Source of the DNA: Candidatus Micrarchaeota archaeon | Lineage (GTDB): Archaea; Micrarchaeota; Micrarchaeia; Anstonellales; Bilamarchaeaceae | Assembly: GCA_043821365.1 (NCBI GenBank) | Contig: JBDRCX010000002.1 | Coordinates: 96,001-160,000, forward strand | Direction of reading: 5' to 3' | DNA length: 64,000 nucleotides | Shown: piece after piece, positions 1 through 64,000 of the stretch | Numbering within the stretch: the first letter of the stretch is position 1 | Layout: every line of letters starts with the position of its first letter | Notes under the pieces: generated by a model | The model's input: only the letters and a program-made list of their open reading frames with translations | Told to the model about the DNA's origin: nothing | Database searches by the model: none | Program-made: the position numbers and the translations under genes

Positions 1-105
1 TGCTATTTTTGACTTAATAATACCTATGTGATACTCAGTAGCCTTGTTCTTTTGAGTTCTTGCAAGTTCGTCTTCCAACTGTTTTAGTTTTTCCTTGATT
101 CCCAT
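1..105 (-). CDS. DRG/OBG-family GTP-binding protein, N-terminal fragment (runs off window)
   Basis: Manual translation [35 protein letters not shown] matches the DRG N-terminal '[10 protein letters not shown]' motif; AGGAG upstream. Confidence 0.85.
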
Positions 106-118
106 TCTTTTGCTCCTA

Positions 119-679
119 TTAGATTTTTTTGAGGTTCTTTCGCCAATCACGTGCTTTGGTTTTTTTTATTTTTTTCAACAATAGAATCGCACTTTTTGTT
201 TGAAGTTTTTTTTCTATTTTCTTTAACCATCCAATTGTCTGATATCCTATGTCTGCGTATTCCTTTGCCTGAAATGCACATTCAAGGTAATCAGCATCCT
301 TTAATATTAATTTCTCAGCTTTTGTTAGGTTAAGGTTTTTCCCCATTGCTTCTCTAAGTTTTTTTGGTAATTTCTCTGTTTGTTCATCCTCAACTCTTTT
401 TTCAACTTTACTAGTAACTGTTATATATCTAGAAACAAGTTTATTCAAATCCAGTATCCTGGTTTCGTGAACATCATGGAAAATTGATGCTGTGCAAATT
501 TTATTTGCTTCTTTATCTTGCAATCCTTCCATTTTTGCTAATATGAATGCAATGACTGCGGTTCTAAAGCTATGTTCTGCTACTGTCTCTGGATACTTGA
601 CACTTTCAGTCCACCAACCGCTTCGTGCTACTTTTTTTAGCATTCCTGTTTCAAAAATGTATTTGACAACTGAATCCAT
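119..679 (-). CDS. HD-domain hydrolase (YfbR/5'-deoxynucleotidase-like)
   Basis: [15 protein letters not shown] and DADYLE motifs. Confidence 0.85.
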
Positions 680-729
680 ATCAAATACCTACTATCAAAT
701 CGTTTTTAACCTTTCAATTCCAATCAATT

Positions 730-1302
730 ATGATGGTTAAGCATCTTAAAGATGAATTAAGGAAAGAAATCCTCGAAAAACGCTCTTCTCTTTCTAAAGA
801 TGAGGTTATTACTCTAAGCATTTCAATTGCAAAAAATCTGTTTGAACAAAAAGAATTTACCGATGCAAAAGTTGTTGGATTCTATCTTCCTAAGGGAAAT
901 GAAGTTGATACAAGAAAAATGATTGAATATGCTTTAGAAAAAAAGAAAGAGATAGTAGTACCAGTTACTGATTCTGAGGTTAAGTTCTACAAATTTATTT
1001 CATTTGATGATCTCATCCCTGGTAAATTCAATGTATTGGAACCAAAAACAAGAATTCTACCATCCAAAGAACCTGATCTGATTATTACTCCAGGTGTTTG
1101 CTTTGGTTTGTGTATGCATAGGGTTGGCTATGGTAAGGGATATTACGACGTGCATCTATCAAAATCAAAAGCATATAGAATCGGCATCTGCTATGATTTT
1201 CAAGTAGTTGAGAAACTCCCAACTCATGCCCATGATCAAAAAATGAATTGCATAATTACTGAGAAAAGAATCATCTGTTCTTCTAAAGAAGGACAAGACT
1301 AA
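730..1302 (+). CDS. 5-formyltetrahydrofolate cyclo-ligase
   Basis: NEVDT, PDLIITPG, RVGYGKGYYD, HDQKM motifs. Confidence 0.92.
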   Translation: MMVKHLKDELRKEILEKRSSLSKDEVITLSISIAKNLFEQKEFTDAKVVGFYLPKGNEVDTRKMIEYALEKKKEIVVPVTDSEVKFYKFISFDDLIPGKFNVLEPKTRILPSKEPDLIITPGVCFGLCMHRVGYGKGYYDVHLSKSKAYRIGICYDFQVVEKLPTHAHDQKMNCIITEKRIICSSKEGQD

Positions 1303-1331
1303 TCAATAAAGTTAATAAATGTCGATGGCTA

Positions 1332-1640
1332 TTGGTTAATAGTGATCAGATGGACCTCAAAAGAACGATAAGATGCTCAAATTGCGGTAATGAATCAAGT
1401 GTTCAAATATCAAGCGATTTAGAGATGAAGGAGCTTTTAATCGCAGGGAAATGTGTCAAATGCGGTAGTGCGATGCAGTTAAACTATACTCTTGTTCATG
1501 GTGCCACTGATTCAAATCCACTCTCACATCTTTCAACTCAAGAAGCAGATAATGCTTTACCTGATCTAGATGAAAATCTATTCGGCTCTACAAAATCTGA
1601 ATCTGACAATGATATGCTCAAGGACCTAATGGAAGATTGA
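1332..1640 (+). CDS. Hypothetical Zn-ribbon protein with acidic C-terminal tail
   Basis: CSNC and CVKC pairs; D/E-rich tail; TTG start uncertain. Confidence 0.6.
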   Translation: MVNSDQMDLKRTIRCSNCGNESSVQISSDLEMKELLIAGKCVKCGSAMQLNYTLVHGATDSNPLSHLSTQEADNALPDLDENLFGSTKSESDNDMLKDLMED

Positions 1641-2408
1641 GGGCAGTTCAGCTACGGATTTAAAGATATAATCTGGTTTTTCATTCTTTTTCAATTTTTT
1701 CAAATCATCTTTTTTAGAAACCCCCGTCAGAACAAGTGCTGTTTGTATTCCTGCTTTTTTACCAAATACAATATCAGTCTCTATTCGATCACCAACCATG
1801 AGAACCTCGCTTTTTTTAACGTTGAAACGTTTCAGAATCATTTTCAAAATGAACGTATTTGGCTTTCCGACAATTTTTGGTTTTTTCCCACTTGCGCGTT
1901 CTATTGAAGCCACCATAGCACCTGCTCCTGGTAAATACCCATTTTCAATTGGAAATGTTGCATCAGTATTTGTTGCAATAAATTCTGCGCCTCTTGCAAC
2001 TGCTTGGTATGCGTCGGACATTTTTTTGTAGTTAAAATCAGGATCCCAACCAACAACTACTAGGTCTGCTTTTTTTGCACCCACTACCGGCACTCCATGA
2101 AGTCTAAGCTCTTCTTCCACTCCTTTCTGACCAACATAATATACCTTTCTTTTTGATTTTGGGTATTTTTCTAAAATATAATGAGAAACAGCATAAGAGG
2201 TGGTAAACATTTCACTTTCTTTAGCAGGTACTCCGAGATTAATCATCTTACAAATTCTTCCTTTTCTTGAACTACTGCACGCATTTGTTAGAAATGCTGT
2301 TTTTATGCTCTGGGATCTAAGCCAATTTACTGTTTTGTCTGCACCTTTAATAAGTGTCTCACCACGGTAAATGACGCCGTCTAAGTCGAAAATTACTAAT
2401 TTTATCAT
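1626..2408 (-). CDS. HAD-IIA family hydrolase (NagD-like)
   Basis: DLDGV motif I, LTN, GKP, MVGDRIETDI. Confidence 0.9.
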   Translation of the reverse strand: MIKLVIFDLDGVIYRGETLIKGADKTVNWLRSQSIKTAFLTNACSSSRKGRICKMINLGVPAKESEMFTTSYAVSHYILEKYPKSKRKVYYVGQKGVEEELRLHGVPVVGAKKADLVVVGWDPDFNYKKMSDAYQAVARGAEFIATNTDATFPIENGYLPGAGAMVASIERASGKKPKIVGKPNTFILKMILKRFNVKKSEVLMVGDRIETDIVFGKKAGIQTALVLTGVSKKDDLKKLKKNEKPDYIFKSVAELPSIFH

Positions 2409-2440
2409 GTTTTAAAGGTTAGTGATTAGAGAATAAAAAC

Positions 2441-3076
2441 ATGTTGGTGGCTGTTCTCTTTTCAGGAGGCAAAGATTCAACCTATGCTGCAGGTTGGGCA
2501 CTTGAACAAGGATTCGAGGTTATACTTGTTACAGTGAAACCACCAGAATACTCAATGATGTTTCACCATCCAAATGTTCTTGTAACAAAACTCCAAGCAG
2601 AAGCCATGGGATTAGAACAAAAATTTGTAGAAACAACTGAAGAAAATTGGAGAGATCAACTTGTCCAGACATTTAAACAACTAAAAGTTGACGGAATTGT
2701 TTCTGGAGCTGTTGCAAGCGAATACCAAAAATCCCGTCTTGATTCAATTGCTGCTGAACTTGGACTGAAAAAATTTGCACCATTGTGGCATGCTGACGAA
2801 CAAACTTTGCAAAAAATGCTAAATTCAATGGAAATTTTCGTTATTGCGGTTTCTGCTGAAGGTCTTGACGAAAGATTCCTAGGTCAACCACTTCGTAAAC
2901 TAACAGAAGCAAAAGTAAAAAATGTCCATCCATTTTTAGAAGGTGGTGAGGGGGAAACATTCGTTACTGATGCTTCTTTTTTCAAAAAAAGAATAAAAAT
3001 CAAAAAATGGAATAAGAAATGGGATGGAGTCAGGGGAGTTGCTGAAATAGTTGAGGCTGAATTGGAAAATAAATAA
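2441..3076 (+). CDS. dph6: Diphthine--ammonia ligase (Dph6 family PP-loop ATPase)
   Basis: LFSGGKDS PP-loop, SMMFH, GAVASEYQ, GEGGEGET-like motif. Confidence 0.85.
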   Translation: MLVAVLFSGGKDSTYAAGWALEQGFEVILVTVKPPEYSMMFHHPNVLVTKLQAEAMGLEQKFVETTEENWRDQLVQTFKQLKVDGIVSGAVASEYQKSRLDSIAAELGLKKFAPLWHADEQTLQKMLNSMEIFVIAVSAEGLDERFLGQPLRKLTEAKVKNVHPFLEGGEGETFVTDASFFKKRIKIKKWNKKWDGVRGVAEIVEAELENK

Positions 3077-3078
3077 AA

Positions 3079-4065
3079 TTACAACGTCAAATCAATCTCC
3101 TTCTTCCCATTGACTAGCCAGACACCTTTTTTATCAGTTATCTTACCAATTATCCCAGCTTCTACGCCGTGCTTTTTGGCAATATTCATAACAGTGTCTG
3201 CTCTGTCTTCTGGTAGGATGATTGTCATTCCAATGCCCATGTTGAATGTTTTGTACATATCACCGATATTCGGTACTTTCTCGTGAAGTGCTTCAAAAAT
3301 GGGTTTTGGTTTTGGCATATCGGTAAGCTTAAATCCAACATTTTGATTCAACCTTGTTAGTTTTGAAAATCCACCACCAGTTATGTGTGCAATTCCATGC
3401 ACATCACAGGCATCAATAACCTCAGAAATAGTGCTGGCATAGATCTTCGTAGGGGTAAGCATGTCCTTTCCCCATTTCTTTATATCAAGTGCTTTTCTGG
3501 CAAGTGTATAACCATTGGAATGTATGCCTGAACTTTCAAGCCCGACGATTACATCTCCTTTTGTTATTTCATTCCCAAGAATAAGTTTTTTTACTCGCCC
3601 AACAACGGTAAACGTCAAATCAAATGGTCTTTTACCCTCCTTAATAATGTCTGGTACTATTGCAGTTTCACCACCAATGATCGCACATCCACTCTCCTCT
3701 GCTCCTTTCACAAGTCCATCCATTAACTCATTTACTAGTTCGTCATCTTCTTTTGCAAGTGCGATATAATCAACACCAACAAGTGGTTCTGCACCAACAC
3801 AGAGTATGTCGTTTACTGACATGGCAACAGCATCTATACCCACAGTATCATATATTCCAAGTTCTTGTGCAACTATTATCTTTGTTCCAACGCCGTCAGT
3901 ATGTATCACCAACTGTTGGTCACCGCACTTAAAGATCCCACCATAATGTCCAAATACTGGAACTGGTTCTCCATATCCCTTTCTGAATGAAAATGATGTT
4001 TTTATTTTATCCCATATGCTTCTTTGGATTTTCTTAACATGCCCTACGTCTATCTGATATTTCAT
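3079..4065 (-). CDS. purM: Phosphoribosylformylglycinamidine cyclo-ligase (AIR synthetase)
   Basis: TDGVGTK, VAMSVND, GGETA, SSGIHSNGY, HITGGG, FNMGIGM. Confidence 0.95.
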   Translation of the reverse strand: MKYQIDVGHVKKIQRSIWDKIKTSFSFRKGYGEPVPVFGHYGGIFKCGDQQLVIHTDGVGTKIIVAQELGIYDTVGIDAVAMSVNDILCVGAEPLVGVDYIALAKEDDELVNELMDGLVKGAEESGCAIIGGETAIVPDIIKEGKRPFDLTFTVVGRVKKLILGNEITKGDVIVGLESSGIHSNGYTLARKALDIKKWGKDMLTPTKIYASTISEVIDACDVHGIAHITGGGFSKLTRLNQNVGFKLTDMPKPKPIFEALHEKVPNIGDMYKTFNMGIGMTIILPEDRADTVMNIAKKHGVEAGIIGKITDKKGVWLVNGKKEIDLTL

Positions 4066-4176
4066 AAAATCAATTACGCTCCCGAGATTTAAAATCCATT
4101 TGCTTTTTTATACAATTTGATACTAACCTCATAGACCTAGCGATAGTTTATTAACTTTACTCGTATTATTTCTCTG

Positions 4177-4650
4177 ATGCGTTTTATCGGTGGATTTTTC
4201 CAATTTGCTCGACGTGTGATTGATGCAGCAAAAAAGGGTGGCCTTAGTGCCATAGATGTCAAAAAATTAGATAATCTACTTCTAAGAACCGGCAAAAGAA
4301 ACGCAATAGTTGCAAAAGGCATTTTAACTGCACTCAGCGCAGGGGGGGCAACTGATGCAGATGTTAAGCGTTTTGGCGAGCTTTTGCAATTGGCAGAAAA
4401 TAGAATAAGGGATGATAAAAATCCTTTCACAATTCATGATAAAACAGAGCTTACCTCAATTTTCAAAAGAGCATATATATCTGCAAAAACAGCAAGATGG
4501 TTCTCAGCGCAAATAGATGAATTGCTTGCAGAAGAAATAAACGAATTTATTTCTGGTTCTCAGAGGGTGGATGTCGGGATACCATCTAAAAAAATAGTGA
4601 AGTTTGAAAAAAATGAGGAAAAAGAAACTCAAAAAAAGGTCAAGACTTAG
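4177..4650 (+). CDS. Hypothetical protein
   Basis: 157-aa ORF filling the gap and followed after 3 bp by the next + gene; no recognised motif. Confidence 0.55.
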   Translation: MRFIGGFFQFARRVIDAAKKGGLSAIDVKKLDNLLLRTGKRNAIVAKGILTALSAGGATDADVKRFGELLQLAENRIRDDKNPFTIHDKTELTSIFKRAYISAKTARWFSAQIDELLAEEINEFISGSQRVDVGIPSKKIVKFEKNEEKETQKKVKT

Positions 4651-4653
4651 TTA

Positions 4654-5169
4654 ATGGGCTGGTTTTCAATGAAGGTGAAATTAAGTCCGGATCTTTCTTA
4701 TATTATAGGCCTTTGGCGTAAATCTCGTTGTAGTGATGGAATTGGAGTTAGGGGAAGTAAAGATCTTCTTGAAATTTTTTCTAAAGAAGTACTTGATAAA
4801 CAATTAATAACTCCTGATAAACTTCTTACCGGAGAAGATAAAGTTTATTTCTATCATACTGCTTACAGAAAATTTTTCCAACAAATAGAAGCCGAACAAC
4901 TCGAGCGTTTCAAGTATCTCAATGAATATGCAGCAAATTATATTGCAGGTATGTTTGATTCTGCTGGTAGTATTGACGATAGGGGAATAGTTTCGTTGTC
5001 ATGTGCAACCAAACAGGATGAGATAATGCTACTACGACTTGGATTTGTGACTAAAAGAAGAGCTGATTATCTTATTATGGAAAGACCCATAGTATTTTTG
5101 ACTTTTATAAAAAACTATGTTAAAATTTTTAAGGACCATAAGGTTTTTGATTACATAAAAAAGAACTAG
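4654..5169 (+). CDS. Stand-alone degenerate LAGLIDADG-like protein
   Basis: Two LAGLIDADG-like helices: LSYIIGLW and YIAGMFDSAGSI. Confidence 0.6.
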   Translation: MGWFSMKVKLSPDLSYIIGLWRKSRCSDGIGVRGSKDLLEIFSKEVLDKQLITPDKLLTGEDKVYFYHTAYRKFFQQIEAEQLERFKYLNEYAANYIAGMFDSAGSIDDRGIVSLSCATKQDEIMLLRLGFVTKRRADYLIMERPIVFLTFIKNYVKIFKDHKVFDYIKKN

Positions 5170-6134
5170 ATCTCGGGCATGTAGTTTAATTTCAAATTCT
5201 TTACCAATGAGTAATACCTGTACCTTCTGATGTCATTGGGAAATTTTGATTTGAAATTGTCCATCATTTCAGTAAATTTTTCAAAGCTTTCTATCTCGAC
5301 ATCAAATTCAAAATCACTTGTAACCATGCTTTTTTCAGTGTAAATTATGTTTGGGTGGGATAATACGTTCTCTTTTATCTGTTCTGCATTGTCAAATTTT
5401 CTAAACCAAAGATCAACTTTATAATATTCTTTTCCAAGAGCTCGAAGATTTAATATTGGTCTAAAACCTATTATCACTTTTTTTTCGATTAATTTTTTTA
5501 GGTGATATCTAACAGTGACAACACTTGTTTTCAATTTTTTTGCTATTTCAACCAATGAAGCGCGGGCATTATTTGCCAAAAACACAAGCAGCCTAAGGTC
5601 AATGGGATCTAATTTTTCTGGTTCGCTTTTTATTATTGTTGTGAATGTTAATTTCTCATTTGTATTTGATGGGAGGAGATAGGGTCTAGTAAATTCAAAA
5701 TATTCTGCCATAACTGAAAGGTGGTACTCTGCAAGATACTCACCAAATTTATTTTTAAAATTAAGCCAAAATTCCTCATATTCCCAAGGTGTTTTTGCCC
5801 ATGTTGCAAGTGCAATCTGGAAAGGTCCATTTACTCGATAAAATATTGAAATATTTTTTGAATTAATCAAATAATTCTCTATTTCTCTTTCTATTTCTGG
5901 TGATGTATTCTGCAGGCTTATGTAGGTTCTATATAAGGTAAAACCTAATTTTGAGAAATTCAATACAGTATAAAATCCAGATATTATATCTTTTTGCTGC
6001 AATTGTTTGATTCTATATTTGACAGTTTCTTTGGCTACTCGAATCTTTTTTCCAAGTTCACTATAGCTTATTCTTGCATTTCTATCTAATTCAGATAAGA
6101 TTTTTCTATCAATTAAATCAAGATCAGCCATCAT
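5166..6134 (-). CDS. Tandem (double) Lrp/AsnC-family transcriptional regulator
   Basis: Two HTH starts (DLIDRKILSELDRNAR; DPIDLRLLVFLANNAR), each followed by a RAM-like domain. Confidence 0.88.
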   Translation of the reverse strand: MMADLDLIDRKILSELDRNARISYSELGKKIRVAKETVKYRIKQLQQKDIISGFYTVLNFSKLGFTLYRTYISLQNTSPEIEREIENYLINSKNISIFYRVNGPFQIALATWAKTPWEYEEFWLNFKNKFGEYLAEYHLSVMAEYFEFTRPYLLPSNTNEKLTFTTIIKSEPEKLDPIDLRLLVFLANNARASLVEIAKKLKTSVVTVRYHLKKLIEKKVIIGFRPILNLRALGKEYYKVDLWFRKFDNAEQIKENVLSHPNIIYTEKSMVTSDFEFDVEIESFEKFTEMMDNFKSKFPNDIRRYRYYSLVKNLKLNYMPEI

Positions 6135-6961
6135 TCTGCCTCTTGCTCTTTTAAATATTCATCAAACTTTCCCATTAATTCAACAAGTTCTTTTGACGGT
6201 TTTCCGAATTCTATATCGTCTATCTTGTTTATCGGAACTATCCTACTTGAAGTGCTTGTAAGGAAAGCTGATTTGTACCCTTCCAAATCCTCTAATTTTA
6301 TCATCTCTTCTTTTACAGTGTAATTATTTTTCCTTGCTATCTCTATCACATATCTTCTTGTTACTCCATTCAATACCTCTTCTTCAGGTGCAGTTACTAT
6401 CGTCTTCCCATCAATGACAAAAAAATTAGTTCTACTTCCTTCAATTACATTGTTTTGTTTATCTACAAATAGCACATCATAACATCCTTGATTTTTAGCT
6501 TCAGAATAATATACATAACTCGGGAGCATATTCAATGTTTTTGCCTGAGGCATCCAACGTTCATATTTTTTTGTTAATGTTTTTACACCATCACGATATA
6601 ATTTTCTATCAATGAAATGCGGATTTAATGGCAAAATATAAAGGGTTGTATCTTTCTTTTGTTTAGCTCCCATCAACACCATTTTCAGATTAATATTAAT
6701 CTTCTGATCAGATAACTTTTGGATCAATTGGTTTATACTTTTACTAATATCAGTTTTGGAAAAACCATGTTCCATCCTTACCAAACTAGCAGAAGAAAAC
6801 AATCTTGTTATGTGCTCATCCAAAAAGCATGGTTTACTATTCTTTATTTTTATGTTTTCATATACTCCAAAACCATAGTTATGTTCAATATTGAAAAGAG
6901 AAATTACTGCTTCTGAGACCGGGCAAATCTTGTTATTTTTAATAAAATATTTCAATTCCAT
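6131..6961 (-). CDS. PLP-dependent class IV aminotransferase (D-amino-acid / branched-chain / ADC-lyase family)
   Basis: YGFGVYE, catalytic K in AKTLN, EGSRTNFF, LNGVTR, TSTSSRIVPI; 4-bp overlap with the Lrp gene. Confidence 0.88.
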   Translation of the reverse strand: MELKYFIKNNKICPVSEAVISLFNIEHNYGFGVYENIKIKNSKPCFLDEHITRLFSSASLVRMEHGFSKTDISKSINQLIQKLSDQKININLKMVLMGAKQKKDTTLYILPLNPHFIDRKLYRDGVKTLTKKYERWMPQAKTLNMLPSYVYYSEAKNQGCYDVLFVDKQNNVIEGSRTNFFVIDGKTIVTAPEEEVLNGVTRRYVIEIARKNNYTVKEEMIKLEDLEGYKSAFLTSTSSRIVPINKIDDIEFGKPSKELVELMGKFDEYLKEQEAE

Positions 6962-7080
6962 ACTTGCTATTTTTTATAAAATTATATAAAAAACTATCTT
7001 TTTTCGTAAAAATCTACTAATTAATTTAATATATATGAAATGCACAGATAAATTCACAAATTAACACAATTGGTGGGATA

Positions 7081-8148
7081 ATGAAGCTTCTATATTTTCA
7101 TGCAAAAGAGTTGCGAATTGAAGCAGGCATTTCAGGTAACCCAAGCAAACAAAGACAAACTGAACGGACTTTGCGCGAGCGTCTTGGCAATGCACTTCCA
7201 ATATTAGATACTCACAATAATCTAACTGAATCAAAAAACGCTCTTCTTGTTTTTGTCTGTGCAGAAAAAGAAGATGGTGTTCTTGATCTTACTAATATTC
7301 GTGATGATATACTAAAATCAAGAGCAATGCTCGGTGTAGATGACATTGTGCTTGGTGCATTTGGTCATTTAAGTGAAGAAACCGCTGATCCATTGTTAGC
7401 AAGAAGAATAATAGATGATCTTCTGAGTATGGTTCAATCCAGTTATCCGTCTACTAAATCATTCCCTTTTGGTTGGGACAAATCACTCGATATAAAGGTT
7501 CCATTACATCATTTTAATGCATCATTCAAGTCCTATGGAACTGGATTAGACTTTTGGAGTTCAGTTGCAACTCATTTTGATGAGTATATGCAAGAAACTG
7601 GTCACTATCATGCACAAGCAACATTGCTTAACAGGTTTTTTGAGTCAATGCCAAGTTCTCAAATACTTGATATCTGTTGTGGTGGAGGATTTGCCATACA
7701 TCATCTGACAAAAACCATTCATCCGGAGAATCAAGTTTTTGGTTTAGATAGTTCTGAAAAGATGCTTGAAATAGCAAGAAAAAGATCTAGTGGTAGTTTT
7801 ATTTGTGGAAAGGCAGAGTATTTAGATCTATTTTTCAATGGACATAAATTTGACGTTGTGCTTGCTATCAATGCAGTTGCATATGTTGATATGGTGTTGG
7901 TCCTATCAAGACTTCGTAAAATAATGAAGCCGGGATCGGGGTTTATTGTGATGGAAGAAGAGCCATTTATCTCTGGGTTTTCGATCCCATCAGACACAAA
8001 AATACCTGAAGAACTAAAATTAGCCCATCTAAGTATCAAGGAAATAGAAAAGTCTGTTATTCAGAGTGGTTTCAGGTTAATTGCCAAAACAGATAGTCCA
8101 ATAGATCAAAGGCACAGATTAGTTGGTTTAGCATTCCAATTAGTTTAG
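7081..8148 (+). CDS. Fusion: archaeal ThrRS-editing (DTD-like) domain + class I SAM-dependent methyltransferase
   Basis: N-terminal MKLLYFHA...LLVFVCAEKED...AFGHLS...PFGWDK parallels the editing domain of the adjacent ThrRS; C-terminal ILDICCGGG, GLDSSEKML, FDVV are MTase motifs. Confidence 0.8.
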   Translation: MKLLYFHAKELRIEAGISGNPSKQRQTERTLRERLGNALPILDTHNNLTESKNALLVFVCAEKEDGVLDLTNIRDDILKSRAMLGVDDIVLGAFGHLSEETADPLLARRIIDDLLSMVQSSYPSTKSFPFGWDKSLDIKVPLHHFNASFKSYGTGLDFWSSVATHFDEYMQETGHYHAQATLLNRFFESMPSSQILDICCGGGFAIHHLTKTIHPENQVFGLDSSEKMLEIARKRSSGSFICGKAEYLDLFFNGHKFDVVLAINAVAYVDMVLVLSRLRKIMKPGSGFIVMEEEPFISGFSIPSDTKIPEELKLAHLSIKEIEKSVIQSGFRLIAKTDSPIDQRHRLVGLAFQLV

Positions 8149-8176
8149 TGACAAAGTTCTGAAAAAACTGTCAATA

Positions 8177-8232
8177 TTTATAAACTTGCAAAACTATTTC
8201 TTTATGCTTTTTCTATAGAAAAGCTCAGGTGA
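8177..8232 (+). promoter_or_regulatory. Putative TATA box and Shine-Dalgarno of thrS
   Basis: TTTATAAA at 8177-8184 preceded by an A-rich tract; GGTGA at 8228-8232, 4 nt before ATG. Confidence 0.55.
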
Positions 8233-8236
8233 AATC

Positions 8237-10651
8237 ATGAGAATATTAACAATTCATGCAGATTACATAGAAGTAGAACCAATGAAGAAGGCAATAAAGG
8301 ATGCAGAAGAACTGAAGCATAAAGGAAAAGAAAGATTCGATGAAGTTCTTGTTGTATTTACTGCCGTAGAAAAAGATGATGATGAAAACAGTGGAGAAAG
8401 GCTTGCTAATGAGACAAAGTCAGTTGCTGATCAAGTCAAAACAAAAAAATTATTACTATATCCTCTTGTTCACCTAACATCAAAACCATCCTCTCCATCA
8501 CTTGCAAAAAAAGTTATGGCAAAAGCAGAATCAATCCTTAAAGAACAAGGATTCGAAGTTTCCCACTCTCCTTTTGGATGGTACAAAGGTTATACACTCA
8601 AGTGCAAAGGTCACCCACTTTCTGAACTATCAAGAGAGTTTTATGCTAGTGAAACAGCAGAAATATCTAAGGAATTAGTATCTGATAATAGCACATACAA
8701 AAAATTGATGGACTTTCTTAACCAAAATAAGGCCACCTACAAGCTTATTGATCATCCACCCGAGGGCAGAACAGCAATAGTAAGTAAGATGAGAGGCAAC
8801 CTGCTTTCTCAGGCAGCGCATTGTATAATAGTAATGATAGATGTTGGAAAGAACAAGAAGAAATATATTCTAGCTGTTGTTCCTGGGGATTCCAGAGTGG
8901 ATATGGACGCAGTCAAATTATTATTTAACGGTTCCTATGCCTCTTTTGCTGATAAGGAGACTGCTGAGAGATTATCTGGAAGTATCTCAGGAACAATCCT
9001 ACCGTTTACTTTTAACCAAGAACTAGAACTAGTGGTGGATCCGAGATTGTTGGAACATGATGAACTATTCTTTAATGCAGCCCGTTTGGATAAGTCTTTG
9101 ATACTAAAGTCAAGCGACTACAAACGCATTGCTAAGCCTACGATAAAGTCAATATCTGTGATTTCTGAGGAAGGAGAAAAAGATGTTAGCAATGCCTTTA
9201 AAGCCGAGAAGAAGCTTGTGTCGATTTTTCATATTCTTGACAGCGAGGGAGAAGTACACAAGATTGAATATGACAAGGAAAAGAAGAAATTTGCTGGTTT
9301 CGACTTCTCAAACCATGAGAACCTGAAGAAATTTGCATCATATGAGATGGCCAAGGATAGGGCAGTGAATGAAGAACCACCACACGTGGCTCTGATGAAA
9401 AAGCACGAACTGGTGGATTATGAGCCTGGTTCTGATCCTGGAAATCTTAGATATTATCCAAAAGGACGTTTCATGAAAGGTCTTATTGAGAGATATGTTA
9501 CCCAGGTTGTGAAGCAGAATGGTGGAATGGAAATCGAATCACCAATCATGTATGATTTTGAACATCCTTCACTGAAAAGCTATCTTAACAGATTCCCTGC
9601 AAGACAGTATACAATTGAAACGCCCAACAAAAAGGTGTTCTTAAGGTTTGCTGCATGCTTCGGTGGCTTCCTTATGGCACATGATACTAACATTTCCTAT
9701 AAGCAGCTTCCTGTGTGGCTCTACGAGCTTACTAGATATAGCTTTAGGGTGGAGCAAAGAGGAGAGCTGACTGGTTTGAGGCGGTTGAGGTCATTTACTA
9801 TGCCTGATTGCCATGCATTCTGCAAAGACGAGGGACAAGCAAAAGCTGAAATAATAAGAAGGTTTGAAATGAGTAGGGAAATGCAGAACAAGATGGGTAT
9901 AAATTCCAAAAACGATCTTGAATTCGCAATAAGGGTAACACGACAGTTTTATGAGAAAAATAAGGAATTTCTTGTCGATCTGGTGAAGCGGTGGGGCAAA
10001 CCAACACTTCTTGAAATGTGGGACGAACAGTTTTTCTACTTCGTATTTAAGTATGAATTTAATTTTGTTGACAATCTTGGCAAGTGTTCTGCACTTACCA
10101 CTGATCAAATTGATATCGAGAACGCAAAAAGATACGGAATTGAGTACGTTGACGAGAATGGAGAAAAGAAGAACCCATTAATATTACATCTTTCTCCATC
10201 TGGTGCAGTTGAAAGAATAATATATGCACTGCTTGAAAAAGCAGCATTTGATATGAAAAAAGGTAACGTCCCCAGCCTTCCATTGTGGCTATCGCCAACG
10301 CAGATCCGCATAATCCCAGTTTCAAAAGAGAAACATCTTAATTTCAGCGAAAAACTAGCAGAAAGAATTTCAAATATGGATATCCGAGTTGATGTTGATG
10401 ATCGAGATGAAAGCGTTGGTAAAAAGATACGAAATGCTGGCCAGGAGTGGACTCCTTATACCATTGTAGTTGGTGACAAGGAAATTGAGAGCCAAGATAA
10501 ATTTATGGTAAGGGACAGGGAAAATAACCAGGAAAGAGAAATGCACATTGAAGAGTTGGTAAAAACAATAAAAGAAAAAACAGAAGGAATGCCTTTTGAT
10601 ACTCTTCCACTTCCGAGGAACTTAAGCAAGCGAATTATTTTTGTTGGTTGA
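8237..10651 (+). CDS. thrS: Threonyl-tRNA synthetase, archaeal type, with inserted YbaK/YeaK(ProXp-y)-like domain
   Basis: Archaeal editing domain (PFGWYK, CKGHPLSELSR); core motifs YYPKG, RFAACFG, YELTRYSFRVEQRGE, LRRLRSFTMPDCH, GAVER; anticodon domain GKKIR; 804 aa because of the insertion at about 8690-9160. Confidence 0.95.
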   Translation: MRILTIHADYIEVEPMKKAIKDAEELKHKGKERFDEVLVVFTAVEKDDDENSGERLANETKSVADQVKTKKLLLYPLVHLTSKPSSPSLAKKVMAKAESILKEQGFEVSHSPFGWYKGYTLKCKGHPLSELSREFYASETAEISKELVSDNSTYKKLMDFLNQNKATYKLIDHPPEGRTAIVSKMRGNLLSQAAHCIIVMIDVGKNKKKYILAVVPGDSRVDMDAVKLLFNGSYASFADKETAERLSGSISGTILPFTFNQELELVVDPRLLEHDELFFNAARLDKSLILKSSDYKRIAKPTIKSISVISEEGEKDVSNAFKAEKKLVSIFHILDSEGEVHKIEYDKEKKKFAGFDFSNHENLKKFASYEMAKDRAVNEEPPHVALMKKHELVDYEPGSDPGNLRYYPKGRFMKGLIERYVTQVVKQNGGMEIESPIMYDFEHPSLKSYLNRFPARQYTIETPNKKVFLRFAACFGGFLMAHDTNISYKQLPVWLYELTRYSFRVEQRGELTGLRRLRSFTMPDCHAFCKDEGQAKAEIIRRFEMSREMQNKMGINSKNDLEFAIRVTRQFYEKNKEFLVDLVKRWGKPTLLEMWDEQFFYFVFKYEFNFVDNLGKCSALTTDQIDIENAKRYGIEYVDENGEKKNPLILHLSPSGAVERIIYALLEKAAFDMKKGNVPSLPLWLSPTQIRIIPVSKEKHLNFSEKLAERISNMDIRVDVDDRDESVGKKIRNAGQEWTPYTIVVGDKEIESQDKFMVRDRENNQEREMHIEELVKTIKEKTEGMPFDTLPLPRNLSKRIIFVG

Positions 10652-10788
10652 TATTGCATCTTTCCTTGCCGAGCAGCAGTTATCATAATTTTTTCTTTTC
10701 TATTCGTAAGGTTCTAATTAGTCGTGTCTTTCGGTAAATAAAAATGGTTCTGATTTTCCGAGCATAAAACCTCTCTTTAAAATAATTC

Positions 10789-12618
10789 ATGATACAATTC
10801 TGCCCTATGGCGGGTAGGCTAGTCAGTGCTTTTGATGCAAGACCAAATTCAAAACAACGAAATATGCAATTTGATGGTGCACCACTAGTTGAAAGAAATC
10901 TTACTTTGGTTAATAGATTTGGTGAACAAAGGTCATTACGTGGTCTTGTTCCCTTGGGTATTGATAAAGTCGAAGAGGTTCAATTTATTCTTTCACAAAA
11001 CGGTGGTACCTGCAATATTGAAAAAGGAACCGGTGATCTATCAGAGTTTACGTGGATAAAAAGCATTGCATTAAGTGATGGGTTTACTGTTGCTGATTGG
11101 CTTCAAATAAGAAACAGAAGTATGGAATTTGAGATTGGCAGATTGAAAGACGGCCGTTCTTTTTGGGAGAATGCCAACACACTAAAAGTCAAAGAAGCAG
11201 GTGCAACTGTTATTACAGAAGATTATGGTATGACTGCAGAATTGCCTGATACTAGTGACATACTAAATGGAAAGAAAGCTTGCGGAGGTTGCGGAGGGGA
11301 CATGTCAAAAGATTCCCTTGAAGCTGCCAGAATTGCCATAAGATATGGTTGGGATAGGGATGAATTTTCTGTCAATCCTGATACAGGCGAAGTAAAAGAG
11401 CAAGCAAAATATGCTGATGGTCTTGCAATCTCTATTGATGTAACTCAAATAATTCCAGGCCCTAATAATCCTATTGTTCAAGATGTATATACAAAGTCTA
11501 ATGAGACTGGCGGGTTTGGAAATGGGTTATTAGTAAAATTACTTCTTAGTAGCCAATCTTCTGAAGAAAGCTTCAGAAACCAACCTGTTATATTAACCTC
11601 TCCAATACCAGTCACCCAGACTGATGTTCCAAAACCAGAGAAACAAATGTGTGAACAATACACACCAGAAGAGTCTATGATCTTACGTTTATTGATGAAT
11701 CCAACAGAAAGAAAATTATGGGGGCGTCTTTATGGTCTTCCTGATGATGAAGCTTCCCCTATTGTTCTTGAAAAACTCGTTCTACAATCCCTTCAAACAA
11801 TAAGAGCACCAACTCCACTATCAGTTCAACATCAAAAACAATTACCAACAAAGTCCCAAGATGAAGACAAACCAGTACAACAACCAAAACTCCCAAGATT
11901 AGTTTTCTCATCAATTAAAATAGATACAGAATCCAAACCACAAGAAGTTTCATCAAAACAAAAACATCCGGTGCAAGTCTCAACTCAACAACATTTTCAA
12001 AAACCAAAATCACCAGGAATAAAACAAAAACCAGTTAGAACTAAAACACCCAAGAAAAAACCAGTTTCTGAATTGGAATCAACAAGAACAAACAAAAAGA
12101 GGCATGAAATACGTGATGCCGAACCTACTGGAAAAATACCAAAATCAAGAAAGGCTCCAAAACCAGTTAGTCTGGATGAAGTAAAGGACGAAACTAAAAA
12201 ACCAAAAAGAAGAAAATCTACGAAGAAAACATCAGACGAGCTGGAATCTACTAAAAAACTATCAGATGAAAAGAAAAAAGCTAAAAAAAGAAAACACCCA
12301 GAACCAGAAATCGAAGGAATTCAAAAGAAAGAAAAAAAGGCAAGAAGAATCAAGAAACAGTTGGAATCACCAGAGCCTCTAAAGAAACAAAAAACCAAAA
12401 GAATAAATGATCAAATGGAACAAGATGAAAAAACCAGAAAAAAATCAAAGATCCATCATCCAGCAGCATCAAAAAGAAAATCGAATAATCCTAAAAACCA
12501 TACTTTAGCAAAGAAAAAAAGACGTAAAAAACGAGTTAGTCGCTACTATCTATTAGATATGCTTGGAGTTATAAATAAAAGAAAAAAATCTAATGGAAAA
12601 GTAGTGGTAAGAAATTAA
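10789..12618 (+). CDS. Hypothetical protein: globular N-terminal half, Q/P-rich linker, long Lys/Arg-rich low-complexity tail
   Basis: 609-aa ORF with a CGGCGG motif; last about 220 aa dominated by K/R/E/S/P. Confidence 0.7.
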   Translation: MIQFCPMAGRLVSAFDARPNSKQRNMQFDGAPLVERNLTLVNRFGEQRSLRGLVPLGIDKVEEVQFILSQNGGTCNIEKGTGDLSEFTWIKSIALSDGFTVADWLQIRNRSMEFEIGRLKDGRSFWENANTLKVKEAGATVITEDYGMTAELPDTSDILNGKKACGGCGGDMSKDSLEAARIAIRYGWDRDEFSVNPDTGEVKEQAKYADGLAISIDVTQIIPGPNNPIVQDVYTKSNETGGFGNGLLVKLLLSSQSSEESFRNQPVILTSPIPVTQTDVPKPEKQMCEQYTPEESMILRLLMNPTERKLWGRLYGLPDDEASPIVLEKLVLQSLQTIRAPTPLSVQHQKQLPTKSQDEDKPVQQPKLPRLVFSSIKIDTESKPQEVSSKQKHPVQVSTQQHFQKPKSPGIKQKPVRTKTPKKKPVSELESTRTNKKRHEIRDAEPTGKIPKSRKAPKPVSLDEVKDETKKPKRRKSTKKTSDELESTKKLSDEKKKAKKRKHPEPEIEGIQKKEKKARRIKKQLESPEPLKKQKTKRINDQMEQDEKTRKKSKIHHPAASKRKSNNPKNHTLAKKKRRKKRVSRYYLLDMLGVINKRKKSNGKVVVRN

Positions 12619-13945
12619 GTGCAAAGAAAAACAAAGCACCATAGCTTACTAATTTCACTATTGTTTTGTTTTCCACATTAATGTCAATTATCCTGAAACC
12701 ATCAAACATTGGCACTGGTAGAATATTTACAGTACCAACAATGAAGTTAAGTGCAAGGCTCAATCCAACAAGGAGGTAAATGAACTGCAGTATTCCATTA
12801 TTATAATGGGCAGCAAGAGAGCTTTTGTAAATGGGATAATATTGTATTCCCACCTTACCTGTTTCATTAGCCATCATAGTTACGTCTCCCATATTCGTTT
12901 GGAATATAACTTCACTATTCGGAGTCAGATTCATGGGAGTATGATTATAGACGTTTAACAGTTCCCCATCTATACCATATATGACTGTTCCTGGTTCCAT
13001 TCCAGATACAACCAACAATCCTTCTTCTCTGAATGATCCTGTTGCAAAGAAAAATCCCATAAATAAAAAGAATAATACTACAGAAGTTATCAGATTTGCA
13101 GTTGGTCCAGCAACTAATACTCTAGTTTGCTTTTTTGCATCTACTTTCACTAGTTTCTTTTCATCAGGTTCTACAAAAGCACCTATCGGTATTATACCAA
13201 ATAAGACTATTCCAGATGATAAAACTGGGACTTTTGCAATTCTAGCTAAAACTGCATGTGCAACTTCATGCACAACCATGACTATTGCAAGAGCCAATAC
13301 TCCCTCTAAAAATGGTAAATTTATGCCAGGAAGTAAGAAAGTTCCACCAGCAGCAGTTTGGGATATGGTGTCTGTTCCAAAGAAAATGGTGGTTATCAAT
13401 GCCTTCAAAACAACAATACCATAAAAAACCAAACCAAAAACTATGAACAAGAACATTCCACCAACAAACAATATCCCACTTATGAGTAGCAATCCAAGAC
13501 TAGGGTCGTCTGTTAGTCCTGTTACTGTTTTCTCAGTCGCACCCACTTTTACTACATTTAATATGAACGACAAAGCAACAGGAGCAACAAATAACGATAG
13601 GAAAAATAATACAACTAAACCAGGAATTAAAGTTTTCCATGTTGTTGTTTTCTTCATTAGTAAAAGACTCAAAAGCCCATATGAAATAGAACTTCCAACA
13701 TCAGCTAGATAATTGAAAATTTTCTCGTGGTGGGCTAGTTTATCTATCCATACAATCCCTTTCTTACTTTTCAAAAGAACAAGACCAAGCTCACTTGAAA
13801 GCTTATATTTTTTGATAAGTATTTGGCTTACAGCCAACATTTCTATTACCACTAATACAAATTTGACTAGACCTGAAACCTCCAATTGCAGTATTGCATA
13901 AAACAATCCCAATGCTATGGCTATCAATAACAGAATAACAATCAT
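12590..13945 (-). CDS. Site-2 protease (M50 family) membrane metalloprotease
   Basis: HEVAH, GAFVEP, AGPTAN, NILPVPMFDG; multiple TM segments. Confidence 0.93.
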   Translation of the reverse strand: MIVILLLIAIALGLFYAILQLEVSGLVKFVLVVIEMLAVSQILIKKYKLSSELGLVLLKSKKGIVWIDKLAHHEKIFNYLADVGSSISYGLLSLLLMKKTTTWKTLIPGLVVLFFLSLFVAPVALSFILNVVKVGATEKTVTGLTDDPSLGLLLISGILFVGGMFLFIVFGLVFYGIVVLKALITTIFFGTDTISQTAAGGTFLLPGINLPFLEGVLALAIVMVVHEVAHAVLARIAKVPVLSSGIVLFGIIPIGAFVEPDEKKLVKVDAKKQTRVLVAGPTANLITSVVLFFLFMGFFFATGSFREEGLLVVSGMEPGTVIYGIDGELLNVYNHTPMNLTPNSEVIFQTNMGDVTMMANETGKVGIQYYPIYKSSLAAHYNNGILQFIYLLVGLSLALNFIVGTVNILPVPMFDGFRIIDINVENKTIVKLVSYGALFFFALNFLPLLFH

Positions 13946-13997
13946 AAATATGCTACGAAGTTAGGTCTTTTTATAGTTATGGAAGAATAGAATTATC

Positions 13998-14474
13998 ATG
14001 GCAGAGCTCTATTGTGACATTTGTGGGAATACTCCAGTCCGTGCTCAGATCTTGGTTGAAGGAGCCAAGATGTTAGCCTGTGGCAGGTGTATGAAAAGTG
14101 GGAAGGTAATAATGAGGCTTGATGAGGATGATGGTCTTCCAATTGCACGTCCAGCGCCAACCAATTTAGGTTCTAATGAGGAAATAACCGAGGGGTACGG
14201 TAGAATCATAATCAATGCAAGGGAAAAATCAGGACTACCAATAGCAGTTGTTGCAGAGAGAATAAAGGAAAAAGAAAGCTATCTTCATGCAATAGAACAC
14301 GAACGACTTTCACCAACCATGGCGGTTGCTAAAAAATTAGAAAAAGAACTTGGCATTAAGTTAATCGAAAAAGTTAGCAATACAATGGCACCGAGTGTTT
14401 CACCGTCCTCCAAAAACTTCCAACCTCTTACTCTGGGTGATATGGTGGATGCCAAAAAGAAAAAGGAGAAATAA
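13998..14474 (+). CDS. mbf1: Archaeal multiprotein bridging factor aMBF1
   Basis: N-terminal Zn ribbon (CDICG..CGRC) + HTH (AREKSGL...LEKELGIKL) + LTLGD tail. Confidence 0.9.
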   Translation: MAELYCDICGNTPVRAQILVEGAKMLACGRCMKSGKVIMRLDEDDGLPIARPAPTNLGSNEEITEGYGRIIINAREKSGLPIAVVAERIKEKESYLHAIEHERLSPTMAVAKKLEKELGIKLIEKVSNTMAPSVSPSSKNFQPLTLGDMVDAKKKKEK

Positions 14475-14567
14475 TGCTTTTAAGACATATTGGGGGGTTC
14501 ATCATGGGTAGTGGGTATATGATGGGGATAGAAAACCCCAAGAAGAAAAACGTAGAGGGTTTTCATC

Positions 14568-15605
14568 ATGGGTGTTGATTTAGGCGATCTTAGTGTAAAA
14601 CATCCTATTTCATTAGATTCACTTTCTGGCAAAGCAATTGCCATCGATGCATACAATATGCTTTATCAGTTTTTGGCATCAATACGTCAAGAAGATGGAA
14701 TGCCTTTAATGGACTTCAAAGGAAATGTAACTGCCCATTTGTCAGGTTTATTCTATCGTACTTGCAAACTTATGGAGAATGGAATCAAACCAATCTATGT
14801 TTTTGATGGCAAGCCAAATGTGATGAAAGGAAAAGTCCAAGCACAAAGATCAGAAATAAAGAAAAAGGCAGAGGAGAAATGGAAAGAAGCACTTGAACAT
14901 GGTAGGTATCAGGATGCAAAAAAATATGCTCAGGCAACTTCAAAATTAACTAAAGAAATGGTTGCTGAAAGCAAAATTCTTCTACAGGGAATGGGAGTCC
15001 CATTTGTCCAGGCATCTTCTGATGGTGAAGCACAAGCATCAATGATGGTTGAAAAAGGAATTGCATATGCAACTGCTTCTCAAGATTATGATGCCTTATT
15101 ATTTGGCTCAAATAGGTTAGTCAGGAATTTGTCAATAACTGGAAGACGAAAAGTCCCACGTCAGGATCGTTATATTCTTGTAGAGCCTGAAATGATTGAA
15201 CTTAAGGAAACACTTGCTTCTTTGGGCATCGGTAGAGACGGGCTGATATTTATCGGCATTCTACTTGGTACTGATTTCAATGATGGTGTGAAACGAGTTG
15301 GGCCTAAAACTGCACTAAAAATAGTAAAAGAAAATAAAACACTTGATTCTATTGTTGATTATGTAAAACAAAAATACGACTACCAATTTGAAGTTGATGC
15401 TGAAGATGTTTTCAATATCTTTCTTGATCCACCGTATGTTCAAGCGGATAATCTAAAATGGAATAAACTAAACACAGATGCTCTTACCAAGCTTCTTGTT
15501 GATCAACATGATTTCTCAAAAGATAGAGTTGGAAATACTCTAACCAATCTACAAAAAATTATGGACGAAAGATCTGCTCAGAGTAAATTAGACGAATGGT
15601 TCTAG
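14568..15605 (+). CDS. fen: Flap endonuclease 1
   Basis: IDAYN, YQFL, VFDG, DGEAQAS, SQDYD, GTDFN, C-terminal PIP box QSKLDEWF. Confidence 0.97.
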   Translation: MGVDLGDLSVKHPISLDSLSGKAIAIDAYNMLYQFLASIRQEDGMPLMDFKGNVTAHLSGLFYRTCKLMENGIKPIYVFDGKPNVMKGKVQAQRSEIKKKAEEKWKEALEHGRYQDAKKYAQATSKLTKEMVAESKILLQGMGVPFVQASSDGEAQASMMVEKGIAYATASQDYDALLFGSNRLVRNLSITGRRKVPRQDRYILVEPEMIELKETLASLGIGRDGLIFIGILLGTDFNDGVKRVGPKTALKIVKENKTLDSIVDYVKQKYDYQFEVDAEDVFNIFLDPPYVQADNLKWNKLNTDALTKLLVDQHDFSKDRVGNTLTNLQKIMDERSAQSKLDEWF

Positions 15606-15625
15606 TCCAAACCAGTGGTTTTCCT

Positions 15626-16186
15626 TTATCTGATCTTCTTTCCTTCAACCAGATCTATTATCGCTGACGGTCTTTTATACTTAGTTTCTCCACCATCAAC
15701 AGCCAAATTTGAACTTTCCAAAACTTTTTTATCAACTTCATCTAATCTATGTGCTGGTTTTTGTTTTGTTATATTAGCGCTAGTAGTGACTATTGGTTTA
15801 CCGAATCTTTTACACAAAAATATGCAAAATTCGTCTTCTGGAATTCTAATTCCAAGTTTGTTTCCTCTACTTGAGGCAATTTCTTTCTTTTTCTTAAGTA
15901 AAAACGTATATGGGCCAGGAAGTTTTTTTCTTATCGTTTCTTCTTGTTCCTTATTAAGTTTACAATATTCCTTTACCATATCCATATCTGCTACAATTAC
16001 TGAAAGGGGTTTTTCCTTTGCAATTTTCTTAATTTTATATACTTTTGCAACTGCTTTTTCCGATGTTGCATCGCAGCCAATACCGTAAACTGTGTCAGTT
16101 GGATAAATGAGTATTTTCCCTTGTTCTAAAACTTTTACTGCCTCTTCAATAGCCAGTGCAGTTTTTGCGTCTAAAATAAGAACCAT
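15626..16186 (-). CDS. sua5: L-threonylcarbamoyladenylate synthase (Sua5/TsaC)
   Basis: YPTDTVYGIGC, PGPYT, TTSANI motifs. Confidence 0.92.
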   Translation of the reverse strand: MVLILDAKTALAIEEAVKVLEQGKILIYPTDTVYGIGCDATSEKAVAKVYKIKKIAKEKPLSVIVADMDMVKEYCKLNKEQEETIRKKLPGPYTFLLKKKKEIASSRGNKLGIRIPEDEFCIFLCKRFGKPIVTTSANITKQKPAHRLDEVDKKVLESSNLAVDGGETKYKRPSAIIDLVEGKKIR

Positions 16187-17710
16187 TTAAACCCCAAAAT
16201 CCTTTTTAATTTGCTTTATTCCTAAGGCGGCTATGAGTTTACCCATTCGTGGACCTTTTGGTTTTGAAATAAGAGCATCATACACTTCTGCAAACATTTG
16301 TTTTGGCTCGATTGAATTTGTTTTTGCAAATTCAAATACCTTATTGTGTATTGCCAATGCATCCATTCCTTCACTAAGTTCACTAAAGAATTTTTTCACA
16401 TTCTCAGTTGCTGGTTTTGCATTTGGCTGATATTTGAATTTATATTCTTCCGGCATGAATCCTCTATTTACCCATTCTTCAATGTATTGACGTAAGTATT
16501 CAACTCCCTTCTCATCCTCAAGTATTTTGCCAACCTTATCCCAATCACCGTAAATTTGATAGTAAAGTAAAATATCCAGGAAAGACACAGTCCAATTTTG
16601 CTTATTAGTTGATAATTTAAACGCTATTGCCTTTTTTCTTTCTGATCTTTCAAGTTCGCCTTCTTTCTTTGCCAGTTCTGCTGCATTCTGAAACTCATCA
16701 TATATTTTGAGCATATTTTCTGGAGTCGGGTTAATATCTGTGTTTTCTTCTAAATCTGGCCTCAGAAGTATATACTTTACTATTTCTGGTGGCATGAGTT
16801 TAACTATCTCAGTCACACCCATACCGGTTCCTTTTGATTTTGAATATTTTTTTCCTTGGAATAGTATGAAACCATATCTGTATGGTATGTGATATTCTTT
16901 TTTCATAAGATCAAGAGTTACTACTTTGCAGGTGTCTTCGCTTCCTCCACGTGTATGGTGGTCTACTCCTGCACCCTCAATGGATGTACCGAATATCTGT
17001 TTCCATGTTGGCCAGTGTAATCTCCACACTATCTTGTACTTATGATCGCCTATAGCTGCACTTCCTTGATGGCCACATCCTTTTGTGTATTTTACATCCT
17101 TATCACAAACATACTCATATTTTTCTCCATCATGTGATAGAACTCTTGTTGTGGCAATCTTTCCACATTGTTGACAGATAGGCATTATTGGTGACCAGTC
17201 CTTTTTCTCTTGTTTTCCGCTAGTGTCTTCAATAATTTTTTTTGCTTCGTTCTCATGCTTCAAGAAAAATCTAGCATATTCATCGAATTTTCCTTTTTCA
17301 TAATATTCATTTATTCTTATTATATCGCAATCTATCTCGAATCGTTTTACCATCTCACGCGCTTCATCAAGATAATGATCTCCAAAACTTTTGCTTTTTC
17401 CAGTCGGGTCTGGCACATTACACAAAGGCTTCCCCAAGTGAGGTTCAAGTTGTTCTTTGTATTTTTCCATATCCAAAGGGACAGAATCAAATGCATCAAG
17501 AATATCTGCCACAAAATAAAATTCGCATTTTTTACCCTTACTTTCAAGCATCTTCTTTATTGTTGCAGGAAACAGAAATTCACATAAAGTTCCAAAGTGC
17601 AGGGGACCTGAAGTGGTCATACCACCGCTAATTACATATGGTTCTTTTTTCTCTTGTATAACTCTTTCTGCTAGCCATTCTGACCAATGCATGTGTTTTG
17701 TTTCTGTCAT
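16187..17710 (-). CDS. lysS: Lysyl-tRNA synthetase, class I
   Basis: TTSGPLHFG (HIGH-like), KLVWR-like KIVWRLHWP, GVDH, KYSKSKG (KMSKS-like), GPRMG. Confidence 0.93.
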   Translation of the reverse strand: MTETKHMHWSEWLAERVIQEKKEPYVISGGMTTSGPLHFGTLCEFLFPATIKKMLESKGKKCEFYFVADILDAFDSVPLDMEKYKEQLEPHLGKPLCNVPDPTGKSKSFGDHYLDEAREMVKRFEIDCDIIRINEYYEKGKFDEYARFFLKHENEAKKIIEDTSGKQEKKDWSPIMPICQQCGKIATTRVLSHDGEKYEYVCDKDVKYTKGCGHQGSAAIGDHKYKIVWRLHWPTWKQIFGTSIEGAGVDHHTRGGSEDTCKVVTLDLMKKEYHIPYRYGFILFQGKKYSKSKGTGMGVTEIVKLMPPEIVKYILLRPDLEENTDINPTPENMLKIYDEFQNAAELAKKEGELERSERKKAIAFKLSTNKQNWTVSFLDILLYYQIYGDWDKVGKILEDEKGVEYLRQYIEEWVNRGFMPEEYKFKYQPNAKPATENVKKFFSELSEGMDALAIHNKVFEFAKTNSIEPKQMFAEVYDALISKPKGPRMGKLIAALGIKQIKKDFGV

Positions 17711-17733
17711 AAAAATCTCTCTTGATTTTTATT

Positions 17734-17755
17734 ATTGATCGTCTCTACGATCAAT
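17734..17755. repeat. Perfect 9-bp inverted repeat (hairpin/operator) upstream of lysS
   Basis: ATTGATCGT-CTCT-ACGATCAAT. Confidence 0.6.
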
Positions 17756-17761
17756 GTCATT

Positions 17762-18685
17762 CTATCCCTTACTTATAAGCTTCCAATAATTATATTGTGC
17801 AGTTATCTCAATAAGATTCTGTAATGTTGCAATTGCTATGATTAATACCAAGAATACAATTGCCAATATAACTAAACCAACAGGGATAATCAGGTACATT
17901 ACACCTGATAGGGCGCTTGCACCAATCATTCCCAATCCAAATAATACTAATCCGATTACTATTCCTATTCCTACTAAAACAAGGAGGAGTATCATCATTA
18001 CTGCAGATATTATTGCCCAAAGTAACAATGAGAATAAGAATGTCTCAAGAAGGTTGTTTTTAACAATATCAATACTTCGTTTGAAGCTTTCCACTATACC
18101 CTTTCTTGCTATGATCACTTCGAAAATAGCAAATTGGATAAAAAGGTGCAATATTGCAGCCACAATAGATATAATCACCCTCAAAACTAATTCAATCAAG
18201 GATCCTGCGAGGATCAGCATCGGGCTTCCACTAAAATTAGTACCAAGACTTATGATGAGATATATAACATAAAACGGCCCCAATATCACAAGAGTAATCA
18301 ATATATTTGCAATAACGTATAGGAAAAATGGAACAATGTTGACTCTGATTTGCGCAATTATGTCTAATTCTTCATTCTTGCATTTCTTGTCTATAAAATT
18401 GTAAGATACTGAATTTACTACTCCTGAAAAAAATAGCGCCACAAACAAGATAATCACTGCGAATATGGTTATTATCAGTGCTGATCCGACCAGTGATGGT
18501 CCTGCTAATCCAAATGCACTAATACCAAGTAGTAAATATGGTGCAATTGCTATTCCAATACCAATCAGAACTACTATGGTGGCAAGAAATTGTATTAGAA
18601 ATATTCCTTTAAAGATACTAAAAAAATCCTTTTTTAATAATTCTATAGTTTTTCCAAGTGAATCAGTTATAAACTCAAGTGCCAT
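17762..18685 (-). CDS. Multi-pass membrane protein of unknown function
   Basis: Several long hydrophobic segments; 'ESFKRSIDIVKNN' pattern common in archaeal membrane DUFs. Confidence 0.75.
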   Translation of the reverse strand: MALEFITDSLGKTIELLKKDFFSIFKGIFLIQFLATIVVLIGIGIAIAPYLLLGISAFGLAGPSLVGSALIITIFAVIILFVALFFSGVVNSVSYNFIDKKCKNEELDIIAQIRVNIVPFFLYVIANILITLVILGPFYVIYLIISLGTNFSGSPMLILAGSLIELVLRVIISIVAAILHLFIQFAIFEVIIARKGIVESFKRSIDIVKNNLLETFLFSLLLWAIISAVMMILLLVLVGIGIVIGLVLFGLGMIGASALSGVMYLIIPVGLVILAIVFLVLIIAIATLQNLIEITAQYNYWKLISKG

Positions 18686-18794
18686 CTTTACACCACATCT
18701 AGATTTAGTAAAAAAATATTCCTATTTTTTACATTATTTTATGATAAAACGTCTATAGTAATGTTTAAAAACAGGTAATAGCATAATAATCTCT

Positions 18795-18911
18795 TGTCAG
18801 CGGTCATAGGTAGGGGGAAACACCTGATCCCGTTTCGAACTCAGAAGTTAAGCCCCTTCACGGTGTTATGAGTACTGCCCCACGGGCGGGAAATTGCACT
18901 GCTGCTGACAC
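18795..18911 (+). rRNA. rrf: 5S rRNA (unlinked)
   Basis: Terminal helix TGTCAGCGG/CTGCTGACA; conserved GGTCATAG, CCTGATCCCGTTTCGAACTCAGAAGTTAAG, AGTACT, GGGAAA. Confidence 0.93.
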
Positions 18912-18974
18912 TTATCTTTCTCTTATATCTTATGGCCTATTGATAGCCAAATGAAATTACTATTATATAATATA

Positions 18975-19559
18975 CTAATTCTTCATTTGATCCAGAAGTT
19001 CTCTTGCTCTATTTCTCACAGTTTGGTCTACATCCCTATCTCTTCCAGTATCGTGTGCTCCTATAATACTAGATAGTTCCCATCTTTTTCCTCTATCAGC
19101 TAGTTCTTGAACTGCCCACAAAGCAATCCCAACATCTCTTGCAATAAATCCAACTGAACCTAGCTCACTTGTACAATCTCGTGCAATTAAAATTCGCATA
19201 GCTGTTTCTTGTGTTGGTCTATCGGTATGTCTTGATGCAACCATTCCAACTAATGCGTTGCTTTCTAATTTGTCTACTATATTGCCCATTTGATCTACTA
19301 TCATTGCTATTTGAGGTTCTAATTGGGTATAGGGTACTCCTCGACATAAATCAGACAATGCTCTATCTCGTGTTTTTGGATCTACAATGCCAACTAACTC
19401 TCTAAGTATGCTTTTTTGTCTTCTTTCATCTGCTGTATAAAATTCAGCTCTAAGTTCTCTTATTCTAGATGCACCAAGAACTTTTACGTCCTGCCCAGTT
19501 CCACTTGTTGGTACTCTTGCATTACTCTGTTGTCTCAAATCTCTTGCTAATTGTCTCAT
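18975..19559 (-). CDS. Hypothetical Arg-rich helical protein
   Basis: Probable ATG at 19559 after a GTGAT SD (track starts at GTG 19568); hand count about 25 R versus 6 K. Confidence 0.65.
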   Translation of the reverse strand: MRQLARDLRQQSNARVPTSGTGQDVKVLGASRIRELRAEFYTADERRQKSILRELVGIVDPKTRDRALSDLCRGVPYTQLEPQIAMIVDQMGNIVDKLESNALVGMVASRHTDRPTQETAMRILIARDCTSELGSVGFIARDVGIALWAVQELADRGKRWELSSIIGAHDTGRDRDVDQTVRNRARELLDQMKN

Positions 19560-19666
19560 AATTATCACTGATATTAGTTGTAATTTATCTTTATTGATGT
19601 TTTTAAATGTATGTTACAATTCCAAGTTAAGGAATTAATTTTAATACATCCATTCAAAAGAAAATT

Positions 19667-20182
19667 ATGAAATTTTATGATGTTCTGCAGAACAGGCATA
19701 CTTGCAGAGATTTTACTGACAAACCTGTTGAAACTCAAAAGATAAAAAATATCATTAACGCAACAATGGGTGCTCCGTCTGCTGGAAATCTACAAGCATA
19801 CAAAATCTATATTGTTCAGTCACAAGAACAAAAAGAATCACTGCTATCAGCTACGAATTACAAGGAATTTATGACCAAAGCCCCACTGATTCTTATTTTT
19901 GTTGCTGATCAGAAACAATCAGAATCAAAATACGGTGCTCGTGGTTTTGAACTTTATTCAGTTCAAGATGCAACTATTGCAACTACCTACGCTCAACTTG
20001 CAGCAACAGCAGAAGGACTTGCATCAGTGTGGGTTGGTGCATTTGAACCACTTGAGGTTTCACGAGTTATCAATCTTATGGCTTATGAGGTTCCAGTTGC
20101 TATTCTTGCCATTGGATATCAAAATGGCCCTGTTAAGCCTACCACAAGAAGACCAATTGAAGACATGGTGAAGGAAATATGA
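19667..20182 (+). CDS. Nitroreductase family protein
   Basis: RHTCRDF, APSAGNLQ, ATAEGLASVWVGAF, ILAIGY. Confidence 0.92.
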   Translation: MKFYDVLQNRHTCRDFTDKPVETQKIKNIINATMGAPSAGNLQAYKIYIVQSQEQKESLLSATNYKEFMTKAPLILIFVADQKQSESKYGARGFELYSVQDATIATTYAQLAATAEGLASVWVGAFEPLEVSRVINLMAYEVPVAILAIGYQNGPVKPTTRRPIEDMVKEI

Positions 20183-20430
20183 TGGAACATAAAGAACGCG
20201 CAAAAAAAGATATAGACAAACTTGATCGTGTAGTCTCCATATTCAAAAAATTAAAATTAGATGAGAAATATCCTAGAGTAATGGAATATGTTGAAAATTA
20301 TTGTTCTGATGCAAAACATTTTTTTGAAAAAGAAGATTACTTTACTGCATTTGGTGCAGCAAACTATGCATATGGTTTCATCGATGCTATTCTTGTTATA
20401 GAGGGTAAAAAAGATGAAATCATACTCTGA
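20179..20430 (+). CDS. DUF357-like protein
   Basis: YCSDAKHF...FGAANYAYGFIDA pattern. Confidence 0.8.
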   Translation: MMEHKERAKKDIDKLDRVVSIFKKLKLDEKYPRVMEYVENYCSDAKHFFEKEDYFTAFGAANYAYGFIDAILVIEGKKDEIIL

Positions 20431-21163
20431 TAGAAATAAAAAATTAGGTCAATGTTTTCTTGAAGACCAGAACATTCTAAAATTGGAAGCAAAAATTGCA
20501 AATATAAAAAATAAAGTTGTTTTGGAAATTGGAGCAGGTGATGGAAGATTAACATCATGGTTGCTACAAGCAAACCCAAAAAGACTAATTGTAGTTGAAT
20601 TAGATCCAAGATTCGTATCAATTCTAAAAGAAAAATTTTCTGATAAGATCGAGGTAATTGAAGGTGATTTTCTTGAGCTGGTACCACCCGAAGTTGATAT
20701 TGTAGTTGGTAATATCCCATATTACATTTCATCAGATATTGTTTTTAAGTTAGCAAAATTAAAAATTGAAAAAGCAATTTTAATGGTGCAGAAAGAATTT
20801 GCACAAAAAATGATAGCAAACCCAAAAGAAAAAAATTATGGAAGATTAAGTGTGACATCACAAATTGCGTTTGATGTTAAGCTTGAGCGAATAGTTCTGC
20901 GACATCTTTTCAAGCCAACACCAAAAGTTGATTCTGCAATTATTATTTTGAAGCCCACCGGCGTTAAAATCAATCAATTTCAGGAAAATATAATTCGGTG
21001 GTTGTTTCAACATAAAAATAAAACTGTAAGGAATTCTTTGCTTGATTCAAAAATGTTTAATAAAAATGAAATTGAGATTCTTGGGGAATATCTGAAAAAA
21101 AGACCACGAATTCTTACAAAAGAAAATTGTTTAGAAATTGCAAAAATTTTAGCGAAGGTTTAA
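20414..21163 (+). CDS. rsmA: 16S rRNA m6,2A dimethyltransferase (KsgA/RsmA/Dim1)
   Basis: LGQCFL, LEIGAGDG, GNIPYYIS, MVQKEFA, YGRLSV, PKVDSA. Confidence 0.93.
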   Translation: MKSYSDRNKKLGQCFLEDQNILKLEAKIANIKNKVVLEIGAGDGRLTSWLLQANPKRLIVVELDPRFVSILKEKFSDKIEVIEGDFLELVPPEVDIVVGNIPYYISSDIVFKLAKLKIEKAILMVQKEFAQKMIANPKEKNYGRLSVTSQIAFDVKLERIVLRHLFKPTPKVDSAIIILKPTGVKINQFQENIIRWLFQHKNKTVRNSLLDSKMFNKNEIEILGEYLKKRPRILTKENCLEIAKILAKV

Positions 21164-21197
21164 AACGTTTGTGTGTTTTGTTCTTACTGTGATTCAA

Positions 21198-21284
21198 ATG
21201 GCAAAAAAAACAAAAAGAAAAGCCGTTAAGAAAAAACCAGTAAAGAAAAAAGCAGTAAAGAAGAAAAAAAGCAGAAGACGATAA
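21198..21284 (+). CDS. Small highly basic peptide (28 aa, histone-H1-tail-like repeats), not in ORF track
   Basis: MAKKTKRKAVKKKPVKKKAVKKKKSRRR*; GTGAT SD-like motif at 21189-21193; stop abuts the dnaJ stop. Confidence 0.65.
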   Translation: MAKKTKRKAVKKKPVKKKAVKKKKSRRR

Positions 21285-22406
21285 TTAGATAATACCTAAA
21301 AGTTTATCGTCTTTTTCACTTTCTTCATCGAATTGATGAAGTATTTCTTTCTGTTTTTTATTTATTTTTTTTGGAATGTTTATTATTATTCTAACTAATT
21401 GATCTCCTTTTCTATTCGTTCCTAATCTTGGCATTCCTTCTCCTTTTAATCTGAAAATAGTATGTGATTGTGTTCCTACAGGTATGTTGAGATTTGCTTT
21501 TCCAAATAATGTTGGTACTTCTACTTTACCTCCAAGAACAGCGTTACTAAAGTTTATTGGTATTTCAATATACAAATCATCTTCTTTTCTTTGGAATTTT
21601 TTATGTTCATCAACATAAACTTTTACAAAGAGGTCTCCTGGTCCATCACGTCCATATTCACCCAGATCTTCTAATCTTAAACTCATTCCATTGTGAATTC
21701 CTGCAGGGATGTTTACTTTTATGTGTTCAGTTGCACTAACTTTTCCAGAACCTCTACAATCTTTACACGGGTTCTCAATTGCATTGCCAACGCCATGGCA
21801 TTTATTACATGTTGTTACTGTGTAAAATGCCATCGGTCCCATTCTCTTTGTTTGTTGCACCTGGCCCCTGCCATTACAATTTGGACATGCTTTTCTTTGA
21901 CTTCCAGGTTCGCTTCCATTTCCCTTACAACGTTGGCATGCTTTACTTCTGCTATAATCAATATCTTTTTTCGTTCCTTTTGCAGCTTCTTCAAGTTTTA
22001 TTTCGATTGATGTTTCCAAATTAGCTCCATAATCTCTTCCACGTCCTCCGCGTCTACCAAATCCACCAAACATTGATCCAAATGCCCCTCCAAATGGATC
22101 TCCGAATCCAAAATTTTCAAACATATCTTGGAAATCACTAAAATCAGCATTTCTAAAAATGTCTTCCTGACTGTACATTTGATCAAAGCCTGCATGACCA
22201 TATTGATCATACTGGGATCTTTTTTTACTGTCATTCAGAACTGCGTATGCTTCTGATATATCTTTGAATTTTTGTTCAGCATCTTGGCTTTTATTTCTGT
22301 CAGGATGGTATTCGAATGCAAGTTTTCTGTATGCTTTTTTTATTTCATCTGTACTTGCATTTTTAGGAACTCCCAGAACTTCGTAATAGTCTCTTTTTGA
22401 TGCCAT
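21285..22406 (-). CDS. dnaJ: Chaperone DnaJ (type I)
   Basis: J-domain with HPD, G/F-rich region, four CxxCxGxG repeats, C-terminal domain. Confidence 0.97.
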
Positions 22407-22414
22407 GTTGTCGC

Positions 22415-22708
22415 CTAGCGATAGCTACTATTTTGTTTACTATTTTCCATCTCATACCATCTTCTTATTACTCCTGCAGTCCAAATGTCATCCTCGTTCA
22501 TTTCTGGTTCGTTTTGTTTCCTGATTGGTTTTTCTTTTCCAACTAGTACTGCGTATGCTTCGTTTATTTCCCTGAATTTCTCTGCTGCATTGGCATCTTT
22601 GTTTTTGTCAGGATGATATTTCAAAGCAAGCTTTCGGTAGGCTTTTTTTATTTGCCTTTCATCTGCATCCTCTGAAACACCAAGTACTTGGTAGTAATTT
22701 TTCATCAA
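22415..22708 (-). CDS. Small J-domain-only protein
   Basis: NYYQVLGV...[15 protein letters not shown]...[11 protein letters not shown] with a short unique tail. Confidence 0.85.
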
Positions 22709-24609
22709 TCAACCTTTTCGTATTTTCCATCTACTACATCGTCTTCAGAACCTTTCTTCTTTCCCTTTTTTATATGCTCGTAACCTTGTTCACTGTCCTC
22801 GCTTCCGCTCGGGGTGAACCCCGATCCACCGTTACCTGGTCCACTGCCCATTTCAGGACCACCCTGCTGCTGGTACATTGAACCACCAACTTCTTCAAGT
22901 GCCTTTTTCAGATTTTCAGTTTCAGCTCTTATTTTTGCCACATCTTCTCCTTTCATTGCATCTTCAAGCTTTGCTTTTGATGCAATAATCTTTTCATATT
23001 GGTCTTTTGACATCTTGTCTTTTAGTTCATCAACTGTTTTTTTAGCAACATATAGCATCGATTCTCCTTCATTTTTCGCAGTGGCAAGTTCGTATGCTTT
23101 TTTATCTTCTTCAGAGAATTTTTCAGCATCTGCCATCTTTGATTTTATTTCGTTCTCTGCCATTTTGAGTGGTGCAATCACTTTCATTGTCTGTTCTTTT
23201 CCAGTTGCTTTGTCTTTTGCACCAACATGCAAGATGCCATTTGCATCAATGTCAAATGTTACTTCAACTTGAGGCACACCGCGCATTGCAGGAGGAATCC
23301 CAACAAGACTAAACTTTCCAAGTGAAACATTGTCCTTTCCCATTGGCCTCTCACCCTGTAATATGTGTATGTCAACAGCAGTTTGCATATCTGCTGCAGT
23401 TGAGAAAACCTGGCTCTTTTTGGTTGGAATAGTTGTATTTCTGTCTATAAGCTTTGTCATTACTCCCCCAAGTGTTTCAATACCAAGTGAAAGCGGAGTT
23501 ACATCTAGTAAAAGAACATCTTTCACTTCCCCTGAAAGTACTCCTCCTTGGACTGCTGCCCCCATGGCAACACATTCCATTGGGTCAACTCCTCTTTCAA
23601 CTTTCTTTCCTAGAGTGTCCTCAACGAATTTTTGTACTATTGGCATTCTTGTTGGTCCACCGACCATTATTATTTTGTCAATATCTCCAGGTGCCAATTT
23701 GGCGTCTTTCAGTGCATTTTCCATTGGTCCTCTGCATCTTTCAATCACTGGTCTAACCAAGTCATCAAGTTTTGCTCTTGTTACTTTGTGAACAAAATGT
23801 TTTGGTTGATTGTCAACAGATGTTAAGAATGGTAAATTTACTTCTGATTCTAATGAAGTTGATAATTCTATTTTAGCTTTTTCTGCTGCTTCTAAAATTC
23901 TTTGTTGTGCTTGTCTATCTTTTGTTATATCAACTCCACTTTCTTTTCTGAACTGATCTGTTAAATACTCTGAAATAATTTTGTCCATATCAGTTCCGCC
24001 AAGCTGAGTGTCACCATTTGTTGATTTTACTTCAAATACTCCACCACCAAATTCCATTATTGTGACATCCAAGGTTCCTCCACCAAGGTCGAAAACAAGA
24101 ATCTTCATGTCCTTTCCTGCTTTATCTACTCCATAGGCAAGACATGCTGCAGTTGGTTCATTTACCAATCTTACAACTTCTAATCCTGCAATTTCTCCAG
24201 CATCTTTTGTTGCCTGCCTTTGATTGTCATTAAAATAAGCTGGCACTGTAATAACTGCTTTACTTACCGCTTCGCCAAGAAATTCTTCTGCATCTTTTTT
24301 TATCTTTTGTAATATGAATGCAGAAAGTTCCTGTGGCCTGTATTCTTTATTGAATATCTTATACTTGTGATCAGTTCCCATTTTTCTTTTAAAAGCACTT
24401 ACTGTTCCTTCTGGATTTGTTACTGCCTGTCTTCTTGCTGGTTCGCCAATTATTCTTTGGCCATCACGTGTAAATGCAATATAACTTGGAAATGCCTTTC
24501 CATATTGAGTTATTCCCTCAGCACTTGGGATGATCTTTGGTCTACCTCCCTCTAAAAATGCAGCTGCTGAATTACTTGTCCCTAAATCAATACCAATTAT
24601 TTTTCCCAT
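22705..24609 (-). CDS. dnaK: Chaperone DnaK (Hsp70)
   Basis: [42 protein letters not shown]. Confidence 0.98.
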
Positions 24610-24637
24610 TTTTTCACCTCTTACCTTCTAAGGAGAT

Positions 24638-25147
24638 TCAAAAAGAACCTGGGTTCTTTTTATCCTCCTTTTTACCTACTACAACTTTTGCATGCCTCAA
24701 AATTTTTCCATTAATATAATATCCTTTTTGTACTACTTCGATTACTTTTCCATCATCACCATCTGCCTGCCTTATTGCATCATGCTTAAATGGATCGAAA
24801 TTTTCCCCTTTTGCTTTCATCTCCTGCACTCCATCTTTCTTTAACATATCAAGGAGTTTTGCATAGATTAATTCCACTCCGTGTTTGAATTCTTTTGGTG
24901 GGGCATTATCAATATGTGCCATTGCTCCATCAAGTTCATCAACAATTGCCAGAATTTTAATCATTGAATCTGCATTTGCCTTTTCTTTTATGTTTTCGTT
25001 TTCTCTCATCACCCTCTTTTTATAATTTTCAAATTCTGCTTGGACCCTCATCAATTTCTCTTCAAGTTCTTTTACTTGTTTATCTTTTTGGTGAAGTCCT
25101 TCTGCTTCATCACCTAAAAGTTTCACTTCTTCAGGTGCTTTGACCAT
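24638..25147 (-). CDS. grpE: Nucleotide exchange factor GrpE (may extend to 25204)
   Basis: RVQAEFENYKKR, FDPFKHDAI, VQKGY...LRHAKVVV. Confidence 0.95.
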   Translation of the reverse strand: MVKAPEEVKLLGDEAEGLHQKDKQVKELEEKLMRVQAEFENYKKRVMRENENIKEKANADSMIKILAIVDELDGAMAHIDNAPPKEFKHGVELIYAKLLDMLKKDGVQEMKAKGENFDPFKHDAIRQADGDDGKVIEVVQKGYYINGKILRHAKVVVGKKEDKKNPGSF

Positions 25148-25282
25148 CTTATGTTCTTCCGGGGGAAGAATCTCTTCAGATTTTTTATTCCCAATTTCTT
25201 TCGTATAATCACCTGGTTAATATTTTAACAATTTGTTTAATATTTAGTAAACCTTTTAAATCTTTTTATGGAAAGTTAAATT

Positions 25283-25684
25283 ATGACGCAACGGCGCTAT
25301 TACCGCCAAATAGTTATTCGATATATCTCAGTTCCAACTAAGGATGAATCTAATGATACTGAGCTTGATTATATATATCAATGTCTTGGACTTGGAGATG
25401 AAAAAGACGACGTTGGACCTCTTGTTTTCAAAGCACTGGTTAAAGCAAGCATGGATGGAACCGGAATATCATCCAGAGATATCATGCAATTAAGTGAGGT
25501 AAGCCAAGCTGCAGTAATATATCATCTGAATCTGTTTCAACGTTCCGGTCTTGTTATCAGAGACGGAAGAATGTACTATTTACGTGGCCGTACACTTGAA
25601 GATACATTAGGTGAGATGCAAAATGATATGCACAGAAGATTCGGACATCTTAAGGAAATTGCAAGAAAAATAGAAAAAATATAA
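25283..25684 (+). CDS. Winged-helix (ArsR/TrmB-like) transcriptional regulator
   Basis: ISSRDIMQLSEVSQAAVIYHLNLFQRSGLV HTH-wing pattern; divergent from grpE. Confidence 0.7.
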   Translation: MTQRRYYRQIVIRYISVPTKDESNDTELDYIYQCLGLGDEKDDVGPLVFKALVKASMDGTGISSRDIMQLSEVSQAAVIYHLNLFQRSGLVIRDGRMYYLRGRTLEDTLGEMQNDMHRRFGHLKEIARKIEKI

Positions 25685-26581
25685 TTATTTACTTGTTGTC
25701 AAAATTATGCTGTATTCTCTATTATACGATAATGGTTGCCATTGTGTTTCTGTTGCTATGCTTGTTTTAGAATCAACTGATAAACTCATTTCTTTTGTAT
25801 ATTCATTTCCAGGGTTATTCTTATCTATTGTATTATAATGTACATAGAAAACATCACTCACTGGTTTTTTCTCTTCACCTTGCTCAACTTTCATAACTAT
25901 CCAATATTTTCCTGCAGGTATTTCTTGTTGTTGTGCAAAGTCAAAATTAATCCAGTTTTCAGTAAGAGTTGCTGCGTTTGTTGGTTTTTTTACTGTAGAA
26001 ACTAGTGGTCCTGGATTGCCATTATTATCAGCTCTTAATTCCACTACCATCATATTGTTAGGGTCAGTGCTTGATGCCAGTCTTTTCATATAAATTCTTA
26101 TTCTAGCTGGAGTTATGTTTGCATCAGTTTCTATTGCAACTGCTCTCCACTCCTTAAAAGAAACACCGTCGGTGTCACTTCCTGCAGTATTATTATTTCC
26201 TATGGGAGCAACATACAAGCTTTTTGCCTGGATAATAATCCCATTATTCTCTATTGTCATTTGAACTGTTCCGTCTTTTGATGGTGCAAAACCAAGATTC
26301 AGAACTGTAGTGTCATTTGTACTTAGGGTTGCACTTGCAACTTCAACACCATCTAATTTTACTATGTATGTTTCTCCTGCACCACAATCAATAGTTGCAA
26401 TCAAATCTGTTGTTTCACCAAGAGTTACTGTGCTTATTTGTGAAAAAGTATAATCAAGAGTACATTCTTCTATTGTTGGCCCAAGCTGTAATTGGGGCGT
26501 ATCCGAAACAGGTGTGTTCCCAGTACATCCAAAGAATAATAGTATTGCTAAAGCTAAAATCAAGTTTTTCATGATTAACAT
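25685..26581 (-). CDS. Secreted/lipoprotein of unknown function, beta-rich
   Basis: Lipobox-like LLFFGC after a hydrophobic signal; T/N-rich. Confidence 0.7.
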   Translation of the reverse strand: MLIMKNLILALAILLFFGCTGNTPVSDTPQLQLGPTIEECTLDYTFSQISTVTLGETTDLIATIDCGAGETYIVKLDGVEVASATLSTNDTTVLNLGFAPSKDGTVQMTIENNGIIIQAKSLYVAPIGNNNTAGSDTDGVSFKEWRAVAIETDANITPARIRIYMKRLASSTDPNNMMVVELRADNNGNPGPLVSTVKKPTNAATLTENWINFDFAQQQEIPAGKYWIVMKVEQGEEKKPVSDVFYVHYNTIDKNNPGNEYTKEMSLSVDSKTSIATETQWQPLSYNREYSIILTTSK

Positions 26582-26594
26582 TCAGTTTGAATGT

Positions 26595-26936
26595 TTAAAA
26601 ATCAGTTGTTGCTATTTCTTTGACTCCATCTATCCAACCACGCAAATATTCCTGCCATTCAAGTTCTCTTTCTTTGTTTAATACTGAAAAATGCAATTTT
26701 TCATTATGTGGCAAAATCAGACTATCAAATTCTTCGTGGTTTAATTCACTCCACTCTTTCATCTCGTAATAATCAGCAAAATCACTGGCCCAGATCCTAC
26801 CCCTATGCAAGCCAACAAAGTATGCTTTGTTTTTGCTTGATCCCTCGATCTTCAAAAGAGATTCTATTACACCAGGCATACTTTTATTATGCATAAAAGT
26901 CTTTATAAATATATGCGATTTCCCACTTTTCACCAC
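26595..26936 (-). CDS. Hypothetical protein
   Basis: 113-aa ORF co-oriented and closely spaced with neighbours. Confidence 0.55.
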   Translation of the reverse strand: MVKSGKSHIFIKTFMHNKSMPGVIESLLKIEGSSKNKAYFVGLHRGRIWASDFADYYEMKEWSELNHEEFDSLILPHNEKLHFSVLNKERELEWQEYLRGWIDGVKEIATTDF

Positions 26937-26996
26937 ATTTATTCAAAATCACAAACACACTATCCTAAGAGGCTTGGAGGTAACTGCAGTCTAGCA

Positions 26997-28013
26997 TCAT
27001 ACGCTAATTGATTCAACGTTTCCTTTGAATTCTTTCAAAATACCAGTATTAAGCAGGTGTATTATATTCTGAGTATCTGCTCCTCGTATTAATTTCATTC
27101 TAATTACAAATTCGCATGCTCCGTTTTTGACGCCGTTGACAAATATCTTTGGTTTTGAATCATCTGGTATATCCTTCAATTCAATAGTTAACCTAGATGA
27201 AATGCTATGGAGTTTAGAACTCATTTTTTCAACATCATTCCCCTTTATTCTGGCATAGACACTTATCTCGTTCATATCTGTTTTGTGGAGTGTCAACATT
27301 TTTTTGAAAAACATGTAGTTTGGTATTGCCACCATTTTCCCATCAATTGTTCTCAATAATGTCGAACGTGCATAAATTCTCTCTATGAATCCTTTCTTCC
27401 CATCTATCTCTACTAGATCTCCTTCTTCTAGATAATAATTCGTTAATTGGAAACCAGCAGCTATACTCCTTATTTGTGAGTGGAAAACTGTAAAGAAAAA
27501 TAACCCAAGTAAAGTAACTAAAATTGCAACTACAAAACCAGCCTCAGTATCTAACACCTGTATCGATAAAATGAAAGCCAAACTGTAGATTAATATGCTC
27601 ACTGCACTTTTCAACATTGGTAAAGAACGATAGAGAGTTGCAATCTCAGCTATTCTTGTTTTTCTATATCTTATGTCTATCATGCTGAGAATTATCTTAG
27701 CGATTATATTCACGATAATGAAGATTACAAGTATGTTCCATATCTTGAATAATGGGTTTGTAAGTATATCACTCTGTACCGATGAAAGTCCGAAATAAAT
27801 ACTAATCAAGAAGATGCCAATAGCAATTGATGGAGTCAGACTACGCATTATTTCTGGTATAAAATAGAGGCTACCTTTCGCAAAAGCTTTGCTACCAATT
27901 CTTAGTAAAATACTCCAGACCAGAATACCAATAAGGAATACAATGGCAAATACTGCCCCTCCTATCCAAATACCATCCCATGTTATGTTTGTTAAATCCA
28001 TTATAAACACCAA
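26997..28013 (-). CDS. mscS: Small-conductance mechanosensitive channel (MscS family); likely ATG at 28001
   Basis: TM helices then GDLVEIDGKKGFIERIYARSTLLRTIDGKMVAIPN. Confidence 0.85.
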   Translation of the reverse strand: MVFIMDLTNITWDGIWIGGAVFAIVFLIGILVWSILLRIGSKAFAKGSLYFIPEIMRSLTPSIAIGIFLISIYFGLSSVQSDILTNPLFKIWNILVIFIIVNIIAKIILSMIDIRYRKTRIAEIATLYRSLPMLKSAVSILIYSLAFILSIQVLDTEAGFVVAILVTLLGLFFFTVFHSQIRSIAAGFQLTNYYLEEGDLVEIDGKKGFIERIYARSTLLRTIDGKMVAIPNYMFFKKMLTLHKTDMNEISVYARIKGNDVEKMSSKLHSISSRLTIELKDIPDDSKPKIFVNGVKNGACEFVIRMKLIRGADTQNIIHLLNTGILKEFKGNVESISV

Positions 28014-29324
28014 TTATTTACACAAACTTTTTGCGTAATCTATCTCACTTCGAAATCTTTTTGAGAAATATAAAGCCAAATAATTTGCCAAATCATCGCT
28101 CATAGTTTCTCCCTGAACGTATCCATTCTTTACTGCAAGTTCTATTATCTCATCAGATACCGTTTTCTTTTCTTTTAATATCTTCCTTATTGGGATCAGG
28201 AATTTTGATTTCTTTGATCTTGGACTTATCTTATCTACTAAACTAAGCAATCTTTTGCAATAAGTGTAAACTGTTTCCGAATCCAATCCGCTTGTTGTTG
28301 CCAAATATTCAAGATGCTTTACATGGCTATGTGGGGGGAGATATATTATGTCATCTTCCAGTAAAAAGGGTTCACTCATACCAAGGTCAGATGGCAGAGT
28401 ACTGTATTTTTCATTTTCTATTGCCTCTAGTGCATATCTCATCAATGCAGTTAAAGCAAGTGTGTATGTTGGATAATTCATATCAGGACCCCGGTATTCA
28501 AAAGTCCCTATCTTATTCACTCTTACTGGTCCCCACATAAATTTAAGTGCCGGAACCCCCATCACATCAACCAAATGTTTGAATTTTCTTTTTTGGAGCA
28601 GTCTGATCCATTCTGTTTTCCTTCTATCAGCCATAACTCGTAGATCATTTAATGTAAATTCATAGTTTGGTAATGCCCCAAATATTGGGAGATAGTAATG
28701 TATGCCATTTATTTTACTATAATCATTCAATGCAAAATCCCTGTAGACTAAAATCCTACAATCTTTTGCATATTGTTTTCCCTGCCAAAATGGTGATGAT
28801 TGGCAAAGTCCAATACCAATGGGGTCCATTGCTATTAGAAAATTATATTGATTTAGAAAAACTTCTTTAGCATGAGAATGTTTTGACATGATTATCTTTT
28901 CTTCCTTTACTATTCTCTCTGGCAATTCATAATGAATGTGATATCCGCAAATACTTGCTTCTTTCAGTACCCCACTTCCAAGTACCATTTTTTTTGCACG
29001 GTACCAGGTATTATCATTTAATTCTGGAGCTGTTTTTCCAGGATAGGTTGCCAATGGTAATAATTTGTAAGAATGTTTTTCGCTTATGTCAACTAATTTT
29101 TCCAATCTATCAAAGAAAGAAATTGCAGTTTCCTTTACATTTTCTTTTGCATCTGCTCCTATCTCTACCATAATTTTTGATATTTCTTTTCTTGCATGGG
29201 TATATCCTTCTTTTTCTAATATTTTGAAAAGTTCGTTTGCTTTATTGGCTGGGCTACCATGTTCATCAAGAAGAAAGAATTCCATCTCCCAGCCTACTCT
29301 GGCTGTTCTAAGTATTGATGTCAT
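28014..29324 (-). CDS. Glutamate--cysteine ligase family 2 / carboxylate-amine ligase (GCS2, YbdK-like)
   Basis: GWEMEFFLLD, MVEI, CGYHIHY, SSPFWQG, TFEYRGPD. Confidence 0.8.
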   Translation of the reverse strand: MTSILRTARVGWEMEFFLLDEHGSPANKANELFKILEKEGYTHARKEISKIMVEIGADAKENVKETAISFFDRLEKLVDISEKHSYKLLPLATYPGKTAPELNDNTWYRAKKMVLGSGVLKEASICGYHIHYELPERIVKEEKIIMSKHSHAKEVFLNQYNFLIAMDPIGIGLCQSSPFWQGKQYAKDCRILVYRDFALNDYSKINGIHYYLPIFGALPNYEFTLNDLRVMADRRKTEWIRLLQKRKFKHLVDVMGVPALKFMWGPVRVNKIGTFEYRGPDMNYPTYTLALTALMRYALEAIENEKYSTLPSDLGMSEPFLLEDDIIYLPPHSHVKHLEYLATTSGLDSETVYTYCKRLLSLVDKISPRSKKSKFLIPIRKILKEKKTVSDEIIELAVKNGYVQGETMSDDLANYLALYFSKRFRSEIDYAKSLCK

Positions 29325-29391
29325 CTAGCCAAACACCCAGTTCTCAGCATATTTCATACAACTATGATTCTGCGTACAAATAAAAACAACT

Positions 29392-29435
29392 CTGTTCCAC
29401 AATCGTAGATTGACCCATCGATGATAGTGGAACAG
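29392..29435. other. Long imperfect hairpin in divergent intergenic region
   Basis: CTGTTCCAC/GTGGAACAG outer stem plus ATCGTAGAT/ATCGATGAT inner stem, 6-nt loop. Confidence 0.5.
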
Positions 29436-29487
29436 CGTAATTTAAATAATTAATAACTATATTGGTATCTAGGAGGAACATCATCTT

Positions 29488-29709
29488 ATGCGGAATAGTC
29501 GAAAAACTATAACGATTTTTGAGAAAGATAGAATTGGGCTTGTTACTGAAATTGTGAATATGCTAGAGCGAGAAAGAGTAAAAGTTGATTTTGTTGAAGC
29601 TGATCTTGTTGAAGATAAAGCTAAGATCACATTGGGAATCTCTAATTTTGCAAAAGCAAAAAAATTGCTTGTTAGTGCAGGCTATGCAGTGGTTACTGAT
29701 AAGAGATAA
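29488..29709 (+). CDS. Stand-alone ACT-domain protein
   Basis: ITIFEKDRIGLVTEIVNML...AKKLLVSAGY pattern; AGGAGG upstream. Confidence 0.8.
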   Translation: MRNSRKTITIFEKDRIGLVTEIVNMLERERVKVDFVEADLVEDKAKITLGISNFAKAKKLLVSAGYAVVTDKR

Positions 29710-29711
29710 CT

Positions 29712-29831
29712 TTACTTTCGTTCTTTGGTTGCATTTCTAAGTACCTTTCTTTGATTTTCAATTTGGGCTTTGTTTTTGTTGAAAATCTTTTTACTTTTCA
29801 TGTGTCTGATGTGACTTGCAGGAACTTTCAT
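29712..29831 (-). CDS. Small basic protein (39 aa), not in ORF track
   Basis: MKVPASHIRHMKSKKIFNKNKAQIENQRKVLRNATKERK*; GGGTGA SD 4 nt before ATG. Confidence 0.6.
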   Translation of the reverse strand: MKVPASHIRHMKSKKIFNKNKAQIENQRKVLRNATKERK

Positions 29832-29884
29832 TATTTCACCCAGTATATGTTAATCAATGATTGCATAAAAATAGAGCGCCTTAT

Positions 29885-30021
29885 TTTTGATCGACGTTTC
29901 GATCAAAACAGTCGTTCCGGCGGTGTTCACAGCGAGCACTCCGAGTGCGAGCTCAGTGAACAAAAACGCCTTGTCCATGAACTTCGTTCATGACAGTCGA
30001 AATTTTTCAGAAAAAATTTCG
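29885..30021. repeat. Cluster of four tandem short palindromes downstream of tRNA-Asp
   Basis: IRs at 29885-29908, 29924-29962, 29972-29995 and 29998-30021. Confidence 0.7.
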
Positions 30022-30133
30022 CCTTGGCCGGGATTCGAACCCGGGTCGCAAGAGTGACAGTCTTGTATGCTAACCATTGAACGCTAAATGCGTTCAAATA
30101 TTGAACGCATTCAATGCTCTACACTACCAAGGC
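30020..30133 (-). tRNA. tRNA-Asp(GTC) with 42-nt non-canonical D-loop intron (30076-30117); no encoded CCA
   Basis: Acceptor GCCTTGG/CCAAGGC, anticodon arm CAAGA-CTGTCAC-TCTTG, T-loop GTTCGAATC; removing the intron restores D-loop AGAGGTTA. Confidence 0.9.
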
Positions 30134-30305
30134 ATGACAAATCGGAAATTTGTCTATTTAGAAATTTCCTAACTTCTAATGCATAAAAGTAACAGGAATC
30201 TGCTGCCTTAATCTTAAAAAGCATTCGTTTAGTACCAAGTTACTGTTTCCAATGACTATCTTAGTTCTATGAAAGTATAAATACAACTTCGTCTATTAAT
30301 TATAT

Positions 30306-31169
30306 ATGATTGATCTGCACACACACACTACTGCCTCAGACGGTTCCTTTAGTTATGATGAATTGGTTACTAGGTCAAGAATCATTGGTCTAAAAGCAAT
30401 TGCAATAACAGATCATGATACTGTCGCAAATATACTAAACATAAAAAAAACCTCTGGAATAGAGGTTGTTCCTGGTATTGAACTTTCTGTTTTTGATCGT
30501 GAATTAGATTACATGGATGTTCATGTGCTTGGACTTTATATTGATCCAAAAAATAAAACATTAAACGAAAAACTGAAAAAACTTTCACAAGAAAGGGTGA
30601 ATCAGAAAAAGGCAACTGTAGAAAAACTCAATGAATTGGGGTACAAAATAACTTTTGATGAAGTTAAAAAGAAAGCAACTGGGACAGTTGGCCGTCCACA
30701 CATAGCAAAAGTTCTTTTGGAAAAATATCCAAATGATTTTTGTTCTATTTCTGATATTTTTATCAAATTATTAGGGCGCGGTAAATCTGCATACGTTGAG
30801 CGTGATATTGGTTTCCAGTTACATGAAGCAGTGGACCTTATTCATTCTGCCAATGGTTTAGCATTCCTTGCCCATCCATTTGTCTATCCATATGATAGCA
30901 AAAAAATAGTTAACACATTCAAGGAAATGGGTGGGGATGGGTTAGAAACATTTTATGATTATGTAACCAATCGTCCGGAAGTTAAAATCACAGAAAAAGA
31001 AAACATTGCCATGATAGTGCGCGCAGAGCATATGGCTCTTGATCTTAATATGCTTGAATGCGGCGGATCTGATTTTCATGGAGAAAATAAAGGACAAAGG
31101 TTAGGTACTTTTTGCGCACCATATGAAATGCTTGAAATGATAAAGCATGCCAGATTTAGCTATTCCTAG
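30306..31169 (+). CDS. PHP-domain phosphoesterase (TrpH/YciV-like)
   Basis: DLHTHTTASDG, ITDHD, PGIELS, HVLGL, GRPHIA, LAHP, GGSDFHG. Confidence 0.92.
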   Translation: MIDLHTHTTASDGSFSYDELVTRSRIIGLKAIAITDHDTVANILNIKKTSGIEVVPGIELSVFDRELDYMDVHVLGLYIDPKNKTLNEKLKKLSQERVNQKKATVEKLNELGYKITFDEVKKKATGTVGRPHIAKVLLEKYPNDFCSISDIFIKLLGRGKSAYVERDIGFQLHEAVDLIHSANGLAFLAHPFVYPYDSKKIVNTFKEMGGDGLETFYDYVTNRPEVKITEKENIAMIVRAEHMALDLNMLECGGSDFHGENKGQRLGTFCAPYEMLEMIKHARFSYS

Positions 31170-32322
31170 CAACAAAACCAACAATCCTTTCAAATCCTTC
31201 TTGTATTTTTTCAACTGGTGAAAGGAAAACTGCACGGAACCAAAGTCGTTCACATTCTGGTTCTCCCCTGGTAAATCCACTTCCAGGAAGAATATAAACT
31301 GCTTCTTGATCTTGCAGTGCTTTTACAAAATCCGTATCTTTTTCAAAAGCAGAATTGCGTATACCCCACCAAAGATAGAAACCTGCTTGGGGGGTTATTA
31401 ATCGTGTATCTGAAATTGAAGTAACACCATCAATCATTGCGTTTGCCCTAATTTTAAGTTCAGCAATCATTGGTTCAATATGTTCTGTACCATTTTTTAC
31501 AGCAGCAAATGCACCCATTTGTCCTGGTGCGTTTGCACATAGCCTTGTTGTACATCTTTTTACTAATGCAGCTTCCAAGTCTGCTAACTCTGGATTAATG
31601 TTATAAAAAGCTAACCAACCAACCCTATGCCCACACATAAGATACTTCTTTGAAAAACTTTCAAGTTGGATTATAGGAACATCTGATGTCAAATCTCTTA
31701 TCCTTAGTGCAGGTCTATCAAAAGTCAAATCATGATAAACTTCATCAGCAACTATGGCAAGTCCATGCCTTCTTGCAATTTCGATAACTCCTTCTAAAGC
31801 CTTCCTCGAATAAGACATACCAGTTGGATTATTTGGATTTATTACGAGTATGGCAACAGTATTTGGTGTTATCTTTCCTTCTATATCTTGAAGATCTGGG
31901 CCATGCTCAAAATCAACCCTATAGACTTTTGCTTCTTTACCTGCGTATTCATGGCCTTCTAAATATGGTGGAAAACACGGACTTGGCATCAATATGTGCC
32001 CTGGAACCGTTTGAATAAGTTTTTCCATCCCTTCACTTCCACCATTTGTTACAACCACATGATCAGTTCCAGCTTCTTTTTCTTTTATGATATCAACTAA
32101 TGGTCCATATCCTTTTGGTGGGAAATATTCGCCTTTATATCCATTTGCCATTGCAGCTTGTATGTGTGCAGGAGTAGAAAAGTTTCGTGGATCAACTTTT
32201 CCAGGATCACCAAGTGTAAAATTTATTATTTCTCTTCCCGAATGATGAACTGCTGGTGGTGGAAGTACTGCGACCGGTCTACCAAGCATTTCTCTTATAT
32301 GATTTGCAACTAGTTGTCTCAT
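31156..32322 (-). CDS. PLP-dependent aminotransferase class I/II
   Basis: GDPG, TNGGSEG, INPNNPTG, ADEVY, SFSKKYLMCGHRVGW. Confidence 0.9.
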   Translation of the reverse strand: MRQLVANHIREMLGRPVAVLPPPAVHHSGREIINFTLGDPGKVDPRNFSTPAHIQAAMANGYKGEYFPPKGYGPLVDIIKEKEAGTDHVVVTNGGSEGMEKLIQTVPGHILMPSPCFPPYLEGHEYAGKEAKVYRVDFEHGPDLQDIEGKITPNTVAILVINPNNPTGMSYSRKALEGVIEIARRHGLAIVADEVYHDLTFDRPALRIRDLTSDVPIIQLESFSKKYLMCGHRVGWLAFYNINPELADLEAALVKRCTTRLCANAPGQMGAFAAVKNGTEHIEPMIAELKIRANAMIDGVTSISDTRLITPQAGFYLWWGIRNSAFEKDTDFVKALQDQEAVYILPGSGFTRGEPECERLWFRAVFLSPVEKIQEGFERIVGFVARNS

Positions 32323-32403
32323 TGTCTAGTTTAATTACTCACAAATAGATTTAAACCCCACTTTTTTCAATTTAAATGCACATTTATAACTACTCTGACC
32401 CTA

Positions 32404-32766
32404 TTGTTAATAATGCCCATAACAAGGCTAAGTGATTTCAAAGTGCGGCATGGGTTATCACTAACACCATATGAAAAAGCTCATACACCTTTGTTAGATA
32501 GATGCAAAGTTCGATCTGAAGGACCAATTTATCGAGATTCTCCTGTTGCTTTAAATGTTGAAGGAATAGAAAAATGCCATACTGGATGGATGATAAATTG
32601 GGGAATTGGTTTTGGATTTCATGTTTTTCATGATGGCCAAAGAACTAAAAGAAAAGCATCTGCATTAGAAATCCATGAATTTAAAATGGAAATAAGCAGA
32701 GCAGCAAAATCTAATCCTAAAATAAAAAAATTTCTGGATGAAAATCCAGAATTAAAATCAAATTAA
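32404..32766 (+). CDS. Hypothetical protein
   Basis: 120-aa ORF filling the gap; TTG start uncertain. Confidence 0.5.
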   Translation: MLIMPITRLSDFKVRHGLSLTPYEKAHTPLLDRCKVRSEGPIYRDSPVALNVEGIEKCHTGWMINWGIGFGFHVFHDGQRTKRKASALEIHEFKMEISRAAKSNPKIKKFLDENPELKSN

Positions 32767-34406
32767 GATGGTTCAAATCTAATCCTGTATAATCCACCAT
32801 CATTGAAATCAAGGCTGAATTCATAGTCTTCGTCAAAATATTCTATGTCGTCTCCATCCTCTACTTCGTATTCATCACCGTCAATCTCAAAGGTGAAACT
32901 ATCACTTGTTACTTCAACTATCTCAGCCAAAGTTCCAAATATGTAGAACTTTTTACCATCTAGGTTTAGTCCTGATGATTCTGTATCAAGATATGGGTAG
33001 AAATAAGAATCATAGTCGTAGAATAGAAGCTCGTCATCAAGACAACTATTATCTTCAGTCCAATCTACCATTATACCTGTGTAGCTATAATATTGAACTG
33101 CATGATATTCATCTATTGCAACTTCTGCCATTCCATCTCCTTCGTCTACTGATACAAGCTCCACAGTATCTGTATTCTCACCGCAGAAATCATCACCACT
33201 TTCCCCTACATCTAGTGTCTCACTGCATAATTCGTCATCATCTAGAAGTGCTTCATAATCTTCATAGACTAAAAACGTAGTTGAATTTGTTTCAACACTA
33301 TCAACTTTTAGAAACATCTCATCATTTATTTCGACTATTTGGTCTTCATAAAGCACAAGTTCATCATTTTCATCAAAACTTTTGATGTTGTATCGTTTAT
33401 CTTCTTCTTCAAGGTCTTCCTCATCTTTCTGGCATTGTACTTCCTGGCACTCACCATTGTAACATTCATATCCAGATCCGCAATTTATTTTTTCATATGA
33501 AATTGAGGTCTGAGATGCGCAATAATATTCTATCACTTGCGTATCTGAATAACAGCTATCAATTCCAGTTTCAGTGCCATATGTTGTAGTTCCCTTTTCC
33601 ATCTTGTCCTTTCCACCATCAGAGTCAACACAAGTTATCTCTACACATTCTCCACTTGCACATTCATAACCTGAATCACAATCAATTATCTCATTTTTCA
33701 CTGAATTATTCTCACAATAATATTCTTTTACTGCAGAACTGCCAGAACAGCTATCTGATTGGGAAATTGAACCTTTGGTTGCAGTTCCTTTCTCCATCTC
33801 ATCTTTTCCACCATCAGAATCAGCACATGTTGCTTCTTTGCATATTCCGTTTTCGCATATGTTTCCAGCACCACAAGCTATGTTTTCAGATTCTATCTTT
33901 GTATTATTACAATAATACTCTTTCAAAGTATTAGAATCAACACAACTATCTATTGAAGTATTATTAGATTCAATTACAGTTCCTTTTACTCCTATGGTTT
34001 TTCCACCATCAGAATCAGAACATTCTGCTTCCTTACATGCACCATTTTCGCATACATAACCAGTTGGGCAAAAGAATTCTTCTGATTTTGCTGTTTGCAA
34101 CTCACAATATGCCTCACTTACTTTCTGTATGCCTTTACAATTATCAGAAAATACTGATCCGTTGGTTGATGTTGCTACTCCTTTGTTGAATAAATCTTTT
34201 CCACCATCAGTATCAACACAGTTGTTCTGATTTGCACATTCTCCAGTTGCACTTACTTGAACACCAGCTTGTTTTGCCAAACATTCATTTGGGTAAGTGA
34301 TACCATCAGAACCACAAACCGGTACAACCTCATTGGGGCATTTAAGTAGGTTAGTACACCCTGCCAATAAAATCATAATTCCAAACACAAGCATTAATCC
34401 TTTCAT
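32763..34406 (-). CDS. Surface lipoprotein with Kazal domain, four Cys-rich repeats and an acidic C-terminal domain
   Basis: LLAGC lipobox; PVCGSDGITYPNEC Kazal motif; 4x C-x-D[ST]DGGK...KG...D-x-C...E[YA]YC. Confidence 0.85.
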   Translation of the reverse strand: MKGLMLVFGIMILLAGCTNLLKCPNEVVPVCGSDGITYPNECLAKQAGVQVSATGECANQNNCVDTDGGKDLFNKGVATSTNGSVFSDNCKGIQKVSEAYCELQTAKSEEFFCPTGYVCENGACKEAECSDSDGGKTIGVKGTVIESNNTSIDSCVDSNTLKEYYCNNTKIESENIACGAGNICENGICKEATCADSDGGKDEMEKGTATKGSISQSDSCSGSSAVKEYYCENNSVKNEIIDCDSGYECASGECVEITCVDSDGGKDKMEKGTTTYGTETGIDSCYSDTQVIEYYCASQTSISYEKINCGSGYECYNGECQEVQCQKDEEDLEEEDKRYNIKSFDENDELVLYEDQIVEINDEMFLKVDSVETNSTTFLVYEDYEALLDDDELCSETLDVGESGDDFCGENTDTVELVSVDEGDGMAEVAIDEYHAVQYYSYTGIMVDWTEDNSCLDDELLFYDYDSYFYPYLDTESSGLNLDGKKFYIFGTLAEIVEVTSDSFTFEIDGDEYEVEDGDDIEYFDEDYEFSLDFNDGGLYRIRFEPS

Positions 34407-34564
34407 GGGTAGTCCTATTTGTTAAATTTTAAAATAGTTTCCTAATTTTATTTCCAATTTAGGGATGTCATACTTGCCAGAACAAAGGCTTTTTAATAAA
34501 CACATACCTATTATGTTAACTGTTTCTTGTTTAACTTCAGAGCAAATACTGGAGGAAAGTTTCT

Positions 34565-36115
34565 ATGAAGATAAAGAGAGCACTGATCAGTGTCTATAGG
34601 AAAGACGGGATTGTTGAATTTGCTCGTTCATTACAGGAGCTTGGAATTGAAATCATCTCTAGTGGTGGAACTGCAAAAATTCTCTCAGAAAATAAAATCA
34701 AAGTAACAGAAGTCTCAGAGTTTACTAGTTCTCCTGAAATGATGGATGGCAGGGTTAAAACTCTACATCCAAAAATCCATGGCGCCATATTGGCAGATAG
34801 AACCAACAAAAAACATATGCAAGAAGCAAAGAAGCATAATATTCAGTTAATTGACATGGTTGTAGTCAATCTATATCCATTTGAAGACACTGTCAAAAGC
34901 AACAAATCACTCAAAGACATAGTTGAAAATATTGATATTGGTGGTCCAACTCTTCTAAGAGCAGCTGCTAAAAATTATAGGAATGTTGCAGTCATTTGCA
35001 ATCCAAAACATTATTCTTCTGTTATAGATGAAATGAAAAAAGGTGGCGGTTGGCTATCTGAAAAAACATTAGAAAGGTTAGCAATTGATACTTGGGAACA
35101 TGTTTCTCACTATGATGTCTTTATAGAACAGTTTTTTAGAAAAGCATTTGGTTTTAACGACGAATTTCCAGAATATTTAAATCTAACTTTTCATAAAAAG
35201 CAGAATCTTCGTTATGGTGAAAATCCTCATCAAAGATCCTCTGTTTATCGAGATGAGCACTATAGGAACCCATCAATTCTTGATGCTAAACAAATCCAGG
35301 GAAAAGAATTGTCATACAATAATATTATGGATTGTAATGCAGCTTTCAAACTAATTCGGGAATTTGATGAGCCAACAGGAGTTATAATCAAACACAACAA
35401 TCCATGTGGTGTGGCATCAGATCCAGATATACTCCAAGCTTTCAAAATGGCAAAAGCAGTTGATCCAGAGGCGTCTTTTGGTGGGGTAGTTGTATTAAAC
35501 CGTCCAGTTACTGAGGCAATCGCAAAGGAAATTCTGGGTAGATTTGTAGACATAATTATTGCACCCAGATTTGAACAATCAGCACTTGATGTTCTATCTG
35601 CTAAAAAGAATATGCGTGTTATGGAAGTTCCTGGAATTAATACAAAAAGATCTGGTTATAGGAAATATCGTTCTATTCTTGGTGGTCTTCTTGTCCAGGA
35701 TGCTAATGTAAAAATGCTTGATCAGATGAAAGTTGTTACAAAAAGAAAGCCATCAGAAGAAGAAATGAAATCTATGCAGTATGCCTGGAAGATTACAAAA
35801 TATGTAAAATCCAATTCAATTGTTTATGCTCGTCCTAATCGTGCTGTTGGAATTGGCGCTGGACAAATGAAAAGAGTGGACGCAGCCAAACTTGCAGCAA
35901 TGATTGCAAAAGATTATGGTGAAAAACTGAATGGATGTGCCATGGCATCAGATGCATTTTTCCCCTTTAGAGATGGTATTGATTATGCAGCGAAAATCGG
36001 AATTACGGCGATTATTCAACCAGGTGGATCCATCAGAGATAAGGAAGTAATAAAGGCTGCAGATGAGCATGGAATGACAATGGTGTTCACTGGAGTTAGG
36101 CATTTCAGGCACTAA
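34565..36115 (+). CDS. purH: Bifunctional AICAR transformylase/IMP cyclohydrolase
   Basis: RALISV, GRVKTLHPKIHG, ENIDIGGPTL, LRYGENPHQ, KELSYNN, KHNNPCG, ASDAFFPF, GVRHFRH. Confidence 0.97.
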   Translation: MKIKRALISVYRKDGIVEFARSLQELGIEIISSGGTAKILSENKIKVTEVSEFTSSPEMMDGRVKTLHPKIHGAILADRTNKKHMQEAKKHNIQLIDMVVVNLYPFEDTVKSNKSLKDIVENIDIGGPTLLRAAAKNYRNVAVICNPKHYSSVIDEMKKGGGWLSEKTLERLAIDTWEHVSHYDVFIEQFFRKAFGFNDEFPEYLNLTFHKKQNLRYGENPHQRSSVYRDEHYRNPSILDAKQIQGKELSYNNIMDCNAAFKLIREFDEPTGVIIKHNNPCGVASDPDILQAFKMAKAVDPEASFGGVVVLNRPVTEAIAKEILGRFVDIIIAPRFEQSALDVLSAKKNMRVMEVPGINTKRSGYRKYRSILGGLLVQDANVKMLDQMKVVTKRKPSEEEMKSMQYAWKITKYVKSNSIVYARPNRAVGIGAGQMKRVDAAKLAAMIAKDYGEKLNGCAMASDAFFPFRDGIDYAAKIGITAIIQPGGSIRDKEVIKAADEHGMTMVFTGVRHFRH

Positions 36116-36147
36116 CAATTTTAAACATACCTAGACACATTCACATT

Positions 36148-37128
36148 ATGGCTAATAGACTAGTTCATACAAGTGATACTCGGTTAAATCAAAGTACAGC
36201 TGAACGCTTAGCAAAATCTGTGGCAAGAATAGCAGAACAAACCGGATCAAAAAGATTAGAATCATTATCTCTTTCAAATCAATCTACAGTAGCATTAACT
36301 GGTGTGCAAGATCTTAGATTATTCTTTTTAGGTATTGATAATGGGGCAATGGTATATCGAAATAGAAATTTAGATAAAATTCTTCGCCCATTAAAACGTA
36401 TATCCTTTGGTTTGAGGTATGATATTTACGCTACGGACATTCTAACAAGAGATGATGTCGAGAGGTATATATCTGCAGGAAAACTTGATCCATCTACTGT
36501 TCCTGGTTTCTTTTCATCACAGCATGCATTCGCAACTGTTGTTTTTGATAAATGGTCTAATGAATGGTTGGCTCCAACATGGCATTCAATAGGTAGGAAT
36601 CTTGATTCTCTAGCTCCACTTTGGTCTGGGAATACAACAGCAAGGGAACAAGCACCCATCAGTGCAACTCCATTTGATAGTGCTGCAATTGTTAGATCCA
36701 CTGATATTCCATCAGCAATAGCTAAACAAGAACCAACCCGTCTTCGTTTAGGAATTCCAGAATTAATGTTAAGGGTAGAATCCCATCTTGCTAGCGTCCA
36801 TCATTTCACTGTCATCAATTTATCCCCTATTTCTTCAAATAATCCTGCTAATCTTCCTATTGGTAATAATCTCAAATGCGCAGCATCTTTTTCTGATGGT
36901 GCAGTACATCTATCATGGACATCAAATGGCGCTACAAATAATCGGTCTGTTGTAGTTGATACCTATGATAGTAAAAAATCACAATCAATAGGTGATGGTT
37001 ATGACTTATACACTTGGGCAATTTCCATCTCCTCAGATCAGAATACAGATGCCAGATTTCTAATTGTTGTTGGTGTTTTTGATGATAAGAAGCAACCATG
37101 TGCAAGATTTGTTGCTACTGCGAATTAG
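36148..37128 (+). CDS. Hypothetical protein (Arg>Lys orphan)
   Basis: 326-aa ORF with no recognised motif; hand count about 22 R versus 12 K. Confidence 0.6.
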   Translation: MANRLVHTSDTRLNQSTAERLAKSVARIAEQTGSKRLESLSLSNQSTVALTGVQDLRLFFLGIDNGAMVYRNRNLDKILRPLKRISFGLRYDIYATDILTRDDVERYISAGKLDPSTVPGFFSSQHAFATVVFDKWSNEWLAPTWHSIGRNLDSLAPLWSGNTTAREQAPISATPFDSAAIVRSTDIPSAIAKQEPTRLRLGIPELMLRVESHLASVHHFTVINLSPISSNNPANLPIGNNLKCAASFSDGAVHLSWTSNGATNNRSVVVDTYDSKKSQSIGDGYDLYTWAISISSDQNTDARFLIVVGVFDDKKQPCARFVATAN

Positions 37129-37207
37129 TTTTTATTGAATATTAGTAACAAACTGCCAAATCAATTGCCATAGCTCGTTCTACCATAATTCAAATCTTTT
37201 CCTATCA

Positions 37208-37870
37208 TCACTTTTCTGGTTCGAATACACCTACTGCCTGGATTTTACCATCTGGATAAATAAGATAATTTATGACTTCGAGTCGAAGCTGGTATCCAGA
37301 ACCTCTTTCTATTGCACCTTCTATTGGTCCAAATGGGCACGCCTTATCTGCCACTTCTCCTAATCCAATTTCTGATCTTGGTTCAAAAGTATAATACCCA
37401 ATTTGTTGAATGTACCCCTCTTTTGCAAGTGTGCTATAAAATTTTCCCATTATACTTCTACATCTTGGAACATTAATGCCAGTAGTTTCATTTACTTTGA
37501 ATGCACCATGTGTTATCCTGTTTCTATGCAAATCCTGACTTGCCCCATTTCTTAATGTACTCTCATAATATATTCTCACGTCTGGAGGATAAATTCTTGC
37601 ATCTCTTAACCTCTCTAAATATTCTTCTGGCCATTCAAATATGCCAGTTGTTTTTGGTCTTTTATCTGGTTTCAATGCTAAATCATTAACAATACATCCA
37701 AGTTTCACATTTTTACCGTCTTTTCTGAGTTCTTCTACCAATGTTACTGCCAATCTGAATGAAACTATTTCTGTTCTTGTCGGACCTTTATCTATTCTGA
37801 ATGCACCACCTTGAACGAGTATTCCATCCTTAACTAATATCCGTTTTTTATTACGAATCATATCCCACAC
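37208..37870 (-). CDS. Hypothetical protein, possible Rossmann-like alpha/beta enzyme
   Basis: 220-aa ORF; beta-GG-alpha-beta-D pattern (ILVQGGAF...VKLGCIVNDL). Confidence 0.55.
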   Translation of the reverse strand: MWDMIRNKKRILVKDGILVQGGAFRIDKGPTRTEIVSFRLAVTLVEELRKDGKNVKLGCIVNDLALKPDKRPKTTGIFEWPEEYLERLRDARIYPPDVRIYYESTLRNGASQDLHRNRITHGAFKVNETTGINVPRCRSIMGKFYSTLAKEGYIQQIGYYTFEPRSEIGLGEVADKACPFGPIEGAIERGSGYQLRLEVINYLIYPDGKIQAVGVFEPEK

Positions 37871-37986
37871 CTCGCCATGTTTTCTGATTAATTAACACAG
37901 TTTGGCTATTTAAAATATTTTAGCAAATTTTTAGCATTTTAGGAGGATTTATTAATATGATTACTAATAAGTAAAACTATTATGGA

Positions 37987-38037
37987 TTGAAATTTGCAAT
38001 AAATTTCAAAACTTAAAAAATCACGAGGATTTTTTAA
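37987..38037. promoter_or_regulatory. Two perfect inverted repeats directly upstream of the Lrp gene (candidate operators)
   Basis: TTGAAATTT-N5-AAATTTCAA (37987-38009) and TTAAAAAATC-N5-GATTTTTTAA (38013-38037). Confidence 0.55.
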
Positions 38038-39026
38038 TGGAAAAATTAATAAAAATAGACATAAAAGATCGCAAAATTCTGCGAGAACTAGATATGAATG
38101 CCAGGATAAACATCAAAGATTTGGCCAGACGTGTTGGTCTCTCTAGACAGGTTGTCCAATATAGGATTGACAGGATGAAGAACACTGGTTTATTACTGGG
38201 GGCAGTTACTGTTTTTGATTCTGCAGTTGTTGGACAACGGTGGTTTAGGGTTGCGATACAACTTCAAAAAATAACAAAAGAAAAGAAAAAAGAATTCATC
38301 TCTTATTTTGAAAAACACCCAAATGTTTTATGGCTTGGGGAAGTTGGTGGCAACTGGGATTTTGTTATAAATTTTGTAATTAGCGATCAATTCACATTCA
38401 ATCAAATTTTCGAAAAAATGCTTGAAGATTGGGGGGCATTTGTAAAAAAATACGAAATTCTTACTTATATAAATGTACGAGATCAGGCAAGGCGGTACGT
38501 CCTCCCAGACTACCAAATAAAATATACCGAGTTTTTCCATGCGATGAAGAATGATAGAAATGTAAAACTTGATGAGCTTGATAAAAAACTCATCCAACTT
38601 TTAGCTAAAAATGCATGGCTATCAGCATCTGAGCTTGGAAATAAACTTGGTGTAAATTATAAAACAATACAGGAAAGAATAAAAAAATTAGAAAAGGCAA
38701 ATGTCATACTTGGTTATCGTTTGATTTCCCATCCAAGAATGCTTGGCTATGAATCTCATATGATTTTCCTCGGAATCCAATCATATAGGCCAGATTTGGA
38801 AAAACAACTCTACGAGTTTCTTAATCATCCAAATGTTACTTTTTTAGTAAAACACCTTGGTCTTTGGAGGATTGGTATGGAAGTTGAAGTTTCATCTTCT
38901 AAAGAATTCCAAAATTTTCTTATAGAATTACGAACAAGATTTGGTGATTTGATATCAACCTACGAAACATTTCCAATATTCCATGATCATTTATTTAATT
39001 ATTTTCCAGATGGTGCATTAAAATGA
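38037..39026 (+). CDS. Tandem (double) Lrp/AsnC-family transcriptional regulator
   Basis: Two HTH starts (DIKDRKILRELDMNAR; DELDKKLIQLLAKNAW); same architecture as 5166-6134. Confidence 0.88.
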   Translation: MEKLIKIDIKDRKILRELDMNARINIKDLARRVGLSRQVVQYRIDRMKNTGLLLGAVTVFDSAVVGQRWFRVAIQLQKITKEKKKEFISYFEKHPNVLWLGEVGGNWDFVINFVISDQFTFNQIFEKMLEDWGAFVKKYEILTYINVRDQARRYVLPDYQIKYTEFFHAMKNDRNVKLDELDKKLIQLLAKNAWLSASELGNKLGVNYKTIQERIKKLEKANVILGYRLISHPRMLGYESHMIFLGIQSYRPDLEKQLYEFLNHPNVTFLVKHLGLWRIGMEVEVSSSKEFQNFLIELRTRFGDLISTYETFPIFHDHLFNYFPDGALK

Positions 39027-39301
39027 CCGAAGTTGTTGAGTATTTTTGCAAGTCATGCGGGAAAAAATATGGTCCATTAGGTATGCATGGTTTTATGCCA
39101 GATCATGGAACTGGAGAGTTACCAGTTGTGTGCAAAACATGCAAAATAATTTTTGTTGGTAAATATGAGAAAAATGTTCTTGTAAATAAATGTTCTATTT
39201 GCAATTCCATTCCATCTGATTTTGATAAAAAATGCCCTAATTGTGGTTCTTCAGAAATGTACTTTAAAGACACTCGTTTTGGCATAGAAGGAAAATGCTA
39301 A
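39023..39301 (+). CDS. Small double Zn-ribbon protein
   Basis: Four CxxC pairs (CKSC, CKTC, CSIC, CPNC); 4-bp overlap with the Lrp gene. Confidence 0.65.
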   Translation: MTEVVEYFCKSCGKKYGPLGMHGFMPDHGTGELPVVCKTCKIIFVGKYEKNVLVNKCSICNSIPSDFDKKCPNCGSSEMYFKDTRFGIEGKC

Positions 39302-40437
39302 TTTTCAATAAAAGCTTTCAAAACTTCAATAAGTTCAAGATAGCTTTTCTTTGAAACCCACTCACCACAAGAATGCTCTCCAGATCCAATTGGCCCATAG
39401 GTAATAATCGGTATTCCTTGCATTGCAATCAAATTCTCATCAGCAACACTCATACCACAATTGTAATTTGCTTCAACTCCAAGTTTCTCCTTTATTAGGT
39501 TTGCAAGTTTTTGAACATTTTGATTTTCTTTTGAGGTTACATATGGCAGCAAATATGGAACTTCTCTTGGCTTTACTTTTACAGTTGCTCTTTTTTGGTT
39601 TCTCAAAGTTCCATCATCATAAAGTTTGTTTATTGTTGATTGGAGATCATCTCTCACACTTTCAGCTGTCTCAGGAAGAACAAGATGTCTATCAACAATT
39701 AATGTTGCTTTATCAGGTATAGATAGTGAAACGGTTTCTGAGTATATTCTTCTAACAAACTGGTTTCCCATGTTCAAATCAGGATGTGTTGGCAATTGTG
39801 AATTCATATTTTCAAGTTCAACTGCTATTTTTGATGCTTCGGTAATTGCAGATATGCCATTCTCTATCATTGCAGCATGACAGCTTTTTCCAAAAACATC
39901 AATTTCATATTGAACTCTACCACGTCTACCTAGTGTTATTGTTCTTGTTTTTTCATTTATGTCTTCAATGTCTGATATCTCAGTTGCAATTGCAAATTCA
40001 ACATCATTTAGAAAATCTGTTCTCGTTACCTGATAACATCCTTGCGAATCTGCTTCCTCATCACTAACAAATATGATTTTTATTGCTCTTTCATTATCTA
40101 ATTTTTCAACAGCTTTCAATATAGCAGCAATTCCTGCTTTCATATCATATGCTCCTAACCCGTAAAGTTTGCCATTCTCTTCTCTAAGTTTGTATGGATT
40201 ACTCTGCTCATAACCATATGGTGGAACAGTGTCCATGTGAGCATACAGGAGAAGTGGGGTTCCTTTTGATCCTCTACTTGCAAGAACATTCATTCTATTC
40301 TCATTAAACTTTTCAATTCTAACATTGAACTTTCTTTTTTTTAGTTGTTCAGCCAAAAAGTTTGCAAGTTGGGCCTCATTTGGAAAAACTGAGTTTATTG
40401 AAACAAGTTCTCTAAGTAATTCTATATGATCCATCAT
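39298..40437 (-). CDS. M20 family metallopeptidase/deacylase (ArgE/DapE-like)
   Basis: AHMDTVP, GLGAYDMKAG, SDEE, GKSCHAA, GEHSCGE. Confidence 0.9.
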   Translation of the reverse strand: MMDHIELLRELVSINSVFPNEAQLANFLAEQLKKRKFNVRIEKFNENRMNVLASRGSKGTPLLLYAHMDTVPPYGYEQSNPYKLREENGKLYGLGAYDMKAGIAAILKAVEKLDNERAIKIIFVSDEEADSQGCYQVTRTDFLNDVEFAIATEISDIEDINEKTRTITLGRRGRVQYEIDVFGKSCHAAMIENGISAITEASKIAVELENMNSQLPTHPDLNMGNQFVRRIYSETVSLSIPDKATLIVDRHLVLPETAESVRDDLQSTINKLYDDGTLRNQKRATVKVKPREVPYLLPYVTSKENQNVQKLANLIKEKLGVEANYNCGMSVADENLIAMQGIPIITYGPIGSGEHSCGEWVSKKSYLELIEVLKAFIEN

Positions 40438-41378
40438 CTCACGTCAGCCCAAACATGAAGGTTTTCCATGTCTCCTGTTTCATTAAAGTCTCTGTCACTA
40501 ACAAGAATACAGTGTTTTGGTAATGTTCCACAATAAGTAAAGCCTGCTTTCTGAGAAGATCTATTAACAGCTTCCCATGGGGCTCTATTTTCAGAGTATA
40601 TTACTGCATCATCCCCATGTAGCCGTCTAATTGCTACTCTTGCATCCATCTGCATAAGTGTCATAAGACCATTACCGCGGTGGGCTCTAAATGTTGCAAA
40701 GTCACTTAATTCAAAAAGATGAACTGTCTGACCATCTATTATGAGAGTGCAATGTTCTGCTATTAATGAAGCAACTATGTCCTGGGTTGTTCTTTCTCTT
40801 GCAACTACTACTATATTCCCATTGCTTAGCATCTCTTCCATTGACCCTTCTGTTATATCAAATGTGTATTTTTCATATGCTTCTCTATAAAGTGCCAATA
40901 ATCTTGCAATATCCCTTTGTTTTGCTCCATTTTGATCCACAGGTGATATCGCATATCCTGCATCGCTTATTCTTCTAGCAGCTTCGGTTGTTGTTACTGG
41001 TTCTATACCAGCCATTCTTGCTAAGCTATCTATCTCTGCTTTAAGTACCTCTGGGTCTGGCATTCTTTCTGATCGGTTTCTGCCAAAATAAACCATAGAA
41101 AAGCCAGGCATTATTCTATCAGCAGGAACCACTGCCTCAACATCTAATCCATCTGCTTTTCTTATTCCTTCTAACAATCCTTTTCCTACAAATGCACGAA
41201 CTGTTGTTCTTGTAGCCTGTGGATGCGCTGCTTGAATATCATGAACTGAGCCAACCATCCTATCTAGGTCACGTCTAGCTAGTATGCGTTCAGTGCAAAA
41301 TCCTTTGATACGACTGTTATGTCCATCATATCGTGCAGGCCATACTGCGCCCACACTTCCAACTTGATTCAAAGCCAT
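40434..41378 (-). CDS. GNAT acetyltransferase similar to beta-lysine N6-acetyltransferase AblB/YodP
   Basis: HNSRIK N-terminus, ELSDFATFRAHRGNGLM, YSENRA, AGFTYCGTLPKHC, ENLHVW. Confidence 0.7.
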   Translation of the reverse strand: MALNQVGSVGAVWPARYDGHNSRIKGFCTERILARRDLDRMVGSVHDIQAAHPQATRTTVRAFVGKGLLEGIRKADGLDVEAVVPADRIMPGFSMVYFGRNRSERMPDPEVLKAEIDSLARMAGIEPVTTTEAARRISDAGYAISPVDQNGAKQRDIARLLALYREAYEKYTFDITEGSMEEMLSNGNIVVVARERTTQDIVASLIAEHCTLIIDGQTVHLFELSDFATFRAHRGNGLMTLMQMDARVAIRRLHGDDAVIYSENRAPWEAVNRSSQKAGFTYCGTLPKHCILVSDRDFNETGDMENLHVWADVR

Positions 41379-41454
41379 ATTTATTCACATTTTCTGGCAC
41401 TTTTTCTGAGCCATTACGTACTTTTCTATTATTTACCATTGTATTTTTAAATAT

Positions 41455-41527
41455 ATCGTAATCTTATTACGATTAACGTAATACTATCAAGTATTACAAC
41501 CGAATATCGTAAAATACGAAAATCGTA
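41455..41527. promoter_or_regulatory. Array of palindromic operator-like sites between divergent GNAT and Lrp genes
   Basis: ATCGTAAT-CTT-ATTACGAT (41455-41473), GTAATAC-N6-GTATTAC (41478-41497), TCGTA-AAA-TACGA (41507-41519), extra TCGTA at 41523. Confidence 0.65.
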
Positions 41528-41559
41528 GTCTTTTTATTATTTCACTAAGCAACAAAATC

Positions 41560-41970
41560 ATGAAGTTGGATGAAATTGATGAGAAAATCCTTTCAATCCT
41601 AAAATCAAATTCAAGAACTTCAAATGTGCAGATTGCAAAGCAAGTTAAATTAACTGAGGGTGCAGTGAGAAACAGGATTGAGCATCTTGTAAAGAACGGA
41701 GCAATAAAAAGTTTTACTATTGAGATTGGCACAGGCAGCTCTTTTTTTGCTATAGTAATGCTTAAGGCCAAACATGAAACAAAAAAAATGATGGCAGAGA
41801 TTAGTGAATCAAAAATTGCAAAAGATTCCTATGAAATATCTGGAGATTTTGATGGTTGTGCAATAATCGAAGGGAATGCGCTTGAAGAAATCGATTCAAA
41901 AATAGACGAATTAAGAAAATTGAAGAATGTAAATGACACAAAAACATTCATATCCCTTAAACGCTGGTAA
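41560..41970 (+). CDS. Lrp/AsnC-family transcriptional regulator (single)
   Basis: LDEIDEKILSILKSNSRTS...LTEGAVRNRI; EISGDFD; TKTFIS. Confidence 0.9.
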   Translation: MKLDEIDEKILSILKSNSRTSNVQIAKQVKLTEGAVRNRIEHLVKNGAIKSFTIEIGTGSSFFAIVMLKAKHETKKMMAEISESKIAKDSYEISGDFDGCAIIEGNALEEIDSKIDELRKLKNVNDTKTFISLKRW

Positions 41971-42858
41971 TTAGTGTTTATGAGTTACTTCGTGTTCTAA
42001 CATATGGCACGTTTCTTCACTTTTGCAACTACACCCAACCGGCTCGAATTGTATTGTGCAATGAGTTATGTTGTATTTCTGTTTAAGGTTTTCTTCTATT
42101 CTCAATTGGATTTTCCTCAATTTAAGCAGGTTCCTTTCCTTTACTTCAATGTGCATCATTGCAAAAACAAACTCAGAACAGGTTCTCCATACATGTATAT
42201 CATGCACTCCATGAACACCAGCAACTCCCAAAGCTGTTTTTTCAATTTCTTCTGTACTGGCTCCATACGGTGCAGATTCAAGCAATATTGATATTGAACT
42301 CCTCAGAATAGTATATGCGCTGAAAAGTATCAAACCTGATATGAGTACGCTTGCTGCAATATCTATTGCATACTGCCCAGTCATCATTATCAAAATAGCA
42401 CTTATAATTACCCCAACAGATGAAAGTGCATCTCCAGCAGCATGGAGGAATGCACTTCTCACATTCAAATTTTCCTCATGCTGAAGATGATAAACAACAT
42501 AAAGATTCCCAACAAGTCCAATAATAGAAGTGAATAACATCGGGATACTGTTTATTTCGTATACTGTTCCGTATCTGTGATATGCTTCATATAAAATTAC
42601 CACTGCCATTACCACAAGTAATATTCCATTGAATAATGCAGCAAAAACCTCTGTTCTGTGGAAACCAAATGTTCTTCTTGCAGTTGGCAATTTCAATGCC
42701 AATCTCATTGCAAGTAGTGAGGCTCCTATTGCTATCAAATCAGAAAAAACATGTGCGCTGTCACCCAACAATGAAAGGCTGTTTGAGTAATACCAGCCGC
42801 AAAGCTGAACAATCAGAACTATCAAGCTTACAACAAATGCCTTTTCCAATTGCTTCAT
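41971..42858 (-). CDS. Cation diffusion facilitator (CzcD/ZitB-like)
   Basis: SLSLLGDSAHVFSD, FGFHRTE, NVRSAFLHAAGD, VHDIHVW, HCTIQFE. Confidence 0.93.
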   Translation of the reverse strand: MKQLEKAFVVSLIVLIVQLCGWYYSNSLSLLGDSAHVFSDLIAIGASLLAMRLALKLPTARRTFGFHRTEVFAALFNGILLVVMAVVILYEAYHRYGTVYEINSIPMLFTSIIGLVGNLYVVYHLQHEENLNVRSAFLHAAGDALSSVGVIISAILIMMTGQYAIDIAASVLISGLILFSAYTILRSSISILLESAPYGASTEEIEKTALGVAGVHGVHDIHVWRTCSEFVFAMMHIEVKERNLLKLRKIQLRIEENLKQKYNITHCTIQFEPVGCSCKSEETCHMLEHEVTHKH

Positions 42859-42862
42859 ATTT

Positions 42863-43813
42863 TCACTTCATATAACTACTTGCCAAATTAATGTATTTTG
42901 TAATTCTTTTTTTACTATCCTCGTTTTTATTCTGGATCCATTCAATTGCAGCTATTTTTGCCCTTACATTCGCTCGATAGCATTTGAAAAGATTAAGTAA
43001 TGTGCTAATCTCTTTATCTCCGGTTAATCGTATATATTCATCTACAAATATTTTGCTCAAATCTTCTCTTCCAAAAGCATCCAAGTCCATTGCTAGAAAT
43101 GCAATATCATTGGCCATGTCTATACATCTGAAATCTTTGTTAAATTCGATACAGTCAATTATCTTTATTTCATTTTTATCAAAAAATATATTGCCAGAAT
43201 GCAAGTCACCATGACAATCTTTTACTTTGCCATCTTTTTTTCTCTTTTCTATTTTTTCTTTGTTATTCTCAATGAATTTCGCACACTCAACAAGTATAAA
43301 CTCAACTTCCATTCCAAGCCCAGCTGACTCATCAATTGCACTTTTAAAATTGTCCAAATCATTTATTTGTTCAGCTATTATTTTCGGAGAACCGTATTCT
43401 CCCTCTACTATCTCTGTTTTTCCATGAAAATCAGCTATAATTTTTGCTATTTTTTTAATGCCTTCTTCATCTATTTTATTGATAATAAGCAGTTCATCCA
43501 TCCTATCATTCAATTTCTTCATTTTCACTGCATATTCAATTATTTTTCCTTTACCATCAATGGCTGGTTCGTCAGTAATCTCACTAACTCCTAGGTAAAC
43601 ATCCGGTGCTAATCTTCTATTTAATCTAACTTCTTCATCACAAAAAAACTTTCTTTTTTCCAATGTTGTAAAATCCAAAAATGAGAATTTCAGTGGTTTT
43701 TTTATCTTATAAACTTCCTCATCAATCAAAATCCATGAAATGTGAGTTTCCTTTAGTTGTGTTTTCGATGCAGTAATAAGTTTTTCTAATACTCTTTCAT
43801 CCATCTTCGTCAC
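42863..43813 (-). CDS. Aminoglycoside-phosphotransferase/kinase-like domain protein
   Basis: ETHISW, YKIKKP, EVRLNRRLAP, DCHGDLHSGNI, IDCIEFN. Confidence 0.85.
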   Translation of the reverse strand: MTKMDERVLEKLITASKTQLKETHISWILIDEEVYKIKKPLKFSFLDFTTLEKRKFFCDEEVRLNRRLAPDVYLGVSEITDEPAIDGKGKIIEYAVKMKKLNDRMDELLIINKIDEEGIKKIAKIIADFHGKTEIVEGEYGSPKIIAEQINDLDNFKSAIDESAGLGMEVEFILVECAKFIENNKEKIEKRKKDGKVKDCHGDLHSGNIFFDKNEIKIIDCIEFNKDFRCIDMANDIAFLAMDLDAFGREDLSKIFVDEYIRLTGDKEISTLLNLFKCYRANVRAKIAAIEWIQNKNEDSKKRITKYINLASSYMK

Positions 43814-44303
43814 CTATAAATTCCAATACTCTAGTAATGTTATTTTTTACTGGTAATGAGGAGTCAATATGTATGTGTTTCTCCTTAATTGGTTGAAATT
43901 CTTTTCTTAATTTTAAATAAACATTAAAATCTGCATCACTTAAACTATTCTTTCTCCGTTTCAATCGTTTTCTTGTTTCTTCTTCTGAAAGTGTGCATAC
44001 TATAATGTACGCTTTTGCGGATGCTTGTTTTGCAAGTTTTAAGAATCTCTTACGTTCTGATTCAAGATAAAAAGTCGCATCAACTATGACATTTCCATCC
44101 ATATCTAGTGATTTTTTAGCATGTTCGGCCATCCTATCGTATATTAGTTTTTTTTCTTGCTCTGAATATGTTGGTTTCTTGATTATTTTTTTGCGTATTC
44201 TATCACTACTTAAGTAAATTAGTTTGGAAGAAAATCCATTTACTAATCTTTTTGCAAAGCTGCTTTTCCCACTCCCAGGCAGACCGCAAATGATTATAAG
44301 CAT
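43797..44303 (-). CDS. P-loop kinase (AAA_33 / gluconokinase-like)
   Basis: CGLPGSGKS, SSDRIRK, IVDATF, SDAD. Confidence 0.85.
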   Translation of the reverse strand: MLIIICGLPGSGKSSFAKRLVNGFSSKLIYLSSDRIRKKIIKKPTYSEQEKKLIYDRMAEHAKKSLDMDGNVIVDATFYLESERKRFLKLAKQASAKAYIIVCTLSEEETRKRLKRRKNSLSDADFNVYLKLRKEFQPIKEKHIHIDSSLPVKNNITRVLEFIGDEDG

Positions 44304-44366
44304 GTTCCATAATAGGTCTATTAAATTTATTAACTAACTTTTAGTGGCTAAACTTTTGGTGATACT

Positions 44367-45578
44367 ATGGATTTTGATATTATTATTATAGGCGCAGGTC
44401 CGTCAGGTTCAAGTTGTGCTTCTTTTCTATCAAAGGCAGGCAAGAAAGTTCTCCTTCTTGATCGTGCTAAATTTCCAAGAGAAAAAGTATGTGGAGATGG
44501 TATTAGTGGAAGATCAGTTGCCGTTCTTCAGGAACTAGGTATTCTTGATCTTTTTGATGATGTTGAGCACGAAGATATGTTCGGAGTCACATTTTCATCT
44601 CCGAATGGTACTGTTGTTCCTGTTTCTTCGAAAGGCAAATCAAAAAAACCACCTGGATTTGTGTGTAGGCGTGAAGTATTCGACAATATTGTTTTTCAGC
44701 ATGCAAAATCTCTTTCAACAAAAACCATAGAAAATTTTATTGCCCAAGATCTTATTATTGAAAATGATTATGTTGTTGGTGTAAAAGGTACACACAATGG
44801 TAAAGAGATGGAATTTAGAGCCAAAGTTATTGTTGGGGCAGATGGTGCTGCTGGTATAACTGCAAGAAAACTCAATGCAGTAAACACTGATCCTAATCAC
44901 CAATGTTCTGGTATCAGATGCTATTATGAAGGGGTGGAAGGGATGGGGGATAAAATAGAACTCCATTTCGTAAAAGAGGCAATTCCAGGATATTTTTGGA
45001 TTTTTCCACTCCCGGGAAAAAAAGCAAATATTGGAATGGGGATGATGGTTAGGGATATCAAAAAACACAAAATAAATTTGCAAAAGGTGATGTTTGATAT
45101 AATTGAAAGCAATCCTACTTTCAAATGGAGATTTGCAAAAGCTAAAAAAACAACAGAAGTAAAAAGTTGGCTTCTACCTTACGCAACAAAAAAAGTAAAG
45201 GCAGCTGGAAATGGCTATGTTCTTGTTGGTGATGCATCCTCATTGATAGATCCTTTTACTGGTGAAGGAATAGGGAATGCACTTACAAGTGGTAAACTGG
45301 CAGCAGAAACAATAATCCAAGCATTCAAAACAAATGACTTTTCAGAAAAATCACTTTCCGAATATCAAACCCAACTCTTCAGCCTGATCGAAGGCGAAGT
45401 AAACTCAAATTATAGAATGCAAAAATTATCTAACAATCCATTTTTGCTTAATTTAGTTATAGGAAGAGCAGCAAAAAGTGACTATGTTAAAGGAGTAATA
45501 TCTGATGCCCTACTTAACCCTCAAGATCATGCAAAACTAGTTGACCCGTTATTTTTTGTTAAAGCACTTTTCCTCTGA
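44367..45578 (+). CDS. Geranylgeranyl reductase family FAD oxidoreductase
   Basis: GAGPSG, FPREKVCGDG, GADG, YFWIFP, VGDASSLIDPFTGEGI. Confidence 0.9.
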   Translation: MDFDIIIIGAGPSGSSCASFLSKAGKKVLLLDRAKFPREKVCGDGISGRSVAVLQELGILDLFDDVEHEDMFGVTFSSPNGTVVPVSSKGKSKKPPGFVCRREVFDNIVFQHAKSLSTKTIENFIAQDLIIENDYVVGVKGTHNGKEMEFRAKVIVGADGAAGITARKLNAVNTDPNHQCSGIRCYYEGVEGMGDKIELHFVKEAIPGYFWIFPLPGKKANIGMGMMVRDIKKHKINLQKVMFDIIESNPTFKWRFAKAKKTTEVKSWLLPYATKKVKAAGNGYVLVGDASSLIDPFTGEGIGNALTSGKLAAETIIQAFKTNDFSEKSLSEYQTQLFSLIEGEVNSNYRMQKLSNNPFLLNLVIGRAAKSDYVKGVISDALLNPQDHAKLVDPLFFVKALFL

Positions 45579-45630
45579 ACTTACGATTCCTTTGAATCCC
45601 CTTTTTATTTATAATGTTGATTATCTAATT

Positions 45631-46971
45631 ATGAAATTTGATCTTATTGTTATAGGTGCAGGATCAGGTCTTGATATTTCTAGTGCAGCTGCAGCAAAAG
45701 GTATGAAAGTTGCAATTGTTGAAAAGGGTCCAATGGGTGGCACATGCCTTAATCGGGGTTGTATACCCTCAAAAATATTGATTCATTCTGCTGATATTCT
45801 AAAAACAATTAGAGAATCTGGCAAATTTGGTATCGAAGTCGGTAAAATTAAGATAGACTTTCAAAAAATCATGCAACACTCTTTTATAGTCGATCAAGAT
45901 TCTCAAAAGATAGAGCAAGCAATCCTCTCAAATCCAAATCTAACTCTTTTCAAAGGCGAAGGTAAGTTTGTTGGCCATAAAATACTACAAATCGGAGATA
46001 AACAAATAACTGCAGACAAAATAGTTATTGCTGCAGGTACCCGTCCATCTATACCACCAATTGAGAATTTGAACAAAGTTCCATATAAGACAAGCGATCA
46101 AATGCTAAGAGTCGAAAAACTTCCAAAAAAACTCATAATTGTTGGTGGTGGTTATATTGCATGCGAACTTGCTCATTTTTTCGGTACCCTTGGTTCTGAA
46201 GTTACAATCTTACAAAGAAATATTCGTCTTCTTCCAAATGAAGATGAAGAAATTGGGCAGAAGTTCACAGATATTTTTTCAACGCAACACAAAGTGAAAC
46301 TTGGTTTTCCAGTTCTTAAAGTAGAGAAAAAAGGATCTAAAATTTTAGTGCATGGTAAGGATGAAATTGTTGAAGGAACTACCTTTTTCATTGCAACTGG
46401 CAGAACTCCAAATACTGATATTTTAGATGTTATAAAAACAGGAGTTACAACTAATAGCAAAGGATACATAGAAACTAATGAGTTCATGGAAACAAATGTT
46501 GAGGGAATTTGGGCAATTGGTGATATTGTTGGGAAGTATTTATTCAAACATTCTGCAAATCTAGAGGCAGAATATGTTTCCATTGCAATACTAAATCCAG
46601 AACACAAACGTCCTGTTGATTATACTGCAATGCCTCATGCTGTTTTTTCCAATCCACAAATTGCAGGTGTTGGTCTAACTGAACAAGAATTGAGAGAACA
46701 AGGAACAGATTATCTAATTGGCAAATATGAATATCAACATACTGGTATGGGGGAGGCACTGTTAGAAAAAAATGGTTTTGTTAAATTCATAACTGATTAT
46801 GAAGGAAAAATCTTAGGTTGCCATATTATTGGTCCTGAAGCATCAACGTTGATCCACGAAGTATTAGTTTCAATGAAAGCAGGTAAATCTCATGTTAATG
46901 ACATTCTACATACAATTCACATTCACCCTTCATTGAGTGAAGTTGTACAAAGAGGAGCTGGATCAGTTTAA
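45631..46971 (+). CDS. lpdA: Dihydrolipoyl dehydrogenase-family flavoprotein disulfide reductase (probable GCS L protein)
   Basis: GAGSG, GGTCLNRGCIPSK redox disulfide, GGGYIA, AIGD, HIHPSLSE; ATG at 45631 preferred over track TTG 45541. Confidence 0.8.
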   Translation: MKFDLIVIGAGSGLDISSAAAAKGMKVAIVEKGPMGGTCLNRGCIPSKILIHSADILKTIRESGKFGIEVGKIKIDFQKIMQHSFIVDQDSQKIEQAILSNPNLTLFKGEGKFVGHKILQIGDKQITADKIVIAAGTRPSIPPIENLNKVPYKTSDQMLRVEKLPKKLIIVGGGYIACELAHFFGTLGSEVTILQRNIRLLPNEDEEIGQKFTDIFSTQHKVKLGFPVLKVEKKGSKILVHGKDEIVEGTTFFIATGRTPNTDILDVIKTGVTTNSKGYIETNEFMETNVEGIWAIGDIVGKYLFKHSANLEAEYVSIAILNPEHKRPVDYTAMPHAVFSNPQIAGVGLTEQELREQGTDYLIGKYEYQHTGMGEALLEKNGFVKFITDYEGKILGCHIIGPEASTLIHEVLVSMKAGKSHVNDILHTIHIHPSLSEVVQRGAGSV

Positions 46972-48215
46972 TTTCTTTTATGTATTATTGAATTTAACAA
47001 TGGCAGTTCACTTACAGTGATGTAAGTTGCATCTGCTGCTTTTCTTATTTCATCTATTGGTACTAAATCTGCAAATACCCTCCCAGTTGCCCTTACTGAT
47101 TCATAATCGAGTACGTTTCCTGCACTGTGTTTTAATTCTCCGGGAGTTAGATCAAGTATTTTTGGTAGATCCTTTACTTCGCATATCCCAGCTCCTAAAA
47201 GTACTAACCTTACTACTTCTCTTGCGGCATTGCTATGTTCATTATTAAGATCCATATTATATCCAAATATCATAGCTAGGCTCATTGTTCCTGGACCATA
47301 TGCAATCTGACTGAGCATTGCAAATGCTTCATCCATCATACTATGAAAATTTAATCCATCTAAAAGATGGTGGGTTTTTTCGTGAACTGCTATTGTTTGT
47401 AATTGTGCATTTGTAATATTAACAAACCAAAGATCCGGATCATGGTGTGCGTGTTCCATAATTGCCTGATAAAACAATTTCCCGCCGAGTATCCCTATTA
47501 ATCCTTTGCGAAGTTGATTTACAAGTTGCGGATTTTGTGATGCTTCAATTAACGATCTCCTATCAATATCCTCAGATCCAATGCGCTGTGACCTTTCATG
47601 GCTATCTCCTATACTATCTACAACCGATGTAGTCAGACCAACAGCTCTCGAAACATCTAAAAGTATTAATGGTTCGCATTCTCCTTCACGGGAGTAACAC
47701 TCACCCATATTTCCAGATCCTATATCAACATAACGAACATACGCATATAATCTAGTATCACCGATTGTTTTTGCTTCATTTATAACAGGGCCAACAGAAC
47801 CTTTACCATCTCCTATTGCTATTCCATTCCTTGCAAACGTCCTATGTATTCTAGTGAGTTCTCTTCCAGTTATTCTTAGCCCAAGATAATTGTCTGTTCC
47901 TCTCATTTGCATTATGGCATTCTCTATTTCGTTTGCTGTTCCTCTGTCTCCACATCTGCTTGCTAACAATGCAACAGCTTCAAGATTTGAGATTGTGTCT
48001 AATACCCCGTTACTTACTATTTTTGTTCTATCTCGCATTAGTTCAAACCCAGAACTTCTTGTCAATGCACCTGTAAATGTTTGTTTTACTTTTGAGAATG
48101 CAATTGCAGCAGGCATCATAGCAGATTGGTATGGGGACATGTGTCCTGCTAAGTCTTGGGGTACATAGCATTTTCTATTTGTTTCTAACCTATTTCTAAG
48201 TCTATTAACTGACAT
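46968..48215 (-). CDS. Hypothetical protein with HExxH motif (possible zinc metallopeptidase)
   Basis: AVHEKTHH followed by DEAFA; hand count about 30 R versus 14 K. Confidence 0.55.
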   Translation of the reverse strand: MSVNRLRNRLETNRKCYVPQDLAGHMSPYQSAMMPAAIAFSKVKQTFTGALTRSSGFELMRDRTKIVSNGVLDTISNLEAVALLASRCGDRGTANEIENAIMQMRGTDNYLGLRITGRELTRIHRTFARNGIAIGDGKGSVGPVINEAKTIGDTRLYAYVRYVDIGSGNMGECYSREGECEPLILLDVSRAVGLTTSVVDSIGDSHERSQRIGSEDIDRRSLIEASQNPQLVNQLRKGLIGILGGKLFYQAIMEHAHHDPDLWFVNITNAQLQTIAVHEKTHHLLDGLNFHSMMDEAFAMLSQIAYGPGTMSLAMIFGYNMDLNNEHSNAAREVVRLVLLGAGICEVKDLPKILDLTPGELKHSAGNVLDYESVRATGRVFADLVPIDEIRKAADATYITVSELPLLNSIIHKRN

Positions 48216-48306
48216 TTGCGTGACTAGCCCTCCTTATAATCTGATAATTAGTATGTTACAGTTTAAATATTTTTATGTTGTACGATTTGGCTATTTTTAA
48301 AAAGTG

Positions 48307-48423
48307 TCCCGTCAGCCTGATTTGAACAAGCAACCTGTCGGTATCTACTGGTGTAGATAATTCTCGAAAAAACCGAGTAAATCAAAGCTACAGCCGACCG
48401 CTCTACCGTTGAGCTATGACGGG
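48307..48423 (-). tRNA. tRNA-Tyr(GTA) with 45-nt canonical 37/38 intron (48343-48387); no encoded CCA
   Basis: C1:G72 acceptor CCCGTCA/TGACGGG, A73, anticodon arm GTCGG-CTGTAG|A-CCGAC; BHB helix CUGU/GUAG. Confidence 0.93.
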
Positions 48424-48472
48424 ATGAGAAAGAAAAATACTGGGAAGTTTTTATAAAGATACCTTAAGACAG

Positions 48473-50080
48473 TTACTTTTCTATGAACACCGGAGTAATG
48501 CTTAATGGTACTGAATTTGCTGATTTTTGATCTGGATTCTTTATCATCGGACTATTTCCATTCATCTCTGTTACTATGTATGTTATCTCAACAGTTCCAC
48601 TTCCAAGATAACTGCTTAAATCTGTTTCTACTTCACTTTCGTTAAAGTTCCATGCAACATAAACTTCTGTTCCATTTACATCAAATTCAAACAATCTTGT
48701 GTTATTAAAACTAAGATCATCAACATCCCCAATTGTAAAGTCTCCTAGTTTTTCTCTCATTATTTTATAAGTATAATAATTTGGTTTTGTGTCTCTTAGT
48801 GCCATGTGATACCAAGGTCCTGTCCAGTAACCCCCACCTTGATTTCCACCTATCCCCCAATGCTGTCTTTCAAGACCCATCGCAGCACTCATAGCATGGA
48901 ATTTCACTACATATTCAGCATCTTCTTTGTCTGTAGCTGTACCAAAATATGAATCTCCTGCAGGATCATCCGGTCTGTCAGCAGGATTCTTGAATGCTCC
49001 TCCTCCTTCTATGCACCATATTGGTTTTTCATAACCATATTTTTTCATCGTGTCTTTTACATATTCGATTTCCCCTTCCATGAATGTTTCCTTCTCAACA
49101 TAAAGATGAAGATCAACAATGTCAAAATAATCTTTCCCATCTCTAAGTATCTTTTCCCAGCTTTCTTTTCCATTTTGCAATGCTGTACTATTATTTAGTT
49201 GTCCTCTTGTAAATTTGATTCCTTTCCACACCCCAGCATCAGGATCATCTATGTATCCCTCAGAGTAAGCATAAAGTCTCCCAAAATTAGGCATATATAG
49301 TCCAGGAATCATAATCTTTGCATCAGGATTTGCCTGCTTTATGGAAGGTGAGAGTTTCTTTAAAAATGCAAGGTATTCATCAGGATCTTCGGCATGCCAT
49401 TCCTCAACAATGTGGTGAACTCTTACTGAGTATTTTAGACCTGGCATATCGTCAATCCCATCACCATCATAACGTTCAGCGCATGCATTCACAAAATTAA
49501 CAAGATATGGCATTTTCTCATCATTCGGATCAAGTGGATCTATAGTAAGGCCATAGGTTTCTGGACCATTATACTCTCTGTTAAATGCTATGAAAGCATC
49601 ACCAATATTTCCTGATCCTCTTTCCTGCATTATTTCAAGTATTTTTCCTGCGACCTGAGCTCTTACTGCAGGATCAAAACTATTGTAAAGATAGGAATGT
49701 ACAATCGTAATATCAGCGTCTATCTCCTGTAGCCATTTTACTTCTTCATCTAGTTTAGACCAGTCATATACTCCAGGTTCTTTTTCTATTTGGAACCAAA
49801 TCGCATGTGGCTGTAGGGAAGCCCAAGACATACCCAAATCTTTCACATAACTCGTTTCATCTTTGCTTATTATGCTCCATCCAAAGAACATATTCTTGTT
49901 GTCGAATGGATATGGTTTTACTGTTGTATTCGTAATTTGACTTAAATTTTGTGTAGTGTTATTTGTTGAAATTTGGTTTGAAATATTGACTCCAGTTTGT
50001 TGGTTTCTCCCTCCGCACCCTGCCATAAGCAGATTCAACAAAACAAGCGCAATAATCAGCGCTCCAAACTGCCTTGCCAT
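48473..50080 (-). CDS. Lipoprotein with clan GH-A-like glycoside hydrolase domain
   Basis: LMAGC lipobox, N/T/Q-rich linker, W..IEKEPGVYDWSKLD, VEEW (acid/base candidate), DIVDLHLY, IWCIEGG (nucleophile candidate). Confidence 0.7.
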   Translation of the reverse strand: MARQFGALIIALVLLNLLMAGCGGRNQQTGVNISNQISTNNTTQNLSQITNTTVKPYPFDNKNMFFGWSIISKDETSYVKDLGMSWASLQPHAIWFQIEKEPGVYDWSKLDEEVKWLQEIDADITIVHSYLYNSFDPAVRAQVAGKILEIMQERGSGNIGDAFIAFNREYNGPETYGLTIDPLDPNDEKMPYLVNFVNACAERYDGDGIDDMPGLKYSVRVHHIVEEWHAEDPDEYLAFLKKLSPSIKQANPDAKIMIPGLYMPNFGRLYAYSEGYIDDPDAGVWKGIKFTRGQLNNSTALQNGKESWEKILRDGKDYFDIVDLHLYVEKETFMEGEIEYVKDTMKKYGYEKPIWCIEGGGAFKNPADRPDDPAGDSYFGTATDKEDAEYVVKFHAMSAAMGLERQHWGIGGNQGGGYWTGPWYHMALRDTKPNYYTYKIMREKLGDFTIGDVDDLSFNNTRLFEFDVNGTEVYVAWNFNESEVETDLSSYLGSGTVEITYIVTEMNGNSPMIKNPDQKSANSVPLSITPVFIEK

Positions 50081-50182
50081 ATATCAATTATAAACCACTA
50101 CATTATTTAATGATTAAAATGAGTTTTTCCTCACCTTCATATTCTAGAAATGTTTATAATATCTTGAAATCTATTACTTATT

Positions 50183-50944
50183 ATGACTGAAAGAATGGTT
50201 GAACCAGAACGTGATCAAACTCAAACAAGCAGACGACTTTCTGTAGCTAATGATTTTGTAAGGCTTGCCATAAATATGATTCCAGAATTGAACAAAACTG
50301 GAAAAGTAAGCGCTGACGATATAAATTGTGTTACCCTATTCCAGTATGTTGCAAGGCACATGGAAGTTACTGCATTTTATCATATGAGGCGCCTTGCAGG
50401 TCAACCAACAGAGACACTATCCGATATTGCTGGAGTTAGTAGAACCACCAAGTTTGATTTGGATGATGCAAATCTTAGAACTGGTGATAGAAAATTTTAT
50501 ATTTTCAGAGGCAATGATCTTGATGGAATAAAAAAAGCAGTTGAAACACACGGTTCTGGTCTTGTGATATTTTTTGGACAGCGTTTTGGTCCAGAAGATG
50601 CACGCGAGCGTGCCGAATCAGAAATTAGTATAGTTGATGGTGACAAAACCTATGTTGCTGCCCATGTGGCATTTGCAATGAGTCCAGAATATTTGCATCT
50701 CATATTAGAAGATGAACACTGTAGGGTTAATTTTCAGGAGGGTAGTTCAACTTCTCAAAAAATAGGGTATAAACCTGCCAGTGAAGGTGGATTTGCTTTA
50801 ATACAGGCCCACACAGGTGATAGTGCAGCGACCATAGATGATCTTGATTATTATACAAGCAGGACCTTTGGAAGGTCTGCTTTAATCTTCATCCCTTCTG
50901 AGGAACTTGTTTCTGAGAACCAGACTGTGCTTGCGCAGCGTTAG
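50183..50944 (+). CDS. Hypothetical protein (Arg>Lys orphan)
   Basis: 253-aa ORF; hand count about 19 R versus 9 K. Confidence 0.6.
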   Translation: MTERMVEPERDQTQTSRRLSVANDFVRLAINMIPELNKTGKVSADDINCVTLFQYVARHMEVTAFYHMRRLAGQPTETLSDIAGVSRTTKFDLDDANLRTGDRKFYIFRGNDLDGIKKAVETHGSGLVIFFGQRFGPEDARERAESEISIVDGDKTYVAAHVAFAMSPEYLHLILEDEHCRVNFQEGSSTSQKIGYKPASEGGFALIQAHTGDSAATIDDLDYYTSRTFGRSALIFIPSEELVSENQTVLAQR

Positions 50945-51674
50945 TTATGACTGCAAAACCATCATAACCAACTCTCGTAAAAAAATCTACTAGGTATTCT
51001 TCAGTAACTACTTTTCTAACAGTTTCATCGGGGAATGGATTTGCATGAATAACATATCCATTTCCAGTTGATATTGCAGTGTGGTAAACCCAGTAATTAG
51101 TTCCTGGTAATGGAGCATCACTAGTGGAGGAATCTGCATATAAAAAGAAAATATAATCTCCTTCGTTGAGTGCTGCATTTACTCTAGCAGGATCTCTTAA
51201 GTATTCTTCAGTGTTATATACCGCACTAATTCCACCAAGTTGTTTGGCTAATTTAGTTGGCATACCACTTAGTTTTCTCCAATTGGTTCCAAATACCTCA
51301 GCATGTGCTAGGAACAACACCCCCAAACAATCAATTTCTTCGTGGCTTCTGCCTCCCCATCCATATTTCACGCCCAAATATCCTCTTGCAGCCAAAACTG
51401 TTGGGTTTGTTGTTTCTAGGGTTGGTGGTCTTACAAGTTCTGGTTCTTCTTTTGAAATTTCCACTATTGGTTGTTCTATCTTAACTTCATGCGTCAAAGT
51501 CTCTGGAGTTGGTGGTTTAGTTTTTTCTGTTTTAGGTGCGCATCCTACTAATATGGCAACGCTGGCAAGTGGTAGGATTGGGAGTGCTAGTTTTTCAAGA
51601 ATTGGCCTGGGTTGTTTCCAAGTTCTGGTTTGTGTTCTTTGATTTTCTTCCCTTCTTAATCTCAATATCTTCAA
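50889..51674 (-). CDS. NlpC/P60 family cysteine hydrolase lipoprotein
   Basis: ARGYLGVKYGWGG, IDCLG (Cys), YHTAI (His), VIHA (His); ILVGC lipobox; P/T/E linker. Confidence 0.82.
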   Translation of the reverse strand: MKILRLRREENQRTQTRTWKQPRPILEKLALPILPLASVAILVGCAPKTEKTKPPTPETLTHEVKIEQPIVEISKEEPELVRPPTLETTNPTVLAARGYLGVKYGWGGRSHEEIDCLGVLFLAHAEVFGTNWRKLSGMPTKLAKQLGGISAVYNTEEYLRDPARVNAALNEGDYIFFLYADSSTSDAPLPGTNYWVYHTAISTGNGYVIHANPFPDETVRKVVTEEYLVDFFTRVGYDGFAVITNAAQAQSGSQKQVPQKG

Positions 51675-51774
51675 CCCTTTCTAGATGTGTTGATAAATAG
51701 TATAATATGTTGGGAATTTAAATGTTTATTTTTTATCTAATTCCAGTTTTAATCTTTCTATACAATATCGTTTC

Positions 51775-52179
51775 ATGGATTTCATGGCAACAATACTACA
51801 AAATTCAAAAACAATCGCAGTTGTTGGTCTTTCAGATAAAAAAGACCGTCCAAGTTTTGTTGTTGCTAGTTATCTTCTTGCAAAAGGCTATGTGATTTTT
51901 CCAGTAAATCCAAATCTCAGTGACTGGCGTGGAATTAAAGCATACAAATCACTTTCAGAAATTAAAGAAAAAATAGACATTGTTGATATTTTTAGAAAAA
52001 GTGAAGATGTGCTGCCAATTGTTCAAGAAGCAATTTCATTAAATCCAAAACCACAAACAATATGGATGCAATTAAGTGTGATTAATGAAGAAGCAGCTAA
52101 AATTGCCAGAAATGCTGGATTGAATGTAATCATGGACAAATGCATAAAGATTGAACATTCATTGCAAGCTTCCCAATAA
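51775..52179 (+). CDS. CoA-binding protein (YccU-like)
   Basis: IAVVGLS, RPS, PVNP, DIVDIFR, IWMQ, MDKCIKIEH. Confidence 0.92.
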   Translation: MDFMATILQNSKTIAVVGLSDKKDRPSFVVASYLLAKGYVIFPVNPNLSDWRGIKAYKSLSEIKEKIDIVDIFRKSEDVLPIVQEAISLNPKPQTIWMQLSVINEEAAKIARNAGLNVIMDKCIKIEHSLQASQ

Positions 52180-53730
52180 CATTTTTCTCATTTCTACAGG
52201 TTCTACTTGTTTTATTGCTTTTAATGTAGCATCAATTGCACTTTCACTGTCAGCATAAATGGTAAATAATTTATCTCCAATCTCTACTCTATCTCCTCTT
52301 ACTCTATGTAAAAACACACCTGCTCCTTTGTCTCTAGGAGAGCCTGCAATCCTTGCTATTTTTGCTATTGTTTTGTTGTCTATGTGGAATATGCTTCCTG
52401 CTACTTTTGATGTGATTGTGTGGGTATATGCACCAATTCGAATATCTGATGTTTTTACTTTTGGATTGCCACCCTGGAGTTCAACAATCTCTCTAAATTT
52501 GGCAAGTGCCTTTCCATTTTTAAGTGCAGTCTCAGCTACTTTGTAACCCCGACCTCTATCAACATTACCGCATAATTCAATTAATTTTCCTGCCAGAAGT
52601 AAACTCTTATGTCTTAGGTCATCAGGACCTTTTCCTTCAAGAACATCTAGAACATCAATACATTCAAGAGCTGGTCCAACTCCATTTCCAACTGGTTCTG
52701 CTCCATCTGTTATTACTGATTCTATCTTTATCCCGAGTCTTTCGCCAACATCAATGAAATGTTTTGCTAATTCGTTTCCGCGTTCCATATATGGTACTTT
52801 TACTCCCCTTCCAACTGGTATGTCTATTATTGTGTATTCTGCACCAACACTCTTCTTCTTACCTAGAATACTTGCAAGAAGCATACCTTCTGGATCAAGA
52901 CTCAGAGGATGTCTAACTCGTATTAATTTATCATCAACAGGTGCAAGTCTCATTCCCCCTCCCCATACAATTGCACCTTTTGCTTTCAATACCATGGAGC
53001 GGAGCTCATCCATATTAAATGTAACGTCGGCAAGAACTTCCATAGTATCTGCAGTTCCTGAAGCTGAAGTAATTGATCGTGATGATGTCTTTGGCATGTA
53101 TAATCCAAGTGAAGTTATTATGGGTACAACAATCATTGTTGTTCTGTTTCCTGCAACTCCACCAATACAATGTTTATCAAGAATAGGGTGTTTACCTAAA
53201 TTCAATTGATCTCCTGATTCTACTGTTGCTTCAGCTAATGAAATTATTTCATCATCAGTGAAACCATTTATGTATGCTGCAGCAATCCATGCAGATGTTT
53301 CAATCTCACTTAATTTGTCTTGCATTATCTCTTTGACAATCGTTCTTATCTCATGTGAATTCAAAGGTATATTATCTAATTTTTTCTTTATATAAGATGT
53401 TGATTCTGGTCTGTCCATGTGAACTATTTCGACCAAGTCTCCTTTCTTTAACTTGTGCCAATTAGTAAGATCCCTGAAAATCCCAACCTCTCCGGGTTCA
53501 ACTATCTCGTCACTTACATCCACTATCGTTATTATGCCTTTTCCATCGTGTTTTAGCTCTGTTCTGTATCCCCAATACATATCATGCTCTTGGGCCTCTG
53601 TTTTGTTCAGTACAATGATATTTTTACCAGTAAATATATCTATTGGTTTTACTTTACATACGTACTTTTTCAGTTTCCAAACATCAACTTTTTTTGTTTC
53701 GCTTTCTACATATTCTGCCATCAAAATCAT
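52159..53730 (-). CDS. deoA: AMP phosphorylase (thymidine phosphorylase family)
   Basis: N-terminal extension, DKHCIGGVAGN, KTSSRSITSASGTAD, KKKSVG, DIPVG. Confidence 0.92.
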   Translation of the reverse strand: MILMAEYVESETKKVDVWKLKKYVCKVKPIDIFTGKNIIVLNKTEAQEHDMYWGYRTELKHDGKGIITIVDVSDEIVEPGEVGIFRDLTNWHKLKKGDLVEIVHMDRPESTSYIKKKLDNIPLNSHEIRTIVKEIMQDKLSEIETSAWIAAAYINGFTDDEIISLAEATVESGDQLNLGKHPILDKHCIGGVAGNRTTMIVVPIITSLGLYMPKTSSRSITSASGTADTMEVLADVTFNMDELRSMVLKAKGAIVWGGGMRLAPVDDKLIRVRHPLSLDPEGMLLASILGKKKSVGAEYTIIDIPVGRGVKVPYMERGNELAKHFIDVGERLGIKIESVITDGAEPVGNGVGPALECIDVLDVLEGKGPDDLRHKSLLLAGKLIELCGNVDRGRGYKVAETALKNGKALAKFREIVELQGGNPKVKTSDIRIGAYTHTITSKVAGSIFHIDNKTIAKIARIAGSPRDKGAGVFLHRVRGDRVEIGDKLFTIYADSESAIDATLKAIKQVEPVEMRKMLLGSLQ

Positions 53731-53731
53731 C

Positions 53732-54652
53732 TCATTCGTATAATCTTATTCCTAGTTTTTGAGTTGCCATTGTAAAAAATGATTGTGGGGGTATAACTCC
53801 TAATTCAGTTATATACCCATTAATGTATTTTGACGATGTTGCCTCAAATGCCGGGTTCTTTATCTTTACTCTCTTTGGTGCTCTATCCCAAACTTCTTTA
53901 TGGTCCCTTTCCTCTATTTTTTCTCTAGTTCCAAATATTGTCATTGGACTGTATTTTGATAGTTCGGCTGCACTATAGAAAGAAACATCATTTGTTTTTG
54001 CAATGTGTGCTAGTGTTGCAGTGCCTATTTTATTTATCAAATCCCCTCTTGAAGTTATCGAGTCAGCACCAACTATCACAATATCTGCTTTTTTCATGAA
54101 AAGATGCATTGCACCATCAACTGCCAAAGTAACATCTATGCCTGCTTTGGCCAATTCTGCTGCTGTAACCCTCCCTTGATATCTTGGTCTCGTTTCAAAT
54201 GCAACAACTTTGAATTTTTTCCTCATTTTTTTAGCCTGAATTAATATCCTTGTTGTAGTTGAAGAATGGCAGTGAGTTAATACTAATGCACCATCTGGTA
54301 TTAGTTTTGCGCCGTACTCTGCCAGGTTTTTTGCATCAACTTCCATTTTTTTAACTACTTCTTTTTCATGCAAGACCAGAAGTTTAACAAGTGATTGCAC
54401 AGGTACTTTCTCTTTTTTTATTTTTTCTAAACCTTGGCTCAAAAGGTTGCGCATCATTGGTTCTGTTGGCCTACTAAGAAAAAGTGCATCGACTGTTTTG
54501 TTCATTTCCTGGTAAAATGATGTTGGTGTTTTTGCCTTAGAATGTTTTGCAGCTATTGCCAATCCTTTAATTGCCATTTTTGCAACGTTTCTTGCTCCCT
54601 GGATTTTTAAGGATTTTATGTCGTCTATTATCCTTTTCACATCTCTATGCAT
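53732..54652 (-). CDS. Ribose-1,5-bisphosphate isomerase (eIF2B alpha/beta/delta family)
   Basis: IQGA, RPTEP, THCHSS (catalytic Cys), ETRPRYQG, VGADSI, NKIGT; adjacent to AMP phosphorylase. Confidence 0.88.
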   Translation of the reverse strand: MHRDVKRIIDDIKSLKIQGARNVAKMAIKGLAIAAKHSKAKTPTSFYQEMNKTVDALFLSRPTEPMMRNLLSQGLEKIKKEKVPVQSLVKLLVLHEKEVVKKMEVDAKNLAEYGAKLIPDGALVLTHCHSSTTTRILIQAKKMRKKFKVVAFETRPRYQGRVTAAELAKAGIDVTLAVDGAMHLFMKKADIVIVGADSITSRGDLINKIGTATLAHIAKTNDVSFYSAAELSKYSPMTIFGTREKIEERDHKEVWDRAPKRVKIKNPAFEATSSKYINGYITELGVIPPQSFFTMATQKLGIRLYE

Positions 54653-54685
54653 GTCTTACTAACAGATGCTAAGAATAAATATGTT

Positions 54686-54979
54686 TCATTTTTTCTTTTT
54701 TAGAACTCCCTTTGCAATCTCATCTTCCATGAAAGCATAGGAAACTAGTTTTAATATGAAAAAACCAATGATGGCACCAATTGGTATTCCATAATAATAT
54801 GGTTCTGGAGTTAGGAATACATTTCTACTTGGTGGAAACACTGTTTCTCCAGGGTAGAAACTCCAGTGTATGTCAAAAATAAGAATTGCAATAAATGAAA
54901 TCAAGGCGCTAATGAAAATATAAATTACATCTGCAACTATCTCTTCTTTGCTTATTTTCTGCCGCTTCATGAAATACAA
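54686..54979 (-). CDS. Small two-TM membrane protein
   Basis: Two hydrophobic segments. Confidence 0.6.
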   Translation of the reverse strand: MYFMKRQKISKEEIVADVIYIFISALISFIAILIFDIHWSFYPGETVFPPSRNVFLTPEPYYYGIPIGAIIGFFILKLVSYAFMEDEIAKGVLKKKK

Positions 54980-55000
54980 ACTTCCTGTTTATTATTAATA

Positions 55001-55750
55001 CTAACGTGAAAAGTTCCAATCAGTGGATCGTATTCTCCTCATGACTATTTCCGCATCTTCAAGCTCTTTTTTGCTTAATTCTCCCGGTGTAACCTCTGTT
55101 TTGAATGCAGTTCCAAATCCTTTGATGACAGCATTTTTAGTTTCTTCAAATTCAATGTCTCTACCAAGAACACTCTTCACAGAGCATACGCGTTGTTTAA
55201 CATCACTCACTAATTTATCTCTTATCTTTTCATTTGGCACTTTTAAAAGTGAGAACATTTTTTCAACATCAACATCAAGAAGTAATGTTCCGTGTTGTAG
55301 AACTGATTTATGTCTTCTTGTTTGTGCGTTTCCAGATATTTTTTTCCCATTTGTTATTATATCATTTATTCCTGCGAATTGTGATTCTATGCCCAAGTTA
55401 CTCAAACCACCAATCACACCTGCACATATTTGCTTATAGCTTTCCAAAATATCCTTACTCACAGTTCCACTGCTTTCAGTACATACAAAACTGTATGTCA
55501 GTTCTTTATCATGGAAAACAGCCCCCCCGCCAGTTATCCTTCTTATACAATCAATTCCAAGTGATTTGCATCGGTCTACATCGACTTCTGCATTCATGCT
55601 TTGAAAATAGCCTATGGTTACTGTTGGCGGTTCCCAAGAATATATGCTTAAAGTCGGTATGTTAGTTTTATGTGCATTAAGTGCTATTGCTTCATCCATT
55701 GCCATATTAACAAAACCAGAATTCCTACTTCTATCAAGTAGTCTTATCAT
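55001..55750 (-). CDS. lplA: Lipoate-protein ligase / octanoyltransferase catalytic subunit (LplA/LipM family)
   Basis: NMAMDEA, RRITGGGAVFHD, NDI, KKISGNAQ, QHGTLL. Confidence 0.9.
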   Translation of the reverse strand: MIRLLDRSRNSGFVNMAMDEAIALNAHKTNIPTLSIYSWEPPTVTIGYFQSMNAEVDVDRCKSLGIDCIRRITGGGAVFHDKELTYSFVCTESSGTVSKDILESYKQICAGVIGGLSNLGIESQFAGINDIITNGKKISGNAQTRRHKSVLQHGTLLLDVDVEKMFSLLKVPNEKIRDKLVSDVKQRVCSVKSVLGRDIEFEETKNAVIKGFGTAFKTEVTPGELSKKELEDAEIVMRRIRSTDWNFSR

Positions 55751-56040
55751 TCGCTCACCAACGCGTTACGAACTGCAAATGCAATACTTTTTGCATCAAC
55801 TCCTATGAGTCTTGCTCCAGTTACGTTAATTGCAGTTTCTATTTTTTCCACAAGTTCATTTTCATCTGTTTGTTTATTACATTCGATTATTGATTTTTCA
55901 ATTTCCATGATGCTTTCTTCAGGATGGATGAAAAAGTCTCCCGTGATATTAATTTTCTCTATTCGTTCCCCCTCTAATTCGGCAATCACCCGCAACATCT
56001 TACCATTTGGGATTTTGTAAATAAAAGTCTTAGATACCAT
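55747..56040 (-). CDS. lplB: Lipoate-protein ligase accessory subunit (LplB / C-terminal domain)
   Basis: KIPNGKMLRV, ITGDFFIHPEE; ATG at 56040 preferred. Confidence 0.82.
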   Translation of the reverse strand: MVSKTFIYKIPNGKMLRVIAELEGERIEKINITGDFFIHPEESIMEIEKSIIECNKQTDENELVEKIETAINVTGARLIGVDAKSIAFAVRNALVSE

Positions 56041-56092
56041 AATACCTATATCCACCCTCTTCATTTTAAATTCTTTGAAGAAATCTCATTAT

Positions 56093-57025
56093 ATGAAAAT
56101 CTCCATAGCGGAATTGAAAAACAATTCCGACTGTCGCGAACAAATAGCAGTTCGCTCCAAGCCAGAATGGCTTAAAGTTACAAGACCCAGAGGAGATGAA
56201 GTTGCTTTGTTTAATCGAGTGAGTACAGTTGTAAAATCAAATAATCTACATACAGTCTGTGATGAAGCAAGATGTCCAAATCGTTCTGCCTGTTGGAGTT
56301 CTGGTACAGCTACCTTTATGATTTTGGGAGATACGTGTACTAGATATTGTAAATTTTGCAGTGTAAAACATGCAAGAGAAGGCAATCCTATTGATGAAAC
56401 TGAATCAGAAAGACTTGCAAAAGCATCAGCAGGGCTTAGGCTTGGTTATGTTGTTATAACCTCAGTTGATAGGGATGATCTTCTTGATCGCGGGGCAAAT
56501 CATTTTGCCAAATGTATTTCTGCAGTTAAATCAAAAAATCCAAATGCAAAAGTTGAAGTTTTAACTCCTGATTTTGATGGCAATAAAGACTTGATCAAAG
56601 TTGTTGTTGATTCGAAGCCAGATGTTTTTGCACATAATGTCGAAAGTGTTGAGAGGCTTGAAACCATACGTGACATAAGGGCAAAATACAAACGCTCACT
56701 CGACGTTCTTAAAATAGTAAAACAAATCGATCCAAACATGATAACAAAAAGTTCAATTCTTCTTGGTGTCGGGGAAAAAGAAGAAGAAGTTTTAGCAACA
56801 CTCAGAGATCTGCGTGAAGTTGGTGTCGATGCAGTGGTACTTGGACAATATTTACAACCATCCAAACAAAATCTTCCAGTTAGTGAGTATGTTACTCCAG
56901 ATCAATTCAAATTCTATGCTAAAAAAGCTAAAGAATTAGGATTTAGATTTGTTGTTTCTGAACCATTTGCAAGAACTTCCTACAAAGCAGAGCATATTTT
57001 CAAAGATTCTGAATCTCATATTTGA
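56093..57025 (+). CDS. lipA: Lipoyl synthase (radical SAM)
   Basis: [12 protein letters not shown] (CX4CX5C), CTRYCKFC (CX3CX2C), [22 protein letters not shown]. Confidence 0.96.
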
Positions 57026-58452
57026 GCAGAACAACAGGTCAGTACTGGCTCTCTGGCAGCTTTAACTCCATCAAGTCTTTTTACTGGTAAGGTGTGGGGT
57101 GCTTTTTTTACAAGTTCTGGGTTTGTTTCTGCTTCATTCAGTATCTTTACCATTGCATCTACAAACATATCCATAGTTTCTCTTGTTTCAGTTTCTGTTG
57201 GTTCAATCATTATTGCCCCATGTACAATTAGAGGGAAATAGATTGTGGGTGCATGATAACCATAGTCTAAGAGTCTCTTTGCAATGTCCATTGTGGTTAC
57301 TCCATTAGGTACCTTTTTGTCATTGAGTACGAATTCATGCTGGCAAATTCTATTGTAAGGCAATTCAAAGTGTTTCATAAGTTTCACACGCATGTAATTT
57401 GCATTGAGTACAGCATTTTCACTCACTCTTAGAAGTCCTTCTGGTCCAAGTGCACGGATGTAAGTATATGCTCTTACCAAAACACCGAAATTTCCATAAA
57501 ATGTTTTTACTCTTCCGATTGAGTCTGAAATATCATAGTTCAAATAGTATTTATCGTCTTTTTTATCTACCATTGGTTTAGGTACAAAAGTTGATAATTT
57601 TTCAACTACTCCAACCCCCCCTGCTCCTGGTCCACCACCACCATGTGGAGTTGAGAATGTCTTGTGAAAATTAATGTGCATTATGTCAAAACCAGCATCC
57701 TTTGGCTTTGTAATTCCAATAATTGCATTGAAGTTTGCACCATCGCAATAAACCAAACCACCTTTTTCATGGACTATTTTACAAACTTCAACTATATTCT
57801 GATCAAAAAGTCCAAGTGTATTCGGGTTGGTGACCATAAGCCCTGCTGTTTGTTCGTCTACTTTTGATCTCAGGTCTTCTAGATCGACATTTCCATTACT
57901 ATCACTTTTCACACCCACTGATTCGAGTCCACAAAGAGTAACACTTGCTGGGTTGGTTCCGTGTGCTGAATCAGGTATTAATATTTTTTTCCGTTTTTGG
58001 CCATTTTTTTCAAAATAAGCCTTCATTATCATAACTCCAACTAATTCACCATGTGCTCCTGCAGCAGGTTGTAAAGTAAAACAATCAAAACCAGTTACCT
58101 CGCACATCATTTCCTGCATTTCATACATCATTTGCAATGCTCCCTGAGATAATTTTTCAGGTTGCAGTGGATGTATATTGGTAAATCCATTGAGTTTTGA
58201 CATATCTTCATTTATTTTTGGATTATATTTCATCGTACAACTTCCAAGAGGATAGAATCCAAGATCAACACCATAGTTTTTTCTACTCAATGCAGTGTAG
58301 TGTCTTACAACTTCAATTTCACTTAATTCAGGTATTTCAAGTTTTTTTCTAATGTGTTTTTCATCTATTCCAAGTTCACTATCTGGATAATTAGAATCAT
58401 CAAATGTTACTGCGTTTCTTCCTTTGCCACCACAATCAAATATGGTTTTCAT
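57016..58452 (-). CDS. gcvPB: Glycine dehydrogenase (decarboxylating) subunit 2
   Basis: [48 protein letters not shown]. Confidence 0.96.
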
Positions 58453-59795
58453 AGTGATCCCTCCAAAGCAGTGAAAAATTCATCAATATCTTTCTTGGTG
58501 TTCATCTCAGTAAATGAAACAAGAACACGGTCTTTCATGTCAGGATAAAATGGCCAGAGTTTTAGTCCAATTATGAACTTTTTCTTAACAAGTTCATCAA
58601 AAACATTTTCTGCCTTAGGAATCCCAACACAAAACTCATTGAAACAATTAGCATTGTGCACTTTCATATTCATGTCACTAAACTTCTTTTTTGCATAAGC
58701 CGTATTCCTAGCACATATTTCTGATGCTTTTTGTAATCCATTTTTTCCAAGCATAGATAGATGAATGGTTGCAGCAAGTGCACACAATGCCTGATTGCTG
58801 CAAATATTGCTTGATGCCTTTTCTCTTCTAATATGCTGTTCTCTTGCCTGTAAGGTTAATATGAAACCATCCTTTCCTTCACTATCTTTTGTTTTACCAA
58901 CAAGCCTACCAGGTATCCGCCTCATGAAATCATTTTTGCATGCTATCACACCCAAATGCGGCCCTCCGAAAGCCATTGGATTACCAAAGCTCTGCGCTTC
59001 ACATGCTGCAATATCCATCCCAAGCTCTCCTGGCGATTTTAGTAAACCAAGCGCATACATCTCCTGTACGGATGCTATTGCTACTGCACCTTTTGCATGT
59101 GCTAGTGAAGATATTTTTTCAAGATCCTCTAGTGTACCAAAAAAATTTGGATATTGTACAATAACACATGCTGTTTTTTCATCAATTATTTTTTCTAGTT
59201 CTGAAATGTCTGTTTCGAGTTTACTATCAAATCCAATCTCCACTATTTCAAGTTCGTTTGCAGTTGCATATGTTTGTACCACTGCTCTATATTCTGGATT
59301 TACAGTTTTGCTGATGATTATTTTTTTCTTTTCATTATGGTTCTTCGCCATCATCACAGCTTCAGCAAGTGCAGATGCTCCGCAATACATAGATGCATTG
59401 GCAAGATCCATGCCAGTTATCTCTGAAATATATGTCTGAAATTCGAAAATTGCCTGTAAAATCCCCTGTGATATTTCTGGTTGATATGGGGTATATGCAG
59501 TATAAAACTCACTTCTATAAGCCAAATGGCCAACTGCAGAAGGAATAAAATGATTATAGCATCCTGCACCTAAAAAACTTATGTACTCCCTGGTACTTGC
59601 ATTTTTTTTACTTAAAGATTCAACTAGTTCAGATACACTTTTTTCATCCATTCTTTTTGGAATTTTCAATCCATCCTTTATGAGGATGTTTTCAGGTATG
59701 TCTACAAACAGATCTTTAATTGATTTTACTCCTATTTCCTTCAACATTTCCTCTCTGTCTTTATCAGTATTTGGTGCAAAATCCATAGAAAACAC
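58449..59795 (-). CDS. gcvPA: Glycine dehydrogenase (decarboxylating) subunit 1
   Basis: [49 protein letters not shown]. Confidence 0.96.
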
Positions 59796-60188
59796 CTAGT
59801 GTTGATTTTCTTTTAGGTATTGTTCGTATTGCTCTGGATCAAGAAGAGTTTTTGATTGATCCATTGAGCTTAATTTTATCTTTACTATCCAACCATTTCC
59901 GTATGGGTCCTGGTTTATATTTTCAGGTGTTCTACCAAGCGCTTCATTAACCTCAACTATCTCACCTGACATCGGAGCATAAATATCGGATACACTCTTT
60001 ACGCTTTCCACTACTGTCACCCTCGTTGCCTGTTCTACTAGCTTTCCTTTTTGGGGAAGCTCGACAAATACAATGTCGGTTAATGCATGTTGCGCATAAT
60101 CAGTTATGCCAATAATCCCAAACTCTCCCTCGATTTTTATCCATTCATGTTCCTTTGTATACATTCTGTCTTTTGGAATGTTTGTCAA
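59796..60188 (-). CDS. gcvH: Glycine cleavage system H protein
   Basis: HEWI, GITDYAQ, VESVKSVSD (lipoyl-Lys), DPYGNGW. Confidence 0.97.
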   Translation of the reverse strand: MTNIPKDRMYTKEHEWIKIEGEFGIIGITDYAQHALTDIVFVELPQKGKLVEQATRVTVVESVKSVSDIYAPMSGEIVEVNEALGRTPENINQDPYGNGWIVKIKLSSMDQSKTLLDPEQYEQYLKENQH

Positions 60189-60192
60189 AAAA

Positions 60193-61290
60193 TCACCTTT
60201 TTCTTTTGTAAAAGGGCCTCTCTACTACTTTTGCTTTGTGTACAGTCCCCCTTATAAGAATGTCTAGTTCTGTTCCAACTTCGGAAAATTCTTTTTCAAC
60301 ATAGCCAAGTCCAACTGGCTTTTTTAATGTCGGGCAGTAGCTGCCTGATGTCACCACTCCGATATTCTTTCCATCAACTTGAAATTCATAGCCATGTCTT
60401 GCTATGGCACTTCCAATCATTTCAAAACCCACGAGCTTTTTCTTTACTCCATCTGCAAGTTGGGTTTCCAATGCCTGTTTTCCTATAAATTCTTTTTCAA
60501 ATGCAACGACTTTATCAAGCCCTGCTTCAAGAGGGGTGTGTTGGTCATCCATATCGTTTCCATAAAGCATCATTGCACACTCAAGTCTGAGTGTGTCTCT
60601 TGCTCCCAATCCGCATGGTTTTATGCCAAATTCACTTCCATTGGTAAGGATATCTTCCCATATCTTTACTGTGTTTCTGTCATCGGAATATATCTCGAAA
60701 CCATCCTCACCAGTGTAGCCAGTTCTACTTACTATACAATCAAGGCCAGACACCTTCCCCTCAACAAATTTATAGTATTTTAGGAGACTAAAGTCTATGT
60801 CTGATATTTTTGACAGGGTGGCTTGTGCATTCGGTCCTTGGAGATCAAGTTTCATTGTTGTCTGGCTAACATTTGTTAATTTTACATCAAGTCCTTTTGC
60901 ATTTTCAACAAGCCAATTATAATCTTTTTCTATGTTTGAAGCATTTATAACTACAAAATATTTCTTATCGTTGAATTTATAAAAAAGTAGATCATCTATT
61001 ACTGTTCCTTTTGGATAGAGCATTGTACTATATTTTATGCTATTATCTTTCATCCCAGTGAGGTCACGGGTAAGGCATTTTTGTAATAAAGTGAAAGCAT
61101 CATTTCCTTCAACCCATATCTCGCCCATATGACAAATATCGAAAATACCAACTTTCTGTCTGACTGTATTATGTTCATCTATGATGCTTGTATAATACAC
61201 TGGCAGTTCCCAACCTGCAAAATCAATAACATGCCCACCAAGCTTAACATGTTGTTCATAAAGAGAAGTTTTCTGTGGCATATCACTCAT
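60193..61290 (-). CDS. gcvT: Glycine cleavage system T protein (aminomethyltransferase)
   Basis: FAGWELP, FDICHMG, LQGP, RTGYTGEDGFEI, GLGARDTLRLE. Confidence 0.97.
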   Translation of the reverse strand: MSDMPQKTSLYEQHVKLGGHVIDFAGWELPVYYTSIIDEHNTVRQKVGIFDICHMGEIWVEGNDAFTLLQKCLTRDLTGMKDNSIKYSTMLYPKGTVIDDLLFYKFNDKKYFVVINASNIEKDYNWLVENAKGLDVKLTNVSQTTMKLDLQGPNAQATLSKISDIDFSLLKYYKFVEGKVSGLDCIVSRTGYTGEDGFEIYSDDRNTVKIWEDILTNGSEFGIKPCGLGARDTLRLECAMMLYGNDMDDQHTPLEAGLDKVVAFEKEFIGKQALETQLADGVKKKLVGFEMIGSAIARHGYEFQVDGKNIGVVTSGSYCPTLKKPVGLGYVEKEFSEVGTELDILIRGTVHKAKVVERPFYKRKR

Positions 61291-61303
61291 TTCACGTTAA
61301 TAT

Positions 61304-62605
61304 TTATAACCGCGTGTTTTTTCTTATGGCCATCTCCACCCCGACCTTTAGCAAATCATAGGTCTTTGAGACTGAGGGGCAATAGGCATTTTCATAATCT
61401 AGCATGTCAGTGAGTTTTGCATTTGAATATATTGCCTGTGCAATAAGGTTTATTCTATTTGTTGCACCAAACCCATATCCTTGCGCACCTAGTATTCTTC
61501 CACTTCCTTTTTCTGCAACTAATTTAAGCATTATTTTGTTGTTCTCTGGAAATGGTTCTGGTATGGCAAATGCATTTATCTTTGATGTTATTATTTCCAT
61601 ACCTAATTTTTTGGCTTCCCCTTCGGTTATGCCAGTTGATGCAACTTCATACCTGTCTATTCTTGATACAAAAGTCCCTAAGGTTCCAATATACTTTCTA
61701 TTGCCCCCAACTGCATTAACACCTGCAACCATTCCCTGAAGATATGCAATTGTTGACAACTTCGCATTACATGGTTTTTTTGTTATGAAATTAAAAGCAT
61801 GGCAGCAATCTCCTGCTGCATAAATATCTGGATCAGAAGTTTGCATAAGTTCATTAACTGAAATATTGCCATTTTCAATCTCAACAACATCTTGTGCAAG
61901 TTCAATGTTTGGTCGTACTCCTACTGCCAAAACCACCATATCTGTTTCTATTTCTGAATTTTCCAAAATTATTTTTTTGCCAACAATTTTCTGTACTTTC
62001 GAATTCAGAAGTAGGTCGATACCATTTTTTCTTATTTCATCTTCTAGCAAACTAGAAAGCTCATTGTCAAATGATTGTTGCATAACAGAGCCAAATGCTT
62101 CGGCTATTGTTACTTTTAGTCCTGCTTTTTTTAATGCAAAAGCTGTTTCTATCCCTATTGCGCCTGCACCTATGACAACCGCAGATTCAAATTCTTTTAT
62201 TTTCTTACTTACTGCTTCTGCATCTTGAAAAGAGTACAATCCAAATGCGTTTTCAATCCCCTCTATTCTTGGTTTGAATGCTTTACTTCCAGTCGAAATA
62301 AGCAGTTTATCATAAGAAACTGATTTTGTTCCCCCATCCTTTGTCAATTCAACTTTTTTATTTTCCTTATCTATTTTTGTTACCCGGGCAAATGTTATAT
62401 GTTCTATGCGCATTTTTCCAAGCATTGGATCGTGCTTGGTATCCTCTAATTTTATTGTACCATCCAATGCAAATGGTAAATAACAACTGTGTGCAAGGTA
62501 GTCTTTTTCATCAATAACACAAATTTCAGCATCTGGATTTTGTTTTCTTGCATAGAGTGCTGCAGCAAAGCCTGCAGGTCCAAAACCAACAATAACTAGC
62601 TTCAT
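61304..62605 (-). CDS. FAD-dependent NADH oxidase / CoA-disulfide reductase family
   Basis: GFGPAG, single redox Cys in HSCYLP, GAGAIG, YAAGDC, YCPSVS. Confidence 0.85.
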   Translation of the reverse strand: MKLVIVGFGPAGFAAALYARKQNPDAEICVIDEKDYLAHSCYLPFALDGTIKLEDTKHDPMLGKMRIEHITFARVTKIDKENKKVELTKDGGTKSVSYDKLLISTGSKAFKPRIEGIENAFGLYSFQDAEAVSKKIKEFESAVVIGAGAIGIETAFALKKAGLKVTIAEAFGSVMQQSFDNELSSLLEDEIRKNGIDLLLNSKVQKIVGKKIILENSEIETDMVVLAVGVRPNIELAQDVVEIENGNISVNELMQTSDPDIYAAGDCCHAFNFITKKPCNAKLSTIAYLQGMVAGVNAVGGNRKYIGTLGTFVSRIDRYEVASTGITEGEAKKLGMEIITSKINAFAIPEPFPENNKIMLKLVAEKGSGRILGAQGYGFGATNRINLIAQAIYSNAKLTDMLDYENAYCPSVSKTYDLLKVGVEMAIRKNTRL

Positions 62606-62696
62606 GATTAGTTAGGAGTACAAATAATTTATATGATTATATGTGAGAATCAGGTGTTAAATAAATAGAAAATTAAAAAATAAAAGATATTTAGTT

Positions 62697-63002
62697 TCAA
62701 CCAAAAAGATTTGCTAAACCTTCAGCTGCTTGTTCTTCTTTCTTTCCTTCGTCTTCCTTCTTTTCTTCTTTCTTTGCTTCAGCTGCAGGAGCTGCTGCAA
62801 CTGGTGCTGCTGCAACCATGGTTGATTGCTTTAGAAGGTCTTCGAAGTTTACTCCTTTTACTGCTTCTGCAAGAACTTTTGCTCGGGCTTCATCTACCTC
62901 TGCTCCGCTTGCTTTAACTACAGCTACAATTGCCTCTTGGCTAACTTCCTTTCCAGCTCCGTGCAAAACAAGCACGGCATGCAAATATGGATCTACTTTC
63001 AT
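62697..63002 (-). CDS. rpl12: 50S ribosomal protein L12 (aP1)
   Basis: YLHAVLVLH, AAAPVAAAPAA hinge, GLANLFG C-terminus. Confidence 0.96.
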   Translation of the reverse strand: MKVDPYLHAVLVLHGAGKEVSQEAIVAVVKASGAEVDEARAKVLAEAVKGVNFEDLLKQSTMVAAAPVAAAPAAEAKKEEKKEDEGKKEEQAAEGLANLFG

Positions 63003-63025
63003 TTCATATACACCTTTTTTCTTTA

Positions 63026-63880
63026 TTATTTACCCATACTCTCACAAGCTACACCTTGCTTTACTGCAGAGGTGAGAAGCTGCTCGATTGAGCTGGATGA
63101 ATATAATCCTCCGTTTAATGAGAAACTAATTCCTTGTTTTACTGCTTCACCCAAGAGCATATCGATGTTCTGCTCAGTTGGGTATTTGACATTCAATGAG
63201 AAATTCAATGCCTGTGACAAGCTAACTTGCATATCTACGTTTATGGTATCACATATATCCAAAAGATCTCTTGAATAAATGTATTCTCCGTCAAATCCAA
63301 ATATCAAATTAGCCATGACTTCAAAAGGCATGACACTTAGTGTCTGGAGTGCTTTAGCTTTTGCTTCGGTTATTTTTTCTCCGCTTTTAGCAACAACACT
63401 CTCTTTTGCTATTGTTATTTTACCTGCTTTAATCTGCGCATTTAGTCCTGCTGCCTTAAGTTCAGATAATGCTGGTCCTGCAGGAAGGTCAGTTTCACCT
63501 TCTGGGACAATTATATCTACTACAGCAACATCCCCTATCTTGGCTGCTCGTTTCTTCTTATTTTGTTTGAAAAATGAATTGAGTTCATATGCAGATTGAT
63601 TTGTGTAAATAAGTGCAACTGGTTTGTTACATTCACCTACTTTGGCTGCAAGTTTTTTGTTTGCTGCAAGCACCCTGCTTACAACGGGTTTCTTAAGAAC
63701 TAAAACTTGGCCCCCACCCTCTCTTACTTTCTTTCTAATCGATTGGAAAAGAGCATCAGGAAGCTTTCTTAAGTCAAGCATTGCAACTGTTTTATATTTT
63801 TTCATATCTTCCAATGCTTTCTGTACCTGTTCTACTTTTTTCTTTACTCGTTTTCTATTAATATCAGTTTTGTAAGTCAT
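63026..63880 (-). CDS. rpl10: 50S ribosomal protein L10 (P0)
   Basis: AKIGDVA, GETDLPAGP, GKITI, GEKIT; located between rpl1 and rpl12. Confidence 0.94.
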   Translation of the reverse strand: MTYKTDINRKRVKKKVEQVQKALEDMKKYKTVAMLDLRKLPDALFQSIRKKVREGGGQVLVLKKPVVSRVLAANKKLAAKVGECNKPVALIYTNQSAYELNSFFKQNKKKRAAKIGDVAVVDIIVPEGETDLPAGPALSELKAAGLNAQIKAGKITIAKESVVAKSGEKITEAKAKALQTLSVMPFEVMANLIFGFDGEYIYSRDLLDICDTINVDMQVSLSQALNFSLNVKYPTEQNIDMLLGEAVKQGISFSLNGGLYSSSSIEQLLTSAVKQGVACESMGK

Positions 63881-63888
63881 ACCCTCAC

Positions 63889-64000
63889 CTAAACAACTTT
63901 TATTGGCTTACCCATTGTAAGTTTTACGTAAACCGATTTGATGTTACCTTCATTTACTTTGTTTTTCACAGCATCATATACTGCTTCTGCGTTGTCAACA
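63889..64000 (-). CDS. rpl1: 50S ribosomal protein L1, C-terminal fragment (runs off window)
   Basis: Manual translation [11 protein letters not shown]...[18 protein letters not shown]; GGTGA SD for rpl10 follows. Confidence 0.92.

Follow-up and report, generated by a model that had tools for sequence, protein, structure and literature searches.

Editing domains of aminoacyl-tRNA synthetases, together with their free-standing paralogs, form the main cellular defence against mistranslation. Stand-alone trans-editing factors include DTD2, AlaX and YbaK/ProXp, and CtdA, a canavanyl-tRNA deacylase, provides a precedent for an accessory deacylase that serves one non-protein amino acid. To our knowledge, each new editing paralog studied so far (ATD, the ProXp variants and CtdA) guards against a specific, previously unappreciated error. 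We know of no stand-alone trans-editing factor with a fused methyltransferase or membrane domain or with an Lrp-type regulator devoted to it, nor of any editing factor that is physically coupled to a methyltransferase or membrane protein. A partnership of another kind is found in METTL6/Trm140, where SerRS assists m3C32 methylation of tRNA: there, a dedicated RNA methyltransferase relies on an entire synthetase to bind the body of the tRNA.

In archaeal ThrRS, editing resides in an N-terminal domain (NTD; PF08915) with a DTD-like fold. Of its side chains, only His83 and Lys121 impair deacylation when mutated, and a P-F-G-W backbone segment makes the RNA–protein interface, whereas the Y120A, E134A and double mutants remain active and specific (PMC4491819). 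The deacylation assays were run on the isolated editing domain, which also takes up free aminoacyl-aminoadenosine analogues in crystals (PMC4491819). In the crenarchaeal ThrRS-2, a Ser-tRNA(Thr) hydrolase (A. pernix ApThrRS-2; NCBIfam NF011500), the editing domain is encoded apart from the aminoacylation core and acts in trans (PMC4491819).

An editing-like domain fused to a methyltransferase

The window analysed here is a 64,000-nt stretch of a Candidatus Micrarchaeota archaeon genome (contig JBDRCX010000002.1, positions 96,001–160,000). At 7081–8148 on its forward strand, an open reading frame of exactly this extent, beginning with ATG, encodes a 355-aa fusion protein, P0001. Residues 1–155 (7081–7545, +) form an editing-like domain of DTD-like fold, a paralog of the ThrRS N-terminal editing domain, and residues 156–355 (7546–8145, +) a class I SAM methyltransferase with intact motifs. 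A sequence-only reading had proposed this architecture, and both Pfam and the fold model bear it out. Pfam finds neither a tRNA-synt_2b nor an HGTP_anticodon domain in the protein. The fusion is genuine and not an assembly or frameshift artefact: more than 15 fused homologues, 36–59% identical to P0001, occur in independent assemblies (NCBI, JGI, ENA and Logan), and an independent run on a biofilm metagenome yielded a contig that is identical over 7253–8104, with zero indels, covering the domain junction at 7545/7546. In the AlphaFold2 model (mean pLDDT 85.7, pTM 0.63), the linker has a pLDDT of 65–68 and the two domains are not confidently docked in a fixed arrangement. No NCBIfam family exceeds its cut-off for the fusion, the stand-alone methyltransferase relatives or the other fusions. 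As the sequence-only reading had supposed, no characterised protein of this architecture was found in the literature, nor any paper combining ‘tRNA-Thr_ED’ with ‘methyltransferase’, or ‘trans-editing’ with ‘DPANN’; with no describing paper found, P0001 belongs to an undescribed family.

The N-terminal domain matches Pfam tRNA-Thr_ED (PF08915) over residues 44–148 (E 1.7e-14, its 54.5 bits clearing the cut-off of 30.2); PF08915 is likewise found in all relatives. It shares 22% identity over 104 residues with the adjacent ThrRS (BLASTP, E 7e-6). The motif pairs quoted in the sequence-only reading, among them MKLLYFHA/MRILTIHA, FGHLS/LVHLT and PFGWDK/PFGWYK, are all present. Foldseek places it on the ThrRS editing domains of P. 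abyssi (1Y2Q, 2HL1), A. pernix (4RR6) and M. jannaschii (4RRF) with TM scores by target of 0.83–0.88 and an rmsd of 1.9–3.8 Å, confirming that it models as the DTD-like fold. A split with 100/99 support sets the editing-like sequences apart from their genomes' own canonical editing domains, to which they are only 19–23% identical, and they form a separate, old clade within the Micrarchaeota.

Residues were compared in an alignment of 31 sequences (28 editing-like and three canonical), with the P. abyssi numbering mapped via structure chains. The equivalents of His83 and Lys121 (H96 and K134 in P0001) are invariant in 28/28 editing-like and 3/3 canonical sequences. Phe81 (F94) and Phe117-Gly118 (F130-G131) are also kept; the P-F-G-W segment (residues 116–119) is retained by nearly all editing-like sequences; and the N-terminal His, the Glu/Asp of the VEK-D segment and His130 are likewise conserved. 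In comparison with the canonical NTD, the amino-acid pocket is remodelled. The Tyr120 position is occupied by D133 in P0001, and by Asp in 26 of the 28 editing-like sequences, with Glu or Ala in the others. Glu134 is lost, being A147 in P0001 and a variable small residue across the family. A new, invariant P141-x-H143-H144 motif is present, in a segment reading VPLHHFNASF; the alignment thus upholds the earlier observation that CKGHPLSELSR is replaced by VPLHHFNASFK. The domain is therefore an editing homologue that stands free of a synthetase core and keeps the hydrolysis residues, without the pocket of Tyr120 and the cross-subunit Glu134 (the WYK and HPLxELS motifs). An insertion at about residues 16–50 (7126–7230, +) is specific to the family and approximately 15 residues longer than the equivalent loop of canonical editing domains. 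Residues 21–38 within it form a K/R/Q-rich basic helix in the model (DSSP; pLDDT 87–88), which may take part in tRNA binding.

Unlike the archaeal ThrRS NTD, the editing-like domain is not joined to a synthetase core or anticodon-binding domain, and in this separation of NTD-type editing from aminoacylation it is comparable to ThrRS-2. The match of P0001 to NF011500 is weak (E 3e-7; 29.7 bits against a cut-off of 362), and ThrRS-2 retains an anticodon-binding domain and the canonical pocket and is an essential housekeeping protein, whereas P0001 is accessory, with a methyltransferase in place of an anticodon-binding domain. DTD, ATD, DTD2, AlaX, YbaK/ProXp and CtdA embody the same concept, a small editing paralog that clears one mischarged tRNA, with ATD the precedent for a DTD-fold paralog of retuned specificity.

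In the C-terminal domain, Methyltransf_25, 31, 11 and 12 all score above their Pfam cut-offs on residues 193–293 (E 7e-15 to 1.8e-10). The SAM-binding motifs are intact: motif I reads LDICCGGG (196–203), with C200/G201 invariant, and strand 2 ends in the acidic D223, G221-x-D223 being invariant in 10 to 14 family members. Further invariants are specific to the family (W159, G174-H175-Y176, Q179, N264, Y268, E293-x-P295-F296, I341-D342 and H345), giving a signature of W..GHYxAQ at the N-terminus, EExPF, and IDxxHxL at the C-terminus. The best PDB matches by sequence, TM1389 (2AVN) among them, are enzymes that methylate N, C or O atoms of small molecules (E 3e-12 to 2e-10). The closest relatives are of the ~200-aa small-molecule type (ToxA, 5JDZ; PH0226, 1VE3; and UbiE/BioC/NodS-like proteins), with which, as with TM1389, the domain shares its fold and intact SAM motifs; some relatives carry a fused AlaE amino-acid exporter domain. 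Compared with these enzymes, the family of the P0001 domain is set apart by its signature and by what it is fused to (the editing-like domain or AlaE), and it reaches no curated cut-off. Structural matches include 3E8S, UbiG (5DPM) and Bud23 (Foldseek, TM by target 0.68–0.72), and its neighbours in the structure atlas have TM scores of 0.75–0.84.

The sequence-only reading had the methyltransferase act on tRNA or on a charged amino acid. This profile speaks against the former, the closest relatives being of small-molecule type and no tRNA methyltransferase family reaching its curated cut-off; a charged amino acid may still be the substrate. RNA-related NCBIfam matches lie far below theirs (RlmA-type, 32 against 303 bits; CmoA, 19.6 against 193), and Pfam finds no THUMP, PUA, TRAM or similar RNA-binding domain in P0001. 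The top Foldseek matches of the whole chain, TrmN, Trm14 and aTrm11, were rejected as evidence for a tRNA methyltransferase, as their whole-chain rmsd of 21–22 Å reflects a two-domain coincidence. Hen1, a 3′-terminal ribose 2′-O-methyltransferase, is among the weaker sequence matches (E about 5e-7). Overall, the domain resembles small-molecule enzymes rather than tRNA methyltransferases.

Modular architecture and gene neighbourhood

Across the family, the editing-like domain is the constant unit and the methyltransferase is optional, with relatives having no partner domain or a four-transmembrane membrane domain, here called X. Stand-alone forms are 157–178 aa long, as confirmed by stop codons in six loci (L009, L012, L013, L015, L016 and L017). 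The closest relative, L012, is 68% identical and has the same neighbours, including thrS, without any methyltransferase. On the tree, methyltransferase-fused and X-fused forms interleave, a clade with 98/94 support groups P0001 with a methyltransferase-less relative, and the methyltransferase fusion is seen in at least two very divergent subfamilies. In L008, the pair is split into separate genes for the two domains, and the stop codon of one overlaps the start of the other (ATGA). A search of five genomes whose editing-like genes stand alone for a close methyltransferase homologue elsewhere, using a single-protein query, returned only weak generic matches (E 1e-4 to 1e-6). The editing-like gene is found in 2/121 genomes of a phylum sample and 8/31 of a family sample, a patchy, accessory-like distribution in the Micrarchaeota. 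One short-type fusion (L021) is flanked by a GNAT acetyltransferase and a second methyltransferase.

In relatives, X is fused to the editing-like gene or lies directly upstream or downstream of it; in the source genome it is unlinked, at C6:638902–639384. Within the family sample, X occurs in three of the eight genomes with an editing-like gene and in none of the 23 without. The fusions, the split pair and the linkage of X support a functional connection between the editing-like domain, the methyltransferase and X. Homology of X to AlaE-type exporters is not supported: when X was aligned by hhalign with the AlaE portions of P0059 and P0061, the probability stayed below 1%, and a lead to an AlaE cluster from atlas features (0.81) was inside the chance range. 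Pfam returned nothing for X at E values up to 10, and its AlphaFold2 model (pLDDT 85.5) had no atlas match above a TM of 0.44 by query, leaving no detectable transporter homology. A word-based homologue search returned only X itself.

Upstream of the fusion gene, and divergent from it, a 322-aa regulator with tandem (double) HTH domains of the AsnC/Lrp type (Pfam) is encoded at 5166–6134 (−). A regulator of this type is divergently adjacent to the editing-like gene in 19 of the 20 long-type loci, whereas the downstream genes all differ, and is the one gene found with it almost throughout. This adjacency holds in L001, L002/3, L004, L007, L009/10, L012–L015, L017, L022, L024/25, L028 and L030 and, by coordinates, in G128, G130, G141 and G143. 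The regulator orthologues are 49–79% identical. As genomes in this archaeal family encode 10–19 tandem-HTH regulators each, the neighbouring regulator is uninformative about an amino-acid ligand. Complex prediction for the regulator and the editing-like domain (residues 1–156) gave a score of 0.00, which weighs neither for nor against binding.

Between the two genes lies a conserved intergenic region of about 115 nt, in the window a divergent control region of 119 nt (6962–7080). Thirteen loci align here at a mean column identity of 67%, against about 25–68% for the flanking fusion proteins. The region contains two A/T-rich TATA-like boxes and a central CTTTCAYTTTTTGCAAA-like element, with a ATCAGAAnTAACACA element just 5′ of the fusion start codon, and its conservation suggests a putative operator. 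A genome-wide scan with the intergenic motif gave too many near-matches in the AT-rich genome to be informative or to define a regulon.

A class IV aminotransferase of the branched-chain/D-amino-acid type (6131–6961, −; Pfam Aminotran_4, E 5e-48) separates the regulator from the control region. It is lineage-specific, being confined to the window, L004 and L012. The same three close relatives are the only ones in which thrS adjoins the editing-like gene. In the window it begins 88 nt downstream of the fusion gene (8237–10651, +), directly adjacent as had been noted, and encodes an 804-aa protein with a canonical N-terminal editing domain and an inserted YbaK-type tRNA_edit domain (Pfam). Elsewhere the downstream genes include UbiX/UbiD, GatB, a phosphoribosyltransferase, PurM and others; thrS is thus a lineage-specific neighbour outside the conserved module. 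Besides the canonical ThrRS editing domain and the YbaK-type domain, the source genome, which is 87% complete, encodes DTD2 (PF04414), but DTD (PF02580) was not detected in it. With DTD2 present, a paralog standing in for a missing D-aminoacyl-tRNA deacylase was rejected as a simple explanation.

Candidate functions

The explanation we tentatively prefer is that P0001 is an accessory, regulated, putative aminoacyl-tRNA deacylase, and that its partner domains methylate the freed amino acid or export it. From the domain identities, fold, residue changes, modular architecture, gene linkage and co-occurrence observed here, we infer the deacylase activity, its substrate, the role of the regulator and a ‘disposal’ role for the methyltransferase and X. 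The editing-like core would still bind an aminoacyl ester of a 3′-terminal adenosine, for which the CCA end of a mischarged tRNA is the likeliest candidate, and would hydrolyse it in trans by the tRNA-assisted chemistry of the parent domain, with the remodelled pocket suggesting a different specificity. The tandem Lrp/AsnC-type regulator would set expression through the shared control region, as the conservation of the latter suggests. The methyltransferase and X would act on the aminoacyl moiety or freed amino acid, not the tRNA body, and methylation and/or export would prevent re-activation of the amino acid. In favour of a deacylase, the two changed pocket positions, Tyr120 and Glu134, are the dispensable ones in the parent, and the essential His83 and Lys121 are kept. 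A free-standing editing-like domain is plausible, since the isolated parent domain was used in the deacylation assays (PMC4491819).

Certain points sit less easily with a deacylase. Methylation would consume one SAM for each amino acid edited, a price that makes the idea implausible where the amino acid is abundant, as serine is. The methyltransferase reaches no curated family, and the model does not dock it on the editing-like domain with confidence. With canonical ThrRS editing, the YbaK-type domain and DTD2 already present, the need for a further deacylase is unexplained. We know of no precedent for a membrane-anchored tRNA deacylase, as the X fusions would imply, and loss of the cross-subunit Glu134 could also signal loss of the canonical dimeric site.

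It is rather unlikely that the editing-like domain is instead a sensing or scaffolding pseudoenzyme, binding an amino acid, an adenosine-containing metabolite or uncharged tRNA without hydrolysis, and, once ligand-bound, controlling the attached methyltransferase or membrane protein or signalling to the neighbouring regulator. Replacement of both amino-acid-contacting side chains, the new invariant PxHH motif, fusions to non-enzymatic membrane domains and the tight pairing with a transcription factor would all suit such a role. Against it, the residues whose mutation abolishes deacylation are invariant in all 28 editing-like sequences and the replaced ones are dispensable in the parent enzyme, and divergent gene pairs are more usual for a regulator and its target than for a complex.

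The patchy distribution, the dedicated regulator and the typical detoxification pairing of a methyltransferase with a membrane protein recall a resistance or utilisation cassette. Such a module would handle a small aminoacyl-ester or aminoacyl-nucleoside (a toxin, antibiotic or metabolite) mimicking the aminoacyl-tRNA end, with the N-domain binding or cleaving it, the methyltransferase modifying it, X moving it across the membrane and the regulator sensing it. The acetyltransferase and second methyltransferase beside the L021 fusion are in keeping with this, as is the binding of free aminoacyl-aminoadenosine analogues by the parent domain in crystals. We nevertheless consider a cassette of this kind improbable, as no candidate compound or biosynthetic cluster lies nearby, X has no detectable transporter homology, and the known members of the fold all act on aminoacyl-tRNA.

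Closest to the sequence-only reading, in which the N-domain delivers a tRNA-Thr or aminoacyl-tRNA end to the methyltransferase, is a non-hydrolytic clamp on the acceptor end or aminoacyl-A76 of a tRNA (tRNA-Thr), with the fused methyltransferase modifying either the tRNA, for example at the ribose or base of its last nucleotide, or the amino acid esterified to it. As in METTL6/Trm140, a synthetase-derived module and a class I methyltransferase would work on one substrate. The adenosine-binding backbone and the conserved His and Lys are compatible with this, the two domains share something they work on, as is shown by their fusion and, in L008, by translational coupling, and the Hen1 match and the adjacent thrS point the same way. 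However, P0001 has only a 3′-end-recognising editing domain rather than a complete synthetase, and its methyltransferase is small-molecule-like, with AlaE fusions among its nearest relatives, and has neither an RNA-binding accessory domain nor a tRNA/rRNA methyltransferase family above cut-off; the TrmN, Trm14 and aTrm11 matches (rmsd >20 Å) reflect two-domain chains only. Delivery to the methyltransferase also fits poorly with an autonomous editing-like domain: many family members, the closest included, have no methyltransferase, no close homologue was found elsewhere in such genomes with the query used, and adjacency to thrS is confined to three close relatives. We therefore regard the clamp as quite unlikely.

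Very doubtful is the proposal that P0001 is the first aminoacyl-tRNA-directed methyltransferase, in which the remodelled pocket (Asp for Tyr120, no Glu134, PxHH) would hold aminoacyl-A76 unhydrolysed while the esterified amino acid or terminal ribose is methylated, giving a modified aminoacyl-tRNA or a blocked tRNA end as a regulated response; if true, this would be new enzymology.

The P0001 family adds a new branch to the DTD-like/NTD editing domains, one with an altered pocket, a dedicated transcription factor and coupling to a methyltransferase or membrane protein. Should the preferred sequence of hydrolysis followed by methylation or export hold, it would show that proofreading can extend to getting rid of the wrong amino acid, which would be sensible in host-dependent DPANN archaea, as these import most of their amino acids. 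The P0001 system is small and soluble.

Architecture of the fusion gene

The 355-aa protein encoded at 7081..8148 (+) joins an editing-like domain, a paralog of the archaeal ThrRS N-terminal editing domain, to a methyltransferase, an architecture first proposed by the sequence-only reading and borne out here. Pfam places tRNA-Thr_ED (PF08915) on residues 44–148 (E 1.7e-14; 54.5 bits, cut-off 30.2) and four overlapping class I methyltransferase models, each above its cut-off, on residues 193–293, and BLASTP aligns the protein with the product of thrS, which starts 88 nt downstream (22% identity across 104 residues, E 7e-6). In an AlphaFold2 model built from ten family members (mean pLDDT 85.7), the N-domain matches the solved P. 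abyssi, M. jannaschii and A. pernix ThrRS editing domains with TM-scores (by target) of 0.83–0.88 and an rmsd of ~2 Å, dispelling the concern that it might lack a DTD-like fold; the interface between the two domains is not confidently modelled (pTM 0.63, linker pLDDT 65–68). An assembly or frameshift artefact, the other risk foreseen, did not materialise. The fusion is real, because fused full-length homologues (36–59% identity) occur in NCBI, JGI, ENA and Logan assemblies, with further ones recovered by exhaustive profile search, and because 7253–8104 is identical in a contig from an independent biofilm-metagenome run, which spans the domain junction with no indel. A literature search found no papers on an editing-domain plus methyltransferase architecture, and a homologue of the fusion is named at NCBI merely as a ‘methyltransferase domain-containing protein’. 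The editing-like module is real, conserved and previously undescribed; it is of interest to the translation-fidelity field and readily testable.

From its sequence, the C-domain classes as a SAM-dependent class I methyltransferase outside the curated families. Both motif I (LDICCGGG) and D223, the acidic residue past strand 2, are intact and conserved in alignments, and an NCBIfam search reached no family cut-off. Among PDB sequences the domain best matches small-molecule enzymes, first ToxA, PH0226, TM1389 and CouO/NovO and then phosphoethanolamine, sugar-amine and peptide N-methyltransferases, and the closest atlas clusters are stand-alone class I methyltransferases of ~200 aa. The family bears a W..GHYxAQ signature ahead of motif I, EExPF, and a C-terminal IDxxHxL, and outside editing-like fusions it exists as ~200-aa proteins. 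Members with the same GHYxAQ/IDxxHxL motifs are also fused C-terminally to the membrane domain of AlaE, the L-alanine exporter (PF06610), in metagenomic P0059 (516 aa) and P0061 (483 aa), a hint that the family’s substrates are exported small molecules, amino acids for example. An RNA-methyltransferase identity was considered and set aside, with no distinguishing mark found and Foldseek matches to TrmN, Trm14 and aTrm11 at rmsd >20 Å.

The editing-like domain

Residues were mapped from P. abyssi numbering, through the window’s own ThrRS, onto the aligned sequences of 28 editing-like domains and 3 canonical (within ThrRS) ones. In the parent enzyme seven side chains lie within 6 Å of the scissile bond, catalysis relies on the 2′-OH of A76, activity and specificity survive Y120A, E134A and the two combined, and the mutations H83A and K121M impair the enzyme (PMC4491819). 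In the editing-like domain Phe81, His83 and Lys121 are retained as F94, H96 and K134, and Pro80 and Ala82 are conservatively replaced by Ala and by Gly/Ala. The Tyr120 position is Asp (D133), and the cross-subunit Glu134 is absent; the residue aligned with it, the small and variable A147, falls in a new segment bearing an invariant P141-x-H143-H144. The P-F-G-W backbone segment, at the RNA–protein interface, is almost invariant. As His83 and Lys121 are kept, while the altered Tyr120 and Glu134 are dispensable in the parent (PMC4491819), the paralog retains the known hydrolysis determinants, and the changes fall on exactly the two side chains that contact the amino acid. A basic helical insertion at residues ~16–50 (helix 21–38 in the model) exceeds the canonical loop by ~15 residues.

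By alignment and phylogeny the domain is an old paralog and did not arise by recent duplication of the adjacent thrS: editing-like and canonical domains share 19–23% identity, and a maximum-likelihood tree places the editing-like sequences in a single clade, with 100/99 support for the split from their genomes’ canonical domains. The N-domain has the HMM match, fold and key residues of an archaeal ThrRS editing domain, but it lacks the Tyr120/Glu134 pocket signature and is joined to neither a synthetase nor an anticodon-binding domain, so that it is best regarded as a separate paralogous subfamily rather than as a true ThrRS editing domain. The crenarchaeal free-standing ThrRS-2 is different in that it retains its anticodon-binding domain, has a canonical pocket and is essential; DTD, ATD and DTD2 are distinct as well.

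Partners, neighbours and distribution

What stays constant and autonomous is the editing-like domain; the methyltransferase and a second partner, X, are its accessories, either interchangeable or additive. The methyltransferase is the C-terminal partner in the window and at six other loci (L001, L002, L004, L022, L024 and L030); stand-alone proteins of 157–178 aa, their stop codons confirmed, occur at L009, L012, L013 and L015–L017; and X takes the C-terminal position at L007, L014 and L028 and in P0019 and P0062. L012 shares the window gene’s neighbours and has an N-domain 68% identical, in a 158-aa protein whose stop codon lies only ~100 nt from thrS. Since this methyltransferase-less protein groups with that of the window (support 98/94), the methyltransferase has been lost or gained at least twice. 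A single-query search found no close methyltransferase homologue elsewhere in five genomes with stand-alone forms.

X is a new family of helical membrane proteins with 4 TM segments (~176–180 aa; conserved motifs KKEWVKLN and QQ...IFIPxFN), with no Pfam or atlas structural match. It was found only in genomes that have the editing-like gene too, in many cases fused to that gene or next to it. As a separate gene it lies 4 nt upstream of the fusion gene at L002:5463-5996, overlaps the fusion gene’s 3′ end at L024:5950-6492, is directly downstream in genome G141, and is unlinked in the window’s own genome (contig C6:638902-639384; L026:1429-1959). Within a 31-genome family sample it occurs in 3 of 8 genomes with the editing-like gene versus 0 of 23 without, a co-occurrence that, given kinship among the genomes, is suggestive only.

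Among ~20 loci with a long-type editing-like gene, thrS follows the editing-like gene in just three (the window, L004 and L012), which are the closest relatives and to which a class IV aminotransferase is also limited; elsewhere the downstream genes include UbiX/UbiD/AcnX, convergent GatB/GatA/AspRS, a phosphoribosyltransferase and PurM. The thrS adjacency is a synteny accident of one lineage. The conserved neighbour is instead a tandem HTH_AsnC (Lrp-type) regulator of 315–338 aa, divergently transcribed in 19 of 20 loci (exception L016), whose orthologues are 49–79% identical, above the conservation of the fusion protein. The 94–121-nt intergenic region, with 67% column identity across 13 aligned loci, holds two TATA-like boxes, a central CTTTCAYTTTTTGCAAA-like element and a ATCAGAAnTAACACA element ahead of the start codon. 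The tandem HTH_AsnC family is much expanded in these archaea (10 copies in the window’s genome, up to 19 in relatives). In 7 of 8 genomes the regulator’s best-scoring orthologue group (E <1e-145) adjoins an editing-like gene. The 10 double-HTH matches, ~320–350 aa (e.g. window 5166-6134 and ~38049-39008, C6:299655-300608 and C6:102129-103040), are carried by a 1.2-Mb genome, and such proteins may form the main family of transcription factors in these reduced genomes. Two loci have additional sequence separating the regulator from the editing-like gene: the spacer is ~490 nt at L015:4306-4800, and at L017:715-1039 a gene for a ~100-aa predicted membrane protein follows the conserved promoter region.

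A much more divergent ‘short’ type (~324 aa) lacks the insertion and keeps Lys121, with position 120 variable. It likewise fuses both domains (P0025, P0030, P0034 and others, by profile search), and at L008 is split into two genes with an ATGA stop/start overlap, a classic sign of two subunits produced together. At L021:1519-3744, P0025 lies 15 nt downstream of a GNAT acetyltransferase and is followed by a second, UbiE-like methyltransferase, all on one strand, a set that looks like a small-molecule modification operon. Every named match to the editing-like family is from Micrarchaeota, the gene being found in 2 of 121 genomes sampled phylum-wide and 8 of 31 in the window’s family, and not in the six other genomes of the same genus that were searched. 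The distribution is patchy, and the module is accessory, not housekeeping.

Possible functions

The reading we tentatively favour, possible rather than probable, is that the editing-like protein would be a regulated, trans-acting aminoacyl-tRNA deacylase of altered amino-acid specificity, whose partners would methylate and/or export the released amino acid, leaving the tRNA alone. Deacylation is proposed because the hydrolysis residues are kept in a fold that acts on the aminoacyl-adenosine end, and because the isolated parent domain is used in trans in vitro and accessory, substrate-specific trans-editing factors have precedents in ATD, the ProXp variants and CtdA. Action on the amino acid is suggested by the small-molecule-like methyltransferase, the membrane protein and the AlaE fusions of the methyltransferase’s relatives. 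Against the favoured reading stand its cost of one SAM per editing event, the lack of a confidently modelled interface between the two domains and the three other editing/deacylase modules already in the genome (ThrRS NTD, a YbaK-type insert and DTD2); we also know of no precedent for a membrane-tethered deacylase.

Set beside the conserved H96 and K134, a non-catalytic sensor role for the domain is unlikely. It is equally unlikely that the module is a cassette whose target is a small compound of aminoacyl-ester or aminoacyl-nucleoside type. Methylation of tRNA or aminoacyl-tRNA, with the N-domain as the adaptor bringing tRNA-Thr to the methyltransferase, as the sequence-only reading had it, is quite unlikely and was not upheld, the domain being autonomous, its partners variable and the thrS link confined to one lineage.

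The window’s ThrRS, 8237-10651 (+), itself holds two different editing modules, the canonical N-terminal domain (residues 1–134) and, preceding the class II core, an inserted YbaK-type tRNA_edit domain (PF04073, residues 199–297, E 2.7e-16). The L004 enzyme (L004:7158-9977, 939 aa) has the same arrangement, and the 745-aa L012 ThrRS has no PF04073 match. Immediately 3′ of thrS, a 609-aa ORF without a Pfam match, 10789-12618 (+), has a very lysine-rich, low-complexity C-terminal half (~250 residues), and a 665-aa ORF, also Pfam-less, occupies the equivalent position at L004:10062-12059. Two small neighbouring ORFs without Pfam matches, 4177-4650 (+) and 4654-5169 (+) (157 and 171 aa), have similar-sized Pfam-less counterparts at L004:3123-3590 and 3610-4110, in the equivalent place between purM and the regulator.

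What the first reader, a model, noticed from the sequence alone, without database searches (positions are those of the whole stretch)
8237..10651. ThrRS with two different editing folds: YeaK/ProXp-y-like domain inserted in cis
Seen: about 155 aa (about 8690-9160) sit between an intact archaeal editing domain and the catalytic core. They read TYKKLMDFL...DHPPEG...RG...ILAVVPGD...SGTILPFTF...VDPRLL...FNAARLDKSLILKSSDYKRIAKP, matching my recollection of E. coli YeaK along its whole length. Known: YbaK-superfamily INS domains are normally associated with ProRS, and free ProXp-y deacylates Ser- and Thr-tRNAs. I know of no described ThrRS carrying both an archaeal editing domain and an INS-family domain. 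Inference: a bacterial trans-editing factor was captured as a second cis-editing site.
Basis: partly seen in the sequence, partly recalled or inferred. Interest (0 to 1): 0.85.

Follow-up and report, generated by a model that had tools for sequence, protein, structure and literature searches.

The report
ThrRS carrying an extra YeaK-type editing domain
The only threonyl-tRNA synthetase of this tiny archaeon carries a second proofreading-type domain (YeaK/ProXp-ST1 family) between its normal archaeal editing domain and its catalytic core. The module is shared with many ultra-small bacteria and archaea, was recombined into this gene recently, and no paper I could search describes it.

Summary
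ORF 8237-10651 (804 aa) reads archaeal editing domain (aa 1-134), YbaK-fold domain (aa 150-311), then archaeal ThrRS core and anticodon-binding domain. The insert is 35% identical to E. coli YeaK over its full length and folds as a YbaK/ProX domain between two disordered linkers.

- **Not a local capture.** The insert belongs to one well-supported clade of ThrRS-linked YeaK-like domains. I found at least 53 protein clusters from CPR bacteria (N-terminal, beside an intact N2 editing site) and 30 from DPANN archaea, on several ThrRS chassis.
- **The gene is a recent mosaic.** The editing domain is native (70-85% identical to those of congeners). The YeaK domain plus core are foreign: third-codon-position GC content (GC3) is 0.36-0.38, against a genome mean of 0.244. 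None of 39 congeners has the insert.
- **Function is inferred.** The bacterial N2 site decays wherever the archaeal editing domain is present, but the YeaK-like domain never decays. That argues for a non-redundant second check.
- **The catalytic Lys is missing.** The "strictly conserved" superfamily Lys is His195 here. A whole 11-member archaeal subclade lacks it yet keeps every other invariant residue.

Verdict: a new variant of a known kind, of real interest to aaRS specialists. The scan had noted YeaK-like fusions to AspRS on other DNA, but not to ThrRS.

The parts
8237..10651 (+). thrS, 804 aa. It is the only ThrRS found in the 1.2-Mb genome, which is 87% complete.
   Evidence: The Zn ligands and motif 2/3 residues (E. 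coli C334, R363, E365, D383, H385, K465, Q484, H511, R520) are all conserved.
8237..8638 (+). Archaeal DTD-like editing domain (tRNA-Thr_ED), aa 1-134. This is the native part of the mosaic.
   Evidence: Pfam 1.2e-43. It is 70-85% identical to the editing domains of canonical congener-type ThrRS and 38-63% identical to those of other YeaK-bearing ThrRS. It nests in the canonical clade (96*). GC3 is 0.21, typical of the genome.
8639..8683 (+). Linker 1, aa 135-149, which coincides with the recombination/composition breakpoint.
   Evidence: pLDDT is below 50 for aa 138-149. GC3 steps from about 0.2 to about 0.4 at about codon 140.
8684..9169 (+). YeaK/ProXp-ST1-like INS-superfamily domain, aa 150-311.
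   Evidence: It is a member of the ThrRS-linked clade (100/97*). Family invariants H173, R186, G252, P256, D268, F279, N280, D285 and S287 are kept. The clade signature is C196, S249, T253, L255 and A282.
8819..8821 (+). Codon CAT = His195, at the position of the INS-superfamily Lys (E. coli YeaK K52).
   Evidence: Alignments to 3op6, 2dxa, 1wdv and YeaK. Among ThrRS-fused domains the position is 66 K, 9 H and 8 N; the other sampled YeaK-like domains, including the four non-ThrRS fusions, are K except one E and one H in a 396-aa protein. Three runs cover the codon with no difference.
9170..9190 (+). Linker 2, aa 312-318.
   Evidence: pLDDT is below 50 for aa 313-316.
9191..10651 (+). Archaeal-type ThrRS catalytic core and anticodon-binding domain, aa 319-804. 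This is the foreign part of the mosaic.
   Evidence: It is 61-63% identical to the cores of other ED+YeaK+archaeal-core ThrRS and 50-54% identical to those of congeners. It falls in a clade outside all canonical congener-type cores (100*, 98*). GC3 is 0.38, above the 99th percentile of the genome's long ORFs.
5166..8148 (.). Three genes lie between the conserved upstream pair (4177-5169) and thrS: a double-HTH Lrp/AsnC-like regulator (5166-6134, -), a class IV aminotransferase (6131-6961, -) and an ED-like+SAM-methyltransferase (7081-8148, +).
   Evidence: Pfam. In four of the six congener loci checked the upstream pair abuts thrS directly, with no trio between. The trio is present in the same order next to a YeaK-bearing thrS on L035.

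Best explanation
This is the genome's working threonyl-tRNA synthetase, built as a recent mosaic. It joins a native archaeal (DTD-like) editing domain to a foreign segment that encodes a YeaK/ProXp-ST1-type domain plus an archaeal catalytic core and anticodon-binding domain.

The YeaK-like domain is a member of a ThrRS-dedicated clade of the INS superfamily. That clade most likely arose on CPR-bacterial ThrRS, N-terminal to the N2 editing domain. It has since been passed, with or without a core, into DPANN archaeal thrS genes.

Proposed working (inferred). The anticodon-binding domain holds tRNA-Thr. The acylated CCA end leaves the synthetic site and can sample two hydrolytic pockets tethered by flexible linkers. 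The DTD-like domain removes Ser. The YeaK-like pocket performs a second, non-redundant check on another mis-acylated species, most plausibly a Thr/Ser-like analogue or another small residue on tRNA-Thr. Its retuned pocket spares Thr.

In this subclade the Lys that normally steers the C75-A76 phosphate is His. The domain remains under constraint, so I take it to be still functional, possibly with altered affinity or specificity.
For: Shown:
- Domain identity and fold.
- A full-length model with pLDDT 91.5, in which the insert is a discrete domain between disordered linkers.
- An intact ThrRS active site, and a single ThrRS in the genome.
- In the tree one clade (100/97*) holds all 83 sampled ThrRS-fused domains plus 19 other rows (13 free-standing, 4 other fusions, 2 intermediate-length). 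Its basal grade is CPR, and the archaeal forms are nested inside it.
- Mosaic origin, supported by per-domain identities, conflicting editing-domain and core trees, a GC3 step at codon ~140 to values seen in under 0.5% of the genome's long ORFs, conserved upstream synteny with congeners, and absence of the insert in 39 congeners.

Support for non-redundancy. In archaeal chimeras that carry both the archaeal editing domain and a bacterial N2 domain, all N2 catalytic residues (E. coli H73, H77, D180, C182, H186) are lost. In CPR ThrRS without the archaeal domain, N2 is intact. The YeaK-like domain keeps all family invariants in 77 of 77 fused domains checked (all but the six CPR Asn-variant rows), whichever partner is present.

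Support for constraint after K->H. The 11-row His/Asn subclade (100/90*) keeps every other invariant. Its mean pairwise identity is 0.68, the same as Lys-type archaeal domains.

From the literature. ProXp-ST1 deacylates Ser- and Thr-tRNAs. FthB, a relative, acts on fluorothreonyl-tRNA-Thr (PMC11295145). The superfamily Lys positions A76, while chemistry uses the A76 2'-OH (PMC10164551).
Against: There is no biochemical evidence for any member of this clade.

The Lys is described as strictly conserved, and its Ala mutants are dramatically impaired in every INS member tested, including the cis-acting ProRS INS domain (PMC10164551). A His variant could therefore be weak or dead.

The substrate is a guess. 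ThrRS is mainly known to misactivate Ser, which the archaeal editing domain already handles.

Conservation after K->H is also compatible with a non-catalytic binding role.

The donor direction (CPR to DPANN) rests on a 171-column tree rooted on one E. coli sequence, with bootstrap not fully settled.
Confidence: 0.58

Rival explanations
1. Redundant back-up. The YeaK-like domain hydrolyses the same Ser-tRNA-Thr as the archaeal editing domain. It simply raises editing capacity in organisms exposed to unbalanced Ser/Thr pools.
For: ProXp-ST1 is reported to deacylate Ser-tRNA-Thr among other substrates (PMC11295145). CPR and DPANN organisms have reduced biosynthesis and depend on external amino acids (general knowledge).
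Against: When two Ser-tRNA-Thr editors meet in one chain (archaeal domain + N2), one decays. The YeaK-like domain never decays beside either of them. The fused clade has fixed pocket changes relative to free YeaK: A53C, C105S, A109T and P111L in E. coli numbering. 38 of 39 congeners manage with the archaeal domain alone or with a dead N2.
Confidence: 0.2
2. Pseudo-editing module. In the His195 subclade the domain no longer hydrolyses. It is kept as an acceptor-end binding, spacing or protective element, for example to hold or shield Thr-tRNA-Thr or to position the archaeal editing domain.
For: The A76-positioning Lys is lost in the whole 11-row archaeal subclade, and independently (Asn) in a 7-row CPR clade. 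Lys->Ala abolishes activity in all tested INS members (PMC10164551). Loss is rare outside ThrRS fusions: one Glu among 23 free-standing forms, and none among the four non-ThrRS fusions.
Against: All other pocket and family invariants, including the G-x-x-x-P loop, stay invariant in 11/11 members. Divergence is no faster than in Lys-type domains, which is hard to explain for a mere spacer. His can still hydrogen-bond a phosphate. Most fused domains (66 of 83) keep Lys.
Confidence: 0.2
3. Artefact. The three-part gene is a chimeric assembly or a mis-joined frame.
For: None was found. The only prompt is that the window comes from a metagenome-type assembly and that composition changes inside the gene.
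Against: Independent runs from two studies bridge both junctions with zero differences. The ORF is uninterrupted. The same architecture occurs in about 30 archaeal clusters from NCBI, JGI, ENA and Logan. A syntenic relative (L035) also has a YeaK-bearing thrS at the same locus.
Confidence: 0.01

Closest known systems
E. coli YeaK = ProXp-ST1 (free-standing Ser-/Thr-tRNA deacylase, INS superfamily)
   Same: It is 35% identical over the whole domain. It has the same fold and the same family invariants (H, R, G-x-x-x-P, D, FN, LD-S).
   Different: Here the domain is embedded in cis in a ThrRS. The Lys (K52) is His. The clade-specific pocket changes are A53C, C105S, A109T, P111L and G139A. No activity has been tested.
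INS editing domain of bacterial ProRS, and ProXp-ala fused to ProRS in protists
   Same: A YbaK-fold hydrolytic domain sits within or fused to a class II synthetase, and the tRNA is held by the same enzyme.
   Different: The host enzyme is ThrRS, not ProRS, and the subfamily is ProXp-ST1-like. The review PMC11295145 lists only ProRS-linked fusions. ThrRS already has its own, unrelated editing domain.
Canonical archaeal ThrRS (PRK03991) with N-terminal DTD-like editing domain
   Same: The editing domain, core and anticodon-binding domain all match (798 bits). The editing domain is 85% identical to that of a canonical relative (P0028).
   Different: About 175 aa are inserted at the editing-domain/core junction, and the core has a different ancestry from the editing domain.
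CPR-bacterial ThrRS with N-terminal YeaK-like domain (Peregrinibacteria, Gottesmanbacteria, Amesbacteria records; annotated only as threonine--tRNA ligase)
   Same: It carries the same YeaK-like clade, at 52-63% identity.
   Different: The core is bacterial with an intact N2 editing site. The YeaK-like domain is at the extreme N-terminus, and there is no archaeal editing domain.
FthB (fluorothreonyl-tRNA deacylase, ProXp-ST1 relative)
   Same: It is a precedent that this family can tell a Thr analogue from Thr on tRNA-Thr (PMC11295145).
   Different: It is free-standing and lies in a biosynthetic cluster. It was not compared by sequence here.
AspRS fused to YeaK-like domains
   Same: It is a YeaK-type module fused to a class II synthetase in ultra-small bacteria and archaea.
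   Different: The host enzyme is different and the fusion is C-terminal. No AspRS appeared among the 74 long proteins closest to this insert.

Membership tests
YbaK/INS superfamily (Pfam PF04073 tRNA_edit) | Profile match above the curated cut-off | tested here: met
   60.2 bits in the whole protein and 63.8 bits on the excised piece, against a cut-off of 25.5.
YbaK/INS superfamily (Pfam PF04073 tRNA_edit) | YbaK/ProX fold | tested here: met
   The model has pLDDT 95.5. All 37 Foldseek PDB hits with E<=0.001 are YbaK-fold entries: INS-superfamily chains, scaffold designs built on 2cx5, and two multidomain proteins. The top hits are 1wdv, 2cx5, 1dbu, 1vki and 2dxa, at TM 0.78-0.91 by target length.
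YbaK/INS superfamily (Pfam PF04073 tRNA_edit) | Strictly conserved Lys that positions A76 (K45 ProXp-ala, K279 ProRS, K52 YeaK) | tested here: not met
   The position is His195, confirmed by four independent alignments. The codon is covered by three runs.
YbaK/INS superfamily (Pfam PF04073 tRNA_edit) | G-x-x-x-P substrate loop | tested here: met
   G252-T-I-L-P256. The G and P are invariant in all rows.
ProXp-ST1 / YeaK family | Closer to YeaK than to other INS families | tested here: met
   113 bits against E. coli YeaK, versus 20-27 bits against YbaK, ProX or APE2540 chains. The YbaK NCBIfam models score below their cut-offs. The genome's own free-standing INS protein is APE2540-type, a different family. 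No tree with all INS families was built.
ProXp-ST1 / YeaK family | [quoted passage not shown] | not testable with these tools
   This needs deacylation assays.
ProXp-ST1 / YeaK family | Single-domain, free-standing protein | tested here: not met
   The domain is embedded at aa 150-311 of an 804-aa ThrRS.
Archaeal threonine--tRNA ligase (NCBIfam PRK03991) | Equivalog model above cut-off | tested here: met
   798 bits against 484, split into two stretches by the insert.
Archaeal threonine--tRNA ligase (NCBIfam PRK03991) | Zn ligands and class II motif residues of ThrRS | tested here: met
   The equivalents of E. coli C334, H385, H511, R363, E365, D383, K465, Q484 and R520 are all present.
Archaeal threonine--tRNA ligase (NCBIfam PRK03991) | N-terminal DTD-like editing domain | tested here: met
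   PF08915 scores 148.9 bits over the full profile. It is 85% identical to a canonical relative.

The most novel reading that the evidence does not exclude
The ThrRS-linked YeaK-like clade may be a third, so far unrecognised kind of ThrRS editing domain. Its substrate would differ from Ser-tRNA-Thr, for example a Thr/Ser analogue. Its mechanism would tolerate loss of the 'strictly conserved' INS Lys (His or Asn variants). The module is traded between CPR bacteria and DPANN archaea at a thrS locus that behaves as a recombination hot spot: at least four ThrRS architectures occur in one genus, and two different architectures sit at the same locus in genomes whose flanking genes are 76-90% identical. 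The exchange could be driven by environmental amino-acid analogues or ThrRS-targeting inhibitors.
Probability: 0.3. Interest if true: 0.8.

Novelty: new variant of a known kind. Interest (0 to 1): 0.66.

Why it matters
ThrRS editing is a textbook case with two known solutions: bacterial/eukaryotic N2 and the archaeal DTD-like domain. Here a third, unrelated hydrolytic fold is wired into ThrRS, and nature has combined it with either of the other two.

- **A natural redundancy experiment.** N2 dies next to the archaeal domain, while the YeaK-like domain never dies. This gives a direct handle on what ProXp-ST1-type enzymes are really for.
- **A test of a supposed invariant.** It offers natural His and Asn replacements of a residue regarded as invariant in the INS superfamily.
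- **Module exchange in an essential gene.** It documents inter-domain (CPR-DPANN) and intragenic exchange of modules in an essential translation gene.

All of this is testable with standard deacylation assays.

Tried and rejected
- **Genome-contig scan.** A scan with the single insert found only three distant free-standing bacterial YeaK-like genes, so it gave no taxonomy for the fused forms.
- **Cluster members.** The listing of cluster members gave no names or accessions for ten fused or canonical ThrRS.
- **Expression.** No RNA holder was listed for the stretch, so expression could not be assessed.
- **tRNAs.** Aragorn finds few tRNAs in this genome, and many predictions carry long introns. 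Only one credible tRNA-Thr(CGU) was seen, so tRNA identity elements were not analysed.
- **Foldseek on the full-length model.** It returns only ThrRS catalytic-domain structures.
- **Context of a free-standing relative.** The context of P0123 (56% identical) is uninformative.
- **Literature.** Searches covered ThrRS+YbaK+Woesearchaeota, ProXp-ST1/YeaK, INS superfamily+ThrRS+fused, aaRS+DPANN+CPR+editing domain, and the Pfam accessions. None found a description of a ThrRS with an INS-family domain. Subscription journals are not covered.
- **Woesearchaeota placement, rejected.** Congeners' ThrRS are identical to NCBI proteins named Candidatus Micrarchaeota archaeon, so the organism is not Woesearchaeota.
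A direct local capture of a bacterial trans-editing gene does not fit.
Full report
**What is there**

The window carries one uninterrupted ORF at 8237..10651 (+) of 804 aa.
- Pfam finds four domains in order: tRNA-Thr_ED (aa 1-134, 1.2e-43), tRNA_edit/PF04073 (aa 199-297, 2.7e-16), tRNA-synt_2b (aa 458-668) and HGTP_anticodon (aa 689-781).
- The archaeal ThrRS equivalog PRK03991 scores 798 bits against a cut-off of 484. It aligns to aa 1-134 and 309-802, so about 175 residues are inserted exactly at the editing-domain/core junction.
- The ThrRS active site is intact: the Zn ligands and the motif 2/3 residues are all present.
- This is the only ThrRS found in the 1.2-Mb genome, which is 87% complete.

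**Identity of the insert**

- The excised piece is 35% identical to E. coli K-12 YeaK (b1787, annotated as a mischarged aminoacyl-tRNA deacylase) over 159 residues, pairwise E 6e-37.
- It is only marginally similar to solved YbaK/ProX chains: 20-27 bits.
- An AlphaFold2 model of the insert alone has pLDDT 95.5. All 37 significant Foldseek hits in the PDB are YbaK-fold entries: INS-superfamily chains, scaffold designs built on 2cx5, and two multidomain proteins, with top-hit TM scores of 0.78-0.91 by target length.
- In the full-length model (pLDDT 91.5) the insert is a discrete domain (aa 150-311) between two disordered linkers (aa 138-149 and 313-316).
- The genome also has one free-standing INS-superfamily gene. 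It is of the APE2540/ProX type and keeps the Lys.

**Not an artefact**

Logan contigs from runs of two different studies (groundwater, biofilm) bridge the editing-domain/insert junction and the insert/core junction without any difference. The architecture also recurs in many independent assemblies.

**Distribution**

Searching the N-terminal 330 aa, and then the insert alone, against long proteins found at least 30 archaeal clusters with tRNA-Thr_ED + tRNA_edit + ThrRS. The named ones are Candidatus Woesearchaeota; one equals the same-family genome G245. It also found at least 53 bacterial clusters with tRNA_edit + tRNA_SAD + ThrRS, named Peregrinibacteria, Gottesmanbacteria and Amesbacteria. 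All are annotated only as threonine--tRNA ligase. The archaeal proteins fall into three chassis:
- **Class A:** editing domain + YeaK-like + archaeal core. This is the class of the window's gene, with at least 12 clusters.
- **Class B:** editing domain + YeaK-like + N2 + bacterial-type core, about 900 aa.
- **Class C:** editing domain + YeaK-like + bacterial core without N2.

In the bacterial forms the YeaK-like domain is at the extreme N-terminus.

**One clade, probably of CPR origin**

A careful ML tree of 112 YeaK-like domains puts all ThrRS-fused domains in one clade (100/97*). A few free-standing and otherwise-fused ones sit with them. The earliest branches of the clade are CPR ThrRS, and the archaeal domains form three or four groups nested inside. 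The root is a single E. coli sequence and the alignment has 171 columns, so the direction is tentative. Relative to free-standing YeaK-like proteins the clade has fixed pocket-region changes:
- E. coli A53 becomes Cys196 (100% of the clade).
- C105 becomes Ser249 (95% of the 40 rows; a minority of the wider set keep Cys).
- A109 becomes Thr253.
- P111 becomes Leu255 (100%).
- G139 becomes Ala282.

**The gene in the window is a recent mosaic**

- *Organism.* The organism's GTDB congeners have ThrRS identical to NCBI proteins named Candidatus Micrarchaeota archaeon.
- *Congeners lack the insert.* None of the 39 congeners searched has it. Most have a 620-630-aa canonical ThrRS.
- *Per-domain identities.* The editing domain of the window's protein is 70-85% identical to those canonical proteins and only 38-63% identical to other YeaK-bearing ThrRS. 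Its core is 50-54% identical to congeners but 61-63% identical to class A proteins.
- *Conflicting trees.* The editing domain nests inside the canonical clade (96*). The core lies in a class A clade outside all canonical cores (100*, 98*).
- *Composition.* Third-position GC is 0.21 in the editing-domain part. It is 0.36 in the YeaK part and 0.38 in the core. The genome's long ORFs average 0.244 (sd 0.035), and fewer than 0.5% reach 0.356. The step lies at about codon 140.
- *Synteny.* The two genes upstream of thrS in congeners are present in the window at 4177-5169, so the locus is ancestral. Three extra genes now lie between them and thrS: an Lrp-like regulator, a class IV aminotransferase and an ED-like+methyltransferase.
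- *A syntenic relative.* A Logan contig (L035) has the same eleven-gene order, including the trio. Its flanking genes are 76-90% identical to the window's. Yet its thrS is class B: editing domain 40%, YeaK 61% and core 29% identical. The gene downstream of thrS is unrelated.

The thrS locus is therefore a replacement hot spot.

**A natural redundancy experiment**

- In CPR ThrRS the N2 editing residues (E. coli H73, H77, D180, C182, H186) are intact beside the YeaK-like domain.
- In every archaeal chimera that has both the archaeal editing domain and an N2 domain, all these residues are lost. This holds with or without the YeaK-like domain, and includes five ThrRS of the window's own genus.
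- The YeaK-like domain keeps all family invariants in all 77 fused domains checked, every one except the six CPR Asn-variant rows, whichever partner it has.

I read this as follows. The archaeal domain and N2 are redundant with each other, since both remove Ser. The YeaK-like domain does something else.

**The Lys problem**

[quoted passage not shown] Here it is His195 (codon 8819-8821).
- Among fused domains the position is 66 Lys, 9 His and 8 Asn. Free-standing ones are Lys in 22 of 23.
- The His/Asn archaeal forms are one well-supported subclade of 11 rows (100/90*) that spans chassis A, B and C.
- A separate 7-row CPR clade is all Asn.
- In the His subclade every other invariant is kept in 11/11 members. 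Mean pairwise identity is 0.68, the same as in Lys-type archaeal domains.

So the change was followed by continued constraint rather than decay. Whether catalysis survives is open. Chemistry in this family is attributed to the A76 2'-OH and backbone groups, not to the Lys.

**Comparison with what is known**

A 2024 review lists the INS superfamily as single-domain proteins apart from the ProRS INS domain, ProXp-ala-ProRS fusions and a plant C-terminal extension. It describes ThrRS with only N2 or DTD-like editing domains (PMC11295145). Five literature searches found no description of a ThrRS with an INS-family domain. Earlier notes of this scan report YeaK-like domains fused to AspRS in CPR and other small-genome organisms. 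I did not test those, and none appeared among the closest long relatives of this insert.

**Verdict**

The evolutionary reading (local capture of a bacterial trans-editing factor) is replaced by acquisition of a pre-formed, ThrRS-dedicated module by recombination. The functional reading (a second cis-editing site) is plausible but unproven, and the His195 replacement complicates it. This is a new variant of a known kind. It is of clear interest for aaRS quality control and for CPR-DPANN gene exchange.

Noticed in passing
window 7081-8148 (+): A divergent archaeal ThrRS editing-like domain (PF08915, 1.7e-14; the FGWYK motif reads FGWDK) is fused to a class I SAM methyltransferase. The family is rare: about 10 clusters, one named Micrarchaeota. 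It sits next to a double-HTH Lrp-like regulator in all three loci seen, and directly upstream of a YeaK-bearing thrS in the window and in L035.
   Followed up: partly
window 3079-15605 versus L035:838-13913: The locus shows a gradient of divergence centred on thrS. Flanking genes are 76-90% identical at the protein level. The Lrp-like gene is 67% identical, and the aminotransferase and the ED-methyltransferase are each about 54%. The thrS parts are 29-61% identical. The downstream Lys-rich 609-aa ORF (10789-12618, no Pfam hit) is unrelated to its 665-aa counterpart except for the last 27 aa.
   Followed up: partly
L023, L024, L025 (genomes G164, G169, G288; also G262, G406; same genus as the window): These ThrRS are about 742 aa: archaeal editing domain + bacterial N2 domain with all catalytic residues lost + bacterial-type core. 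They are chimeras across the archaeal/bacterial ThrRS divide and lack a YeaK-like domain.
   Followed up: partly
L012:1498-3825 (-) (genome G282, same genus): This ThrRS is 776 aa. It has the archaeal editing domain, then a ~150-aa N2/AlaX-like insert (weak tRNA_SAD hit; ExxxH and CxxxH motifs partly kept), then an archaeal core. It is another two-editing-fold ThrRS at the same junction.
   Followed up: partly
L027:1456-1962 (-) (genome G115, same class): A free-standing 169-aa YeaK-like gene is 62% identical to the insert and falls inside the ThrRS-linked clade, as sister to a 15-row CPR group. That genome's ThrRS has a bacterial-type core and no match to the archaeal editing domain with this query.
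   Followed up: partly
proteins P0328, P0331, P0329, P0330: Close YeaK-like domains (49-54% identical) are fused to PLP-dependent decarboxylases, to a cytochrome P450, and to a class II aaRS-related protein of Kitasatospora.
   Followed up: no
G000:C2:12177-12385 (outside the window): Aragorn predicts a tRNA-Thr(CGU) with a long intron and an A73 discriminator, rather than the U73 described as conserved in archaeal tRNA-Thr. It is a single prediction and was not verified.
   Followed up: no
window about 30019-30134 (-): Aragorn, run with introns allowed, calls a tRNA-SeC(TCA) here. This is probably a mis-called intron-bearing tRNA. It was not checked.
   Followed up: no
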